Source: Kudoa neothunni (Eukaryota > Animalia > Cnidaria). From it: a DNA stretch of 64,000 bases. Each line of letters opens with the position of its first letter. The stretch's first letter is position 1. Shown in pieces: positions 1 to 64,000 of the stretch. The position numbers were made by a program, and so were the translations under genes. Location of the stretch: assembly GCA_964304625.1 (NCBI GenBank), contig OZ199838.1, positions 5,403,978-5,467,977 on the forward strand. The letters run 5' to 3'. The notes beneath the pieces were generated by a model. The model had not been told where the DNA came from and searched no databases. It saw nothing but the letters and a program-made list of their open reading frames with translations.

Positions 1-3000
1 CTTTTTTCTTTTATACCTTTGTCGGCTAACAGCAGCTCCATTTCAAGGTAGGAAAGTGTTTCGATGAGATATTTTTCAAGCACTGGAAACAAATAGAATG
101 GCTGTAAGGTGACCAATTTTCCTAACAATGCCGTAACAACACATCTAATTTCATATTTGGGATCTCGTAGTCCCAATATCAAACATTGAATATTTTGTAT
201 TAACAAAAGATGAGGGTAAAATTTTGAGGAGAGTGTTCGTAACACGTTGAGTCTGGTTTTTTCGTCAACATCACCAACACCAATACCGGTGATAGTACTC
301 AGAATTTCAAGCGCATATACATCGGATGTAGTGCCGTCGGTGATTGCTCTCGACTCAGTGAAACTATCAATACTGAGATTTTGGTGGTTGGGTTTGGCAA
401 ATACGTGTTTGGACAACACTCCAAAGTCATCATTGCCACATTGACTTTTGTATACACGATGTTCACTGATCACGTTATCCATTAGCTTGATGCAGGTTTT
501 GGCGGCTTCTTCTCTGATGGCTGAATATGGCGATTTAAGGTAGGTGTTCGAGATAGCTATAGTTATTTCGTCCATAGGCTCCGAGCCGAATTCACACATT
601 CTTAGCGCAATCAACGCAGTGATGGTAGTTTTCTTGTCGTCATCCGATATCACATCATTAAAAGGTTCATTTGAATGACCGAAATTGTTGGATTTGCCGT
701 CGCTAAGATTGGTAGAACTGGATTTGGGCCCAAAACACAAATTGTCACAATCTAAATTAAAACCCAACAATATCCTCAAATACTGAAGAATTGCTGATTG
801 ATAAGAGACTTTGCCTTTGGAGGGGCAAGTAGTTATCTCAGAAAAGATGGCTGCCACACTAAAATCAAAAACCATATTGTTGATACAAGCTTCTACGAAC
901 TCCATGCTGATACACTCGATAAAAGGTTGCCCTATTGATTGAATCATCGAACACAAAAAACACGCAATAGGTGCTTCCATCTCGATAACCTTGCTTTTCA
1001 CATCATCCTTATTGTCTCCCATATACAGTGATTTGATATAGCAGAGAATGTGTTTGGCTTGAAATAGAAATTCATCCTTCAAAAGTCGACCCAAAAGTGT
1101 GAAGCACAATAAAATATGTGGTCTTGCAGGTGAGGTGGGGAAAATATTAATAAGTTTGAGTATTATATTTTGAGTGACTGCGTGTTTGAACAGTGACAAC
1201 TTCACGTTGATAACATTGGGAATGATACGACACACAGCAATCAATATGTTAATGTTGTTGTCATTGAGTGAGACGAAACAAAATTTGAGCACATCTTCAA
1301 AGGAATGTTGGATCATTAAGCTGAGACCTTGGCTGTAACATCCTACAACTGATGATGATTTTTCTGGTTTGCACTGTTGAGTTTCATGTGACGGTCCTCC
1401 TCCAAACAAATTTCCAAGAAAGTCATCATAACTTTCGTTATATTCGAGAAATAGGCGATATTTTTCGATTTCTGGTGATATCGGTGCATAATAACGATGA
1501 AGAAGAGTATTTTTGGATCGTGTCACAAACAAGCTTTCGCTCTCATGGAACGAACTGTTGATACCGTATTGTTCGAATGATGTCTCATCAGTGTCTCTAC
1601 GTTGACGAGTCGTGTTGAGATTGGAAGTTTTCACGCGAATAGGAAATATCTGTATTAGATTGGATTTGTGCACCTCCAAATCAAGACTGCACTGACGAAC
1701 AAACTCATTCAACAGAAGAAGCACCGAATGTGCCAAATAATCGTCATCATCTTCAGAGCGAACCAACTGCTTCACCGATTCCACGCTAGAACGCATCGCC
1801 ATAGTGCGTTCCATCGATGGCAGCAGTCTCAACATTTTGTCGTAAATAAATTGGTACCAGTTGAAAGCAGACTTTTGAAATAGTTCTCTCTCGGCCAATA
1901 TTGTTAATAATGACCTAATGGTATCGGCGGCTACCATCTGTGTTTCAAATCTCACGTCTTTGAAACAAGCAAAAATATGCTCAACGAATGGTTGTATGTA
2001 TTGGTAGAAGGTGTAAGGAGATCCGTATGCGAGTTCTCTCACAATAAGTATCTAAACAGTGTGAGATGTTATTTCGTTGGGAGGGAGAGAAATCACACCA
2101 GTGTTATTAGTAATATTAATTATTATTAATATTACTCGAAAATATGAAATATTAATTTGAAATACATATGGAACGTGTAGTTATCTGCCTACTAAAGATA
2201 ATATTTAGGTATTGTCTATTTTCCCTTCATTTATCATTGATAGAAATATGCAGTCGAACCTTTATTATCCGGAAGGTATTTTAAATTTTATTTGGATTTT
2301 ATTGAAATTACGTGCCGATAAATATACGATTACCCGAAATATGGATACAAGTACCATCCATCATTGTACAACATATACAATGTAGCATATATACCAATGC
2401 AATATTTAAAATAAAAATATCTCTACGTTAATTATTCATAAGTTGTCCTTTTAAAACTCAAGTTAAACCTTTAGTTCTTATATAAATTTGTGCTGTATCT
2501 GAATATATGTCTGTATGTATACTAAACAAAAATTAATTGAGAATCATTTAAAAAAGTAGATTAATCCTCAGTAGATGTGTTTTCCCCACATAATTATGTA
2601 TTGTGTTTTCTTTTAAGTCTCCATGTTCTCAGTTAATAGATATACCAATATTTTTAATATAAGTTGCGAAATTTTTTACCATTTTACTTAATAAATAGTA
2701 AAAATTGTGTATAAATCAAGTGAACAATCCTTTAAAAAGAAATTTCAAAAAATGTGCGCGCAATGCATGTTTATGTTTGATTAACCGGAACCTCGCTATC
2801 CACTATCCGGAAAGAAACTCGCCGGTTCCAAATTTTCCGGATAATCGAAGTTAGGCTGTATTATTTTTTAAGTATAATTATTTTATTATTTTTTGACATA
2901 TTTCGTTATTTTCGGATTGCACGAGAAATAAAAATAACAGTTTCGACGCCGACATGCAACCTTTATAGTAAGGTTAAAAATTTCAATTAAAAACTTTATC

Positions 3001-3894
3001 AGTGCGTGAATAAACATTAAGGATTAAATTTATATAGGAAAATACACTCAGCTATATTTTGTACGCATATATTTGATCTATGCCAAACAAAATTTAATTA
3101 TATTGAAAATCGATATACTATTTCAAATTATCTGTATTTGGTGATAGGTACATAGATAAAATACTGAAATATGAGTTTTTAATTATTTATTATAGCCTGG
3201 CTATTTATAAACTAATTATTAAGATAGAGACAATTCAAAAGAAAGAATCCAATATATAAACTATGTGTGGAAACTACCGTAATTAAAATAGTTAGAACAC
3301 AAGTGCACCTAGAGCTGGTTTAAATTTAACATTTAAATCGCACCAATTAACCAAAACCAACACGTGTGAGTTTGGAGTGGCAAAAGATATAATAGATTAC
3401 AGAAAGGTATCTGTTGTCAGAGTTTTCATCGGAAAGATTTTTGATACGCATTTTCAATTCCTCTTTAACAGTATCGGCAGGAGAAAACCCGTGCAATACG
3501 AGGTAAGGAAGTAGTCTTGCCGCATAACTTGCAATGAGTGGATCCGAACTGGCAGTACATCTGATGATACTTTGATGAAGGTTTTTCCCATGAAGAACAA
3601 TTTCACCAACAAATTCAATCAAATTAACTATAGGCCAAAAAATTAATTAATGTACTGTTAATAACCATAGTTACCTATAGTTATAACAGCAAAGTTGATG
3701 TCATCGCTAACCGATGAAGTCAACAGTTCGGTAACATATTTTACTAATGATCGAATTTCTGGAGACATTTCAGCGTCCTCGGCCACAAAATAATGCTGTT
3801 CCATCGTCAGAATGTAGCGTACCTCATTGAATTGCAACTGCTTGTCGCCATATTTCGAGTTACGAATCGCTTTCAATCTTTCTTCAACTGGCAT
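1..3894 (-). CDS. MTOR: Serine/threonine kinase TOR, N-terminal HEAT region (runs off the window start); exons 3675-3894, 3401-3627, <1-2051
   Basis: The spliced translation contains RYLS|ILIVRELAYGSPYTFYQYIQPFVEHIFACFKD, AHSVLLLLNEFVR and LILGLRDPKYEIRCVVTALLGKL. These align by eye with mTOR AVLVLRELAISVPTFFFQQVQPFFDNIF, IHGALLILNELVR and LFVALNDQVFEIRELAICTVGRL. GT-AG introns at 3628-3674 and 2052-3400 keep the frame. The start codon at 3894 is uncertain. Confidence 0.88.
2251..2858. mobile_element. pogo/Tc1-type MITE in mTOR intron 2
   Basis: Imperfect TIRs cagtcgaacctttattatccggaa ... ttccggataatcgaagttaggctg, with TA on the right flank and no ORF. Confidence 0.65.
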
Positions 3895-5179
3895 ACTCAA
3901 TCAGTTCACAAGCTCATAACAATCCAAACTCTGTCAGAGACGATATGTACCGAGTCATATGTGCTCAGCTGTAATGACTCAATCGTGAGAAACATATGCA
4001 TTTCAAATTTTTTGGACATTGCCACTTATACCACTTTCAATAAGGTTATCCAAAAAATAAGGATAAATAACTTTATAATGGCCGTGTAGGATAAAATTTT
4101 AGTTAAAATCAATCACAATCCACTCTCATTTAATATTTTGGGTCTTAATTTTTTCTTGATTAAAACAATTATTATTGTCATATTTCAAGATTTTTACACT
4201 GATATATTTTTATTTTGTTACATGTATCACAGATAGTACAGACTTGATTATGTAAAGGTAAGAGTATCAAAACTCGAAAAATCTCCGATTTTTTCATTAT
4301 TAATGGTAAATTAAAAAATCTTATTAAGTGAAATACTGTCAAATAAATAAAAATAAACTTTTGATATAAATTACAAGAGATTAACACTAATGTGCTTGCG
4401 TGCGCTTGTGCCCATTCCAATAATAATTTCTCTAGGCTATCTAACGTATAAATACATAATGTGTTTATTTTTTAGTTAGATATATTTCTTGTGTGTAATC
4501 TTTTATAGATACGTTCGAGAATAACAAAATATAAGACCGAATTAGGTCACGGGACTCGAACCTTCATAACTCATAATCATAATAATGGGCGAGACATTTT
4601 CCAGATATTTGATGTAGTTATTACCAGGGGATAAAAACATTCAAGTATGTTCAAGATCGAAGAATAAATTTAATGAATATTTTTGATATTGTTAGTTTTT
4701 CGGTATCCAACTATTTGATTAGGTTCCCGTAATGAGATATTATATAATCCAAATAATAACGATAACGGCTCACCTGGGTTAGAAGCTCTAACAAATATTA
4801 GACCAGCTGATACCTAGTTGGAGTCATATTATATATGAAACTTGTTTCCAAGATTGTTTATTGTTCGATAGTAACTTTTTACTGGATGAAAAAATCAAAT
4901 GTTTAAATAAATTTTATTTTCTCAAACAATTGCGTGTAAGCATTTCGTTAAAAAACTAGTAATTCCTTAAACTTGGTTGTTATTATTAGTCGCCACCGAT
5001 CGTGCATTTACGCAGCTTATACCATCGCTTTGCTCTTACTTCATAACAACGATAAATGAATTAAGAAATTTTTCTATTATTGCTTTAAATTTTTGCGAGA
5101 AAATTTCGGATGTGGATGAATAATGCTTTGCGTATCAATACTGACCTTAATTGTTTCATGTCGAAATTTTTTGTTCGAG

Positions 5180-5400
5180 GTCGAAAAATAGTGTTACGTA
5201 AAAATGGTCAGTTAAAACGATTTAAGAAGTTAAAATGTTCGAAAAAATATTTTATCGGCCATTATCATCAAATTACACTGAAAATGAAAAATTTAATAAA
5301 AGTCCTATTCGTATGTATCATAACCATGTAAAAATTCCACGTTGTCTTTAAATGCATTGAAAATTTATTCCGTATTTGATTTGTAAAAAATGACTTAAAA
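5180..5400. repeat. Dispersed repeat with an inverted copy at about 32870-33100
   Basis: Shared blocks such as ttttatc(gg/ag)cattatc, gtatcat(a/g)a(c/a)catgtaaa, aaatgcattgaaaa and gatttgtaaa, in opposite orientation. Confidence 0.6.
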
Positions 5401-5907
5401 TAATCAATATGCGTATGTCAATCAATTTTTTGTGTGTGTGAGAAAAATTTTGATGTCAATTTCTCATTTTAGAAACTATTCCATTTCTAAAATTTATTTA
5501 GAGCTGAAGCTTTTAAATAGAGTCATGGCAGATATAGTTCTCGTGTATCCACTTTGTTTTCTTCAGTAGATGCATTATATAATTATGAATAATTCTAAAT
5601 TATAAAAAATTTTATTTTCTCAAAAATCTTGTGTGGAATATTTTGTGATTATGCTTCAAAATAAATTATATTATTTAAAATGACGATTTTCAATTTTTTT
5701 TTAGTGCGTATTCTAGTGTTACAATTTACTGAAATAATTTTTAATTTATTTTTAAATAGATAAAAATCACTATAAGATATAAATTTATTTTGGAGTATAT
5801 ATTCAAAACAGTTATGGAATTGCATTTTTTCTCTTATTCATTTAAATGAACATTAGATACGAAAAGTTTGGTATTATTGAATTATTGTGTGAATCAAAAT
5901 CCAATTA

Positions 5908-8280
5908 TTAATCCTTTCATTCCCATTGTCCACTTTAGCGGACAAAAATTAATTCACTTATATATTTAAGCACATTAATTATTAAAGAATAATTTGTGAA
6001 TATGATAAACATAAGTTGTTATTCTATATATTAAATGGGATAAAATATTAATAAATACTTTATGGGCATTTTTATTTGTGATACAACTCCTTTTTTATAA
6101 TGCTGAAATAATCTGACATCTGGAAAAATAAGTCTCAACAAACAATAGAATGCTACTGGAAAAAAGTAATATTGTAAAAAATGAATTGAATATTTAATAA
6201 ATGAAATTTAATTAATTTGGGGCTTAAATATCCCAAAAAACACAAAAATCTCCACGCGGGTATTATAGTGGACATTGGGGCTTCGAGGGCATCCAATGGT
6301 ACATTCTAATGGACCACGATATTGTTTATAGTCAGAAAGAAAATGGAAAAATCATCACAGAAGTAATCGTTTTTCCGGATGCAGATACTTCAGAACCGGA
6401 TGTGATGATGGATGAGTCGGACTGTCCTCTCATTCAAATTAACGTGGCAGAATTGGATAATGAAACATTAAAGATTCCAGTGATTCCAATGACGATCAAA
6501 TTTTAAAATTTTAAGTGGGAAAAGAAACAGAATGTTCCAAGTCCAGTTGAAAGTTTGGAAATCAATGAGGTAATTTTTAGCGACTTGCATGACCTCATAT
6601 TATCCATTGAATATTTCGATTTCTTTTCACTGATGAGTTGATATCGAATATTGCTTATGAATCAAATCTGTACGCTACTTAACAAAATGCTAATTTCAAA
6701 ACTGATATTAAAGAAATAGAAAAATATCTGTGGGTTTCGATTATTACGGGGATAGTAAGAATACCGAGGTATCAATGTTATTGGTCGAAACTCGTGAACT
6801 ATCCCCTCGTTTCCGAGGCTTTCTTTAAAGAACCGTTTTGAGCAAATGTATAAATACTTGCATTTCGCGGATAATTCTAAAATTATCACGGATCCTAATC
6901 CGCCAAGATTAGACCTTTGTTAGATTCTGTTAGAGCATCGTTTCTTAAGATTGAGCCCGGAAGAAACCACTCAATTGACGAGAAAATTATCCCGTTTAAA
7001 GGTAAATATAAGGCCAGGCAATACATCCACAATAAACCAACAAAATGGGGGTTTAAAATGTTCGCGAGATGTGGCTTTAATGGTTTGGTTTACGATTTTT
7101 ATCTTTACGATGGACGAAAACCTGCCGTCACCAAACACCAAAAGCTGTGGTGTTGTATCTGGCGATTTTGTCATAAAGCTGTGCGAAAGTCTACCGTTGA
7201 GCGAACCATATTTCACATATTTCGACAACTGGTTTACATTTATCCCCCTCCAAATCTTCTTAAAACGAAGATATATCTATTCTGTTGGTACGATATGTGT
7301 TAACAGAGTAAAGGGTTGTCTATTTAATAGTGGCAAAGATTAAAAAAAAGGGACGTGGCTCGTATGATTCTGCACATGACTCTCACAATGGAATATCGAT
7401 AACACGATGATTTGGTGGGTTAATTACCACCTTTTTAGCCACTCATTCCTCGATTGAACCGGTCTCAATGTCAAAAAGATTCGATAGATCTAAGAAGATA
7501 ATGGTAGAAATTCCTCGTTCAACTGTTGTTAAGGAATATAACCTAGATATTGGGCGGAGTTGACCTATTAGATATGCTCACGTCACTTTATGTTATGAGA
7601 CACAAATGCAGAAAGTATTGGTTTAGAATCTTTATTTTGACTCTAAACACATTCTTGGTTAACGCTTGGCTATTTTTTAAACGAAATAATTCCGTGAGAC
7701 GTACCGATAAGAATGAAGTAATGGATTTGTTGGATTTTTCTTTAAAGTTAGTGAAGATCATATCTACCATCGAGCAATGACTGCTCAAACGAAACGTGGT
7801 AGATCCCCACTTAATCAATCTAATGTCGGAATATATTACACCAACGTCGATAAAAAAAGAACGAGATCTAATTCATTGAGTGATGAAATCTGTCTGGACA
7901 TAGTTGTACATTTTCCCGAAATAATGACAACACATTCAAGATGTAGAGTTTGTCGAAAGAAACCAAATTTAAATGTATGAAATGCCATTCATTTTGTTGT
8001 CATAATAAAGAAAGGAATTGTTTCTATAACTTTCATAACAATCTGTAAAAATGTTTAAAAATTTTAATTCTTTTATGTTTTTTTTGCGCCTAACCAATGC
8101 GCGAATATGCCGAGGTAAATAAATACAATTTGTCCACCTTATTGGACGGATTAAAAAACACTTTAAATTGTTGTTAAATAATGTATGTTTAAAGCATAAA
8201 TTTTAAAGTATATATAATTTTATAATTAAGTTCACATAAAAAAATTTCAAGTAAAAAAAATTTGGGAACCAAAGGGTTAA
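5908..8280 (+). mobile_element. Degenerate full-length piggyBac transposon
   Basis: TTAA at 5908-5911 and 8277-8280; TIRs tcctttcattccca / tgggaaccaaaggg; broken transposase inside. Confidence 0.9.
6309..8048 (+). pseudogene. piggyBac (PGBD-like) transposase pseudogene
   Basis: Motifs SIDEKIIPFKG, KPTKWGFKMF, YFDNWFT, GGVDLLD and C-terminal RCRVC lie in several frames, separated by frameshifts and stops. Confidence 0.9.
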
Positions 8281-8566
8281 GGTATCTATAAAAAATAGCC
8301 ATAATCCTTAAATTCAATTTGTATACGAAGTGGCTATTGACACGGATCATAATATCCAGGTAGGTATAGTTTTTGACTGTATTTAATAGATCAACTATAA
8401 ATAGGAGTCAACGGGATTAAAAATGGGTAATGCGCGAGCGTACTTTCCATTTAGGATTAAAAACTTTCGTGACAATAGCCAGTGCCATTTGTATATTTAA
8501 TTTTCCTGATAACAATTATATCCAACACGCACAAGCGAACATAGGATAGTTCGGAGGTTCCCAATT

Positions 8567-8728
8567 GGGGATGCGAATTTTGGTCTCAGGTGGCGCGAGA
8601 TCCGATCAAAATTGAAAATAACTTTTGCTAAATTTTAAGTCAGTTACACCTTACCGTATGCAAAGGAGTGCAAATTTCGATTTGTCCAAAATGAAGGGGC
8701 GAGTCCTGTTTTAGTTGGGAAGCGCTGG
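8567..8728. repeat. hAT-like terminal fragment with an inverted copy at about 23908-24068
   Basis: About 160 nt match including taagtcagttacacctta(c/t)cgtatgcaaag and ttttagttgggaagcgctg. The end reads CAGCGCTTCCCAAC, which is hAT-TIR-like. Confidence 0.75.
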
Positions 8729-10119
8729 GATAGTTTAACTAAAGCTTTCCAGCCGGGAATTCGAGGAACAACCATATTTATTTAAGAAAATTTGTAGGGC
8801 TAATAAGAATCTTTACGACTATTTTTAAGCATGAAAAAGGTGAGTGCGAATTTCTTTTGAATACAATCAGGTTTTATAAATAAATTCCAAATTTACAATA
8901 CTATTTTTTATATATTTTACATATTTGATTAATTTATAAAAATTTTGCATTTATATTTTTGAATATACGTCGGCAACTCTTCAGACATGACCAATTTACT
9001 TAGCGAAATAAAAGACACAACCATTCCAGAATTGGAAATCACTACGCAATACAATATTACAATATTACTTCCAAATATTGCTATTTTATATCTATGTATT
9101 TATGTAAAATCAATTAAATATAGTAAATTAAAGGTGAAAAAATTTATTATTTTAATAAAATTCTTAACTTTCAATTTAAAAATGAATTCTATAAATAATG
9201 AGCAATCGCGCGATGTTCATTTTAAACTATGAACTGCAACTTTCCTATTGGAAAAAATCATATCTGATCACCAGTGAATTGTTTATTCATCATAATTATT
9301 TATTGGCCTTCAGAATTGACTTTGAAATTCATTTAATGCCACATAAAGGCTAAAATGGACTTTGATGCTTTAAGGAGAATAAGAACTTGATTTTAGCCCC
9401 TTTTAATACTAACCGTTTTATATTTTAATTAATTGTAATCGTAAGATGGGAAATAAAATTGATTAAATTATGTTTCCTTAACTGTTACAACCAACAATTT
9501 AAAACTAGAGCAATTGTTTGATAATAAGAGTTATTAAACATATTTAATAGTATTTTAATAAGGCATTAATTAAACTATTAAAATAACACCCACGGTACTT
9601 TAATAGCTGCAGAATACGTCAAAAAATGACCTAAAACCAATAAAATATTTATTGTTTTATTTAGTAAATATAAATGAAATCCCCAAGGGAAACGTAATTA
9701 TACAGTAATTCCTGAATTTTAGCTAGTACTTTAATTTACGTTAATACCTTAATTCGGACTAATCTCCTAATCACGTTGTGATTTCAATTATAAAAAGTAT
9801 AACTTTTCTCTTTCTATTATTGACTAATAAAATATTTCATTTTTAACATTTGATTTAACAATATTCTCCTTAAAATTGTTTTTCTATGGTTTCATCAAAT
9901 AGTTTCAAGTATATGACCCACATCGGGAGTTTTCGTTATTTTTCCGAAACAATAGCACAAATTTAAAAACAATTATTTATTTTAAAGTTAGATCATTAAT
10001 TCAGAAGGAAAATGATTTTGTTTGTAATTATGGATCAATTTTTGAGTAGATCTTTTAATTTTTGGACTATAACCGTTTTGACAGCCTAGAGACGCACACG
10101 CATAAACAAAAATTCTAAC

Positions 10120-11242
10120 ATGACCAAGATACTACAACAAATGTTTCCGTTGGGGATGGGCTCAGACAAACCTCTAAAAGTGAAAATTGGACCATCCATA
10201 TTAAACTCCGATCTCTCCCAATTGGGATACGAATGTCAGAGGTTAGTAGAAAATGGGGCGGATTATTTGCATTTGGATGTTATGGATGGGTAGGTTGCAA
10301 TGAAAGAATATTAGTCCAAATAAAATTTATTAGTTTGTTCGTTCCAAATATAACATTTGGTGCACCAGTGGTAAAATGTGTTAGAGAAAAAGTGCCAGGG
10401 ACATTTTTTTGGTAATAAATTAGTGTGTTTATGTTTCGGATTAAATTCTTATCATTTAAACATTAAAGATATGCATATGATGGTGGCATCTCCAGAAAAA
10501 GTAACTCTTGAATATTCTCCGCCAATTTAAATTTGTTAACTATATCAAATAGTGGATAAGGGACATGAAAAATGCCGGTGGAGATCAATACACATTTCAT
10601 ATTGAGGCTACAGAAAGTATCCCACTCCCTTATTTTAATCTTAGGTTTTATTCAATATTATTATCACTCTAGGCACTACCGAAAATGTCATTCAACAAAT
10701 CAAGGATGCCAATATGAAAGTTGGTCTAGCCATCAAACCAAAAACACCTGTAGAACAATTGCTTCCATTTATCGACAAAGTCGACATGATATTGGTGATG
10801 ACAGTCGAGCCTGGTTTTGGAGGCCAGTCGTTTATGTATGATATGATGCCCAAAGTAGTCGATTAAAATTTTATCATCTTTATTTGTTGTAATAAAATTC
10901 ATAACATGAATAATCATTGTTATTGTAGGTGAAATTTTTACGCGAAAGATTCCCCTATTTGGATATATCTGTGGATGGTGGGATAGGACCTAAAACTATT
11001 GATGCTTGTGCCAAGGTAACACATTCTCAACTTATTTATGTTTCTTATGGTAGAAATACCGAGCGAAAACCAAATTGGACTCTAATCTAATCTAGGCTGG
11101 TGCTAATATGATTGTATCTGGAACTGCAATTACCTCTTCTGAAAATCCTTCAAACACAATTAAATATTTGCGCGACTGTTGCCTCCAAAATACACATAGT
11201 ATGCAAATTACACCTATCCTCATACAATACACTAAAATCTAA
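10120..11242 (+). CDS. RPE: Ribulose-phosphate 3-epimerase; exons 10120-10289, 10334-10411, 10469-10500, 10553-10616, 10673-10854, 10929-11015, 11096-11242
   Basis: Spliced product contains [63 protein letters not shown] and AGANMIVSG. All six introns are GT-AG and frame-preserving. Confidence 0.96.
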
Positions 11243-11265
11243 TGCATATAAATAAACAAAAACAG

Positions 11266-14107
11266 TTATTGGGGTTCATTGTTAGTGTTGTTAGATTCAT
11301 TGGTTGATTGTTCTTGTTGCGATATGACGTTTTGAACAGATTGGAGGATCTTTGACTTTTTCGTGGTCTTTTTAGCTTTTTTTGCGTATATGGCATAATC
11401 GGCTAATTCTTCGTCATCCTCTCTGAAATAAAAATGAAATATATTATGACTTTTCTAAAATGGTAAGCGAGTCTCATCCATTAATATGCAAAAAAGATTA
11501 CGATCGGATTCAATTTGGATAATTTTAGAAATACAAAAAATGGATTTCATTAAAAATATTTAATTTAAATTAGTACACTTAATAATGATTAAATAAACTT
11601 AGATTAATTTGTTCACATTTTCGAATGTTCAAACATTATTAATTATATTAACAATTAATTAAAATAACAGTTAATTATAATAGAATTATTAATTAATAAT
11701 AATAACAACATCGCTAGTCCTAATAACAACGCGATTAAATTAAATTAAATATTTTTATCCCTATGGTAACTCGCTTGGCTAACAATTGGACCAATTTAAC
11801 AGTCTGATAAAAATTAAATTTAACTAGAGTTTTTTGCAGGAAAATCCCATCACTTAAAAATAAATTCGGCTAGAATCAACTAAGCAAAATTTATTATATT
11901 TAATAACGCTGAGAAAACTAATAAAATGTATATTATAGAGATTTAACCTCAATTTTAAGTGATTAAGCATATTTTCATCGCAAGAATTCAATTTTATTGT
12001 AACAAAAACGAATTTATCGTTGAATACACCCCAATTATAACATTGAATAGTTGAAAATAAAATAAAATCTGTCTATAGAAAATTACAACAAAAACATACT
12101 TGTAACGAATACATTTTTTGAGAGAACACCATTGATTTAATTCTTTGTCATCGCACAAGAGAATCTAATGTTTTGTACGTACATCATTGAGTATTTTTAA
12201 TTATTACATATCCAGGTTAAATTACCTCTTGTGGAGTTAATCCAAAATCATTAGCAAATGTTTTTCTGTATGTGAATGTCTCCAAGGGTTCAATATCACT
12301 ATTATTATCATCATTGTTGATGTTTTTGTCTTGAGTAGTGGATTGATTTGAAAGCGATTTTTGGAGTTTTTGTTTGGCTTTTAATTTTTTCCTCTTCTTT
12401 TCTCAATCTTTTTTTCATTTGTTTGGTCAAACGTAATGGATGACTGTCGGGTTCATCATCGAAAAATTCTCCAAATGCCCCATCCACATCTTCACCATCA
12501 ATACAGCTCAATGGTTTAATTTCGGCTTCATTATTATCGTTGTTGTCGTCATAATAATCTTCATTAAAAAATCCCTAACAATGCATAGTAATAATCTCAA
12601 AAATATTACATAAATCAAGAAGCATACCCTCATAATTTGATCGTATTTCTGTTCATCAAAAATCCTCGTCCATAAGTGCAGAAATGTCAATTTTATTGTT
12701 GACATTATTGTTTTGATTGTAGATACCTGCAATTTCTACAAAAAATGTAGGTAGATTTTAATTTAATTAATCAATAAATCATAAAACTTTTTAGTTCTTC
12801 AAATTTCTCATTGATATTATCCTTTTGAAGATGTTTTAACAGTTTTATCTCACTTAACATATTCATCTTTTCCTACAAACAACCATAATTTAATCATTTT
12901 ATTTTTGTTATACAAACAGATACTTCTTTTTTTCTCAACTTTTTCTCATTTCGTTTTCGTATACGTCTATCGTCCTTTCGCCTGGCCGATAAACCGTCGT
13001 TTCTAATTTGATCTATTTTCTATCGAAAATTCATGATATAATTTTTGGCATAAAAAATTCCATCAAGAAATACCGTATTCTCATCATCGCTATTCTCATC
13101 AATTTTAATTTGTTGTGAACCACTCTTTCTAACAGACAAATTATTAATTGTTAAAATAATAATCACACATACCTCGACTCTTTGCTCAATAGTTTTCAAT
13201 GTTACTTCGTTACCCTTCATTAGATTGATGATTTTTTCATCCATTTGCTATCAAAAACCGCACGTTATTATGTATATATTAATTGATTAAAAACCTCGTT
13301 TTCCAACGCTTTTTTCAACGTTCCAGTGGTCTTTCATATCTGTGATCAACTATAAAAACCTAGTCAGCTACATATCTAATGATTTTATTCAAGTTCACTT
13401 TAGCATATTTTGGAGCTTTTGATGGGAAGAAAAATTCATCATTATCATCCTCAAAATCATCACCAACATCGTTGGTTGAACCACCAAGACTTTGTTTTCC
13501 ATTATTGGTTGTTTCGATGATACTTTGTTTGAGTTGCTTTTCAAAATTTGACTCACCAGTACCAACATAATGGTCAGCTGGCAATTTTTCGTCATCACTC
13601 GAACCGACATTGGGATTGGGTTATAGAAGACTGTTTTTCAGCTTCCATCGCTTGTTGAAACTGATAATCTTTCAAGTAGATTGGTCGACTTCTTTTTTTT
13701 GCTCGTTTGATCGGTTTGGGCATGGTCAGCAGTTGACTCAAAAAATACACTATTTTTATCGTAAATTTGCTTGTTGTTGGTTTTGATTAGAGTGAGCATG
13801 TTTATAAAATCAGGGTCGTTCAAATCCAACTTTATTGTTAATCGATTAATAGTAAATAATTGCTTAAATATTTACATCCTTATTATCAAGTTCATCCATC
13901 GATGATGAAGAAGAACTCTCATCAACCAATGCTTCTGTTGGATTGTCTCCATATTTTGATTTTACTATAGAAACATCGTTTAAACAATCAACTCTCAAAA
14001 TTGCAAACAATACATCGCTCAAATTCTTGACGTTTTTTATTGTGATTAAATTTTTTGGCAAAGATTTGATTGATTTCTAGTTGAAAGGGATGCTCATCTT
14101 CGGACAT
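11266..14107 (-). CDS. KRI1: KRI1 homolog (40S ribosome biogenesis), multi-exon, with four apparent +1 frameshifts in this assembly
   Basis: Motifs LEINQIFAKKFNHNKKRQEFER-LKSKYG, PIYLKDY, DEDFDEQKYDQIM, FFNEDYY and [34 protein letters not shown] (Kri1 C-terminal motif). ATG at 14107, TAA at 11266-11268. Confidence 0.88.
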
Positions 14108-14800
14108 ATTTGATTTCGTCGATGCGTGCGCATTCTTTTTTTATTTCAAATTTGACCCATTTAGTCACACTCTAAATCCCCTTATCCTGCTTATATAGGA
14201 ATTATCAGTTTCAAAAAAATAATATTTGTCCTATCTAGGTATTACACTTTGTTTAAGGTGGTGTTAGCCCTCCCCCACAAATTTAATCCCCTTGTGTGCG
14301 ATTTGGCAGTGATAAGTATTTCTGCTTACTGGCAGCATTGCGATTGGTTAGATATAATTAAAAAGAAAACATTCTAATTTCAATGAGATTATTCTAATGA
14401 TTTATCGAGGATAAATGTAACGCGATTAAGTAATGAGTTTAACCCTCCAAGGACTTTAGGGTCTTTTGGACCCCAAACCATAATTAATTTATTCAGTATT
14501 ATGTACGTAATAATCAAAACTTCGTAAAATTCTATCTAATATCCTAACTTTCAATAATGATCATCCTTTGAAAATCTTAAGCGGAGTGAATAAAAATTAG
14601 GTGTAGAAAAAAAAAAGTTATCCTTTAAGGACTCTAGGGGTCCACGACGTTTTTTGGCCAATATGCGTTTAAATAAATAAAAATGTAGCTGTACAAGTAT
14701 CATTCATTTTGGTCACATAAAAATTCATAAATATCTTATGGGCTTGATTAATTAATGTTTATTTTTCGTAAGAATTTAATTTTCCACACGTGACCGTTAA

Positions 14801-15910
14801 TTAAACCTTTGAACCCCGAATGTAATTCAGCGGCAGAAAAATTTTGTTTTCCCATTACGTTTAATTTTACATAATTTTATATAAAATATCAAAGAATTGA
14901 AGCACTAATTTCAAAAATTAAAAAGATATACACATGGTGCCAACCGGCAACATTGGGGCGGTGCTTATTTCAATATGCGGGAGTGCTTGTTTTTTTGTTG
15001 CTTTGCTTTTAACCAAAAAATTACTCTTCCACCATCGGAAATGAAATATTAAATTATTGATTACAATTTCACTAGTCCAACAAGCAGTTTCTGTTTTTAT
15101 TGAGGCACACATGGACATTACATTTGATGAAAATATGTTCAAATAATCTATCATTGAAGAATCGGTTGAAATAAGTGAAACATTGAAACATAATATCTTC
15201 AAATTGTTCAAAAATATCAGTTGTATCAATATCATTGTTTATTAAATTTTTCGCGTTCCTTGTCTAATTTAAACAGTAGTCATCTTATTCCCCATCACTA
15301 GAACGATATTCGGATACAATGCCATCATATTGACTATACAAAATGGAATCCGATTCTAGTCCAACGTATGATTTGTGCTCATCTGGTAATAATATGATTT
15401 TTTAAAAGTATGCTCTATTTATCCCTCCCCTCAATCTAGTCAGAATCCATTCCAAAGTATACAAACGCACTTGAATCTAGGGCCGAACGTTGTTGTGTGA
15501 CAACGCTCGCTATACCATACCTCCTGGCCCAACGTTGCCAAACGGAAACATGGATTAATCTGTCCCTATAGTATACATATCAAAAAATATTTCCTTCTTA
15601 GATTCATTTTTGGAATAAACTTATTTATTACTATATGTGTATATATTTTAATTTTACTGAAACCACAAAATTCCAAGTTCAATTGCAGGATACTTTTAGC
15701 CTTTTTTATACTTGCCATAGAGTTGGATATTCATGTGTATTTCTCTTGATATAAAACATACAAATTTTTGTAATTCATTTTTATAAAATCAAATAAACAT
15801 TAACTATATTATTATAATGAAAATTGATTTAAAAAAATGTAATTAAATGGCTAAAACACTCACCGAATTAAAGTGTTGCCATTTGGCAACATTGGGATTC
15901 AAAGGGTTAA
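14801..15910. mobile_element. Non-autonomous piggyBac-type element; another TTAA-CCCT end lies at about 14439
   Basis: ttaa-acctttgaaccccgaatgt ... acattgggattcaaaggg-ttaa inverted ends; no intact ORF. Confidence 0.7.
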
Positions 15911-17269
15911 AATAAATATGGTAAACTTTCATTTACTACAAAAAATAAATTTATAGAATCACAAAAAGTGAATATAATCTATTCGAATATAGTTAATAAT
16001 TAAATTTAGACCTTCTAAATGAAATCCTCCAAACAATCGATATATTTGATTATTTATTCACAAATATAATTTGTGAAAAAGATGAAACGCAATCTAACAT
16101 GCTTTTAACATGCTAAATGCAATAGAAAATAGGGCCAAGCGGTTTTAAGGATATTTTCTGCACCAATTCTTGATGTTATCGGTTTACTGAAACTCCACAT
16201 AATACCATATTAACTGATTATTGGGTCTTCAGTATTACCACATTCCACTAATTCAATCAAAGTTTCGGATGAATCCGTATAGTTTTCTTCAAATTCACTT
16301 CCTAAAGATTAAAATTCATCAATACACTCATCATTCTCACTCTTATTTGTACAGGAAAAGCGGGGTCGCGTGACATTATTTGGGCAGATTAACAATATGC
16401 TTCTAAATAATAATTTGGAATATTAAATTGAATCTTTTCACCAAAAAATGTTAATCATTAAGTAAATTCACTTGAATTTTTTATTTCTCAAAAATTTAAG
16501 ATTACTCAGCAACTGTTTTATACATCGATTAATTACGACTCGTCCCGACGCAGTACCGATTTGATTATAACGGATTAATTACACAAATGTTCGGTTATTT
16601 TTTTCTTCAAATTTACTCGACAAAATTTTTTTAAACCGGATAAAATAATATATCTATATTTATTAAGTTAATTCATCAAATAAAAATTAACTCACAATGT
16701 AAAACACAATTTCCATTTTTAATAAAATTTTAACATATGTGCGCATTTATAAATGAATTTAAATTTGCAGAATAGAATTTTACAGCCAGAGTCAATCGTG
16801 GGGTGATTGGCAAAGATTAACGAGAATACACCTGTCTTATGTGGAGTCTGAATTTCGTTTAGAAACATTATATAACAAAATAATTGGTTAAAAAATAGTG
16901 CAAAATACAAAACTCCTCCCTGAATCAGAAATTTATTGGCTGAAAATTCTCCTAAACCCCATTTAAAAATGGCAGCAGCTATTCGCATAGCAAATTTTAA
17001 TGATAAATGACACGCACGCACGCACACTCAATGACAATTTTTAATCACAAGTTGTATGTAGAGAATATATACAGTCGATGACATGTGGTTCTTAACTTTC
17101 GAAAATACGTTAAAATTGGCAATTGTAAACGAATGGAATTATGAAATTTAACTTAAAATGCACCTTAGAATAAATATTCAATAGAAATAATATTAGCTGT
17201 CTGATAATTAAATTTGTATGGTTTCCCCTAATTTTTATAGACTGAAGTGTGGTTCGTAATTTTGTAGGG

Positions 17270-18250
17270 AATTAACACCCGATTCTTTCACATAAACTCT
17301 TGATTGAAGAAGAAAGTACAACAATATCAGAACTATATTGGAAAAATAAAAAATAATAAAATATTCTGTTATTCAGTCCTTTGATGGGGAAAAATCAATA
17401 AATGTTAGATGTTTCAATACAGTGCAACCTGGGAGCTAGTACCAATCGGAGTTCGACAAAAAAATTTGAGTCAAAAACACTTTTGAGTTCGAACACATAT
17501 GGAAAGGGTATTCGGAACAAATCCAATTGGAGCAGAGAACAGAGAATAAAAGTAATTCTAGAAGAAGAGTCGCTCAATCAAATTGAGCAAACGTCATCGA
17601 AAGGGAACCCTTTATAATCTATCGCATGAAAACCAAAAAATATTTACCCCATGTTTCATTTTTGTTATTATATTCAATATTTATTTTTTATATTTTATAC
17701 ACACAAGGTATGCAGTTTTTTCGTAAAAAAATAATAAAAAGGTCATTTATTTGATGCGCGGTAACGGATTAAACTAATTTTCTTTATTTTGCAGGGGAAA
17801 AAATTATTTGGAGTTCGAACACACTTCTAGAACGGATTATGGTCGAATTCCGAGGTTACACTGTACGATAAAACGTTACATTTCTTTCATCGAAGCTTCA
17901 ATGGAACTCGTACCTTCTAATATTTTGGGTGCACTTTTTTTAATTGCGAATGCTTGGGATTTGATAACCAAAACAACTATTGTTAATTGTTTTACCAAGA
18001 CAAAATTCAATCACAACAATATTTCTGCTGTTCCCAATAATTTAAATAATAACGATAATTAAAATTTAGAATCCGTATTTTCTGGTGGGATAAATGAAAC
18101 GATCAATGATGCAATAACATCGAACGTTGTGGATATCGGAAGTGTCAATCTCTCCGATGCACATTAAAATATCATAATAGTTAGTGAATATCCCGACGAT
18201 TCCACCGAAACTGAAATAAACGAGAATATGTCTGAATTAAAAGGTAAATA
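17270..18250 (+). pseudogene. pogo/Tigger-like (DDE_1) transposase remnant interrupted by a MITE
   Basis: SVIQSFD before the MITE and ALFLIANAWDLITKTTIVNCF after it, matching the Tigger/CENP-B 'QPLD...AW..V...TI.NCF' pattern. Confidence 0.6.
17420..17863. mobile_element. Tc1/pogo-type MITE
   Basis: TA-cagtgcaacctggga ... tccgaggttacactg-TA, with an internal repeated gagttcgaacac. Confidence 0.75.
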
Positions 18251-19289
18251 AAGATATTAATTTCCAAAAATGTCCAATTTATTTAGGCAAATTTAAACAA
18301 TACCTTATCGTGCATGGTTTGAATAAATACACATATACTATGGATATTGAAAACAAAGTATATTGAATAATCATAAAAATTTTGAATATTTTCTAAAAAC
18401 ATATGTTACTAATTACCAGTCCCTTCTACATAGAGTGATTTAAAACAGCAATGTGCGCGCATCTATAAAAAGTTGCGAACCACACGTACGGTACATGTGG
18501 TTCGTAACTTTTTTGAGTTCTCAGTGAGATTTGGGAAAATCATAGTTTTTTGTAGTAAAAATTTGTCACACTCCGAAATTATTTACCATGCAACTAACCA
18601 CTTTCAATTTAAAATGTCGCACGGGATTAGTGGCACTACCGAATGCCAACGACTAATGAAAAAGTGAGAATTTTCTTTGAAAATTTATAGATATTTTTTC
18701 ATCACCTAATATTTAAAAAATATGCTAAGTTGACATCAAGTGAAATCGTTAAAGTGGGGCACGTGTAATTATGTTAAATTTTGGAGCCACATACTCTGTG
18801 ATTGCCACAAAACATTATTTTTATGTGAGTTTTAAGGTTATCAGAGATGTAATAATCAAACTCAAGGAGGTTATAAATTAAAGTAATGACCGACACTTAC
18901 GTATAATCGATAATCTATCGCAGTAGCCATGCTAACGTGCACACATCATAGTGTTTTATGCATTCAGGTTGAAAGACACATGGGGATGTATCAGACACAA
19001 TTAAATACTCATTTACATGACAAGTGTCAAAAATAATATTCAATTAGTCCTATAAAGCTATATAATGTTTTCACAATTTCATTCTAATATGCGCAATATA
19101 TTTTAGGCTCCCACAATAAAATGTGTAGTATCACTGAGCTCTTGGGTGAACTTATAAATTCAGATATATATCCAACATCATATTAAAATACTTTTAAATT
19201 ATTAAAGTATACGTGAATATGAATTAGAACGAAAACTGTAAAAATTTTATTACAGTTCGTTGAGACGAAGATTCACGACAAGATACATC

Positions 19290-21434
19290 ATGTCGGCTCC
19301 TCAGTTTCTTGCATTTGACGAATATGGTCGTCCTTATATTCTTGTAAGAGATCAAGAGAAAAAAAACCCGTTTGACCGGTATTGAGGCACAAAAAGTATA
19401 TTGGGTGTGGGGATTACTGTTGATTATTTGATTAGTCATACATTAACGTTGCAAAGAATGTTGCCAACAATCTCAGATCATCGCTCGGCCCAAAGGGTAG
19501 TTTTTTGATTTGAACAACGATTAGATTGAAGTTGGCCGGTTGATTGGTAGGTATGGACAAAATTTTGGTCAGTAGCGATGGGGATATAGTTATTTCAAAT
19601 GATGGTGCTACAATAATGAGTAATACTGATTTTGGGCATGAGATCGGTAAGCTCATGGTGGAATTGTCGCGCTCCCAAGACGACGAAATCGGTGATGGTA
19701 CCACTGGTGTTGTTGGTAATTCATTTGGATAACAATTACAATTTTTCCACTCCCAATTATGTTTTTATGTCAAATATTGTTAGCTTAATTATTTTTTTGT
19801 CAAATTTCGACTTAATAAAACTTTTTAAATCATGTTTCAAGAAATTAAAAATTTATTAATAATCACTAAATTTGATTGAATGATTGTGACCGTCATATTT
19901 TTCAGTGTTGGCTGGTGCTATGCTGGAGAATGCAGAAAAACTACTAAATATGAATATCCACTCGAGTAAAATTGCTTCTGGCTACAGTCGAGCGGCCGAG
20001 TTGGCATGTAAACAGTTGGATACAATTAGCGAGAAATTACCACCTATTCTTAATGACAAAGAACTGCTCATTGAAACTGCTATGACCACTCTTGGTTCAA
20101 AGATGTAAATAATTATTGTGTTGGTTTAACCTTGTTAAAAAATCTTTTCAGTTGATTTAATTGTTGTGTGCACGTACACAGTTAATTATGAATGACTTAT
20201 AATTTAGTAATGTTCGCATTCATATAAAACTATATCATAATAAATTTTTAAGACAATGGATGGGACTGCTCATAATAATTTTTTTATAGAGTGAGTAAAT
20301 GTAGAAGACAATTGGCTGAGATTGCTGTCGAAGCGGTTCTATCTGTGACTGACTTTGAGAGGAATGACGTCAATTTTGAGTTGATTAAAATTCACAAGAA
20401 GGAAGGTGGTAGACTAGAAGATACCACCCTAGTTAAAGGTGTCATCCTTGACAAGGAAATTAGTCACCCACAAATGCCGAAAACATTACAGGATGCAAAG
20501 ATTGCAATTCTTACTTGTCCTTTCGAACCACCAAAACCAAAAACCAAGCATCGTCTAGAAATCAGTTCGGTGGAAGATTTCAAAAAGTTGCGCCAATACG
20601 AAAAAGACACTTTCAACGATATGGTTAAAAAGGTCAAGGATTCGGGAGCAACTTTAGTCATTTGTCAATGGGGTTTTGATGATGAAGCTAATCATCTACT
20701 CTACCAAAATAATCTTCCAGCTATTAGATGGGTAGGTGGTCCAGAGATTGAGTTGATTGCCATCAGTACTGGTGGTAGAATTGTGCCAAGATTCTGTGAA
20801 TTGTCTCCTGAAAAATTAGGAAAGGCTACTTCGGTTCGTGAGGTTCCACTTGGCACCACTAAGGATCGTATGGTTTTCATTGAAGGATGCTCCAACTCTA
20901 AAGCTGTCACTATTTTCGTTCGTGGAAGCAATCGAATGGTGTTGGATGAGGCTGAACGTTCGCTTCATGATGCTATTTGTGTGATTCGTAATCTGGTGAG
21001 AGATGGACGCATTTTGTATGGTGGTGGTGCTCCAGAAATCGCCTGTTCCATAGCTATAAATAATTGCATCACTAAAGTTGATTCGATCAATCAATACACT
21101 TTCCAAGCTTTTGCCGATGCCCTGGAGTCGATTCCATCAGCTCTGGCTGAAAATTCAGGGTTGTCCCCCATTGAGACAGTGGCTGGAGTTAAAGCGCAGC
21201 AGATTGCCGATAGCAACTCCACCTATGGTATAGATTGTATGCGTACTGGTTCCAATGGTAATTTTTTCGGCCGTTTTGTGACACACTATTTAAAAACTCT
21301 GGTTAGATATGAAAAAACAACATGTCATTGAAACTCTACACGGTAAAAAACAGCAAATCCAGTTAGCTACCCAACTTGTAAGAATGATTCTACGCATTGA
21401 TGATATTCATCACAGCCAAGAAGAAACTGATTAG
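19290..21434 (+). CDS. CCT5: T-complex protein 1 subunit epsilon; six exons, one apparent +1 frameshift in exon 1
   Basis: [80 protein letters not shown] at 21432-21434 follows a last intron at about 21259-21306. Confidence 0.97.
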
Positions 21435-21710
21435 AAACCACATCCAATTTAGCACTGTTGTTAGGCAGTTTGCTAACCGACGTATTAGCTTTTCTCAAAT
21501 TTACATTATTGTCGAAAGTATATATATTTAGTTTTTATTTATTTTTTTTTCTACACAAATTTCATCTACAACATTCCAAGCATTTATACTTCATTGGCGT
21601 AAACTTCATAGCTTCGCCTGAAAGCGTATTTTGCTTTCAAAAATCGTTGAAAAATATGGTTTAATTCACAGAAGAAAGGATTAACTAAAAATCTGTTTAA
21701 CCCTCTAAGG

Positions 21711-22331
21711 CAGGGGTTCTCAATCGGTAGTAAAATTTAAATGACAGGGGTAAATTAAGCAACATTAAAATGAGATAGGGAAAATTTTGGCATAATGGGG
21801 GTTTTGACATAAGGATTTTTTCTAAGGAACTATATTATTCGAGACTATTAAACTCAATAGGAAGTTGGCAGAAATGCTTAAAATATTTTTAGAAATAAGT
21901 ATTTAACAACTATTTATAAAACTGTTAGCAGTCTATTTCGTGTATATCTCGTTTATCTTTAGCGGTGTGGCCTGATAGTACTAATAATAATAATAACAAC
22001 ACTTAAAATGATTATTTACATGGTAAATAATATTTAGGTATCACTAGTTTGTACGATATCTAATTCGTCTTGCCCCTAGAGTGTAGAAATCGACCAGCAA
22101 TAATATATTTAGCGAAATCGAAAAAATCAAAACAATAGACAGCTTGTAGTTTGTAAGTAAGAGTTGTTGAGTTTAAATATTGGCATTACACAAGCGTACA
22201 TGCATTTTAGGAACAGAATTTATCGTACAACCAACCTCTGTTATAGCTCAACAAGTATAAAACCTTAAAATAAATATGAATTTGGCTCCCATTTTGGGGG
22301 GTAATTTTGAAAAAGCGGCTGAGAACCCTTG
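21711..22331. mobile_element. Non-autonomous hAT element
   Basis: TIRs caggggttctca ... tgagaacccttg. The internal segment at about 22150-22250 recurs at about 39520-39610. Confidence 0.7.
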
Positions 22332-24179
22332 CCTTATAGTGTTAAATTGACTCATTTCAATGAATGTGATAAAAGAAATTAAAATTATTTATGGAAGTTA
22401 TTGAAATAGTAAAATCTATACAATTATATTAAAACATGTGAAAATCAAATTTATCTCGTTCTGATTAATACCTCTTGACTTAAAATAACAATTAGTGCGC
22501 TCATTCCAACAAATACTTGCACACATAATTATTCTATATGGGTTGGTGATATAATCTAATAAACAAATGATTTTAGTATATAAGGATGAATGTTAACTCC
22601 AATTGATGATCTCTTTGAAATAAGCAAACAATAATCCTATTACTGAAAATCTGGAATCCACTTAACCCCCTCGTAATGCGTGGAAAAAATCAGGCGTGTT
22701 CCGATAGGGACCGTTCGGACCCCAGAAAAAACTATCTTAATGATCTTTAATTTCTTTGTGGCATGCTTTTAACAATTTTTAAATTATTTATAAGATGTTC
22801 TTCATAGGAAATTAAATTAACTATGATGCGATAATAGGTTACAAAACTGGTCCCATGATGTATCAATATCGGCTATTTAAAATTAAGGAATAACTTAATG
22901 GTACAAAAATTAAAACTGAAAACATTTAATCTGAAAATAAAGTAGTCTGGAAAATGAAGAACATTATAAAAGAGGCAATCGCAAGTAAAATTGATCGGAG
23001 CGGATAGCAACAGCGGCAGCGTTATCGTATAAGATCGGAAACAACAATTTAACAATGAAAGGATTAGATTGAATAAAGGTGCCTTGGATCTAATGAGTAA
23101 TTTAACGTAATTTTTAGTGTATATAAAAGCTAACATTCAAATTAACTCTTGAAATTTGACGTATATATTCCTTTTTGTCAGACATAATTTGATGTTTGAA
23201 AACACTAGATATGTCGCGTTAGTTCTATGATGTAATCTTTAATTTTCTCTGTATTTCTCTGTTTTAAAGAATATGATCTTATAAGTTTAATAATAACAGA
23301 AATGGGTTTTCATGATTATAAAGTTAAGTGAAACGACCTAAAATCCCACGATTTTTGAAATTACATTATTAATTCTCTTTAAAAATTATTAAAATTAAGA
23401 AATTTTCAGAGCAATTACTGGCATCATTCTAATGGCAAGCTTATAATAACGGCTAGTAAATCCGAAATTAAGATATATTATTTTTGTATTTAGACTCGGT
23501 AATCCGCGGTGAAATTCTACGATATGCTAAGAATCATCATTTACTCAATTAAATATTACATCTTAAATATAAACCCTCAAATATACGAGGAAAATATATT
23601 TTCTCGGTATATATGTATTTTCTCTAAAATCAAAACATACTTTTGTAAAGGCACAAAAATCATTTCCCTCTGAGTCACACGAAAATTTACACTTCAAGTA
23701 AAAAAGGGGTAGAAATTTCCCCCAAATTCTGTTCCTGTAAAATTGGCTGAAATATAAAGTTATACAATCTCGAATAGTTTTAATAAATTCTATCGATTAG
23801 ATTTCGAGTAATTCAAGAAACATTATTATTAAGCCCCTCCGCGCTTGCGTAGAATCTAAAGTACTTGTTTTGGCTAAACTTCAGTATGCGTGTACAGACA
23901 TTAGAACAGCGCTTCCCAACTAAAACTGAACTCGCACCCCCATTTTTTGACAAAACGAAATTCGCACCTCTTTGCATACGATAAGGTGTAACTGACTTAA
24001 AATTTATCAAAAATTATTTTCAATTTTGATTGGATCTCGCACTACCCGAAACCAAAGTTCGCACCCCCTAAGGTGCGGGCGCCCCTACATTAGAAGGTAT
24101 AGTATATTCTCGGGAAATATTTGCGCCACGTTAAATTTTAAAAAGAAAGTTCACATTGAAAATATAGATACCATAATAA

Positions 24180-24960
24180 TACTTGATTATGGTTATTTTC
24201 GAGATGATATAAATTATACATTTGAAGCTATGATCAATACTGGACTTTCGAGGAGTTATCCTAAATGTTCTTGTGGCTCGATAATGAAAATGGTGTCAAG
24301 GAAGGACATTGGTGATGGTCATCAGTTTTGTTGCAAAATTTTCCGAAAGAGAAGCTGAATTAGAAAATATAATATTTTCGAACTATCAAAGCTTCCATTG
24401 TGGAAATACAACATCATGTCAATATCGCATCCTTTTCTATCAGAGCGGAATGGAAAAGTTTAATTCGAGATTTGATGGCTTCGAAATTGGATGAAGAACG
24501 CACAAAAATTGGAGGCGAGAACATTGTAGTTCAAATCAATGAGACTGTTGTCTCCAAAAGAAAATACAATGTGGGGAGAATTTTAAAGAACCAACAGTTC
24601 TGGTTAATTGGGGGAATAAACGAAAATGGTGACTGTTTTTAAAAATATCCCATTACAGGAATCAGAATGTTCTTGAGAACATAATAGTTGATAAAGTAGA
24701 AGAAGGATCCACAATATGGACTGACGGTTGGGCTGGATACAATAGGTTAGAAAGTTTAGGCTTCCTTCATGGAAGAGTTATCCATAAGCGACAGCTTGTT
24801 TCAGGTGAAGGAGTCCATACCAACCGATTGAGTCTATTTGGGGCGTTTTAAACGTAAATACAAAAACGCCACAAAAACCCCCGAAAAACCTTTCCTGATT
24901 GTATATCAGACTACCTTTTCGAAGGATGTATTACAAACGAGAATTAAGAATACTTTGTAG
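24180..24960 (+). pseudogene. Merlin (IS1016/ISXO2-like) transposase remnant inserted in the piggyBac
   Basis: KIGGENIVVQINETVVSKRKYNVGR, FWLIGGI, GSTIWTDGWAGYNRL and GVHTN, plus an N-terminal CxC motif; frameshifted. Confidence 0.85.
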
Positions 24961-25089
24961 ATATTTATTGATATTATATACAAATAAAATGCATTGCTGA
25001 TTTTTACCGAGCGTTCTCATCGAATTCCGAACTTGGTACACGTAAAACGTAGTTTAGCCAAAGATTTTTCGTTGGTTTATCGCGCATTA

Positions 25090-26650
25090 ATAAATGTAAT
25101 ATTTACACCAAAATCAACAAATATAGTGAGAAAATGGTGTTATTTCTTGAAACATGCCAAAAATGTTTTTACAGCAAAACACAGAGCAAACGTCACATCT
25201 GTTGACAGTTTCTGTCATTGTTTCTTCCGCACAATCGACACCTTCCACTATTTCGGTTGTTTGGCCTAATCGCGCCTGTTCTTTGAATTTGTGGAACATT
25301 ATTCATATACTAAGAATTCTTAGAAATCAATAGGGTAATCATTTCTTCGGCCATTTTTTAACAAAATCTCTCCTCAGAAGATTCGTAGAATTAAATATTT
25401 CGTTATAAATGCAGAAATCATTGATCAACGAGATGTCTAACATATTGAAAAATACAAGTGGTCAACGTCTAGTGATCCTTTTTACAGCCAACGATGCCAA
25501 CATTCTCGCGATGGTATCAACTCCACCCTTGACTGAATTGTAATAAGTTATAACTTCTGACTTATGTGGTGATTCATCGGCTATGTTTGTATTTGATGAC
25601 GAAGAACAGAGCATATAAACAGGCTTGTTTTTCTTCGCCAAATATCGCAATATCATTTTTTTGTGGTTAAAAACAAAAAGAGAAGAATTCACGATGCTTG
25701 CTCTAGTGGATCTCAAATAAGGAGGAATCTCTCGTTTATTAGAGCGCATGGTTCCCACCATTGTAACTTTGTTGGTCAACAATTTATCCGCCAATTCTAC
25801 GGACGTACAAAAACTATCGCACACCAAATTTCGCCCCGAACCATGAAAGGGCTCTATCAAATGTAACACGATTTCTTTGCCTACATTTGTAGCGCTTACA
25901 GCTTCATCACCACGCTGTCCCAGATATACACATATATTGGATACATAAGTCGGTAGAGGATCCACTAGCAAGAAAAATTTTATTCGATACTTGGCGGGTC
26001 TCATGGGCATATATTGTTTGAATTTACAACGACCCCGAAAGGCAACAAGTTGCTCATCAATGCAAATATCCTCGTATGGGCGGAAACTTGAAGCAAGTAA
26101 ATCTATCCAAACTTCCCAAATCTCACATATATGACAGAATTTGTCCGTGGCCTTCCTTATTTCTCTTGTTTCTGTGCCATCGAAATGAGGGATAAGCATG
26201 ATTTGACGGAATCTATCGAGAGAAAACAAATCACGGTATATTTTTCTACACTCTTCAGGATTAAACAATTCTTTTAAGGGCTCTTGGTTATCTTTGTGAA
26301 CACCCATCAGCAACAAATAAACGATAAATGCGTCTAGTTCAATTTTGTCTAGTTGTATCCACGTATCACCATAAATGTAGGATCCAGATTGATTCGTGTA
26401 TTTTAAAATAAGTCGTACATTTGTTGATTGAAAGATGTCCGAAATGTATAGACCATTGAATTAATATTCTGTTTTATGAAGGAGGAAACGCCGAAACTAT
26501 TGTACAAAGTGTTTTCAGTTGATGTTCGAGGAGATACTGGAGCCTTAGTCTCCTATAATGCCCAATTCTTGTCAATAAGATTGTCGATTAGAAGATTTAT
26601 ATCAAAATCGCGTCTATCTAAAGATTCTTCATCCAGAAGGTCGTAATAAG
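25090..26650 (-). pseudogene. piggyBac (PGBD4-like) transposase pseudogene
   Basis: CIDEQLVAFRGRCKFKQYMPMRPAKY, RNLVCDSF, VGTMRSNKREIP, YNSVKGGVDT, RITRR*PLVFFNMLD and C-terminal RCDVCSVFCC. Confidence 0.9.
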
Positions 26651-28156
26651 TGTCCGATGAGTCGGAATCTGAGCAACTTCCAGTGTATTCGCACGAACTC
26701 ATCGCACACAAAACCAGAGGGGAGCGAGCGCAAGCGGGTTAATAATAATGTTTCTTGATTTACTCGAAATCTAATTGATAGAATTTGTTAAAACTATTCG
26801 AGATTATATAGCTTCATATTTCAAACAATTTTAGTTAGACAAAATCTGGGTAGATTTCTACCCCGTTTTTACTTGGAAGGTATTGCTGAAATAAAATTTT
26901 TTATGTTTAACTGACACACCTATTTATTCCTTATATTTATACTATAAAAGAGGTTACAAGATTATACTGAATTTTAAGAACATTGGTCTTTTATTTATTA
27001 GATAAAAAATGACTCCGAATATCATATGGGGGTAGATTTCTACCTCATTTTACTTGGAGGGTTAATATTGGCCAGTATGAATTTTTTTTAAGTGTAATAT
27101 TTTCATACCAATCCAAATTCTTTAAATTTTTAGAAGAATTCCGAAATTTATGGATGCGTTGAATTTGTCTATCCAAAACTATGTTCAAATCAGTCGGATT
27201 TAGGGTCCACGCAGACCCCACTCCGAGCAGGGAGGGTTAAAAGATATCTATAAAATCGTAATGTTTATATGCTTTGATAATGTTGAGGTTTTAATGATAA
27301 TTAGTTTAATATTTAAAGATTAAAGGTTTCATGAACGACTTTCTATCAGGAGAAATTGTCGCGTATGTGTATTTAGAGACACAGAGACGGAGAGAGAATT
27401 TCATCTATACAGTGAAACCCCATTTTTCGTAAAACTTGGACTCATAATTTTTTTCCAGATAATCGAGCATTTATGAACACGAAATTTCATTAAGATCTTC
27501 CAACAATTTTAAATGTCTACCGGATAATAGAATTCCGGATATTCGAGATTTCAGTATAAAAGATTGAACATAATCTATAAAGTTAACTGAAATAATATTT
27601 TTGGTTTTTAATTGTTTGTATCAAATAGAATAGCCTAGAAAAAAGTAAATTATGGAAATAATATTATAGATATATTGTTGGATAATAGTTAACGACTGGT
27701 TGAGGTGATTTGATAGTAACTTGAAGGTGAACATATAAATTAGGGGAATATGTTTGTCATGTTATTTTGTTTTAATCTACGTTTACACGTAAAACCCCTT
27801 TATCTTAATGCTCGCTAATTTTTTGAGTTAATTTCTACGTCTAGAATTTATGTATATTTATTCAAAGAGTGATGCCATAGATCGTTATGGGGTTTTCCCA
27901 CGTTTGCAAAGCAACAATATCTGATGGATTGTTCAATCAAAATTTGAGGCAACCTCAACCAACATTCGAATACATGGGAATATAATACACCTAATGTATT
28001 CTTTATTTAGTTGTAGTAATTCATATAACACCTTACATATTTTACACATTAATCGAAAATTAATGAACGCGTTAAACTCACTTACTTTACATGGTAATAA
28101 CTTTCAGTGAAGAGGATTTTTCTCTGATATTATACTGATAACACTTTTACGAAATC

Positions 28157-31100
28157 ATGAAGGCAACATTTTTTTTAGTATTGCTATCCACAGTTTTCTT
28201 AAGGTATTTTCATGGAACAATATGTTTGTGTAGTCAGATTGTTGTTGTGGTTGACCGTTAATAAGAAACATATTTTTTTCTGTTTGTAGATTTACAATCG
28301 AAAAACTCACTCAAATGTGCCCAATGAATGTAGTCATTATGATGGATGACTCAAAATATGTCACCAATGAAAATTTTGCGCTTCAAATTGATTATGTTTA
28401 CCAACTTATAAATCATCTACTCACCAGTGGGGACAATGTTAAAGTGGGCCTTGTACAATATGGAATGTATCCTCGTCCCTTGATTGATATGAGAACTAAC
28501 GCAGCTACAAAACCAGAATATGCAGCACAGAAATTTGAAAGAATTGTTCGACTAAGTAAAATATAGGCAGTGTCGTCAACCAAACCAACAAATGAATCTT
28601 CTAATTGATTTAGATGGCAGAAACTGTATAACCTCGGCACTTGATAAAGTCTCATGGTCATATTTTATAAGAGGAATCCATTCTTTCCCATTCGAAAGAA
28701 ACGTATCACTTTTTAAAAAATTAAAATATATAGAGGTCTATTTATTATTCGATAACTTATTACTAGGTTATTATTCTTATCGCCAATCATCCCGAAGAAT
28801 GCGCTTCAGAAAAATCACTTCAATACACCATAGAATCTTTAAAAAGGAAAGGCATTATCGTCGCAGTTATTTCAGTGGAGTCGACTCAAAGAAATAAAGA
28901 AAACCTCTTGACTGCTAGCAACAAAGAACTCATATTTTTCTCAAAAACCTTTAAAGAAGTGCACAAACAATTCGACAATGTCATCAAAGGAGTTTGTTCT
29001 TTCCGTAATACAATAAAATTTCTCCAAAAGATGATTTTTTGATTTTTTTATTAAACAGCCGCAAAAGATATTATGGGGAATGAAATTCCTCTCAAACTAC
29101 ATAGCAAAAATCCAAATCAACCATCGACTCCCTATGACAACAATATTTTCCCATCAGAAACGGCTGGCTTAGGTAATTATCTAATGTGTTATTTTTGTTC
29201 ATAGTTATTTAGGTGATTTCTTCACATCAGAAATATTTTACATTAACATTTTCTTTTAGATAGCTCTTCAAGAAATCCTTCAAGTAATTAATTCTAACTA
29301 TTTTCTTCTTGTATTTTTTAAAATTTTTGTAGGTTCATCAGTTCCTGAACTAGGTATTAATATATATCTTACAAAACTATTCTCAATTTGCTTTTATTTA
29401 AAAATAGGACCGGTTCCATTACCAGGTAATTTTTTTTCCAACTGAAATTTATCTAAAATTTACTCAAGCTGAACCAGGCTCTCCTGGTAATTTATTATAT
29501 TTCATTATCGCTTTATATTCATATTATTCGAATTAAAGAACCCTCACTACAGCCAGGTAATTCAACAATTTATAAATAACAGTATAAATTGGCTATTAAA
29601 TTATAGGTTCAGTTCCACTTTCATGTATTCCATCTTATTCGTTACATAATTAAATTAATATAAAATTTCAAAGCCGACCCTAGCTCTCCAAGTATCTTAT
29701 TAATTTTTAGTTTTGGTTAATTATTATATTTGTTGGATTAAAGATCCTTCACCTCAACCAGGTATGTTCAAATATTAGTTCACATAATAAACGTTTTTAT
29801 TAAAAAATGAAGGACCAATCCCATTACCAAGTATTTAGTTTTTCATATCAATAACTAAATAAATATAAATTTTAAAAGACGACCCAAGCTCTCCTAGTAA
29901 TTTGTTATAATTTTGAAAAATGTATTATTTTATTTGTTTGAACTAAAGACTCCTCACCTCAACCAGGTAATTATAATGCTTGTGAATAAAATAAAATCTT
30001 GTTATTCAATTTATAGGACAAGTTCCTCTGCCAAGTATCTCACTCTCTACATAAATAACAAAATTAATATTATTCTCAAAAAGACAATCCTAGCTCTCCA
30101 AGTATCTTATTAATTTTTAATTTTGGTTAATTATTATATTTGTTGGATTAAAGATCCTTCATCTCAACCAGGTATGTTCAAATATTAGTTCACATAATAA
30201 ACGTTTTTATTAAAAAATGAAGGACCAATCCCATTACCAAGTATTTAGTTTTTCATATCAATAACTAAATAAATATAAATTTTAAAAGACGACCCAAGCT
30301 CTCCTAGTAATTTGTTATAATTTTGAAAAATGTATTATTTTATTTGTTTGAACTAAAGACTCCTCACCTCAACCAGGTAATTATAATGCTTGTGAATAAA
30401 ATAAAATCTTGTTATTCAATTTATAGGACAAGTTCCTCTGCCAAGTATCTCACTCTCTACATAAATAACAAAATTAATATTATTCTCAAAAAGACAATCC
30501 TAGCTCTCCAAGTATCTTATTAATTTTTAATTTTGGTTAATTATTATATTTGTTGGATTAAAGATCCTTCACCTCAGCCAGGTATACTCCTATATTAGTT
30601 CACATAATAAACGTTTTTATTAAAAAATAAAGGACCAGGTCCTTCATCAAGTAACTACATGAAATAATCGTATATATTATGAATATTTATTTACAGGACC
30701 AAACCCATATGATTCTGGTATCTATGACGAATTTTGGTTAAGGTATGGTTTGTACTAAATTTTTGTAGGTTCGGTAAAAGGCGGAAATGTCGGTAACTTA
30801 CTGAACATATTCTTTAATAAAATAAATTTGTGTTGGAAAAGATCCAACTAAAGGTGGTGGCGGCGGAATCAGTAGTTTAACAAACCAGTATTTGTTTTAT
30901 GTATTAACTTCAATTTAGAGGGATCAAGCAATGACAGTAATAATAGTTTGCTATTCTGAATGATTTCATCTTCTATAATTAAAATATTACTAAAGGTTTC
31001 GGCGGAAGTAACGTTATTCGTTTTTATTTGGTATTATGTATAATTTAGATAATCTTGATGATGCACTCGAAGGTTTATTATCCTAACAGAACTATTATTT

Positions 31101-31943
31101 TTATATCTTATTTTAGATGTTTCCAACGGTAGATCAATATTATTTTAGTTTGTGTAAAAGAGTTTAAAGAAATAAGCGGAGGGGGTGATCCGAGTGGCTC
31201 CAATGCATTGGATGATCTAGCAAACAGTGGAAATTACGATGTTACAACCGAAAAATTCAAAGACGACGACAAAATTTCGATAACCCATTTCATTAAGAAG
31301 AAAGGAGATAAAGATGGACCCAGTAATTAACATTTTTTTATGATCTGTGTTATTTCATTAGTATTTATAAGTCTAAAATACGAATAGTAATATTTAAATT
31401 AAACCTAATGTAAATTTTATCGTTTTAACTATTTTGATTGGAGTTGGAACGAGTTGTAAATAAAATACAAAATTTAGAAGTACCATTACTCAGCAACACA
31501 ATTGTCATCATCCCAAAAGGTAGCACTAGTTGTAAACGATGCAAGTTAACATCGAAAATTAAGATTGCTCCAAACGAACTTTCAAACAATTGGGATGTTC
31601 TTCAGCTACATTGTTTAAACGTCATTTGATAGAAGTCAACCAACCTTTCAATGAAGATACCATCCAACAAAAATTATGTGCGTGCTCGAAGGCAGCTGAA
31701 AATGCTAATGCCCTTATGTTTGGACTTGGAAAAAACGGTAATCAGGATCATTAACAAAATATCGTTAACATATACAAATTAGATGGTTGTTACATGATCA
31801 AAAAACAAAATGTATACGACATGATAAAAAGAAACGTGGTTGAATGTGGGTATGGGGTTTCAAAGAAGTGCGTCATATCCGACGCTAATTCTTCTTGTGA
31901 TAACAAACATTCCCATATGGAGTTTTACTCATTTGATAACTAA
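28157..31943 (+). CDS. Secreted protein: signal peptide, vWA domain, micro-exon-encoded Pro/Ser then Gly-rich linker, Cys-rich C-terminal domain (about 37 exons)
   Basis: Exon 1 encodes MKATFFLVLLSTVFLR. The vWA region reads CPMNVVIMMDDSKYVTNENF ... VKVGLVQYG ... VIILIA ... LKRKGIIVAVISV ... GVC. About 28 phase-1 micro-exons follow at 29260-31128. Exons 31170-31322, 31478-31519, 31564-31737 and 31783-31943 give DCSKRTFKQLGCS...KLCACSKAAENANALMFGLGKNDGCY...EFYSFDN*. The whole path is open using GT-AG introns. Confidence 0.85.
29678..30640 (+). repeat. 410-bp near-perfect tandem duplication (about 2.3 copies) of six micro-exon/intron units
   Basis: Sequence at position n recurs at n+410; the identical ORF calls 29913-30113 and 30323-30523 reflect this. 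An older periodicity of about 205 bp (three exons) underlies it. Confidence 0.95.
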
Positions 31944-32120
31944 AACTCTTCAAAATACTGAACAACCTCAGTAATTAAACGTAAATTAGCTAGTAGAATT
32001 TTCTACCCTTATTTATTAGATTATTAACAAGATTATTTTTTATGTTAACTTTAGTATAACCTGTTTTACATTTATATTTTATTTGTTAACAGCAAAAATG
32101 CTTTTAGGTTTAATCTTTTT

Positions 32121-32234
32121 TTAATCCCCTAATCATAAGATTGTAATCATTACAGTCTAGTGATTATTAGATTAAATTTACCCCAAAATAATCAAATGGT
32201 CGTTAATCGTTTTTGTGATCATTAGAGGGATTAA
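32121..32234. mobile_element. Small TTAA-flanked hairpin MITE
   Basis: ttaatcccctaat ... attagaggggattaa-type inverted ends. Confidence 0.45.
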
Positions 32235-32328
32235 ATGAGTCCATAAATTGTTTAAGAAAAATATTCATGCACGAAAATCTCACAAAATTCGATTCTACAT
32301 AACCTCTTTTGAAAATCAACTCAAATAA

Positions 32329-34924
32329 ATAACCCTTTCGTGTTCAATGTTCATTTGAATATTAAATGAACGAGAGAACAAATTGCACCTCTGTGGCGCT
32401 CTATTTTGATTTTCTTCAAAATAGTTTTAGAACGTTTTAATGATTTTTATTAGTTAAAAAATAATTCTGCCGAAATATAAAACGAGAATACATGCTACAA
32501 ACAAATTGAAATTTATTTTTATGCATAATCGTAACATATTCCATTAAGAATTTTTCTTAAAATATATTTTTGCGTAATCTAAAAATATTTATATATATAT
32601 TATAAAGGTTGAAAAATTAATTTAACAAAATTACACAGGAATTATTGTTGTGTATTATTTAAAAAATCATTATTGTCGTTATTTATAATTACCTGATATA
32701 TCTGTTTCACTCGAAAAAATACGAATGCTACAACTCAATCTATTGTACCTCTTTTTAAAAGCATTAGTTTTAAATATTATTAGGTATAGAACAGTTTAGA
32801 AAATTAGATGTGGACATCAAAATTGGCGCTCATGCACAAAAAATCGACCGTTATAAACATATTGATTATATGAAACCATTGTTTACAAATCTGTTCAAAT
32901 ATAATTTTTCAATGCATTTTAAATATAGCATGAAATATTTACATGTTCATGATACGTACAAGTAAGATTTATACTTAATTGTTATTTTTCCCGTAATCTG
33001 AGGATAATGTCTGATAAAAATTATTTTGATTATTTTAACACTTTACATCGGTTTAAGTTATAACTGGCGGCTATAATTTTCGACGACTATTTTTAAAAAA
33101 TTCGACGTTTATTTTAATACCTGGCGCATGCGTGTCACAGAACTTTATTATCATGCTCAACGTCAGTGATATAAACATAAATACAGTAGGTGACGGGTCG
33201 TTGGCATTAAAATGGGAATTGGGTTCGAGGTGCCCTCGAGCCGTCATGACACACGCGAACAATGCAAAATTTTAATGTAGGCTCTTGCAATTTAATCTCT
33301 CTTATTTGTCACTATGTTTGTATTTATATTAAAAAATATATTTAATAAAAATAAATTTTCTTATAACAATGACTTAGAGGTTAAATGCGATTAATCTAGT
33401 CCATCCTTGACTTTAATATGCGGAAACAATCCGTTTAGTCAACGTGATGATAATACTAATGATTTCTGTCAACAATAATTTAAAAAAAAATAAATGCAAC
33501 TTACACGTCCAATTTTATCACAATCATTTTTTATTTTAATCTTAAGGTTTGGACGATTTTGAATAAAAATATGCAGAAAACTTTCTCAATGAATTATTAT
33601 ATCTTAAGAAAGTATTGCGTAACAAATAAATTATTTTCTGTACTCAAGAGAAATAGGAGTAAGAGTTAGTAATCAACATAAATTCAATATATATATTGAT
33701 ATGCATAAATTTCATAAAATTAATTAATATACTCAATAAAATATAACTAAAAGTTTTTATAGTACTTATTAGCCGGATTTTACTCTGAAAAAGTTATTAA
33801 TATTTTACTGATAAAACTCCGACATTCGTGAATCGTAAATCGTCGTTTCTAGATCTATGACCTTAGATAACATTTGATAATTTAGTTTTCTGAAACATTT
33901 TTACATTTTTCTCAAATAAATTAAAGCATCATTCATAGAAATAGTAAATTTTTTAAAGTTTTTGGGGTTATTTATAATTTTTATCCCATCATGAAGTCTT
34001 ATAATAGATTCTTTATTACCCTAAATCTTATTTAAGAGGATAGAGATTTTAAGTTAAGATAATTAAGGATCTTAGTTCTTCTATTTTTCGCATTCGATAT
34101 TCATTCATAATCTAACATTATACCCACTTTATCTTTCAACGAATGAAACTGCTTGGTTCTCTTCAAGTCCCCACAACCCATCATTTGGGCAACTTCATTC
34201 TTAAGCTTAATGCTCACGAGTCGTGAATTTGAGCTAATTCTTATTTACAGCGAATTAAAACAAAAACTAAGGTTTTAATAATTTATCATAATTGTTATGC
34301 TTTTATTCGATTCATTTTAATTAGTAACAATACTGTGTAAGTCATTAAATCGTAACAGGTGCGCACGAGTCGTCATCTACTGTATAATTTTTTTATAAAA
34401 TTTTCCTTTAGAATATAATATTTCAAGCATTCTCATTCGTTCAAACGCAAAATTTACTTTAGAAATTTTGAGAACCTTATTTCCACGACTGTGGGTGATA
34501 GATGGATATGCACCAAATCTTGGCCAGCCCAAGACAATATGAAATAATTTGATTAATTTATTTTCTAAAATCCAGGACCTATTATTTCATCATTTCTATG
34601 GTGTGAAAGTTCCAGCAACTCTTGTCGTGGAATTTCTCGTTGATCGACGTTAACAAATGTTGATATATTTTTTTGGTCGATTTCCTGATTTAAATCTGTT
34701 TATTCGGTTACATAATTGTCAATTAGTCTTTTTTTCTGTCCATAGTAAAACGAAAAATAATCGACGAATTGTCTCGGTTTTAACTGAAGAGTGTAAAAAT
34801 ACTTTTAAAATTCCACGTTTATCGATTTTAATCGAAAATTACGACTTCTAGTTATAACTAACCTTTTTTCAGCAGTATATTATATTCAGACCGCAAACAA
34901 CAAATTTCGGCATGAAAAGGTTAA
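32329..34924. mobile_element. Degenerate non-autonomous piggyBac-type element
   Basis: ataa-ccctttcgtg ... catgaaaagg-ttaa ends; no recognisable ORF. Confidence 0.5.
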
Positions 34925-35205
34925 CAACGATCGAAAAATTTAAAAATTATTCTACTGAAAAATAAATTTTTGGCATTTCGAACACTACAAATGCACCAAT
35001 ATAATTATTTGGTAAATGCTTATTATTACTTAACTCTTTTGCTCGCACAAGAGTTACGCATACCCAGACTTGACTGTATATATGACCAAACAATCAATCG
35101 ATTTAATTCAACAGATTTTTTTAAATGTTTTAAAAAAATTTATTTTAATAATCAAAATGCCAACAAAACGACATTGAAGAATTTAATCGAATCAATTCAG
35201 CTAAG

Positions 35206-38200
35206 TTAACTAAAGAATATAATTGGGTTGCCAGGCGAGCATTGTTCTTTAATGTTATCGTTAGAAGCAGTACCAATATCAACAACCTCTATGGAGGCCA
35301 CCTAAAAACCAAATTTAATAAACTTCAAACCCAGAAAAACCATATACCGAGAGAGATTTTATGAGATAGGGAAGTATTTCATTAAGAATTTGTTTCTCAT
35401 TGAACGATGTAGTCAGATTCAATGCATCGGGTCCTTCGGTTTGTTCGCAAGTCTAAAAATAATAACACCGTCAAAACTACACATTCCCCACAATTAAACA
35501 CCTTAATATACTGCACAAATGACATGACTTTATTCATTTGTTTGGAGCTGATACATTTAAGTATAGGGTCTTTTTTAATGTGAGCAACCAACTGTTTGTT
35601 ATCGGGGAAGCTGGTGGCAGAATTAGCTGCTTCATTATCAGTACGGTTGGACTGGATATGGTTGGTATGATAAAAATCGGCTAAAAATTCGATGATTTGA
35701 GTTTGCCAGTCGTTATATTTGTCAGTGGTGTAGATGATAGCTCGTTGAGCTTCTTTTTTATTTTTTAGACGAGCCCTAAAATTTCTGCTGGTAGTTTCAA
35801 TAAATCTCGATATATGAAGAAGATTGTGGTCGTATTTGGTGATAGCAGGCCAGCTTGCATTCATAATAGAGTCGCAGTTTTTGAGTTCATTTTTCAGTGA
35901 AAGCACTTCACGAAGTAGAGAGAAAATATATTCACAAATGTGAGGGCAGATTGGGGCAAGAACAATAGTTTGAATGTAAATAAAATGAATTAGCAGATTA
36001 ATATTTTCTTCGATTCCACTTTTGCTACAATATTCTCTATAAAGATCTTTTGAGTTTTGAAGTTGGTAGAAACCGCATTTAAGTGCCTCACGATAAAGCA
36101 TGGACTTATAGTTGTCATACGATTTAACAACAGCGTAGTTGATATCATTTTCAAAAAGCTTTTCGAAAATGTTAGTAAATGGCTCACATTTTGTTGGACA
36201 TTTTTTTGCGGTTTCGATAATTTCTTTTGACCACTCTAAAAACGTGTACAACCGAAGAACAGTGTTATCTGCGATTTTTTCAACAAAATTGGCATCTTCA
36301 ATAGTATCACCAGAATCAGCTAGAGTTAATCTCACCGCATCTGCACCGTATCTACCTATAGCCTCATCTAGCGTGAGAAAATTGCCAGTAGATTTTGACA
36401 TTTTTTCCGAATTCAACAATAGATGACCATTAGCACGCACACCTTTCGGCCATTTTGTCATATCCTCCGGCCAAATCGCAACATGATTGTAGAGATAATA
36501 TGTCAAATGGTTGGGAATGAGATCCTTTCCGGAAACTCTCAAGTCAACACCATACCAATATTGAAACTCATTTCGTAGTTTGTTGAGTTTGCTTTGATCG
36601 ATAGTACAATTTGTGGTGGGATAGGGCATATCTTTAAGAAATATATAATCCCAAACTTCGTTGGTGAGTTGATCAGCCGTGATACCGAGAGCATTGGCAT
36701 TCGAACCATCCAAAGTGTTTCCCTGGAGTAGGTGAGCAATAGTATAATAGCTCATATAAATGGTGGAATCAGACAACGATTCCACGAGATAGACTGGATC
36801 CCAAGGGAGTTTTGTGCCGAGACCAAAAGAACGGGCACAAGCATGCTCATGCAACCAGTATAATACTGCAAGGAAATTGTTTTTGGTTTCATCACAGTAG
36901 GTTTCCATTTGTTCAAGGCATTTGGTAGCTTTTGATTTCCACTCATTTTCACCATAATTAAGATACCACTGATCACACAATGCAACCACACATTCATCAC
37001 CCGATCTGGATATAATTCGTGATTCTGGTTCTTGATAAATTAAACAGTGACCTTCGTCTAGCATCTGCTTTTGTATGAGAGGTTTAGCATCTTTGACAAG
37101 CATATTTTTGTATCGGTTGGAGAAAACTATTTTCCCTTCGTAGAATGAACTTTTGTAAATGGTATCTTTGGCAGTGACCAATTTGTCGGTATCGTTTTGA
37201 CTCTGTATTTTGAGTTTTTCACATATCATCTTCGCACATAACTCTCCATAATCAGGAACCGATATAATTTGAACTGGTTCAAACAGCATACTCTCGTCCA
37301 CGCCAAATTTATCACGCAACGCTGGTTTGTTTTTGAGATCCACCAATGTGGCATAATCATCAGGCGAATCCGATGGAACTGACATCACAATTCCAGTACC
37401 TTTGTCTTGTTTGATTGTAAGCATAGGTAGTGCATATATTTGTTGATAATGAGCACAAGATGGAGTACTTATTTTGCTGCCGAACAACAAAGATCCCTTT
37501 ATTTCTCCTACAACGTTGTACTTTCCGATCATATCAGTAAGATTTTGATAAGACGCATTCCTGGCTGCTCTCCTAGTACTAACGTAATACACCTCATCAC
37601 CCTCACAACTTCTGTAAACCACATAATCAATATCTGGATGAAGCCAGCAGTTAGTAATCCCAAAAATGGTTTCAGGTCTTAGCGTTGCAGCCAGCAGAAA
37701 TACTTTTTTATTTTGAATCAGTTCATTGAGCAAAGAGTGCTGCTGGTGGTTAGCAAGTAAAGGAGCTTCACACAGACGAAGTTTGAAAACGGTATATTCT
37801 TGAGGACCGATCCCTTCGCCGCTAGCGCGATCATGATCCATACAGGGTTGGTTATCCTTTGGCGAAAAAATGGTGTAACGTTTTCCAAACTTGACAAATC
37901 CTAACTGTTTTAACTTCCAAAATTGCCATCGTACAAATGAGTCATAGAATGGATTGACGTCTGTGGTGATAAACGACCTCCTCCAATCGACCTACCAAAA
38001 TAAGAGATCATTATTTATTTCAGCTTCATTTAACTCACTTTTAAACCAAACTGTTTAAGATCGCTCATTGCGCATTTTGGGAAATATTTCAACCAATGCA
38101 ATGGATCAACAAATTTTCTTATTTCCTCATCATTCAATCCAAAACTTTTCATGATATTCCACTGATAATTTGCAGTACCTCCTTTGGCTGCAACTTTGCT

Positions 38201-41200
38201 CTTAACCTATCACATACAGTTAATAATTATGGAATGTAAACTGCTATAATCTATAATCACTTTGGTACCAGATGCTGGATTGTATGTAGGATCAACCACC
38301 TGTGCTGGGAACGTAGGAGGAAATCCAAACGTTTCCAATTCGTATTTTAATTTGTCCGCACATGCCTATTAGAAAACATAAAAGTTTATTCCCATAAACA
38401 TCTGTAATATTTTAATACGTCCAAATAATAACTCTAATAAATAAAGCTTCAAATTTATTCAGTTACAATGAGATTATAAAGGTAGACACACTAATCCCCC
38501 AAGGCAGAGCTTCTTAGGCGAGGATGTGAAAATTCGTTATGATTACTTAATACATAGGAAAGTTTCGAAATCAATCGAACCTTTCTCATTTCGCTAACTG
38601 CAATACATGCATCATTTTAAAGTTTTCTTCCTAAAGCATAGGCTAATAATTAGCATTTAATAGAATTAATCATAAATATTATTTATTCATTAATTTTTTT
38701 ATTATAAATAAACGCTGGAATAAGTACAATTACATTATTTGCTAAATATTAACAGATTGTAGGTAATATTTTCCGACACAACTAGTTTCTACAATATAAT
38801 CTAAAAATTAAGTAAATATACGTATACACCGTATTTATTCTAGCGTAACGCGCATCCCAATTTTGAATTCTATTTTAGCTAGAAAACTTTGGGTGTTAGA
38901 CTCAAATAAATGCGGTGATCGATAAAAAAATAAGGACAAATATCGAACATAGAACGCCATAATTATCAATGACGAGACTTACCCAATATAAATAAATAAT
39001 TTTGGATTGATTTTGAAGTTTTTCTAATTTCAATTTTTTTAAAGGCCGCCCAAATTAATCCTCTACGTACTGCGAACGAAAAAATTATCCACGTTTTAAC
39101 TTCTCCAAACACCGAATAAATTAAAAAAGTTAACCATATTTATTAATATATGCTAAATTTTGAAAGATATTTCAGTTTCCTTAATGTGTAAACGGCATTA
39201 CTGGCAGTGCAATGACGTAAAACTGTGTGAATATAAAAATAATCCAATGGCCCCAATTTTATCTAAATCAACGATTTCACTGATCTTGCATTGTAAATAA
39301 GCTTTGGGGATATCATTGAAAAAGAAAATATGATTGTTTACATGCGTCCCTGGACTGTATGTACTTTTTGGATAGAAAGCGACTATTTTGAATGGTATAA
39401 AATATTCGGGTGCCGCTATTTTTGACTATACTTAATATTTTATGGCCCCTAAGAACGAAACGGTGGGTCAGAAAGAATTGAATACAGCGGAGTTTACAAA
39501 ATTTAAGCTAAATACAGACTGTAAGTAAGAGTTGTTGAATTAAAAATTAACATCGCGTACGCGCGATGTCAATAGAATTAAAATTCTCGTACCAATAGCC
39601 TCTGCCGTAACATAAACACATGAGAACATATGATTCCTTGGTTAGAATAAACTATTCTCAATCATAAAATTTAATCAAAAGGAGATGACGTTATTAACAT
39701 AATTAGCTAAACGCTCAACTAATAAAAGAGTCTATTCCATATTTATCTGACCTTAACCTTAATGCGGTGTATTTACTGAAAATGAACTTTGCTTTAAATC
39801 TTAAGTATTTTTCTCTAATGAAGGGTTTTTATAGTATGGAAACAATTTGGCGATATAGAAACGCACATATTTTATAACACGAAGAAACTGGTAGACTTTA
39901 ATTAAATCTTTCGTAATTATCTTGTGGTAACTTCATCAAAATGCAGCGATCAAGATCATGATGTTAAAATATCTGCAAAAAATCTTTACGGAAATGTCCC
40001 CTTTCCCCCATTACGACTAAACAACGTTTTTAAAGCCCCTTCCTTATTTTTATGGATAGCAATTTAGAGAAGATTATTAAATTATGGTTAAATTTAACAA
40101 TAATTCTTCTACGCAATTTTGCAATAAAATTCGATAAAAAATTATAGTATTAAATATTTCGTCATGACTCTCCCTAAACAATTTCAAAATATTCACTTAT
40201 TTTTTTAAACATGCATGAAAAAAGCTGTAAACTTATAGATCTCGAATTCGTCATATCTATACCGGGTTTTGCGCCCAATTTCGGATTGCGCGACGATCAA
40301 ATTCGGATATTTTTGCGCCCGTTAGTAAACAGTGAAAACAAAAATGGTTTGATACGTGAAACACTCGAATGAAACAAGGAAGAGAGTGATTAAACTAGTT
40401 ATAAAACAGGGAAGATCACAAAAAGAGGTTGCAGAAGATCTAGATGTTCCAAAATCAACTGTGAACGATATCGTTGAAAGATTTCTAGCGAGAGATCCTT
40501 TTGAAAATTTGCCGCGAGGTGGAGCTCAAAGAGTTATTTTTAACGAAGAAATCAAGAGAAAATTGTTGGACTTGATTAACGATGATTGCACCTTAACTCT
40601 TGCATCGATGATTGAAAAATTATCATTAAATGTCAATCCCGCGACTGTCTCAAGATGGTTGACATCCATGAACATAACATTTAAAATGATAAGAACGATA
40701 CCGCTGAGTAGAAATTCCCATGATGTAAAGTTGGAGAGAAAAAAGTATGCTGAATGGTATACCCAACTTTCCATTACCACAAGATACGAAAATCTTATTT
40801 TTGTAGATGTAAGTCCCTTTTCCCTCTGAATGTTAAGAAACCACGGCAGGTCCTTAAGAGGCTCCACCCCTAATGCAGTAGTTCCGAGCAGCCGAAGAAA
40901 TAATGCCACAATGATATTGGCCATTAGCGGAAAAGGTCTTATCCATTGCGAGGCTATTTTTGGGTCAGTGAGCATTGAAATTTTTCAATCATTTTTAAAA
41001 AAGATAGAGGAAGCGATGGATAATATGAGATTCTATCATTCCAATGTTGAATTTTACGACACATTTTCTGGAGAAATACAGTATCTTCCAAGATATTCAC
41101 CATTTCTCAACCCTTGCGAAGAGGTATTCTCCTTAATTAAATCAAGAGTAAGAAGAAGTGATCCAATTAGAGGAAGAAATGATTTAATTGATAGAATGGA

Positions 41201-42495
41201 CAGTTCTGCTTCCTCGGTCACTGGATGTGAAATTATAAAATTTTTTGAACATTCGGAAACCTTTTTAGGTAAATGCCACTTAATGGAAGATGTGGCGCGA
41301 GATTGAAATATGCAACTAGTTATCTACGTGGCAGTAATCATAAAATTTTACATTTTAAACATTTGTTTTTATGCAGCGCTAAAATATCCGAATTTGATTG
41401 TCACCAATCCGAAATTGGGCGCAAAACCCGGTAGTAAACTCATAGAAAGATTTGGATTATATAAGCATCAAATAATTTCGTACTTATTTAACAAAATGAC
41501 AACATTTATGTCCATATAATTATTTGAAGATTCAAACTGACAATCTTTTAATAATTAGATAATGGATGATATTTGTCATAAAGTCACTCATTATTCTTAA
41601 TTTCTAGTGATTATTATGAGTCGTCTTATTCTTATCATAGAAGGATGGCATCCAATTAAAAAAAGAATAAAACGGAATTGAATATTAGAGTTTGATATGT
41701 AATAAGGATGAACTGCGTCGGAGTGAAAACCTACCTGAAATATTTTTCGGATAGTATTTAATTTTAATATTTCCCATTTACTTTTACAACTCCAAAAATT
41801 TATTAATCATACTTATCATAGATTTACAACAATAACTAAAACTCCAGCTGTTTAAAACAATGTAAAATCATAAAGCAGAGTTAACATTTTAAGGTAAAAA
41901 ACACTAAAAACTTTAGAGGGTTAAAATTAAATTTTATTTATTTTTATAACTATTAAAAAACTCTCAGTAAATTATTTCAATACCTTGATCGGCATGCCTG
42001 TGGCATGAAATCCAAATGGAAACAAACAATTTTTACCCCGAAGACGTTCAAATCCAACCGCAAATTCACACTATGATCGCGATATTAAAAACAAACTTCG
42101 AACTACATTACCTTAGTCAGTGAAAAACTGTGCCCTATGTGTAAACGCCCATTCATATATGGATATGGGAATGTTGCCATAAATTTATTCCTGCCGTAAA
42201 AAAATAAAACCATAAATGAATCACGCAGTTTGAATAATTTAAATACTTTTTTTCGCAAGCTTCGGTGGGAGCATCCACCTCAAATATTTTCTCTTCAGCC
42301 CATTTGCTCTGCATTCGGTCCTCAATGTTACGTAATATGTCAAGTTTGACATACGATTTTTTATCCAAATCTTCCATCTGTTAACAAAAATAATATAAAA
42401 TGTCATATATTCACTATGCTGCTTACTCTATTTTTGTAGCACAATTGACGAAATGATCCACGAGCAAATAAACTTTTGAGCAGACTTGTGCGCAT
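35206..42495 (-). CDS. LARS1: Leucyl-tRNA synthetase, cytosolic (eukaryal/archaeal) type; core starts at ATG 42377, putative upstream coding exon 42427-42495
   Basis: [15 protein letters not shown] (HIGH motif), [31 protein letters not shown], editing domain ATLRPET...[20 protein letters not shown], and C-terminus [14 protein letters not shown] 3.6-kb intron lies at about 38367-41983. Confidence 0.97.
38827..38917. mobile_element. Short Tc/mariner-type hairpin MITE in the LARS intron
   Basis: caccgtatttatt ... aaataaatgcggtg inverted ends. Confidence 0.5.
40262..41431 (+). mobile_element. Tc1/IS630-like transposon in the LARS intron; transposase about 40344-41306 with two in-frame TGA
   Basis: TA flanks; perfect 27-bp TIR ccgggttttgcgcccaatttcggattg, extending imperfectly to about 57 bp. 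HTH ([16 protein letters not shown]), IFVD, MDN and [16 protein letters not shown] motifs. Confidence 0.95.
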
Positions 42496-42521
42496 GCGAA
42501 CAAATAAACACGTTTTAATAT

Positions 42522-44471
42522 GGCAGTGGCTATTGCAACGGATCCGTTTAATCCGCATGCTCGGACTGTCTATTGCAACGGGAGGAAATAAATCGAAAAC
42601 TAACATGTCTATAAAAATTTCAATTTCGTTTTTATAATAAATGATTTTTTCGCCAAATAATTTCAAATTTTGGGGGAAATATAATATGGTGGAATTTTCA
42701 AAGTTGTTATTTAAAATTAAGTAACTTAATAATGTCATTTTGATTTGATAGATCGTAAGAATATTAAAAAAAACTTTCTAAGACAATAAACTTTCATAAT
42801 TGCAAAAATTTTATGTAAATCGTATGCTTTCTATAGTATGAATTACCACGCTCAGGAGTCCGCGCTATTACGTAAGACTTAGTTAACTAGTAGTACTGGT
42901 TCTTTCGTTGGTTAACATCCCTCTGATTCGATACATGCAATTATAGAGAATTATTAACACATTAATTAAAGTTTTTTTTTTCTCAAAATTTATAATATGA
43001 ATAATGTGTATTAATGTACAACGCATTGTATTTAAAGCTGTCTCAATCTATGAAATAAACACAAATCTATGATTTCGAGTTAGATTTATTTATACTATAT
43101 ATAGGACTTTAAAAATAGATTATTTGTTAAAGATATGGTAGTTTTTAAGGAATAATGTGTCATTTCCTTGATTCGATGTTACGTCGCAATAATTTGAGGG
43201 TAATGGGTAATAATTCTCTACATAAAAACAAAAATATGATTATCATAATAAAATCAAGATCCTTTTAAAACAGAGGTCGGCAACGACCGGCCCGCGGACC
43301 AAATTTGGCCCGGAGCTTTCCTCATCCGGCCCACAAGAGATGTCATTGATAAAGTTAATTTTTTTTGACGATGCTTATATAATTTCCCCAACTTTTAAAT
43401 TCGATCTCTTCAGCATATAAATAAGCTTAATAGCAATGTGAACTATGTTACTTAAGTATTATTCCCTCTTTTTAAACATAAGAGTGCTTAAAAAAATAAA
43501 GATTAAAATTTTTCCCCAAGCAAATTCCCTACTTATTTTTACTGATTGTACGATATTAGTTTTATTGTAGCTAATGGAAACATTTAATTATTTCTTTTTA
43601 CGATTTAGAACCATAATTTGACTATATAAAAGTTTAAATTTAGCACCAAAAATTTCAGGTAAATTATGAAATAAAAAATTGTATAAAACCAGTAATTCCC
43701 TCATAAAAATATATTCCTTTAAATTTCACAATATAAATTTACTAATCCAATTTTCAATTGTATTGTGAAAAATTTATTACATCTACTGGATTTAAATATA
43801 TTCTGGCCTGCCTCCTAGTTTGACATGATTATCCGGCCCGGCAACCTAATAGGGTTGCCGACCCCTGATCTAAAGTAAAGAGTGTTGAGCGTCCTAGAGG
43901 TGCTGCGCTTACGGTTGTTGACCTTCCTAGAAAAAGAAAGCAGGATGAATAATAAAACAATTAATAGATGGAAATCAAAAATTTTCTTCATGTTATTAAT
44001 GACTAAATAAATTGCGGTATAATAAAGCTAATTTGTATCTTTATATAGCGAAAAGATAGATCATTCAATATGTAGAAAATTAAGATCATGAAATAAAAAG
44101 ATCTAACATTTTGCGCGATATGTTAACAGTGCATTATTATTGTCTTTAGCATTATAGCGGTGCTTCATTCATGCGCAAGTCTGATGAATTTGCATTAGTA
44201 GATTTGGGTCTTTAATTGAAACAATTTATATTACTCTGAATTATGGAAAAGATAATCACGTTTGTAAATGATAAATCGCTAATTAAGGACTTAAAAATAA
44301 TTTTTAACCTCTGAATTCATTGCCATAAAATGTGAAAATTTGTTATCTTGGATTTCTTTTATAATAGTTTAACTTTTTGGCGAAAAAATCATTTATTATG
44401 AAAACGAAATTGAAATTTTGATAGACATGCTAGTTTTCGAGTTATATCCTCCCGTTGCAATAGCCACTGCC
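42522..44471. mobile_element. Non-autonomous long-TIR element with a probable 9-bp TSD (Mutator- or Merlin-like)
   Basis: Perfect 20-nt terminal TIR ggcagtggctattgcaacgg plus about 90 nt of further inverted similarity; flanks ttttaatat / ttttgttat. Confidence 0.8.
43271..43867. mobile_element. hAT (Charlie/Buster-like) MITE nested in the long-TIR element
   Basis: cagaggtcggcaac ... gttgccgacccctg TIRs with subterminal cggccc repeats. Confidence 0.85.
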
Positions 44472-44926
44472 TTTTGTTATTAACTTTTGGGATGGATTGA
44501 AAAAGTTGTTATATATTTCCATCATAATTGGAGTTATGTCAATTTCATACTTAATTGAAACAATTCGATATCATATGTGGATTATTTAACACATCCAGAT
44601 TGATTATGGAATGCTGCGTGCAATCCAAAATCATTATTCTTCGCGGGTCTTTAACAATAAATTTTTATTAAAAAATATCAAATTTATTAAATTAACCTAT
44701 ACATGAAAGATAATATGCACGATAAAAATACCTTTATTGTGGGCCAAAAAAATAAATGGAGAATTTTTCGACCCCTATTGGTGTACTTATAGTTTTAATA
44801 ACAAGTATTACATTTATTTAAACAATATTAGTTAAAATAAAGAAATAAGGATTAATATATAAACGATATAACAAAAATGAGATCAACATTTTTGTTGATA
44901 TATAAAATTTTAAAGTTCATCTAAAT

Positions 44927-47167
44927 CAATTTTTCCTAACCTTTTTTAGCCGTGACCCATATTTTTTTCAAACAAATATCCTGTGACCCACGTTAATAGC
45001 GTAAATGTCTAATCGAATTTAACGTTAACAATTTAAAGGTTTTAATAATATTTATATCCGGTATTATAAATAATGAAAATATTTTCATGATTGAAACCAT
45101 TTACGCTTATAATAATTATTATTAATTAAAAATTTTATTTAGCATTAATTTTACTTGGTCATTTCAAGCTTGAATATTGTTTTCTAAACTAATATTATTA
45201 AACCGTCATGCTTATCATATGTCGACTTATCACTCTTACTTTTTAATTATCTCCGCCAATTCATTATATTCAAATTAATGTTTTAAATAAAATATTTCGT
45301 TTTGAATGATTATTTTTGGTTTTTTGTCCAATGGTATCATCTATAAAGTTAAAACTACTAGTATTTAATGATTTTTCGCTTCAATATTCAATACAAAGAA
45401 CACAATTATTTTATATATAATTTCTTTCTATTCACAAAAATATGAAGCCAACCGTAGCGTGTCATCTTGTGAATTCAATAAATTTAAAGGTATACAAATT
45501 TATTCGAATATAACTCGCTATTACGGAAATATATCAATACTTTTTAATACTTCTGGCATTTAAAACAAAATTTATTCAGTTAAAGAATTTTTTTGCTTTT
45601 AATTTAAAAAAATTAATAATAAAAGATTGAATATATTATTGTACGTGGATTAAATAGAAAATTTGATGTATTCCAAAATTTTTTGTGATGTTCAACGTAA
45701 TACTTAAGAAATCAATATAAACAAGTATAAATTATTAATGTAATACTTGTACCTATTTGATGAAGGTATGAGTAATCACATTGATAAATAACGCACCTGT
45801 TTGCTGTAGCATTGTTTGACCGATATCTATTTTAATATAACATTAATTATATTGTTTATTAATGTTTGCCTTAATATAAAAACAAATATTCAAACACGAA
45901 ATATTGACATTTATTTTTAACAACTTTAATAAAAAATATTAATCATTTAATTCAGGAATAAAATCAAATATAATATCCATACCAGGGATATATAGAGCAG
46001 CAGTTAGGAAATTTACGTTTTTTATTTAAATTTGTTAATTAGGTAAACATTATTATTACTTTAAATTATTTTCCATCATCTGTCATGATGGTTTAATTCC
46101 CTTAATTAAATAAGTTATGCAAAGTTAAAAATATGTTTAAACAGCGGATAAAAATTTATGCGCAATTCTAAGTTATTTAAAATCATTCATTGACAACTTT
46201 CTTTTAATTAAAAATATATATGTTATTACTTTATTAGATTTTGATGCCATAATAAAATGTGTTTTTAATTGAATGTTTTATGAATTCAACTTATTTCTAT
46301 ATTAATTTTCTGTTTTTGTTAAATAAACTATTTAAATGATTCATTTCGTCGATTATAAATAATATGACTGGCATATAAGGATAGTAAAAAAATATAGTTA
46401 GGATGTGTAGACTATATTTTTATGAAATGTCTACAGACACATTATTTTGTATAATAAAAATATTTGGTTTGATATGAATTAACAATATTATTAAATAAAA
46501 TTAGTTCTGTACAAGAATTCCGGACGAATAATGCTTTCATTGTCTAGATTTGGGTTGTTAAATCGGCGAGTGAATTGAAGTATTAGAAAATAACTTCAAG
46601 TTTTAATAGCTAATTTAAATATAAAGTGTACTTTTGAAATATATTCGTTTCACTTAAATATTTTGTGAATAATCTTAAAACGTATTAAATAATTAAAAAT
46701 AGAAAAAAATAAGAAATCAAACCGCTGTGTCATGAAATTAAACAAGTTAAAGAAATACATGAATAGTTACGTGTCTAAAATTTAATGGATAACAAAATTA
46801 AATCTCATCTGTATCAGATTTTCAAGTTAAAGAACTTTTTGCAAGTATCAAAAACAAACGAACGAAGGGGTGAGGATCGCCTGGTCAGAACACGTGTTGA
46901 TTATTTCAGGTCGCATGATGAGTTAAGTGTTTACTGTTTTCCATATTGAGATGTGCTGTGCCACTCATAAAACAAAAATATGTAGCTTAATTCAATATAA
47001 TATTTTTATTAAAACAATATAAATCGAGCCAAAAAGTTAAAATAACATTTTCTATCTTGAGGGTATCCTACACGGCATGGTTCCGCGTTTTCCTGCGCCG
47101 TCCAAATTAGTCAAAAATTTTTCATGACTCGTATGTGGGTCATATGAACCCAGGTCGGGAAACACTG
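44927..47167. mobile_element. Degenerate non-autonomous hAT element
   Basis: Left end caatttttcctaacc + gtgaccca repeats, right end tgggtca...ggtcgggaaacactg; 8-bp TSD atctaaat / atccaaat. Confidence 0.7.
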
Positions 47168-47323
47168 ATCCAAATATTAATGGCTATGATAATTTATTTT
47201 TATTTTATAATATGCGAATTTATAAAGTTCGATTTGTGATACTCTTATTTTGTAATCGTCTATTATCAATTCAAATAAAAAACTTTGATATTATATAAAT
47301 TATCCTGTATCCACTATATATAT

Positions 47324-48372
47324 CAAGGGTGGCCAGACTTTCCAAGATCGGGAGTCAACATTAAGGTTTCCTAAGTTTTCATGAACCACAATGCATTAAA
47401 ATCATTTATGTATCTTTTCCTTATTTTAATCTTATAGTTATGGGGAATTTTTGTTAAATATTAAAATAAGATGTAATAGAATTATAAATAATGAATTTTT
47501 CTTTCTTATTCAGTTAATTGCTAAAAAACATACATATAATTTTTATAGGTATAATTTAGGATGGTATTCCAACAAAGTAAATCAGTAGTTGATGATCCAT
47601 GGAACTTTTTCTCTATGAAAAAGGTCAAAAAAATTTAAAATATTTTCCATATTTAATCTTGTATGATAGTCTGACAAAAAATAAAATTAAATCATTACGA
47701 ATAAAGTAATAACACAAGATTTTAATGCTTTCGAAAAAAATTTTTAGAAATTGGTTCTAATGTTGCAAGTTTTTTATCGTTCCGCATTATCAATGAGCTG
47801 ACGGTAATCAGGTTAGTATGCTGTTAACTCTGTACGAATTAGTTCCGTCAGGTGTTTGTTTGTGAGGAATAGATCCGCGATACTTCGATTTTACAAATTT
47901 CATGATTGAATAAATAAACTCACAACAAAAAGTTGTTCAAAAGATAAAAACATGTTTGAGGCAGATTTCTTTTAATTTTGAATAATTAGTTTCTAGAACG
48001 TATTTCCAAAATTCGCTTGATGAGTTGGAATTACGAATCATGTTTAAAGTTTCAATGAATGTTTTATTCTTTCGATATCTATCACTTTGGTAATAGATAA
48101 ACACTAATTCTAATAGTATTTCCTAATGAAACTAGTAATAATTCTATCTTGCATAAAATATTAAAATTATATGGTAGTTTGTAACTAGGTTTTCTAAACG
48201 AAAATATTATCTGTTTACGATTAAAAAATTCATTTCTTCACTTGATTAAATAGTTTAAACTTTGGGGGTTTTCAGAATTAACGTGCTGGTTGAATTCAAA
48301 AAAATTTTAGAGTCACACCACAACGTTCAAAGAGTCGCATGTGGCTCGCGAGCTATGGTTTTACCACCCCTG
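47324..48372 (-). mobile_element. hAT element with a transposase dimerisation-domain remnant
   Basis: TIRs caagggtggcca ... ttaccacccctg; minus-strand TTFCCEFIYSIMKFVKSKYR at about 47880-47940. Confidence 0.78.
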
Positions 48373-49199
48373 GTATATGCAAATAAATACAGTTCATTCA
48401 AGTCTTTATTAAAAAAAGGCACCAGTTATTAAATTTTCGCTTTCCAACACCCGCTGTGGTTAAAGTTAAACGTCGTGTGAATGAATTACATGTTTAATCG
48501 GTTTACCAATTCTTTATAAATATAATTGAACGCGACAAAAAATATTTCGAAAATGTTTTTTTTGCAAAAAAGATTAAAAAATTGGATGAATTATTTTTAA
48601 GGGTTTGTTGTATAAATTATTTAATTAGGTAGTTCGTGGTGACATAATTTCCTTGTTTCAATGAGGATTAATCTGGTTATTATAAGATCCATTCCAAAAA
48701 GTTTAAATAGCGAAATTTCTTTTTACGAATTTTGTGGTAATTATCTTACATATCTTACTTGGCGCCGCATATTTCTGTTAATTCGTATGCTTCATTCTTT
48801 CAAATAGTCTAAATAATGTTGGCTAAATTTGATAATTATTCGCGTTTCTAATTGTAAATTTAATGCAATCATATATTAAACTTGGTTGTAAAAACATACG
48901 GCAGCTTTATGTTAACGGATGAATTAATATTAGTCAGACTTTTAAACTATTTGGGGGAGGAACCAGAACCCTAATCTATCAAAAATAGATAACATATAAT
49001 TAACTTATTATTGTCCTATTATTATTGAGTGAAACATCTGGGCAAGATCATACCCGCGGACCATATTTTGCTCATCCACGTCCTCTATTCTTCTAGAAAA
49101 CCTTCGAGGGGTCTGAAACGTTAGAAAGTTTTTTATATAAAAGATGATATTTAAATTTATTTATTATGTCGAATCGTTAATGCATTAAAATAATTATTT

Positions 49200-50570
49200 A
49201 TTTTAAGGTCGAATCGACCCCACATCCTTATTTTATTTTTCTATATTAAAAAATATGTAAGTAATCTATCGAGAATGTTTGGAGTAAATTAAAATTTACC
49301 AACCCAATAATCTTCGATAATCCGTTAATGTACGGATTCAGACAACTTCGCTACATATCGTTAATATTAAATACCGAGGAAATGGCGGCTACATCGTGAA
49401 ATGAGATTCAGCCACAAAAACTAATTTAATGATGCTAGTTTTTACAATTTTAGAGAAATCTTACTGAAATTAAACAAACATAAAAGGTAGCTTTATGACC
49501 GTGCACTTAAAAAAATAACGCATACGTACGTTCAACCATAACATAACACTATCTACGTAATATATTATTTCCCGTGGTTTATTTTTTTTCAATTTTGAAA
49601 AACTTAATGATGCGTCCAATTGGTCAATGCAAAAATGGATATTGCACAATCCGCAGATAACAACAATCAAGCATGGATTTTACTCTCAACGTCGTATAGA
49701 TTGTTGAGCGCGGCGGGGAGTTCAAAAAAATATTTTCTACGCTTGTTCTTGATGTAGATATTTTTGTAAAATTCTAAACTAACCCATATTTGTTAGTAAA
49801 TAAATATCGTATATGCCCAAATTATCGTCATCAGTTTCTTGAGAGATCCTCAATTATAACATCCTCATACTCATTATCAGAAGATTAAACGTTATGGAAT
49901 AAAAAATTAAATTTAGAATCCATAGATATTATCCTGATATTAAATTATTACTGACGGAAAAAAATATTTTATATTACCTAGTGCAATCGATCGCCGAAAT
50001 TGTGCACGGCTAATATTCGATTAGATTTCGTAAGATTAGTTAAAGGGTTAATTTGGATTTTCCTCAAAACTCTGTATGTAAATTTTTTTAATATCTCACA
50101 CAACAAATTTTATGAAATTTATGTACAAAATGATGAAATAAAATGATAGGGTCGAATCGACCCCAAATGATCGTTGGAGGGTATTCTTCAAATTTTGGCT
50201 ACATAAAAAAACCTAAATTAGCCAAATTTCCTCATTTACATAGAATTATATATTTATAAAGAATAGATTGAATTTAAGGACATTGATATTAAGGGAGAAA
50301 AAGTTATACATTATTCAATTCCACTTTGGGGTCGATTCGACCTCAGTATCCAGTATCTTTAGTGGGTTAAAAGTGAAGTTAAGTCAAAACGTGAATAAAA
50401 ATACAATGAATTCAAATATAATAACAATATCTTTTCATCAAAAATGGCACATATAGGAGTGAATATACAACAATAAATTAGATGTATTCATACTGAGCAA
50501 TATAGCTTTTAAGACCTGAACTTTTCTATGAGGTCACTTTTGACCCCAAACTCAGTATGAGTGTTAAGGA
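49200..50570. mobile_element. piggyBac-type end fragments with palindromic subterminal motifs
   Basis: GGTCGA(A/T)TCGACC at about 49207, 50149 and 50329; ends gtgggttaa (50370) and gagtgttaa (about 50567). Confidence 0.55.
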
Positions 50571-51159
50571 AAAACTAAAATGGAAAATAAATAACTACCA
50601 AATTCGATATTATAATGCCATAAATGTTCTCTACTCAAAGATTAAATGTCAGATGGGATTTAAGCTAATATTTTTTATTCAACTTCTTCCAAAACGGATC
50701 GAAGGCACTACAATTTTTTTGTTTACAAGAAAAAACCACTTGTGAAACTTTTTAGATCGTGGAGTTAAGGCTGTTTAGACCGTTCCATTAATGCTGTAGG
50801 CACTGCAAGACGAGTAACAACTACTCCTTATATTTCTGCGACAATGCGAGACTTTAACACATTTAAAAACACCGTTTCTGGGAAACCGCCAACCCAAACC
50901 CTATTCATAAGGACTATGACTCCACAGAGATTTAAAGTCGCTTAGTGCATCCCCGACGATTTAAACATCGAATTCAATCTTCTCTGTTAGATCAAACAAC
51001 AACTGAAAGCGAAATTAAATTGATACTGCAATCGCACTCTAACAACAATTCTCATTATGGGATAGAGAGACGATCGAACGGCAACAATCAAATGTTTAGC
51101 AGCGGGGATCGAGCTCTGTGCCTCCTGGTACTAAGTTTAGTCACCGTAGCACTGAGGTA

Positions 51160-51245
51160 TGTGTCCTCAGTGGGGGAGACAAGAAGGTATGGCCATCAGA
51201 CTGCGACTCCAAAGGTTGTGGGTTCAAGTCTTGACCCCGGTATGT
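51160..51245 (+). mobile_element. tRNA-derived SINE head or tRNA pseudogene
   Basis: catcagactgcgactccaaaggttgtgggttcaagtcttg resembles an anticodon arm plus T arm with a B box (GGTTCAAGTC). No intact acceptor stem. Confidence 0.45.
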
Positions 51246-54200
51246 CGATTGCCTCTATGTGTCTATTCATTATTGATGTATGTGGTTGGAAGGTACACCT
51301 ACTATTAACCGTGATGCACGTGCAGTTATCGTTCATTCGAACACAGAAAGATTAGACTAGATGTTTGTATCTTTGGGGATGAAGTGGGCAGTAAAATCTC
51401 GCTCGCAAACTTTTATAGGTCTGCAATGAAGTTTAAGAGGGTAGAATTTGTGCTGTGGCCGTCCCGTAAAGCGATTATGTTTAGTTTATCAAATTTTCAC
51501 ACTATTACAGAAAGATACGTTAGGGGGTAACATGTGACTCATTACGATGTTTACAGCGTTATAGGAATAGTCTCATCAGCCAAAACACTACATTGTAATA
51601 AGCTATGATAGAGTTTTAATCTTAAAAAGTATAAAAACCATGAAGCATCTTATACAATCAACAACGGTTATTGCACACTTTTTAAGGGAATGGCAAAAAG
51701 GTACGCAATATCCATCTAATCACGCGCGCATACAATATAAAACTCAATTATTTTCTTTAAAACAAACTATTTATAATTTATTTGTTGGAAAGAATGTTAT
51801 AAAGTACATTTATAGGTATATTTTACAATTTTATATATCCTATCCATCACTGGGTAGAAATCATTCAATCCATTTGGGTCTTAATTTAAAATGTTCAGCG
51901 TATTTCTGGGATAGCATTTTTTAGTTTCACCGCGTTTAATATATACGTGAGGTGGTCATTGTCATTGTGATTTGCATCATATTGAGAATTTTCATTCCAA
52001 AGAGATTGATTGTTCTTATAAGAATAAAAACTAGCTTTTATTATTTCACATATTTAGCATGATCTAACTGATTAATAATGGTACAACCACCACGTTGGAT
52101 TTATTATAACTCTAAAAGTTGAGATTAAAGATAAGCTTGATAATCTTGTGTATCTAGAATGGTGTTCTTTCCGAATTAATCGCGATAAATTTTTATTTTA
52201 AATCTAATTTTTGGAATTAAATTATAAACAGATTTGGATCTACCAAGATTCGGTTAAGTAAGACAAAGCGAATGAACTACGTAAGGATCTTAACATATAC
52301 GGGTGCGCGCATGTTAAGAATGAGGTTGTTATTTTACGTTTAATTTAATTTTTAAATTTTATGATTTCATCTTATATAATCATTTTTCATATATTTATTT
52401 TAATTTTTTGAACAATGGTGTAATTAGATTCTTTTACAGTTGGAGAACGTAATAAAATATTTTTATAAAAAACAGGTTTAACAATGTTAATTTTTAATTG
52501 TTCCGCGAAAAAACTTGAAAACTAAATCCAAAAATGCAATTTGCTCCAATATATTATTTACTTTTAATACTTATCATTTATAATTATAGGCATTTGTTCG
52601 GTATTTAAAAACAATTTTTTTAAAAAATTACTAAAATTTTTACAATTAAACTCCATTTTCAATAATCATTAATGATGTTTTAGTTTATAAATTTTTTAGC
52701 GGTTTTCTCTTGCTAAATTTATAAGGTATTTGATTAATAATAGAAGATATTTACCACCGGATTTTTAAAACCGTTGTTTCCCACATTAATAATAATAATA
52801 CAAATTATATATGTCATTTTTAATAACAAATTTATTAACAAAATATTTAACATAATTATTTAACTTTTCCAAATTACTTATTTTCATCATGATGACCAAC
52901 AAATCCACCTGCAGTAAGTGTCTGAATGTAACTTTTTCTCTTGATTTATTTATGATTTAATTCATTGCTGAGAATCTTATTATCAAAGATAGATTTTATA
53001 TTAAAAGTTACATAGTGTTAGAATATTATAGATTTCAGGAATATAAAATAAAATATTCCTTTGCAGAAGAGCAAAATTACATGACCTTGTGCCATTATAA
53101 CAAAATCTTTCGCATCTTGTAATAATTTTCTTCTTTTTGTTTGTAAAGATTCGTCTAAACAGAAAAAACATCCATATAACGCTAGTTCGCATTCTTTGAT
53201 GAATTTAAAATGGAACAAAATAAAGATTCTGCCTCATATAACCGTTAGATTGCGCACACATCAAACAAAACCTAGTAATGTTTGGAGATTAATGTAGTGT
53301 ATGATTATTTTCAAACATGTTATACGTGCCAATTATTTGTTTATTAGATCATTTTAATATTTAATATAAGAGTTAATGAGTGAGTTAATCCATCCGAACC
53401 ATTATATACGTTTCTCGTAAATTTTGGAGATAGATATTTTAGTTTAGTACTAATCAATAATTATTGATTTTAATTGATTCATTAAACCGAAAAAAATAAA
53501 ATTTAATTATTTTTTTATAATTTTTTGTCGTTGGTCGAATTCCTCCAAGGTTCTGTCGGATCATGTATATTTGATATATCATCAACTTGATCACTGATAT
53601 TAGGCTCTCAGGGATATATGTATAAAAGGAACCAATTTTTATTTAATAATTAAGTCCACAGTTCTCTATAAAAAATATTTAAATGCTATCCATATTTTTC
53701 TCATTATCCATTTGTCGTAGTTATATTATTTACATTAAATATAATGAAAATACTTTCTACATTGACTTTAAAAAATTTTAAATTTGATCATCGATTTAGC
53801 TCCGCTTTAATCAAGAAATTAATTCCGTAGGTTTATCATCTATTTTATGAAAAATATTAGAGTTGATTTTACCCTAAAACAATTTAATAATGAAATCGTA
53901 CAAAATTTTTTATTGTTATATTTTTTTATTTATGTATAATGATCACACATATAGCTTAAAATTGAAGCATCTATTCAGTTTTAAAGAACAATATGCCATC
54001 CTGTAATAAAACCATGATACTAATAAATTTATGCACGCGGATAAAATTTATAATTATAAAATATTCCCTTTTTTTTCTGCATTGATTATTAGTTCAACTT
54101 TTGTTGTTTAATGAATTAACCCTGAATCATTTTTGTTATTAAAAAATAGAAAACCGTTAACATCAACGTTTAATTTCATTCCAATTCTTTAAGATAAAAA

Positions 54201-56981
54201 TCATCAAATAATGACAATATATTCCGATTTTAAGATATTATTAAATTGCATGGTGGTTAAAAGTAGTGCACAATATCCATTTTCTAGTATTTGTAAAAAA
54301 ATTTCTTAAATAAATAAATTCAAATGTTTCCATAACAACTTTAAAGACTAATGAGATAGAACAACACTTTATAAAACGATAAAATAATGACACAACGAAA
54401 AATGCGCAACATCCACCTACGTAATAACTGTCGTTGACTGTATTCTCATTTGATGAAGACCTTAAAAAACGTAAAAATGCCACAATAAAATCTCAAAGAA
54501 CGATTGAAATAGAAGCAATTCTAACGATAACATTAAGAAAGTGATTAGAGTTAGTGAGATAGGGATATTTCTATGGATTGAACATATTCGCGAATGAAAA
54601 CCTATAGTGTGGCACCGCTGTAATTTGACCATTTTCCCACAGTAAGAGGTTTTTAAGAAGTTTTTCTCTAGAATAGTATATAGTGATATTATGATGACGA
54701 AAACCGCTGTTACCCCGTGTTGTAATCAAAATTTCTTTCGTGGTTAAATGTAAAATATTTGAACATATCAATGGAACAGGAATTAGGATCTATACACGTA
54801 ACATCATATTTATTGTTCACCTTCAACTCTTGATACAGGTTGGCGATTATTGTAGCAGTAAAAATGCACTAAAATTAATTTGTTTACATATGAGTAAGTA
54901 AATTGTTCACAATTTTTCGTTGCTTATTGTTGAGAAACTCTCTCCGACACAATAATGAGAACACTCTTTTTGCTGCATTACCCTCAAAGAGTAGCTCTGA
55001 AATTTTGCTGTAACACTACCATAAAACAATTAAATAGTGAATGCCTCAGGTTTGTAAATACTGCGAGATCAGCACATTTCAGTTCTTCTATTGTTAAATT
55101 GACTAAAAAATAATGACTAATCAAATTAAATATTGGTATAATTTAGGGAATTTATTTTTAACATATTATAGGAATTTATTTATTAACAATAAGTAATATA
55201 TATAATTGGATTCTGATAGAGTGGTGTTAGAAACTTTTTCCACCTACCTGTATTGCCGATACAGTTTCCACCGAGCTCACAATAACGTTTGTGAATGTTT
55301 ATTTCATTGATCAAATATTCGAGGGTGGTATTTAGTCGTAAATTATCAATTTCCTAATGAATATTTTGAAATTTTGTATTAAAATTGTATGTTACGCTGA
55401 GTTCAGATATCGAATTATAGATATTGACCAAACGGAAAACACGATTTTTGAGGAGCAGTTTTGATTCTTCCGTGAGATTGTTAAAACGGTCAAGCGTATC
55501 CATCTAAATATCTTCAACTACGCACTAATACCATCGTCAAACTACTTTATAGTATCGCGCTGTATTAGTCACATGAAAACCAGTGAAAATAGTCCCTAAA
55601 CACATGTTAACGGTTTATTTAAAAAATTTATACATAAGCAAACGAGTAATCCTATCATTGTCATTTAAAACAAGTATCTCTTCGTCATTTGGTACAAACA
55701 ATTTCGCTCGTTATTTATAATGATTTATCTTATCATTTAAACAAAAGAAAAAATTATCACTGTAAATACACGATATTTTAAACTGCGTAACTTAATTTAG
55801 AGATTAGTTCAAGAATGGTACCCTGATCTTTTATCGCTAGTTACATTAAAAGGTGAGCTGATGAATTATATGCATAGTATTAAGAAACTTTTGTAAGGCA
55901 TTTGGCTCAATTTGTGCCGATGATTATGTACATTTTTAATATTCTTTTCTTGGAATAAGGCTAAAATTTATATTAAGTGTATATAAGTCTTAACTTTTAA
56001 TGTTAGAAGTTATCATATTCTTGCAAATTTCACAATACAATTTATCTAATAGATAAATTATGAAAATTAGAACAGTTTGGCAACTTTAATATATATGTAG
56101 TATTGTAGACCATACTTATTGATGAGCGGGTGAAAATAATAAATTTTATTATTTAAAACAAATTTTTTTGTTAACACTTTATTTATCTTTGTAGAATTTT
56201 AATCATCGACACCAAAAAGGTGAAACGCCGTATGATCAAATTATTTAAAGTAAAAAATGCACGCACCGCTAATTTTATCAATTTTATGAACTCAATAAAA
56301 TAATACCCACGTAGATTACTCTCAAATGATTATTTTACTTGTGATAACATGAGAATTAAATATTAAGAATTAGCATTTAATGTATTGTTTGTTAATCTGC
56401 TCTAACAGTTTTTGAATTTAATTCTAATCAGATTCATTTTTATAAAAGAATCTTGAAAATATACCATTAACAAACTTTGCTTGGTTAACTTATGAAGCAT
56501 AATTTTATTTATGAAGGAACACCAAAGCCCGTGAAACATGTGTTATTGTTATTGAAAACACTTCAAATTAAATTAATAATTATTTATTATTCTCTTATCC
56601 TAAACATATTTTTAGATACTATCTAAAGCTCAAAATATTTGAATGAGCTCATTGTTATCGACAAATTAATGATCGCACTGTCATAACACGAATTGATGGC
56701 AACTTTCTATATATGAAAGTGAAAACTCTTTTATTTTAGATACCTTATAAATACGTTGTCTCTAATTTTGATATTATGGACAAAACTACAAAGAAAAACG
56801 GAAAACGTATTTGTTGCTTCCTACAGTGAACATCTAGCACGTTCATTTTAATATTTTGACTAGACCTCGACATGTTGACATTTTCTTAAAAATTGGAAAT
56901 AAGGAACATTATTAAGCAGAAACATTTCTGATTCTACTTAATGGTACTTAGGTTTCTGATAAACTTCCTCAAGAAATGATA

Positions 56982-57160
56982 CAGTCGAACCCCGTTCATC
57001 CGAATTACGTTTATCCGAAAATCACACTATCCAATAGAAAAATGTTAGGACCAAATATTTTAGAATAAACGCGGCTAGACTTTATTCATTTTTTGGTCGT
57101 GAAAATTCGGCGAAAAAAATAAATAAAAAAATGTCTAAGTGTTTCATATTTTATAATTCT
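56982..57160. mobile_element. pogo/Tigger-type terminal fragment
   Basis: TA-cagtcgaaccccgttcatccgaa, similar to the TIR at 2251. No partner end found. Confidence 0.5.
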
Positions 57161-57170
57161 CTATCTACTA

Positions 57171-58205
57171 CAGTGGCGCACAAACTTTTGGAGATTCTGG
57201 TCAAACTTTAATCTTCGAAAATTTCCAGGGGCCAGAAAGTTTAAAACTAAGATTATATCTCACATTTTGGATAAATTTACGAATTTCGAAACGTAATATT
57301 CAAAATAATTCATATAGACTAAGTTTATTAAATGTTTTAAATTGAATAACGAATGATATAGTGAACAAATACTATTCATCCTTGTTGAATAAAATAACAT
57401 TTTTCTGTCCAGGCATCATCAAATTTTCTATTCTCATCCTAAACTTTTTTTTCGAATTTCAGTCGTTTTACCTTGGAAATAAAATAAAAATAAGCTGAAT
57501 CAAATAGGAGATATATATTGGGTGAGAAAAGTGATCGTGCGTGCATATGTGAAGTGCAGTTTAAATTGCCCTTTAATACGTGTTTATTATTAGCTCTAAC
57601 GGATATTTATCCTTCGTTTCAAGGTTTATTTTAGGTTTTTTTGTTTTTCTTGTAGAAATATTCCAAAAACTTTTATTTTTATGCAAAATATAAATATCCT
57701 ATTATTTTGAATCGTTTATAAAACGTAGTTTAATTATTAATTCTATTTTAATTGAACTTAAGTTTTGGGTGAGCATCATCAAACGAATTTTTAAATTATA
57801 AATCCGCCCAGGATCTGTATGATTTTCTTCTCCTCCATACATACTCAGGAAGAAATAATTAAAATTAGAACATGAACTTCGATTAAAAACGCCTTTTCTG
57901 TATCACATGGTGAAGTGGCTAATAGCAATAAATTTTTTTGCCTATTTAGAGAGTTTTTTGATGTTTCGTTCTTATTGATTCGCATATAATATAGAACTCA
58001 AATAAATTGTTTTAGTAGTTTCATTAGGTGTTCTCGATATATTCAATAACTGGATCAACCAATTGAAGTTAAATGATCTAATGCTGTTTTTCATTTCATT
58101 TAAAGGTATACCATTAATTTGAACTTAATTAGGGTTCATCGCGGACTACAAAAAAGCTCATTGAGGGACGGATTAGGTCCGCGGACCGCAGTTTGTGAAC
58201 CCCTG
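57171..58205. mobile_element. Non-autonomous hAT element
   Basis: TIRs cagtggcgcacaaact ... agtttgtgaacccctg; 8-bp TSD atctacta / acctacta. Confidence 0.85.
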
Positions 58206-58213
58206 ACCTACTA

Positions 58214-60611
58214 TCTTCTATATATAAAAGCCTAAGTGACCGTGTGTGTGTCAGCAAGTACGCATATGCAACAAATTTTTTCCTTATAAATAGATACAGT
58301 ATTTCACGATTAAACTGCAAGTCGATCGCATCAATTTGTAAGTTCAATTTTAAACTTCTATTTTCTTATCTTCCTATAGATGAAGGTTAAAAATATTAAA
58401 AATTATATTAGAGAAATTATTATTACTTCACATAAATTAATTTATTTGATAATTTTGGAAAGTTAAATAAATTTTCTTAGTTAGGCCAAACAAACAGAGA
58501 AATAGCTGAAGCTGTTATAACACATGAAAGTACTATTGTTAGAATAATTAAAAAGTATCATTCAACTGAGAGTTGTGCTCGAATCAAGAAGGGTGGTAAT
58601 CGACCATCAAAATTAATAGACGACCGTATAGATCATACAACAAAATTAATGACCGATGACTGTACGATATCACTTAAAGCTGTTTTTGAAAAATTTAGTA
58701 TTGTTGTATCTAAATAGTGTGTGAATAAAAAATAAGCGATTTTAATTACCTTCTGAAATGTACTTCTGTGGTACCCCGAGTTAGGAATAGCGCCGAAAAT
58801 ATCAACAAAAAATATGAGTGAAAGTTACCATTTAAAACAGTTCTATAATTTGTATAGATACGTAGTGGAATTATTGAGGCTTAAAGAAGAACACGAAGAA
58901 ATAATATTGTTTGATGAGGTTGGATTTTCCTTGTCAATGGGACGCAAGTTAAGCAGATCAGCCTGTGGAACACGAACTAATCCATGAATGAGATCTATTC
59001 GTTCTAAGAATGTGACTCTTATTGTCGCGATAAGTCCAAAATATTATGGACATTTAACATCGAGCACGGAAGTGTGAACACACTAGTTTTTATAAATTTT
59101 ATTTTGGATCTTTTAAAAGATTTACGTGAGAATAATATATCAAAGGTTCTCATAATAATGGGTAATGTTCCCTTCTATAAATCAACAATTATCCAAGATT
59201 CTATATTTGGGGAGGGACATACTATTTTATTTTTGCCCCCATGCTCACCATTCTTAAATCCAATTGATAATTTATTCCATCAATGTAAGTCTATCTTCCG
59301 TCTGTCAAATCCAAAAAATCAAAATGAATTGGAACAATGTATGATTGAAGCAACTGAGAGGATTACCGCGAATAATTTAAAAAATTATTACCAGAATTCA
59401 AAGAAATGCCGTGAAAAGTGTCTTAGATAACAAATAATTGAAAACTAATTTAAATAATATATTTATAATTAAAATATTCATTTTTTACTATTCTTGTTGA
59501 GAACAATTAATAACATTTATTTGTTTATCTACTTATTTGTTTGTTTGTTTATTTATTTATTTATTTATTTTGCCGATGCGTGAGCAGCGGACAGATTTTG
59601 AATAAATTGAATTGGAGGTTTTTCTCAGCGCATATAAATTCAATATTAGAGAAAAAATCCTAACAATTCTTGCAATTTGATCGTGAAATATAGTATTTAT
59701 ATAACTTTTAATAGTTTACGATAATTTAACAATTATTTCATTTGTTATTACATAGACAGAAGTTCAAAAATAATGTGGGAAATTGTGTTGTCCTCGGTGT
59801 TAGGTCTGTTCAGCGGATTATGTGGTTTCAATAATAGGATTATATTTGTTTAATCATGGCAACATTTATCTGTATTAAACTTCTGCAAGACATTAAGAAT
59901 GTTTTTAGTGGTTTAAATTTAAGTTCTATATCCATGCTTTCAAGATACATCTTATATCCTTCATCTCTCTCTCTCTCTGTATATATATATGGTGTGTCCG
60001 TTTGGATGTGTTCTTAAATACACTCCTTATTTTTGGAACTTTTGTTATATTTGAATTGATAAGTACAGTTCAAAAATTCTATAGAATGCATTTAATTTAG
60101 CAAATTTATATAAATTTGCTAAATTAATGAAGAATTTGAAGCATATGTTTTAATCAGATGGATTCAATCCCTACATACTGAAACTAGGTCCCCAAATTTC
60201 GTTAAACCGCCCGTTACACTTAATTTTAAGCAATAAGATTTAATGTACAGATTGAAATTATACATTTTCTAATTATTTAAAATATTTTTGTTTATATTTA
60301 GGGATTACATAGTTGTTTTGAGGAAAGAGTGAATGAAAATGTGCAGGATAAAGAGATATTAATTTGAGAAATAAAAAATAATCGCGCAAGTTATCACCGA
60401 GTTATACAGTTATTGCCATTTTTATGATCTCCAAAATATGATCTTAATTTTAACTGCGCTTTTCACGGTCGTTAAAAATATGGATTTAAAAAACAAGGTT
60501 AATTTAACTTCTCTGAATTAATGGAAAGAATTCATATTTTTCTTTATTTTTTATACATGTTTTACGACAAAATATTTCCAATCCCGTGCGAAGCTGGGCA
60601 GTTTGCGCTAG
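58214..60611 (+). mobile_element. Non-autonomous Helitron (5' tip probably split by the hAT insertion)
   Basis: 5' end TCTTCTATATATAAAAGCCTAAGTG. 3' GC-rich hairpin-like cccgtgcgaagctggg (60583-60598), then CTAG followed by T. Confidence 0.75.
58297..59693 (+). mobile_element. Degenerate Tc1/IS630-like transposon inside the Helitron
   Basis: TA flanks; TIRs cagtatttcacgattaaactgcaag ... cttgcaatttgatcgtgaaatatag; fragments LFDEVGF and IIMGNVPFYKS...FLPPCSPFLNPIDNLF. Confidence 0.88.
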
Positions 60612-61769
60612 TTACTTATATTTATTTTCCCTATAACTCCTGTTAATTTATAAAATAGCCGATTATAATATTCAGTGTAACTTTTGTGCAAAATACGCGA
60701 GTCTCTAAATCGTGTTAAGTTGCATTAAATATAAAAAATTAATCATTGAAGTATCCTTTGGGGTCGAACAGATTTTAAAGAGCTCCAAAAGTTAAGGGAT
60801 ATGTGTAAATATCGGTTAAGTGAAAAAAGGTATGAAAATAACTTTTAGAACAAATTTATATTGAATAAAATTCGGAATTTTGAATTGTTTTTATTAATGT
60901 AATAAATATTTTTGAATAAAGGGGCTATTTGATATAAAAAATTTTCGCACGAAAAATAATCGTTGAAGACACCTATCTAATGATTTCATCGGAAGAAATT
61001 ATTTTTTAAAATCCCCAGTGATTACAATAATAATAATATTGAATTTATTTAATTAAGTAATTTTCGTTTTAATGAATTAAATAAGATTTATTGTAATGGA
61101 TTTTGGTCTTGAGTAAATTTTCTTTCTTTCTTCCTTAAATGAAATGTATGAGAGGGGAAAATTTGTTAGTCTATCATTTATTGACATTGAATATTATTAA
61201 CTTTTTATTAATCGCTAAAATGGATTTTACGTATTTAGTTGTATATTTAAAGCCTAAATTTTTCAACGTATAGGTTTTTAGCGACAGAAAGTTTTGGTGA
61301 ATACAAAGTACTAGTCCAAACATAGTATCGGAGCAATATCACTTAAATTTTAAACACATGTATAAAGCGAGCCAATAGACAGTAAGCAATAGCCGTCCCA
61401 AATTACCAAGCCAAACTTGCGAATATAAGTGTCAGCTCGAATTTCCACCGAGAAATGTCGCTGAAAAGAAGTAAAAAATCAAATTAAATCCCATTTCCTG
61501 TTTACATTTTTGAAAAATTATCTTTCAATTTTAATAATATATTTAAATACAATAAAAGTTTGAACGAACAAAACAATAAAAATATGCATTTAAGCGCACA
61601 AAGAATGTAAAATATTTTTTTAACCGGAAATCATTTAATCACCGTAAATGTGAATTTATATGCGACATGTTTTTGAAAATAAAACAGTGAAGTTTGATAT
61701 AAAACGCATATATAATAATTAGATCAACATTTAAAACATATTATATCTCGTAATTGAAATAACATAAAA

Positions 61770-62248
61770 CTATTCGAAAGCAGAAGTAAGACGAGTACGA
61801 TATGAGTATATCAAAGCGACATAACTTTAGCAGAGATTCAACTCACTCAAGTCATTAAATGGGCACCACCTTGTTACCCCAATGATGGCATATTGTCTGA
61901 TCCGCTAACATAAAATAATTTATAATAATTATTAAAATAATATAAATCATATTACTTGACATCCGAATCAGAGTTTGGATCGTTTGAAAATTCGACATAA
62001 TGCAAAAAATTACTCTTACAAAGTTTTCTGCCGGTACAATAGGAGCTGAAGTCACGTTCCAACTGCAAAGAACGATAAAAAATAGCACTTACTCTAGCCA
62101 TTTCATAGCACTAAGCAATAAACGTAATGGAATAATCGATGAAACAGTTACACTTTCTCTTTGAACATAGCTGAGTAACATTTTGTTGCATTGTGCAGTA
62201 AACACAGTTTTGACAACATCGTCTGTATCAATTAACTCCAAGATTTTA
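61770..62248 (-). CDS. Probable last exons of an unidentified gene (62152-62248, 62093-62110, 61956-62062, 61878-61904, 61770-61824)
   Basis: GC is raised locally, and four short GT-AG introns give an open frame KILELIDTDDVVK...QRES|CYEMAR|LERDFSSYC...SDVN|GSDNMPSLG|YVALIYSYRTRLTSAFE*. No homology recognised; other parses are possible. Confidence 0.4.
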
Positions 62249-62353
62249 CTAAAAACTTAATCACTGTATATAAACAAACTAAATTGGTCCGGGTTTTCCA
62301 ACCTTTTTGGTACATGACACATATTTATAAAAGTTATCTTTTCATTAACATGT

Positions 62354-62700
62354 TTAACCACCTAAGTAAAATGGGGTAGATTTCTACCCAAAGTGAATTT
62401 TGTTAACAATATTATAATGTATTAATGAGACATAACTCCTCTCCAGTTTTTGTTAATCACTTATCTTTATGAAATTTTTCTTGCGATATATCAAAAAAGT
62501 TAATGTAAAAACACCTTTCAAATTAAAATTGGGGTAGAAATCTACCCCACATTTTTCTTTTATAAAATTATTTGAGATGTTGATACATTTCATTTTTAAA
62601 AATTAACGGGAATTCAATCCAGTAAATAATGAATAAATAACGAAACACTATACATCCGATGCCTTCCCGCATGCGCAACATAGATGTGAGCGTGTCATCC
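62354..62700. mobile_element. piggyBac end of the same family as 23690-27065
   Basis: ttaaccacctaagtaaaatggggtagatttctaccc, with a second ggggtagaaatctacccc at about 62531. Confidence 0.75.
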
Positions 62701-63089
62701 ATTACTGAATACAACGATAGCTCCTCGTACTCTGCTTATTCTTATATTAGTTATTGAAAATATGATGGCTCTTCATCTGTTAGCTTAGTTCTGCACTCTA
62801 GAGAGCATCCAAAAACATATAAGTAAAACTGTTAATCAGTATTATTAGTTTCGTATTGTAGAGGGCATTAAAAAACATATGATATTATTCAACAGTTGGA
62901 CAATTTTAGTGTTTTTCTGCGCAGTATTGTACTGAATTGTTTAAGATAAGATCAATTAATTGGCAACTCTTATAAAACTTTAATTAAACGTTAAAATTAA
63001 AAAACTGCAGAAATACACTTGTAAATACAATCATAACCCAAAGAAACGCAACAATATTAACATAAGCGCATGCGTGCATAGAATATAAC

Positions 63090-64000
63090 TAGGGTTTGCA
63101 ATTTTCGACGTTTATTTTATGAATAAAAGAAAAATAAGTTTTTATCAGAGACTAAAAAAACAAAGTTTTATAGAATAAAAATAATTATTTTGAGTAACTA
63201 CTAGTTAAAATAGAGATGGACCGTTAAAATGGAGCATCGAAACCAGTGAAGCGCGTTCATTTGAGAGTTTCATTCGTTCTTTTCGAATTATATAATTTGA
63301 TTTCGTAAAGCTTCGTTCTACAGCGATAGATGAAATGGGTAATGCCAACAAATCCAACGAAAGTTTTGACAGCAATGGGCAAATATTGGATTTTTCCTTC
63401 CAAAAGTCTGTAGTGATAGAAGGATGATTTAAATCCATAATTGCCTTACAAAGGAAATTGTATTCATCTTTAAGGATAACTTTGTCTTTAACCCCTATTA
63501 AATAACAAAGATCATCAATATGTACATTTTCAATCGATAATGGCGTTGCTGGATCAATGCTTTTGATTGTTTTAAAGAAAGTGGCTGATGGAAAACAATC
63601 ATTAATACTATTTGATATAAAATCATAGATTTTCTCGATGATGCTCCCGCGAAAAGGTTCAATTTTATTGATAAGATTTGTTCTAATTTCAAATGAAAAA
63701 AGTCCAAGATTATCTTTGTGATCATTCAGAAAATTCTTCTTCATTCCAAAATCATTATTCATCGAGTCGAATATACTTGAAAAACAAAAACTATCGTTAG
63801 TTTCAATACGTTTCGAAAATTCAACCAGCGGCGTAAGTTCATCAATTAACACAGTGACAGAGAGAAATAAGACATTGATATTCTCAGAATTAATTAGTAG
63901 AATTTCATTTAGACGTTTTCCAAATTCTAAGGGTTTAACTTCATTTAGAAAATCGACAACAGCTGGATAATATTCTTTTATTTGCTTTAAGCAATTGTAA
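63090..64000 (-). mobile_element. hAT transposon 3' part; transposase C-terminal ORF 63205-63852
   Basis: DFWK...CPLLSKLSLDLLALPISSIAVERSFT...RKERMKLS is the hAT dimerisation domain; TAGGGTTTGC end at 63090. Confidence 0.88.

What the first reader, a model, noticed from the sequence alone, without database searches (positions are those of the whole stretch)
29260..31128. Micro-exon array: about 28 symmetric phase-1 exons (19 consecutive 18-mers) encode the linker of a secreted vWA protein
Seen: AG-exon-GT units separated by introns of about 41-59 nt. Exon starts are 29260 (24 nt) and 29333 (21), then 18-nt exons at 29408, 29469, 29539, 29607, 29674, 29744, 29813, 29879, 29949, 30017, 30084, 30154, 30223, 30289, 30359, 30427, 30494, 30564 and 30633, then 30697 (21), 30769 (24), 30842 (30), 30919 (18), 30996 (12), 31049 (24) and 31117 (12). 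Every length is a multiple of 3 and all are phase 1. They spell GPVPLP-AEPGSP-EPSLQP-GSVPLS-SDPSSP-NPSPQP-GPIPLP-NDPSSP... Known: this architecture defines schistosome micro-exon genes, whose secreted products are diversified by exon skipping. Inference: this is an independent system that tunes the length and sequence of a stiff, potentially O-glycosylated stalk between two folded domains. ORF finders cannot see it.
Basis: partly seen in the sequence, partly recalled or inferred. Interest (0 to 1): 0.93.

Follow-up and report, generated by a model that had tools for sequence, protein, structure and literature searches.

The report
Micro-exon-built linker in fish-parasite protein
A fish parasite related to jellyfish (very probably Kudoa neothunni) builds the proline-rich spacer of one secreted protein from 28 tiny exons, a layout known from schistosome micro-exon genes; the exons look real, but nothing yet shows that they are skipped to make variant proteins.

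Summary
Observation confirmed. All 28 AG-exon-GT units exist, all phase 1 and multiples of 3; chance gives chains of at most 4. They lie in a 37-exon, 603-aa open model: signal peptide, vWA domain, Pro/Ser linker, Cys-rich C-terminal domain. The 18-mers fall into three classes repeating in order, grown by DNA duplication of exon-plus-intron blocks (205, then 410 nt). They diverge mainly at third codon positions (pN/pS 0.42), so they are translated and purified rather than diversifying. The genome is most likely Kudoa neothunni, whose median intron (49 nt) matches these introns. An ortholog confirms the vWA exons. A paralog with the same C-terminal domain encodes its linker in one exon. No RNA of this organism was reachable, so skipping is untested; it is the rarest splicing mode in Kudoa iwatai (4%). 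Best reading: a mostly constitutive spacer whose length changes by DNA duplication. The layout is known (schistosome MEGs, SmVAL6; Tb-MEG1 in a myxozoan), so this is a new variant. The scan had not found this array on other DNA; it has unchecked notes on other micro-exon runs in this genome.

The parts
28157..28203 (+). Exon 1 (ATG; hydrophobic N-terminal segment, probable signal peptide). An alternative first exon inside the 86-nt intron 1 is possible.
   Evidence: only hydrophobic 19-mer window is at residue 1; ortholog L020 has a phase-2 intron at the same place
28290..28555 (+). Exon 2, N-terminal half of vWA domain; MIDAS motif degenerate (DDSKY for DxSxS)
   Evidence: Pfam PF00092 E 9.5e-9; 30% identical to ortholog; best PDB hits collagen VI, factor B
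28614..28702 (+). Exon 3, vWA middle
   Evidence: same boundaries in ortholog L020
28767..29004 (+). Exon 4, C-terminal half of vWA domain
   Evidence: Pfam PF00092 positions 107-172, E 0.019; 40% identical to ortholog over 42 aa
29059..29172 (+). Exon 5 (114 nt, symmetric phase 1), start of linker
29173..29259 (+). 87-nt intron that divides at an internal AG|GT into 40 + 47 nt (zero-length exon, recursive site, or relic of a lost micro-exon)
   Evidence: unresolved
29260..29353 (+). Micro-exons 1-2 (24 and 21 nt), Ser-rich
29408..30650 (+). Nineteen 18-nt phase-1 micro-exons in three classes (GxxPLP / xDPSSP / xPSPQP) in strict order: an 18-aa repeat
29646..30637 (+). Tandem DNA repeat: 205-nt unit (3 exons + 3 introns) x4.8 at ~70%, with a recent 410-nt doubling x2.3 at 98% (2 differences in 410 between the full copies)
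   Evidence: depth doubling in X1
30697..31128 (+). Seven further phase-1 micro-exons (21, 24, 30, 18, 12, 24, 12 nt), Gly/Asn/Asp-rich
31170..31322 (+). Exon 34 (153 nt, symmetric phase 1), end of linker
31478..31519 (+). Exon 35 (42 nt, symmetric phase 1); least certain exon, after a 155-nt intron
31564..31737 (+). Exon 36, first part of Cys-rich C-terminal domain
   Evidence: aligns with the paralog at G000:C1:2634795-2634983, 22% identity, four Cys kept, E 0.008 pairwise, same phase-1 intron positions
31783..31943 (+). Exon 37, rest of Cys-rich domain and stop; no membrane anchor
   Evidence: no significant BLAST match to the paralog's last exon

Best explanation
A single-copy myxozoan gene for a secreted matrix or adhesion protein: vWA domain, ~270-residue disordered Pro/Ser linker, Cys-rich domain. 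Shown: 28 splice-site-bounded symmetric units, an open frame, coding-type divergence, growth by tandem DNA duplication. Inferred: in a genome whose introns are ~50 nt and are probably recognised across the intron, an 18-nt exon is no obstacle; once two same-phase introns flanked a short piece of linker, unequal crossing-over could copy exon-plus-intron blocks without breaking the frame (a ~68-nt unit diversified into three classes, the 205-nt triplet was repeated, then a 410-nt sextet was doubled very recently). The exons are mostly all included, giving an 18-aa-periodic polyproline-II-like, probably O-glycosylated spacer; its length changes mainly between alleles and species at the DNA level, with at most minor skipping. 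Likely place of work: spore or polar-capsule matrix or parasite surface coat (vWA and WSC-type proteins are in myxozoan polar-capsule proteomes).
For: Splice sites, phase and open 603-aa frame. Chain of 28 against null maximum 4. Changes among same-class exons: codon position 2 = 5, position 3 = 16, permutation p 0.002; pN/pS 0.42 in the predicted frame, 2.95 with stops in a control frame. Repeat hierarchy and read-depth doubling. Ortholog with the same four first exon boundaries. Paralog with vWA domains, a Pro/Thr/Ser repeat linker in ONE 1.2-kb exon and the same C-terminal domain. K. neothunni median intron 49 nt (PMC12239612). K. iwatai: intron retention 29.5%, exon skipping 4.1% of events (PMC8056827). 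Skipping goes with long flanking introns in most eukaryotes, with exceptions (PMC6142364). vWA and WSC domains in Ceratonova polar capsules (PMC5566210).
Against: No transcript was seen, so inclusion level is unknown. Symmetric 3n exons are exactly what skipping needs, and 427 of 435 skip junctions stay open. Some small-intron genomes do skip short exons (B. natans). The ortholog's contig ends before the linker, so the age of the array is unknown. The pN/pS figure rests on 14 related sequences inside one gene. Location and glycosylation are inferred only.
Confidence: 0.6

Rival explanations
1. MEG-style system: the micro-exons are skipped combinatorially, producing a family of secreted isoforms that differ in linker length and sequence (spacer tuning as in titin PEVK or troponin T, or antigen variation as proposed for schistosome MEGs).
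For: 28 consecutive symmetric exons; 427 of 435 skip junctions open; secreted protein of a parasite; SmVAL6, with a like layout, gave 35 isoforms in 67 clones (PMC2270263); Tb-MEG1 shows micro-exon genes at the myxozoan surface.
Against: No RNA evidence. Exons are near-identical, so skipping would change length but hardly sequence. Purifying pattern, whereas schistosome MEGs have raised dN/dS (PMC4350168). Introns are short, skipping is rare in Kudoa. Symmetry is already required by the duplication mechanism. Paralog does without micro-exons.
Confidence: 0.28
2. The array is used all-or-none or in blocks (for example a long and a short form, or whole 3-exon units), or retained introns truncate the protein to a free vWA domain.
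For: Exon 5 and exon 34 are both phase 1, so skipping the whole array keeps the frame. 25 of 27 retained introns carry an in-frame stop and one more shifts the frame; retention is the commonest event in K. iwatai.
Against: No RNA evidence; a 2-kb intron would be 40 times the genome's median.
Confidence: 0.08
3. The array is a minisatellite inside a long intron, or an assembly artefact, and is not translated.
For: It is a tandem repeat; the assembly is low-coverage (PMC12239612).
Against: Every one of 28 units, including nine non-repeated ones, keeps AG/GT and frame; third-position bias p 0.002; short reads confirm sequence and copy number.
Confidence: 0.04

Closest known systems
Schistosoma mansoni SmVAL6 (folded SCP/TAPS domain plus micro-exon tail; PMC2270263)
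   Same: Composite gene: folded domain on ordinary exons, then a long run of same-phase tiny exons; 38 exons with 17 under 20 bp, against 37 exons with 22 under 20 nt here.
   Different: SmVAL6 has no signal peptide, spans ~60 kb with long introns, the run is C-terminal, and skipping is shown. Here the gene is 3.8 kb, the run lies between two domains, is a periodic repeat, and skipping is untested. No sequence relation.
Flatworm micro-exon genes (MEGs; PMC4350168, PMC4671649, PMC7653826)
   Same: Signal peptide in a longer 5' exon; central run of symmetric exons under 36 nt; Thr/Ser/Pro-rich disordered product, predicted O-glycosylated in MEG-4, -8, -15.
   Different: MEG products are ~10 kDa, mostly micro-exon-encoded, lack known domains, form families and evolve fast. 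Here micro-exons give 29% of a 603-aa protein with a vWA domain, single copy, purifying.
Tb-MEG1 of the myxozoan Tetracapsuloides bryosalmonae (cited in PMC7923790, PMC8481699)
   Same: Micro-exon gene in a myxozoan, product at the parasite surface.
   Different: Only review-level descriptions were reachable; its sequence and exon map could not be compared, so homology is unknown.
Troponin T N-terminal exons 4-8 (PMC2447309) and titin PEVK / tropoelastin (own knowledge)
   Same: Low-complexity segment built from many short same-phase exons that arose by duplication.
   Different: Vertebrate genes with long introns and shown regulated skipping; unrelated proteins.
Paralog in the same genome (G000:C1:~2634500-2642000, minus strand)
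   Same: vWA domain(s), Pro/Thr/Ser repeat linker, same Cys-rich C-terminal domain with the same two intron positions.
   Different: About five vWA domains; linker (about ten 13-aa repeats) lies in a single exon.

Membership tests
MEG, operational definition (PMC7653826) | At least 7 exons; exons under 70 nt and divisible by 3 make up at least half; run of at least 4 | tested here: met
   37 exons, 29 (78%) qualify, run of 28; predicted model only
Schistosome MEG (DeMarco type) | Most of the coding region is made of very small symmetric exons | tested here: not met
   528 of 1812 nt = 29% (definition)
Schistosome MEG (DeMarco type) | Signal peptide; secreted or membrane-anchored | tested here: met
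   Single hydrophobic segment at the N-terminus, no anchor; hydropathy only, no SignalP
Schistosome MEG (DeMarco type) | Isoform pool made by exon skipping | tested here: inconclusive
   RNA runs X5-X7 hold no read of this organism
Schistosome MEG (DeMarco type) | Small product without known domains; accelerated evolution | tested here: not met
   603 aa with vWA; pN/pS 0.42 among exon copies
vWA domain (PF00092) | Match above the Pfam cut-off | tested here: met
   36.2 bits vs 23.8 for exon 2; exon 4 matches the other half weakly
vWA domain (PF00092) | Intact MIDAS motif (DxSxS...T...D) | tested here: not met
   DDSKY here, SSSQS in the ortholog; last Asp replaced by Asn
WSC domain (PF01822) | Profile match of the C-terminal Cys-rich domain | tested here: not met
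   No Pfam hit for either exon or the paralog; PF01822 does not ring at this locus; fold prediction unusable, pLDDT 37. The WSC-like resemblance is from memory only.
Homolog of Tb-MEG1 | Sequence similarity | not testable with these tools

The most novel reading that the evidence does not exclude
A cnidarian parasite has independently evolved a working MEG-type system in a tiny-intron genome: regulated skipping of 18-nt exons sets the distance between a vWA domain and a Cys-rich domain in 6-residue steps, on top of ongoing growth of the array by DNA duplication.
Probability: 0.25. Interest if true: 0.7.

Novelty: new variant of a known kind. Interest (0 to 1): 0.45.

Why it matters
It is an unusually clean, still-growing example of how a micro-exon run arises: 68-, 205- and 410-nt exon-plus-intron duplications can be read directly, and a paralog with an intronless linker is a built-in control. 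That makes a standing question testable with one RT-PCR: are MEG-like arrays selected for skipping, or are they a by-product of frame-preserving duplication? It also shows a kind of gene that homology-guided annotation of myxozoan genomes would probably miss, and a candidate secreted antigen of a tuna parasite. If skipping is absent it remains a curious gene structure rather than a new system.

Tried and rejected
RNA test: three 2026 metatranscriptome runs with the same host label gave 0 reads on 6 kb, including neighbouring DNA: no test. Close paralogs: none for exon 2 or exon 36. Protein searches for more homologs: nothing beyond P0195; ESM Atlas blank. Fold of the paralog's C-terminal domain: low confidence, not searched further. 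Sphaerospora molnari as source: similar size but 40 contigs and 7 chromosomes, less fitting than K. neothunni. No paper with 'myxozoa' and 'microexon'; three reviews with 'micro-exon'. The Vasa copy I fetched (L031) has no micro-exon run; the one named in note s1-687431 was not reached.

Full report
1. The observation. Exons are GC-rich islands (0.33-0.61) in introns of 0.12-0.29 GC. A chain finder that knew nothing of the list found the same 28-unit run and nothing longer than 4 in about 197 kb of this genome; shuffled controls reach 3-4. A genome-wide pattern for three successive 18-nt exons hits this locus only; the same test for 15, 21 and 24 nt gave only satellites. Short-read contigs from DNA run X1 agree with the assembly on both sides of the repeat and show twice the depth over the 410-nt unit, so the copy number is not an assembly slip. 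X1 is probably the same animal, so it checks the technique, not the population.

2. The organism. The genome has 40.26 Mb in 4 contigs; the window's CCT5 is about 70% identical to animals of all kinds with no close relative. Earlier notes of this scan named Kudoa neothunni. The paper on that assembly gives 40.2 Mb, three chromosomes, N50 12.0 Mb, GC 30.4%, median intron 49 nt (PMC12239612), which fits contigs of 17.2 and 11.0 Mb and the window's GC. I did not test this by sequence. So the introns in the array are of ordinary size for this genome; only the exons are small.

3. The gene. Extending the frame gives 37 exons and 603 codons without an internal stop: a hydrophobic N-terminus (the only such segment), a vWA domain on exons 2-4 (PF00092; collagen VI and factor B as nearest solved structures) with a degenerate metal site, a linker of about 270 residues (the micro-exon part is 27% Pro, 22% Ser), and a C-terminal domain with eight Cys. 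Two independent sequences support the ends. First, a DNA contig from another sample (L020, found through P0195) encodes an ortholog, 30-40% identical, with introns at the same three places in the signal/vWA region; it stops before the linker. Second, a paralog on the same chromosome has about five vWA domains, a Pro/Thr/Ser repeat linker and a C-terminal Cys-rich domain that aligns with exon 36 (four Cys kept, pairwise E 0.008) and has phase-1 introns at the same two places. Its linker is one exon of about 1.2 kb. The family architecture therefore does not need micro-exons. The Cys pattern recalls cnidarian WSC-like modules, but that is memory; Pfam, the Atlas and folding did not confirm it. 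Exon 35 and the choice of exon 1 are the least certain parts.

4. How the array was built. The 19 18-mers belong to three classes in strict order, giving an 18-residue repeat; same-class exons are 56-100% identical, different classes mostly 11-60%. Tandem Repeats Finder sees a 205-nt unit (three exons with their introns) 4.8 times at about 70% and a 410-nt unit 2.3 times at 98%; the two full 410-nt copies differ at 2 sites, one of which (30162) reads as C in the short-read contig. Introns were copied with the exons, so growth was by DNA-level tandem duplication. Such duplication keeps the frame only if exons are symmetric, so symmetry is explained without skipping.

5. Are they translated? Among the 14 distinct 18-mers, changes within a class fall 11, 5 and 16 on codon positions 1, 2 and 3 (permutation p 0.002), and pN/pS is 0.42 in the predicted frame, against 0.57 and 2.95 (with stops) in the other two. 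This is the pattern of protein-coding sequence under purifying selection. The sample is small and the sequences are related.

6. Are they skipped? Unknown. The RNA runs offered hold no read of this organism. For: 427 of 435 skip junctions stay open, and SmVAL6, the closest precedent, is heavily skipped (PMC2270263). Against: copies are nearly identical, so little sequence variety would result; selection is purifying, whereas schistosome MEGs show raised dN/dS (PMC4350168); the gene is single; skipping is 4.1% of splicing events in K. iwatai against 29.5% for intron retention (PMC8056827); skipping usually goes with long flanking introns, though small-intron exceptions exist (PMC6142364). I put mostly constitutive use at 0.6 and a functional ladder at about 0.28.

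7. Function (inferred). A secreted two-headed protein with a stiff, probably glycosylated spacer, binding matrix or host surface through a vWA domain without a metal site and a Cys-rich domain. vWA and WSC-type proteins occur in the polar-capsule proteome of Ceratonova shasta (PMC5566210), so spore or capsule matrix is a reasonable guess; nothing here tests it.

8. Comparison. The gene meets the operational MEG rule used for tapeworms (29 of 37 exons, run of 28; PMC7653826) but not the original one (micro-exons give 29% of the coding length), so it is MEG-like in layout, not a member of a schistosome MEG family. SmVAL6 is the nearest design. A micro-exon gene is already reported from a myxozoan (Tb-MEG1). 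I found no paper describing this gene or such arrays in Kudoa. What is new is the position between two domains, the periodic three-class structure with readable duplication history, and the tiny-intron setting.

9. Limits and rules followed. The spliced model was searched exon by exon by reference; the joined step was left out of all searches and folds, so full-length homologs may exist unseen. 

Verdict: real feature, new variant of a known kind, interest 0.45.

Noticed in passing
L027/L028 = G000:C1:~2634500-2642000, minus strand: Paralog: about five vWA domains, about ten 13-aa Pro/Thr repeats in one exon, same C-terminal Cys-rich domain and intron positions.
   Followed up: partly
window 29173-29259: 87-nt intron splits at an internal AG|GT into 40 + 47 nt; the 18 nt after the AG resemble an array exon without a donor. 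Recursive site or decayed micro-exon.
   Followed up: partly
window 31323-31477: 155-nt intron, three times the usual size; only one stop-free in-frame inner exon is possible (9 nt at 31362-31370, weak donor).
   Followed up: partly
window 30162: Assembly has T, the double-depth short-read contig has C: possible consensus error or allele (Ser vs Pro).
   Followed up: partly
window 28204-28289: 86-nt first intron holds an alternative ATG exon whose length is closer to the ortholog's first exon but whose donor is weaker.
   Followed up: no
window 33000-34900: High, uneven depth with many variants in DNA run X1: dispersed repeats or small non-autonomous elements.
   Followed up: no
window 19300-21400 (+) and 35200-37841 (-): CCT5 (TCP-1 epsilon) and cytosolic leucyl-tRNA synthetase, each with one very long exon; ordinary housekeeping neighbours.
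   Followed up: partly
window 24026-24642, 25462-26316, 40356-41306, 59074-59430, 63205-63852: Transposase-like remnants (by resemblance: ISXO2/Merlin-like, piggyBac, IS630/Tc1 twice, hAT); not tested.
   Followed up: no
L029 = G000:C3:9131000-9140999, minus strand: Another multi-vWA gene with strikingly Arg/Lys-rich, basic domains; no micro-exon run.
   Followed up: no
L031 = G000:C3:3770629-3774168: A Vasa-like helicase with a short N-terminus on one long exon, so not the micro-exon Vasa noted by another reader.
   Followed up: partly
L034/L035 and L039/L040 (C2); also C3:8391533/8419620 and C1:8514938/8582172: Pairs of DEAD-box loci with identical scores 19-72 kb apart: recent segmental duplications or uncollapsed haplotypes.
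   Followed up: no
G000:C2:4394434-4394673: A canonical WSC domain (PF01822, E 6e-19) elsewhere in the genome.
   Followed up: no

What the first reader, a model, noticed from the sequence alone, without database searches (positions are those of the whole stretch)
42378..42495. Hidden in-frame upstream exon adds a mitochondrial-presequence-like peptide to cytosolic LeuRS
Seen (minus strand): ATG at 42495 opens a 69-nt exon encoding [23 protein letters not shown] (4 R, 2 K, no D/E). A GTAAGC...TTAACAG intron (42378-42426) joins it in phase 0 exactly to the ATG of MEDLDKK. Known: such composition is typical of mitochondrial presequences. Animals normally use a separate bacterial-type LARS2, but cnidarians that lost most mt-tRNAs also lost many mitochondrial synthetases. 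Inference: one gene supplies both compartments through alternative starts, charging imported tRNA-Leu. Caveat: the ATG lies within a GCGCATGCG promoter-like motif, so the exon could be plain 5'UTR.
Basis: partly seen in the sequence, partly recalled or inferred. Interest (0 to 1): 0.8.

Follow-up and report, generated by a model that had tools for sequence, protein, structure and literature searches.

The report
Presequence mini-exon on Kudoa LeuRS
A fish parasite (a Kudoa-type myxozoan) whose mitochondria have no tRNA genes and no mitochondrial leucyl-tRNA synthetase very probably sends its one cytosolic-type enzyme into mitochondria by a short extra first exon; the principle is already known from other cnidarians and fungi, and no RNA data could be obtained.

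Summary
On the minus strand, ATG 42495 opens a 69-nt stop-free exon. A 49-nt GT..AG intron (42426-42378) joins it in phase 0 to the canonical LeuRS ATG at 42377.

- The genome (Kudoa-type myxozoan, 40 Mb) has no bacterial-type LARS2.
- Its 18-kb mitochondrial contig encodes COX1 but no tRNA found by ARAGORN.
- Every amino acid I checked has one synthetase locus, except Phe, which keeps a mitochondrial-type PheRS.
- A related organism's LeuRS locus has the same layout: an ATG in the same motif, 22 stop-free codons and an in-frame 34-nt intron.
- CysRS, TrpRS, ValRS and SerRS of this genome carry similar 19-27-residue basic, acid-free extensions before their canonical Met.
- Every first ATG has a pyrimidine at -3 and every second ATG an A. 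This is the weak-AUG/strong-AUG leaky-scanning design known from fungal synthetases.

The caveat also holds. The ATG sits in an NRF1-like site that is about 15-fold enriched in the genome, and a roughly 2-kb transposon ends 26 nt upstream.

My confidence is about 0.65. I class it as a new member of a known kind. The scan had flagged a similar hidden exon on ThrRS elsewhere in this genome.

The parts
42489..42499 (-). NRF1-like site TCGCATGCGCA (9 of 10 bases of the palindrome GCGCATGCGC) that contains the upstream ATG (42495-42493)
   Evidence: 56 genomic copies against 2 for the reversed control; the palindrome occurs 214 times against 14; an NRF1 DNA-binding-domain gene is present.
42427..42495 (-). 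Proposed coding exon 1: 23 codons, 6 Lys/Arg, no Asp/Glu. It is a presequence-like peptide. The first ATG is in weak context (C at -3, C at +4).
   Evidence: GC 0.38, like the neighbouring exons.
42378..42426 (-). Proposed intron 1: 49 nt, GTAAGC donor, T-rich tract, AACAG acceptor, phase 0
   Evidence: neighbouring introns are 56 and 41 nt; GC 0.24, like the neighbouring introns.
42247..42377 (-). Exon 2 with the canonical LeuRS start ATG at 42377 (A at -3 and G at +4 in the spliced mRNA)
   Evidence: (aligns from residue 1 of Lingula LeuRS).
42112..42190 (-). Exon 3 with the HIGH signature of class I synthetases
41981..42070 (-). Exon 4. It is followed by an unusually long 3.6-kb intron (41980-38366).
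35400..37991 (-). Large exon (864 codons) with the catalytic core, KMSKS (36404-36390) and the anticodon-binding domain. It is archaeal/eukaryotic cytosolic-type LeuRS.
   Evidence: (TIGR00395 750.8 bits, over its cut-off; TIGR00396 25.7 bits).
42496..42521 (-). 26-nt spacer between the transposon end and the upstream ATG. It is the only unique DNA directly upstream of that ATG.
42522..44471 (.). About 1.95-kb transposon with terminal inverted repeats (42522-42662 and 44371-44471). The two CCGTTGCAATAG boxes upstream of LeuRS belong to its terminal repeat.
   Evidence: (40 or more copies, up to 99% identical).

Best explanation
The window holds the only leucyl-tRNA synthetase gene of a Kudoa-type myxozoan, and it is of the cytosolic (archaeal/eukaryotic) type. 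Its first 69 coding bases (42495-42427) form a mini-exon that encodes a 23-residue basic, acid-free mitochondrial presequence. A 49-nt intron splices it in frame onto the canonical start codon at 42377.

mRNAs that include the upstream AUG would give two proteins. The upstream AUG lies inside an NRF1-like promoter palindrome and therefore has a poor context (C at -3, C at +4). Some ribosomes start there and make the presequence-bearing form, which is imported into mitochondria to charge imported tRNA-Leu. Others scan past to the strong AUG (A at -3, G at +4) and make the cytosolic enzyme. Transcripts that start downstream of the motif would give the cytosolic form only.

Shown here: the sequence layout, its conservation in one relative, the absence of LARS2 and of ARAGORN-detectable mitochondrial tRNA genes, and parallel extensions on other synthetases.

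Inferred: transcription of the upstream ATG, splicing, leaky scanning and import.
For: 1. The layout is exact. Exon and intron composition and intron size match the neighbouring true exons and introns.
2. Need. No TIGR00396 (LARS2-type) match rises above noise in 40.26 Mb. The gene itself is leuS_arch type. Contig C4 is mitochondrial: COX1 at 242 bits with 8 in-frame TGA. ARAGORN finds no tRNA on it. The literature reports no credible mt-tRNA genes in Kudoa (PMC5633667, PMC4492933).
3. Conservation. The Logan contig L006 has 65% identity in the large exon and the same intron 2 and 3 positions. It has the same motif with an ATG, 22 stop-free codons (6 Lys/Arg, no acid) and a 34-nt intron in frame. 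That size matches that genome's own 31-34-nt introns. Only 4.9% of shuffles allow any such path there.
4. Family pattern in this genome. CysRS, TrpRS, ValRS and SerRS have contiguous 19-27-codon extensions before their canonical Met. An Asn-type enzyme has a 24-codon extension. All have 4 or more Lys/Arg and no Asp/Glu. The background rate for that composition is 10.7%, and the canonical N-termini carry 1-6 acids.
5. The first ATG of Leu, Cys, Trp and Val lies in the same CGCATGC core. The -3 base is C, C, C, C, C, T for the first ATGs and A in 6 of 6 second ATGs.
6. Negative control. Cytosolic PheRS-alpha has no extension, and a mitochondrial-type PheRS is kept.
7. Hydra, Pocillopora and Montipora LeuRS isoforms annotated by NCBI carry 29-35-residue extensions before the same canonical Met.
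Against:
- The ATG is dictated by a regulatory motif that is enriched genome-wide. At most other copies it opens only short frames (median 9-10 codons). At one gene (L052) it would form a 30-codon upstream ORF. The motif can therefore lie outside transcripts, or its ATG can be non-functional.
- A transposon up to 99% identical to other copies ends 26 nt upstream. A start site upstream of the ATG must lie in those 26 nt or inside the transposon.
- For this locus alone the frame argument is weak: 31% of shuffles allow a path.
- No trained presequence predictor was available.
- In Hydra and corals the extension is contiguous with the Met, not a separate exon, so the intron layout is not ancestral.
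- TyrRS, LysRS, AlaRS and IleRS show no contiguous extension.
Confidence: 0.65

Rival explanations
1. The 69 bases are promoter or untranslated leader only. Transcription starts at or downstream of the NRF1-like site, so the ATG at 42495 is never in the mRNA, or lies too close to the cap to be used. The intron, if spliced, is a leader intron. Mitochondrial leucylation would then be met some other way, for instance by import of already charged tRNA as proposed for apicomplexans (recalled, not checked), or by an internal targeting signal.
For: - The ATG is an obligatory part of a motif that is about 15-fold enriched genome-wide. Its ATG mostly opens very short frames elsewhere.
- L052 shows the motif about 100 nt upstream of a separate main ORF.
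- A transposon sits 26 nt upstream, and a TATA-like run at 42520-42513 would place initiation near 42490 (the spacing rule is from general knowledge).
- 31% of shuffles give an in-frame path.
Against: - It does not explain why the motif ATG is in frame and stop-free up to the canonical Met in LeuRS of two species and in CysRS, TrpRS and ValRS.
- It does not explain why all these peptides are basic and acid-free while the canonical N-termini are acidic.
- It does not explain why PheRS-alpha, whose mitochondrial counterpart is kept, lacks such a peptide.
Confidence: 0.23
2. The upstream ATG is transcribed and translated, but the extension is a tolerated by-product of having an ATG inside a promoter-proximal motif. 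Selection only keeps it in frame and stop-free to avoid a harmful upstream ORF. It does not target the enzyme to mitochondria.
For: The motif forces an ATG. At two other motif copies (L019, L047) the motif ATG lies in frame just 3 codons before another Met.
Against: - Frame-keeping alone does not predict the consistent composition of 4-6 Lys/Arg and no Asp/Glu in six or seven peptides. That composition has a 10.7% background rate each.
- It does not explain SerRS, whose extension has no motif.
- The genome needs a mitochondrial LeuRS activity and has no other candidate.
Confidence: 0.07
3. The intron is not removed. The ATG opens a 30-codon upstream ORF (42495 to the stop inside 42426-42378) that damps LeuRS translation.
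For: The unspliced frame ends 7 codons after the proposed donor, before the main ATG. Upstream ORFs are common regulators.
Against: - The donor is GTAAGC. The T-rich tract, the AG abutting the ATG, the 49-nt length and the low GC all match this gene's true introns.
- The relative's version scales to that genome's 31-34-nt A-rich introns.
Confidence: 0.05

Closest known systems
Dual-AUG, dual-localised aminoacyl-tRNA synthetases of Cryptococcus and Neurospora (Wallace et al. 2020, PMC7049704, read)
   Same: A single-copy synthetase gene. A leaky, weak-context first AUG, then a mitochondrial targeting sequence, then a strong-context in-frame AUG at the cytosolic start. Several synthetases of one genome share the design.
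   Different: - In the fungi the design is supported by start-site, RNA-seq and ribosome profiling data. Here only sequence supports it.
- In Kudoa LeuRS a 49-nt intron separates the two AUGs.
- The weak context here comes from an NRF1-like palindrome that contains the AUG.
Loss of mitochondrial synthetases with predicted import of cytosolic ones in Cnidaria and Ctenophora (Haen et al. 2010; Pett and Lavrov 2015, PMC4558845)
   Same: Mitochondrial tRNA genes and mitochondrial synthetases are lost together. Mitochondrial PheRS is kept. Cytosolic enzymes are assumed to be imported. Hydra and coral LeuRS isoforms carry N-terminal extensions.
   Different: - Those studies sampled Nematostella, Hydra, Aurelia and Gorgonia, not myxozoans.
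- They report mitochondrial TrpRS as kept. Here only one TrpRS locus, of cytosolic type, was found.
- In Hydra and Pocillopora the extension is in the same exon as the canonical Met.
Trypanosoma brucei IleRS, dual targeting by alternative trans-splicing (PMC3273800; title and abstract seen)
   Same: One gene serves both compartments in an organism without mitochondrial tRNA genes. RNA-level choice decides whether a presequence-coding 5' segment is in the mRNA.
   Different: Trypanosomes use alternative spliced-leader acceptor sites. Here the choice would be made by start site and/or leaky scanning, with an ordinary cis-spliced intron.
TISU element of mammalian short-leader mRNAs (recalled from memory, not checked here)
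   Same: A promoter-proximal motif that contains the ATG and acts in both transcription and translation initiation. It is enriched in mitochondrial and housekeeping genes.
   Different: TISU has a different sequence and factor (YY1) and drives efficient, not leaky, initiation. The dual role of the Kudoa motif is inferred only.

Membership tests
Cytosolic (archaeal/eukaryotic-type) leucyl-tRNA synthetase, LARS1 | Match to the leuS_arch equivalog above its curated cut-off, and not to leuS_bact | tested here: met
   TIGR00395 scores 750.8 bits (cut-off 648.5) on the large exon alone. TIGR00396 scores 25.7 bits.
Cytosolic (archaeal/eukaryotic-type) leucyl-tRNA synthetase, LARS1 | Class I signatures HIGH and KMSKS | tested here: met
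   HIGH is in exon 3 (42112-42190) and KMSKS is at 36404-36390.
Cytosolic (archaeal/eukaryotic-type) leucyl-tRNA synthetase, LARS1 | N-terminus collinear with animal LARS1 from the canonical Met | tested here: met
   the tblastn alignment starts at residue 1 of Lingula LeuRS at window 42377.
Bacterial-type mitochondrial LeuRS, LARS2 | A gene matching leuS_bact (TIGR00396) anywhere in the genome | tested here: not met
   the best match is 28.4 bits against a cut-off of 548.4, and it is the cytosolic LeuRS itself. The other matches are the IleRS and ValRS loci.
Dual-AUG dual-localised synthetase | Single gene for the amino acid, with no separate organellar paralogue | tested here: met
Dual-AUG dual-localised synthetase | Upstream in-frame AUG in weak context and downstream AUG in strong context | tested here: met
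   C at -3 and C at +4 for the first AUG, against A at -3 and G at +4 for the second. The same holds in five other cases.
Dual-AUG dual-localised synthetase | The peptide between the AUGs is predicted to be a mitochondrial targeting sequence | tested here: inconclusive
   measured composition only (6 Lys/Arg, no acid, 4 Ser/Thr; about 2% of background). The hydrophobic moment of 0.53 is unremarkable. No trained predictor was available, and the joined N-terminus was not sent to any tool.
Dual-AUG dual-localised synthetase | Transcripts contain the upstream AUG, and both starts are used | not testable with these tools
Dual-AUG dual-localised synthetase | The long isoform localises to mitochondria | not testable with these tools
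   This needs a reporter-fusion or fractionation experiment.
NRF1/EWG binding site | Palindrome GCGCATGCGC, over-represented in the genome, and a cognate factor encoded | tested here: met
   The LeuRS site matches 9 of 10 bases. The 11-mer occurs 56 times against 2 and the palindrome 214 times against 14. PF10491 matches at 184 and 83 bits at C2:4313831-4314551. Binding itself was not tested.

The most novel reading that the evidence does not exclude
In Kudoa the NRF1-type palindrome does two jobs. As DNA it is a promoter element near the start site. As RNA its obligatory AUG, locked into a poor Kozak context by the motif itself, is the leaky start codon of the mitochondrial isoforms of at least four synthetases (Leu, Cys, Trp, Val). 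The factor that controls mitochondrial biogenesis genes, and the choice of start site around its own binding site, would then set the mitochondrial to cytosolic ratio of the translation machinery. I found no description of such a motif-embedded dual-targeting switch.
Probability: 0.25. Interest if true: 0.65.

Novelty: new member of a known kind. Interest (0 to 1): 0.45.

Why it matters
Myxozoans have the fastest-evolving and among the most reduced animal mitochondrial genomes, with no tRNA genes. How their mitochondria translate is therefore an open practical question.

This locus, together with the census made here, suggests that Kudoa follows the cnidarian route to its end. Every amino acid I checked has one synthetase gene, only mitochondrial PheRS is kept as a separate enzyme, and short presequences are bolted onto cytosolic enzymes.

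It yields a concrete, testable list of dual-start genes and a candidate regulatory motif. It also sharpens one puzzle: how UGA is read as Trp without a mitochondrial tRNA-Trp or a mitochondrial TrpRS.

For annotation, it warns that gene models starting at the canonical Met will miss these mini-exons.

Tried and rejected
- **Closer relatives.**
  - A word search with the 74-residue exon-2 ORF found nothing.
  - A search with the SerRS first-exon ORF found only distant animals. It did confirm that their proteins start at the second Met.
  - The large-exon search gave one relative at 65% identity and nothing closer. No dN/dS test was therefore possible.
- **Upstream boxes.** I first took the two CCGTTGCAATAG boxes upstream of the ATG for LeuRS promoter elements. 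I rejected this because they are part of the terminal inverted repeat of a dispersed transposon.
- **Ancestral intron.** I considered that the intron before the canonical ATG might be ancestral to cnidarians. I rejected this because Hydra and Pocillopora have the extension and the Met in one exon.
- **Motif ATG as a general start.** I considered that the motif ATG is generally a start codon. It is not: most copies open frames of about 10 codons.
- **Literature.**
  - A search for the palindrome together with start codons gave nothing relevant.
  - No paper in the library describes synthetase targeting in myxozoans.
- **Joined model.** Exons were searched singly by reference, and joins were made only inside scripts to test reading frames.
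- **Hidden exons on other synthetases.** I scanned ThrRS and inspected the sequence upstream of the TyrRS, LysRS, AlaRS and IleRS starts. I left this open, because the path search is too permissive, as the ThrRS scan shows.

Full report
**What is there**

The minus strand of the window carries a LeuRS gene running from about 42495 down to about 35200.

The large exon 37991-35400 (864 codons) matches the tRNA-synt_1 and anticodon-binding families. It matches the archaeal/eukaryotic LeuRS equivalog TIGR00395 at 750.8 bits, above its cut-off, against 25.7 bits for the bacterial/mitochondrial type. HIGH lies in exon 3 and KMSKS at 36404-36390.

The canonical start is the ATG at 42377. A tblastn alignment with Lingula LeuRS begins there at residue 1.

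- The ATG is at 42495.
- 23 stop-free codons run to 42427, with 4 Arg, 2 Lys and no Asp/Glu.
- A 49-nt intron, GTAAGC...AACAG, spans 42426-42378.
- Joining to 42377 is phase 0.

**Organism and need**

Earlier notes of this scan call the genome a Kudoa-type myxozoan. I did not test the species name.

The assembly is 40.26 Mb in four contigs. The fourth contig, 18,219 bp, is mitochondrial:
- It carries COX1 at 242 bits with 8 in-frame TGA.
- ARAGORN finds no tRNA gene on it.
- This agrees with the literature on Kudoa (PMC5633667; PMC4492933).

A six-frame search with the LARS2-type model TIGR00396 finds nothing but weak echoes of the cytosolic LeuRS, IleRS and ValRS loci.

The same kind of search finds a mitochondrial-type PheRS, whose best NCBIfam hit is pheS_mito. 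An organellar enzyme would therefore have been seen.

Family scans give the following locus counts:

| Amino acid(s) | Loci found |
|---|---|
| Leu, Ile, Val, Met, Cys, Trp, Tyr, Arg, Gln, Glu-Pro, Ala, Ser, Thr | one each |
| Asp, Asn, Lys | three in total |
| Phe | one cytosolic alpha subunit plus one mitochondrial-type |

GlyRS and HisRS were not looked for separately.

This is the cnidarian pattern of Haen et al. 2010 as summarised in PMC4558845. One difference is that no separate mitochondrial TrpRS appeared.

**Is the mini-exon more than chance?**

For this locus alone the evidence is only moderate:
- 31% of shuffles of the 118 nt allow some in-frame GT..AG path. 2% do so if the acceptor must abut the ATG.
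- About 2% of stop-free 23-codon ATG starts in this genome are acid-free with 6 or more Lys/Arg.
- Exon 1 has GC 0.38 and intron 1 has GC 0.24. Neighbouring exons are at 0.37-0.42 and neighbouring introns at 0.27-0.32.
- The 49-nt length sits between introns 2 (56 nt) and 3 (41 nt).

**Relative**

The best database relative of the large exon (65% identity; all other animals are at or below 53%) lies on a 4.2-kb genomic Logan contig of 21% GC, L006.
- Introns 2 and 3 are at the same positions, at 34 and 31 nt.
- 100 nt upstream of its canonical ATG sits the same motif with an ATG.
- That ATG is followed by 22 stop-free codons (6 Lys/Arg, no acid) and a 34-nt A-rich GT..AG interval that restores the frame exactly at the ATG.
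- Only 4.9% of shuffles allow any path there, and 0.3% allow one with an abutting acceptor.
- Beyond Met-Arg the two peptides share little sequence, as is usual for presequences.

**Family pattern**

This is the strongest evidence. In the same genome, four synthetases carry 19-27-codon extensions that run without any intron into their canonical Met:

| Enzyme | Locus |
|---|---|
| CysRS | L055, C3:5908070 |
| TrpRS | L063 |
| ValRS | L004 |
| SerRS | L078 |

An Asn-type enzyme (L075) has a 24-codon extension.

- Identities were checked with NCBIfam and Pfam.
- The SerRS canonical start is confirmed by 33 animal homologues, most of which begin at that Met.
- All extensions have 4-6 Lys/Arg and no Asp/Glu. 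The canonical N-termini have 1-6 acids.
- The background rate for such composition is 10.7% per peptide.
- Cytosolic PheRS-alpha, whose mitochondrial counterpart is retained, has no extension. It has an in-frame stop 8 codons upstream.
- TyrRS, LysRS, AlaRS and IleRS show no contiguous extension. They may use hidden exons or non-AUG starts, or none.
I found a GTAAGA donor after a 36-codon basic frame that can join in frame 9 nt before the canonical ATG. The path search is permissive, however.

**The motif**

The first ATG of LeuRS (both species), CysRS, TrpRS and ValRS lies in a CGCATGC core.
- TCGCATGCGCA occurs 56 times in the genome against 2 for the reversed control.
- The palindrome GCGCATGCGC occurs 214 times against 14.
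- A clear NRF1 DNA-binding-domain gene is present.

At most other copies its ATG opens only about 10 codons. At L052 it would form an upstream ORF.

The motif fixes C at -3 and C at +4, a poor initiation context. All six second ATGs have A at -3.

That is the weak-AUG, targeting-sequence, strong-AUG design shown experimentally for many synthetases of Cryptococcus and predicted for Neurospora (PMC7049704).

If the motif ATG were never transcribed, nothing would keep it in frame and stop-free in four genes and two species.

**Complication**

The sequence upstream of 42521 is not a LeuRS promoter. It is the terminal inverted repeat of a roughly 1.95-kb transposon (42522-44471) with 40 or more copies, up to 99% identical.
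- Only 26 nt of unique DNA separate the transposon from the ATG.
- The reading frame stays open for 94 codons back through the repeat.
- A start site that includes the ATG must lie in those 26 nt or inside the transposon.
- This lowers my confidence for this particular allele.

**Other cnidarians**

NCBI-annotated LeuRS isoforms of Hydra, Pocillopora and Montipora have 29-35-residue extensions before the same Met. These are basic and almost acid-free (0, 1 and 2 Asp/Glu). In Hydra and Pocillopora the extension is encoded in the same exon as the Met. The function looks shared, but the Kudoa intron is a lineage feature.

**Limits**

- No trained presequence predictor was available.
Joins were made only in scripts for frame tests.

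**Verdict**

- It is a new member of a known kind.
- The motif-embedded start codon is the one possibly new twist.

Noticed in passing
window 42522-44471: A transposon of about 1.95 kb with terminal inverted repeats (42522-42662 and 44371-44471; the left repeat has an internal 40-bp duplication). The genome holds 40 or more copies of the repeat, up to 99% identical, some as inverted pairs 2-4 kb apart. One copy lies about 930 nt upstream of the ThrRS presequence-like exon. I saw no clear target-site duplication.
   Followed up: partly
window 43264-43874: A GC-rich foldback pair (21-nt arms, 86% complementary, 569 nt apart) nested inside the transposon. It looks like a second small inverted-repeat element.
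   Followed up: no
window 38366-41980: One LeuRS intron is 3.6 kb, whereas its neighbours are 41-56 nt. It holds two adjacent plus-strand ORFs (40356-40829 and 40830-41306) that read like the helix-turn-helix and DDE halves of a Tc1/mariner-type transposase split by a stop. I did not run them against Pfam.
   Followed up: partly
G000:C4 (18,219 bp, loci L093 and L104) and TrpRS locus L063 (G000:C1:15838351-15841524): Mitochondrial COX1 has 8 in-frame TGA codons. There is no mitochondrial tRNA gene and only one TrpRS locus, of cytosolic type, with a presequence-like extension. How UGA is decoded there is unexplained.
   Followed up: no
G000 genome-wide; NRF1-like gene at G000:C2:4313831-4314551 (L106, L107): GCGCATGCGC occurs 214 times against 14 for the reversed control in a 30% GC genome, and an NRF1 DNA-binding-domain homologue is encoded. 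This is a candidate master promoter motif for housekeeping and mitochondrial genes.
   Followed up: partly
L015, L020, L022, L026-L028, L035-L037, L041, L054 (G000 C1, C2, C3): About a dozen of the 56 copies of the 11-mer motif share about 30 nt of identical flank on both sides. They appear to be members of a small dispersed repeat that carries the motif.
   Followed up: no
L047 (G000:C2:11318663-11320673, minus strand): A 69-codon first exon starts at the motif ATG. It begins with a basic stretch, then weakly matches the RF-1 peptidyl-tRNA hydrolase domain (E 0.0013). It may be a mitochondrial release-factor-family protein with an altered GGQ region.
   Followed up: partly
L067 (G000:C1:13356280-13359480, minus strand): A mitochondrial-type PheRS is retained (best NCBIfam hit pheS_mito), with a long basic N-terminal region. 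It is the only organellar-type synthetase I found.
   Followed up: partly
L105:1224-1428 (G000:C1:14762723-14762927): Upstream of ThrRS, a 36-codon basic frame ends at a GTAAGA donor and can be joined in frame through an 88-nt interval to 9 nt before the canonical ATG. This parallels the LeuRS mini-exon.
   Followed up: partly
window 42496-42777, minus strand: The reading frame of ATG 42495 stays open for 94 codons upstream, through the transposon repeat. It contains further in-frame ATGs, one of them inside the repeat's own GCATGCG site. Transcripts that start in the transposon could encode an even longer basic leader.
   Followed up: no
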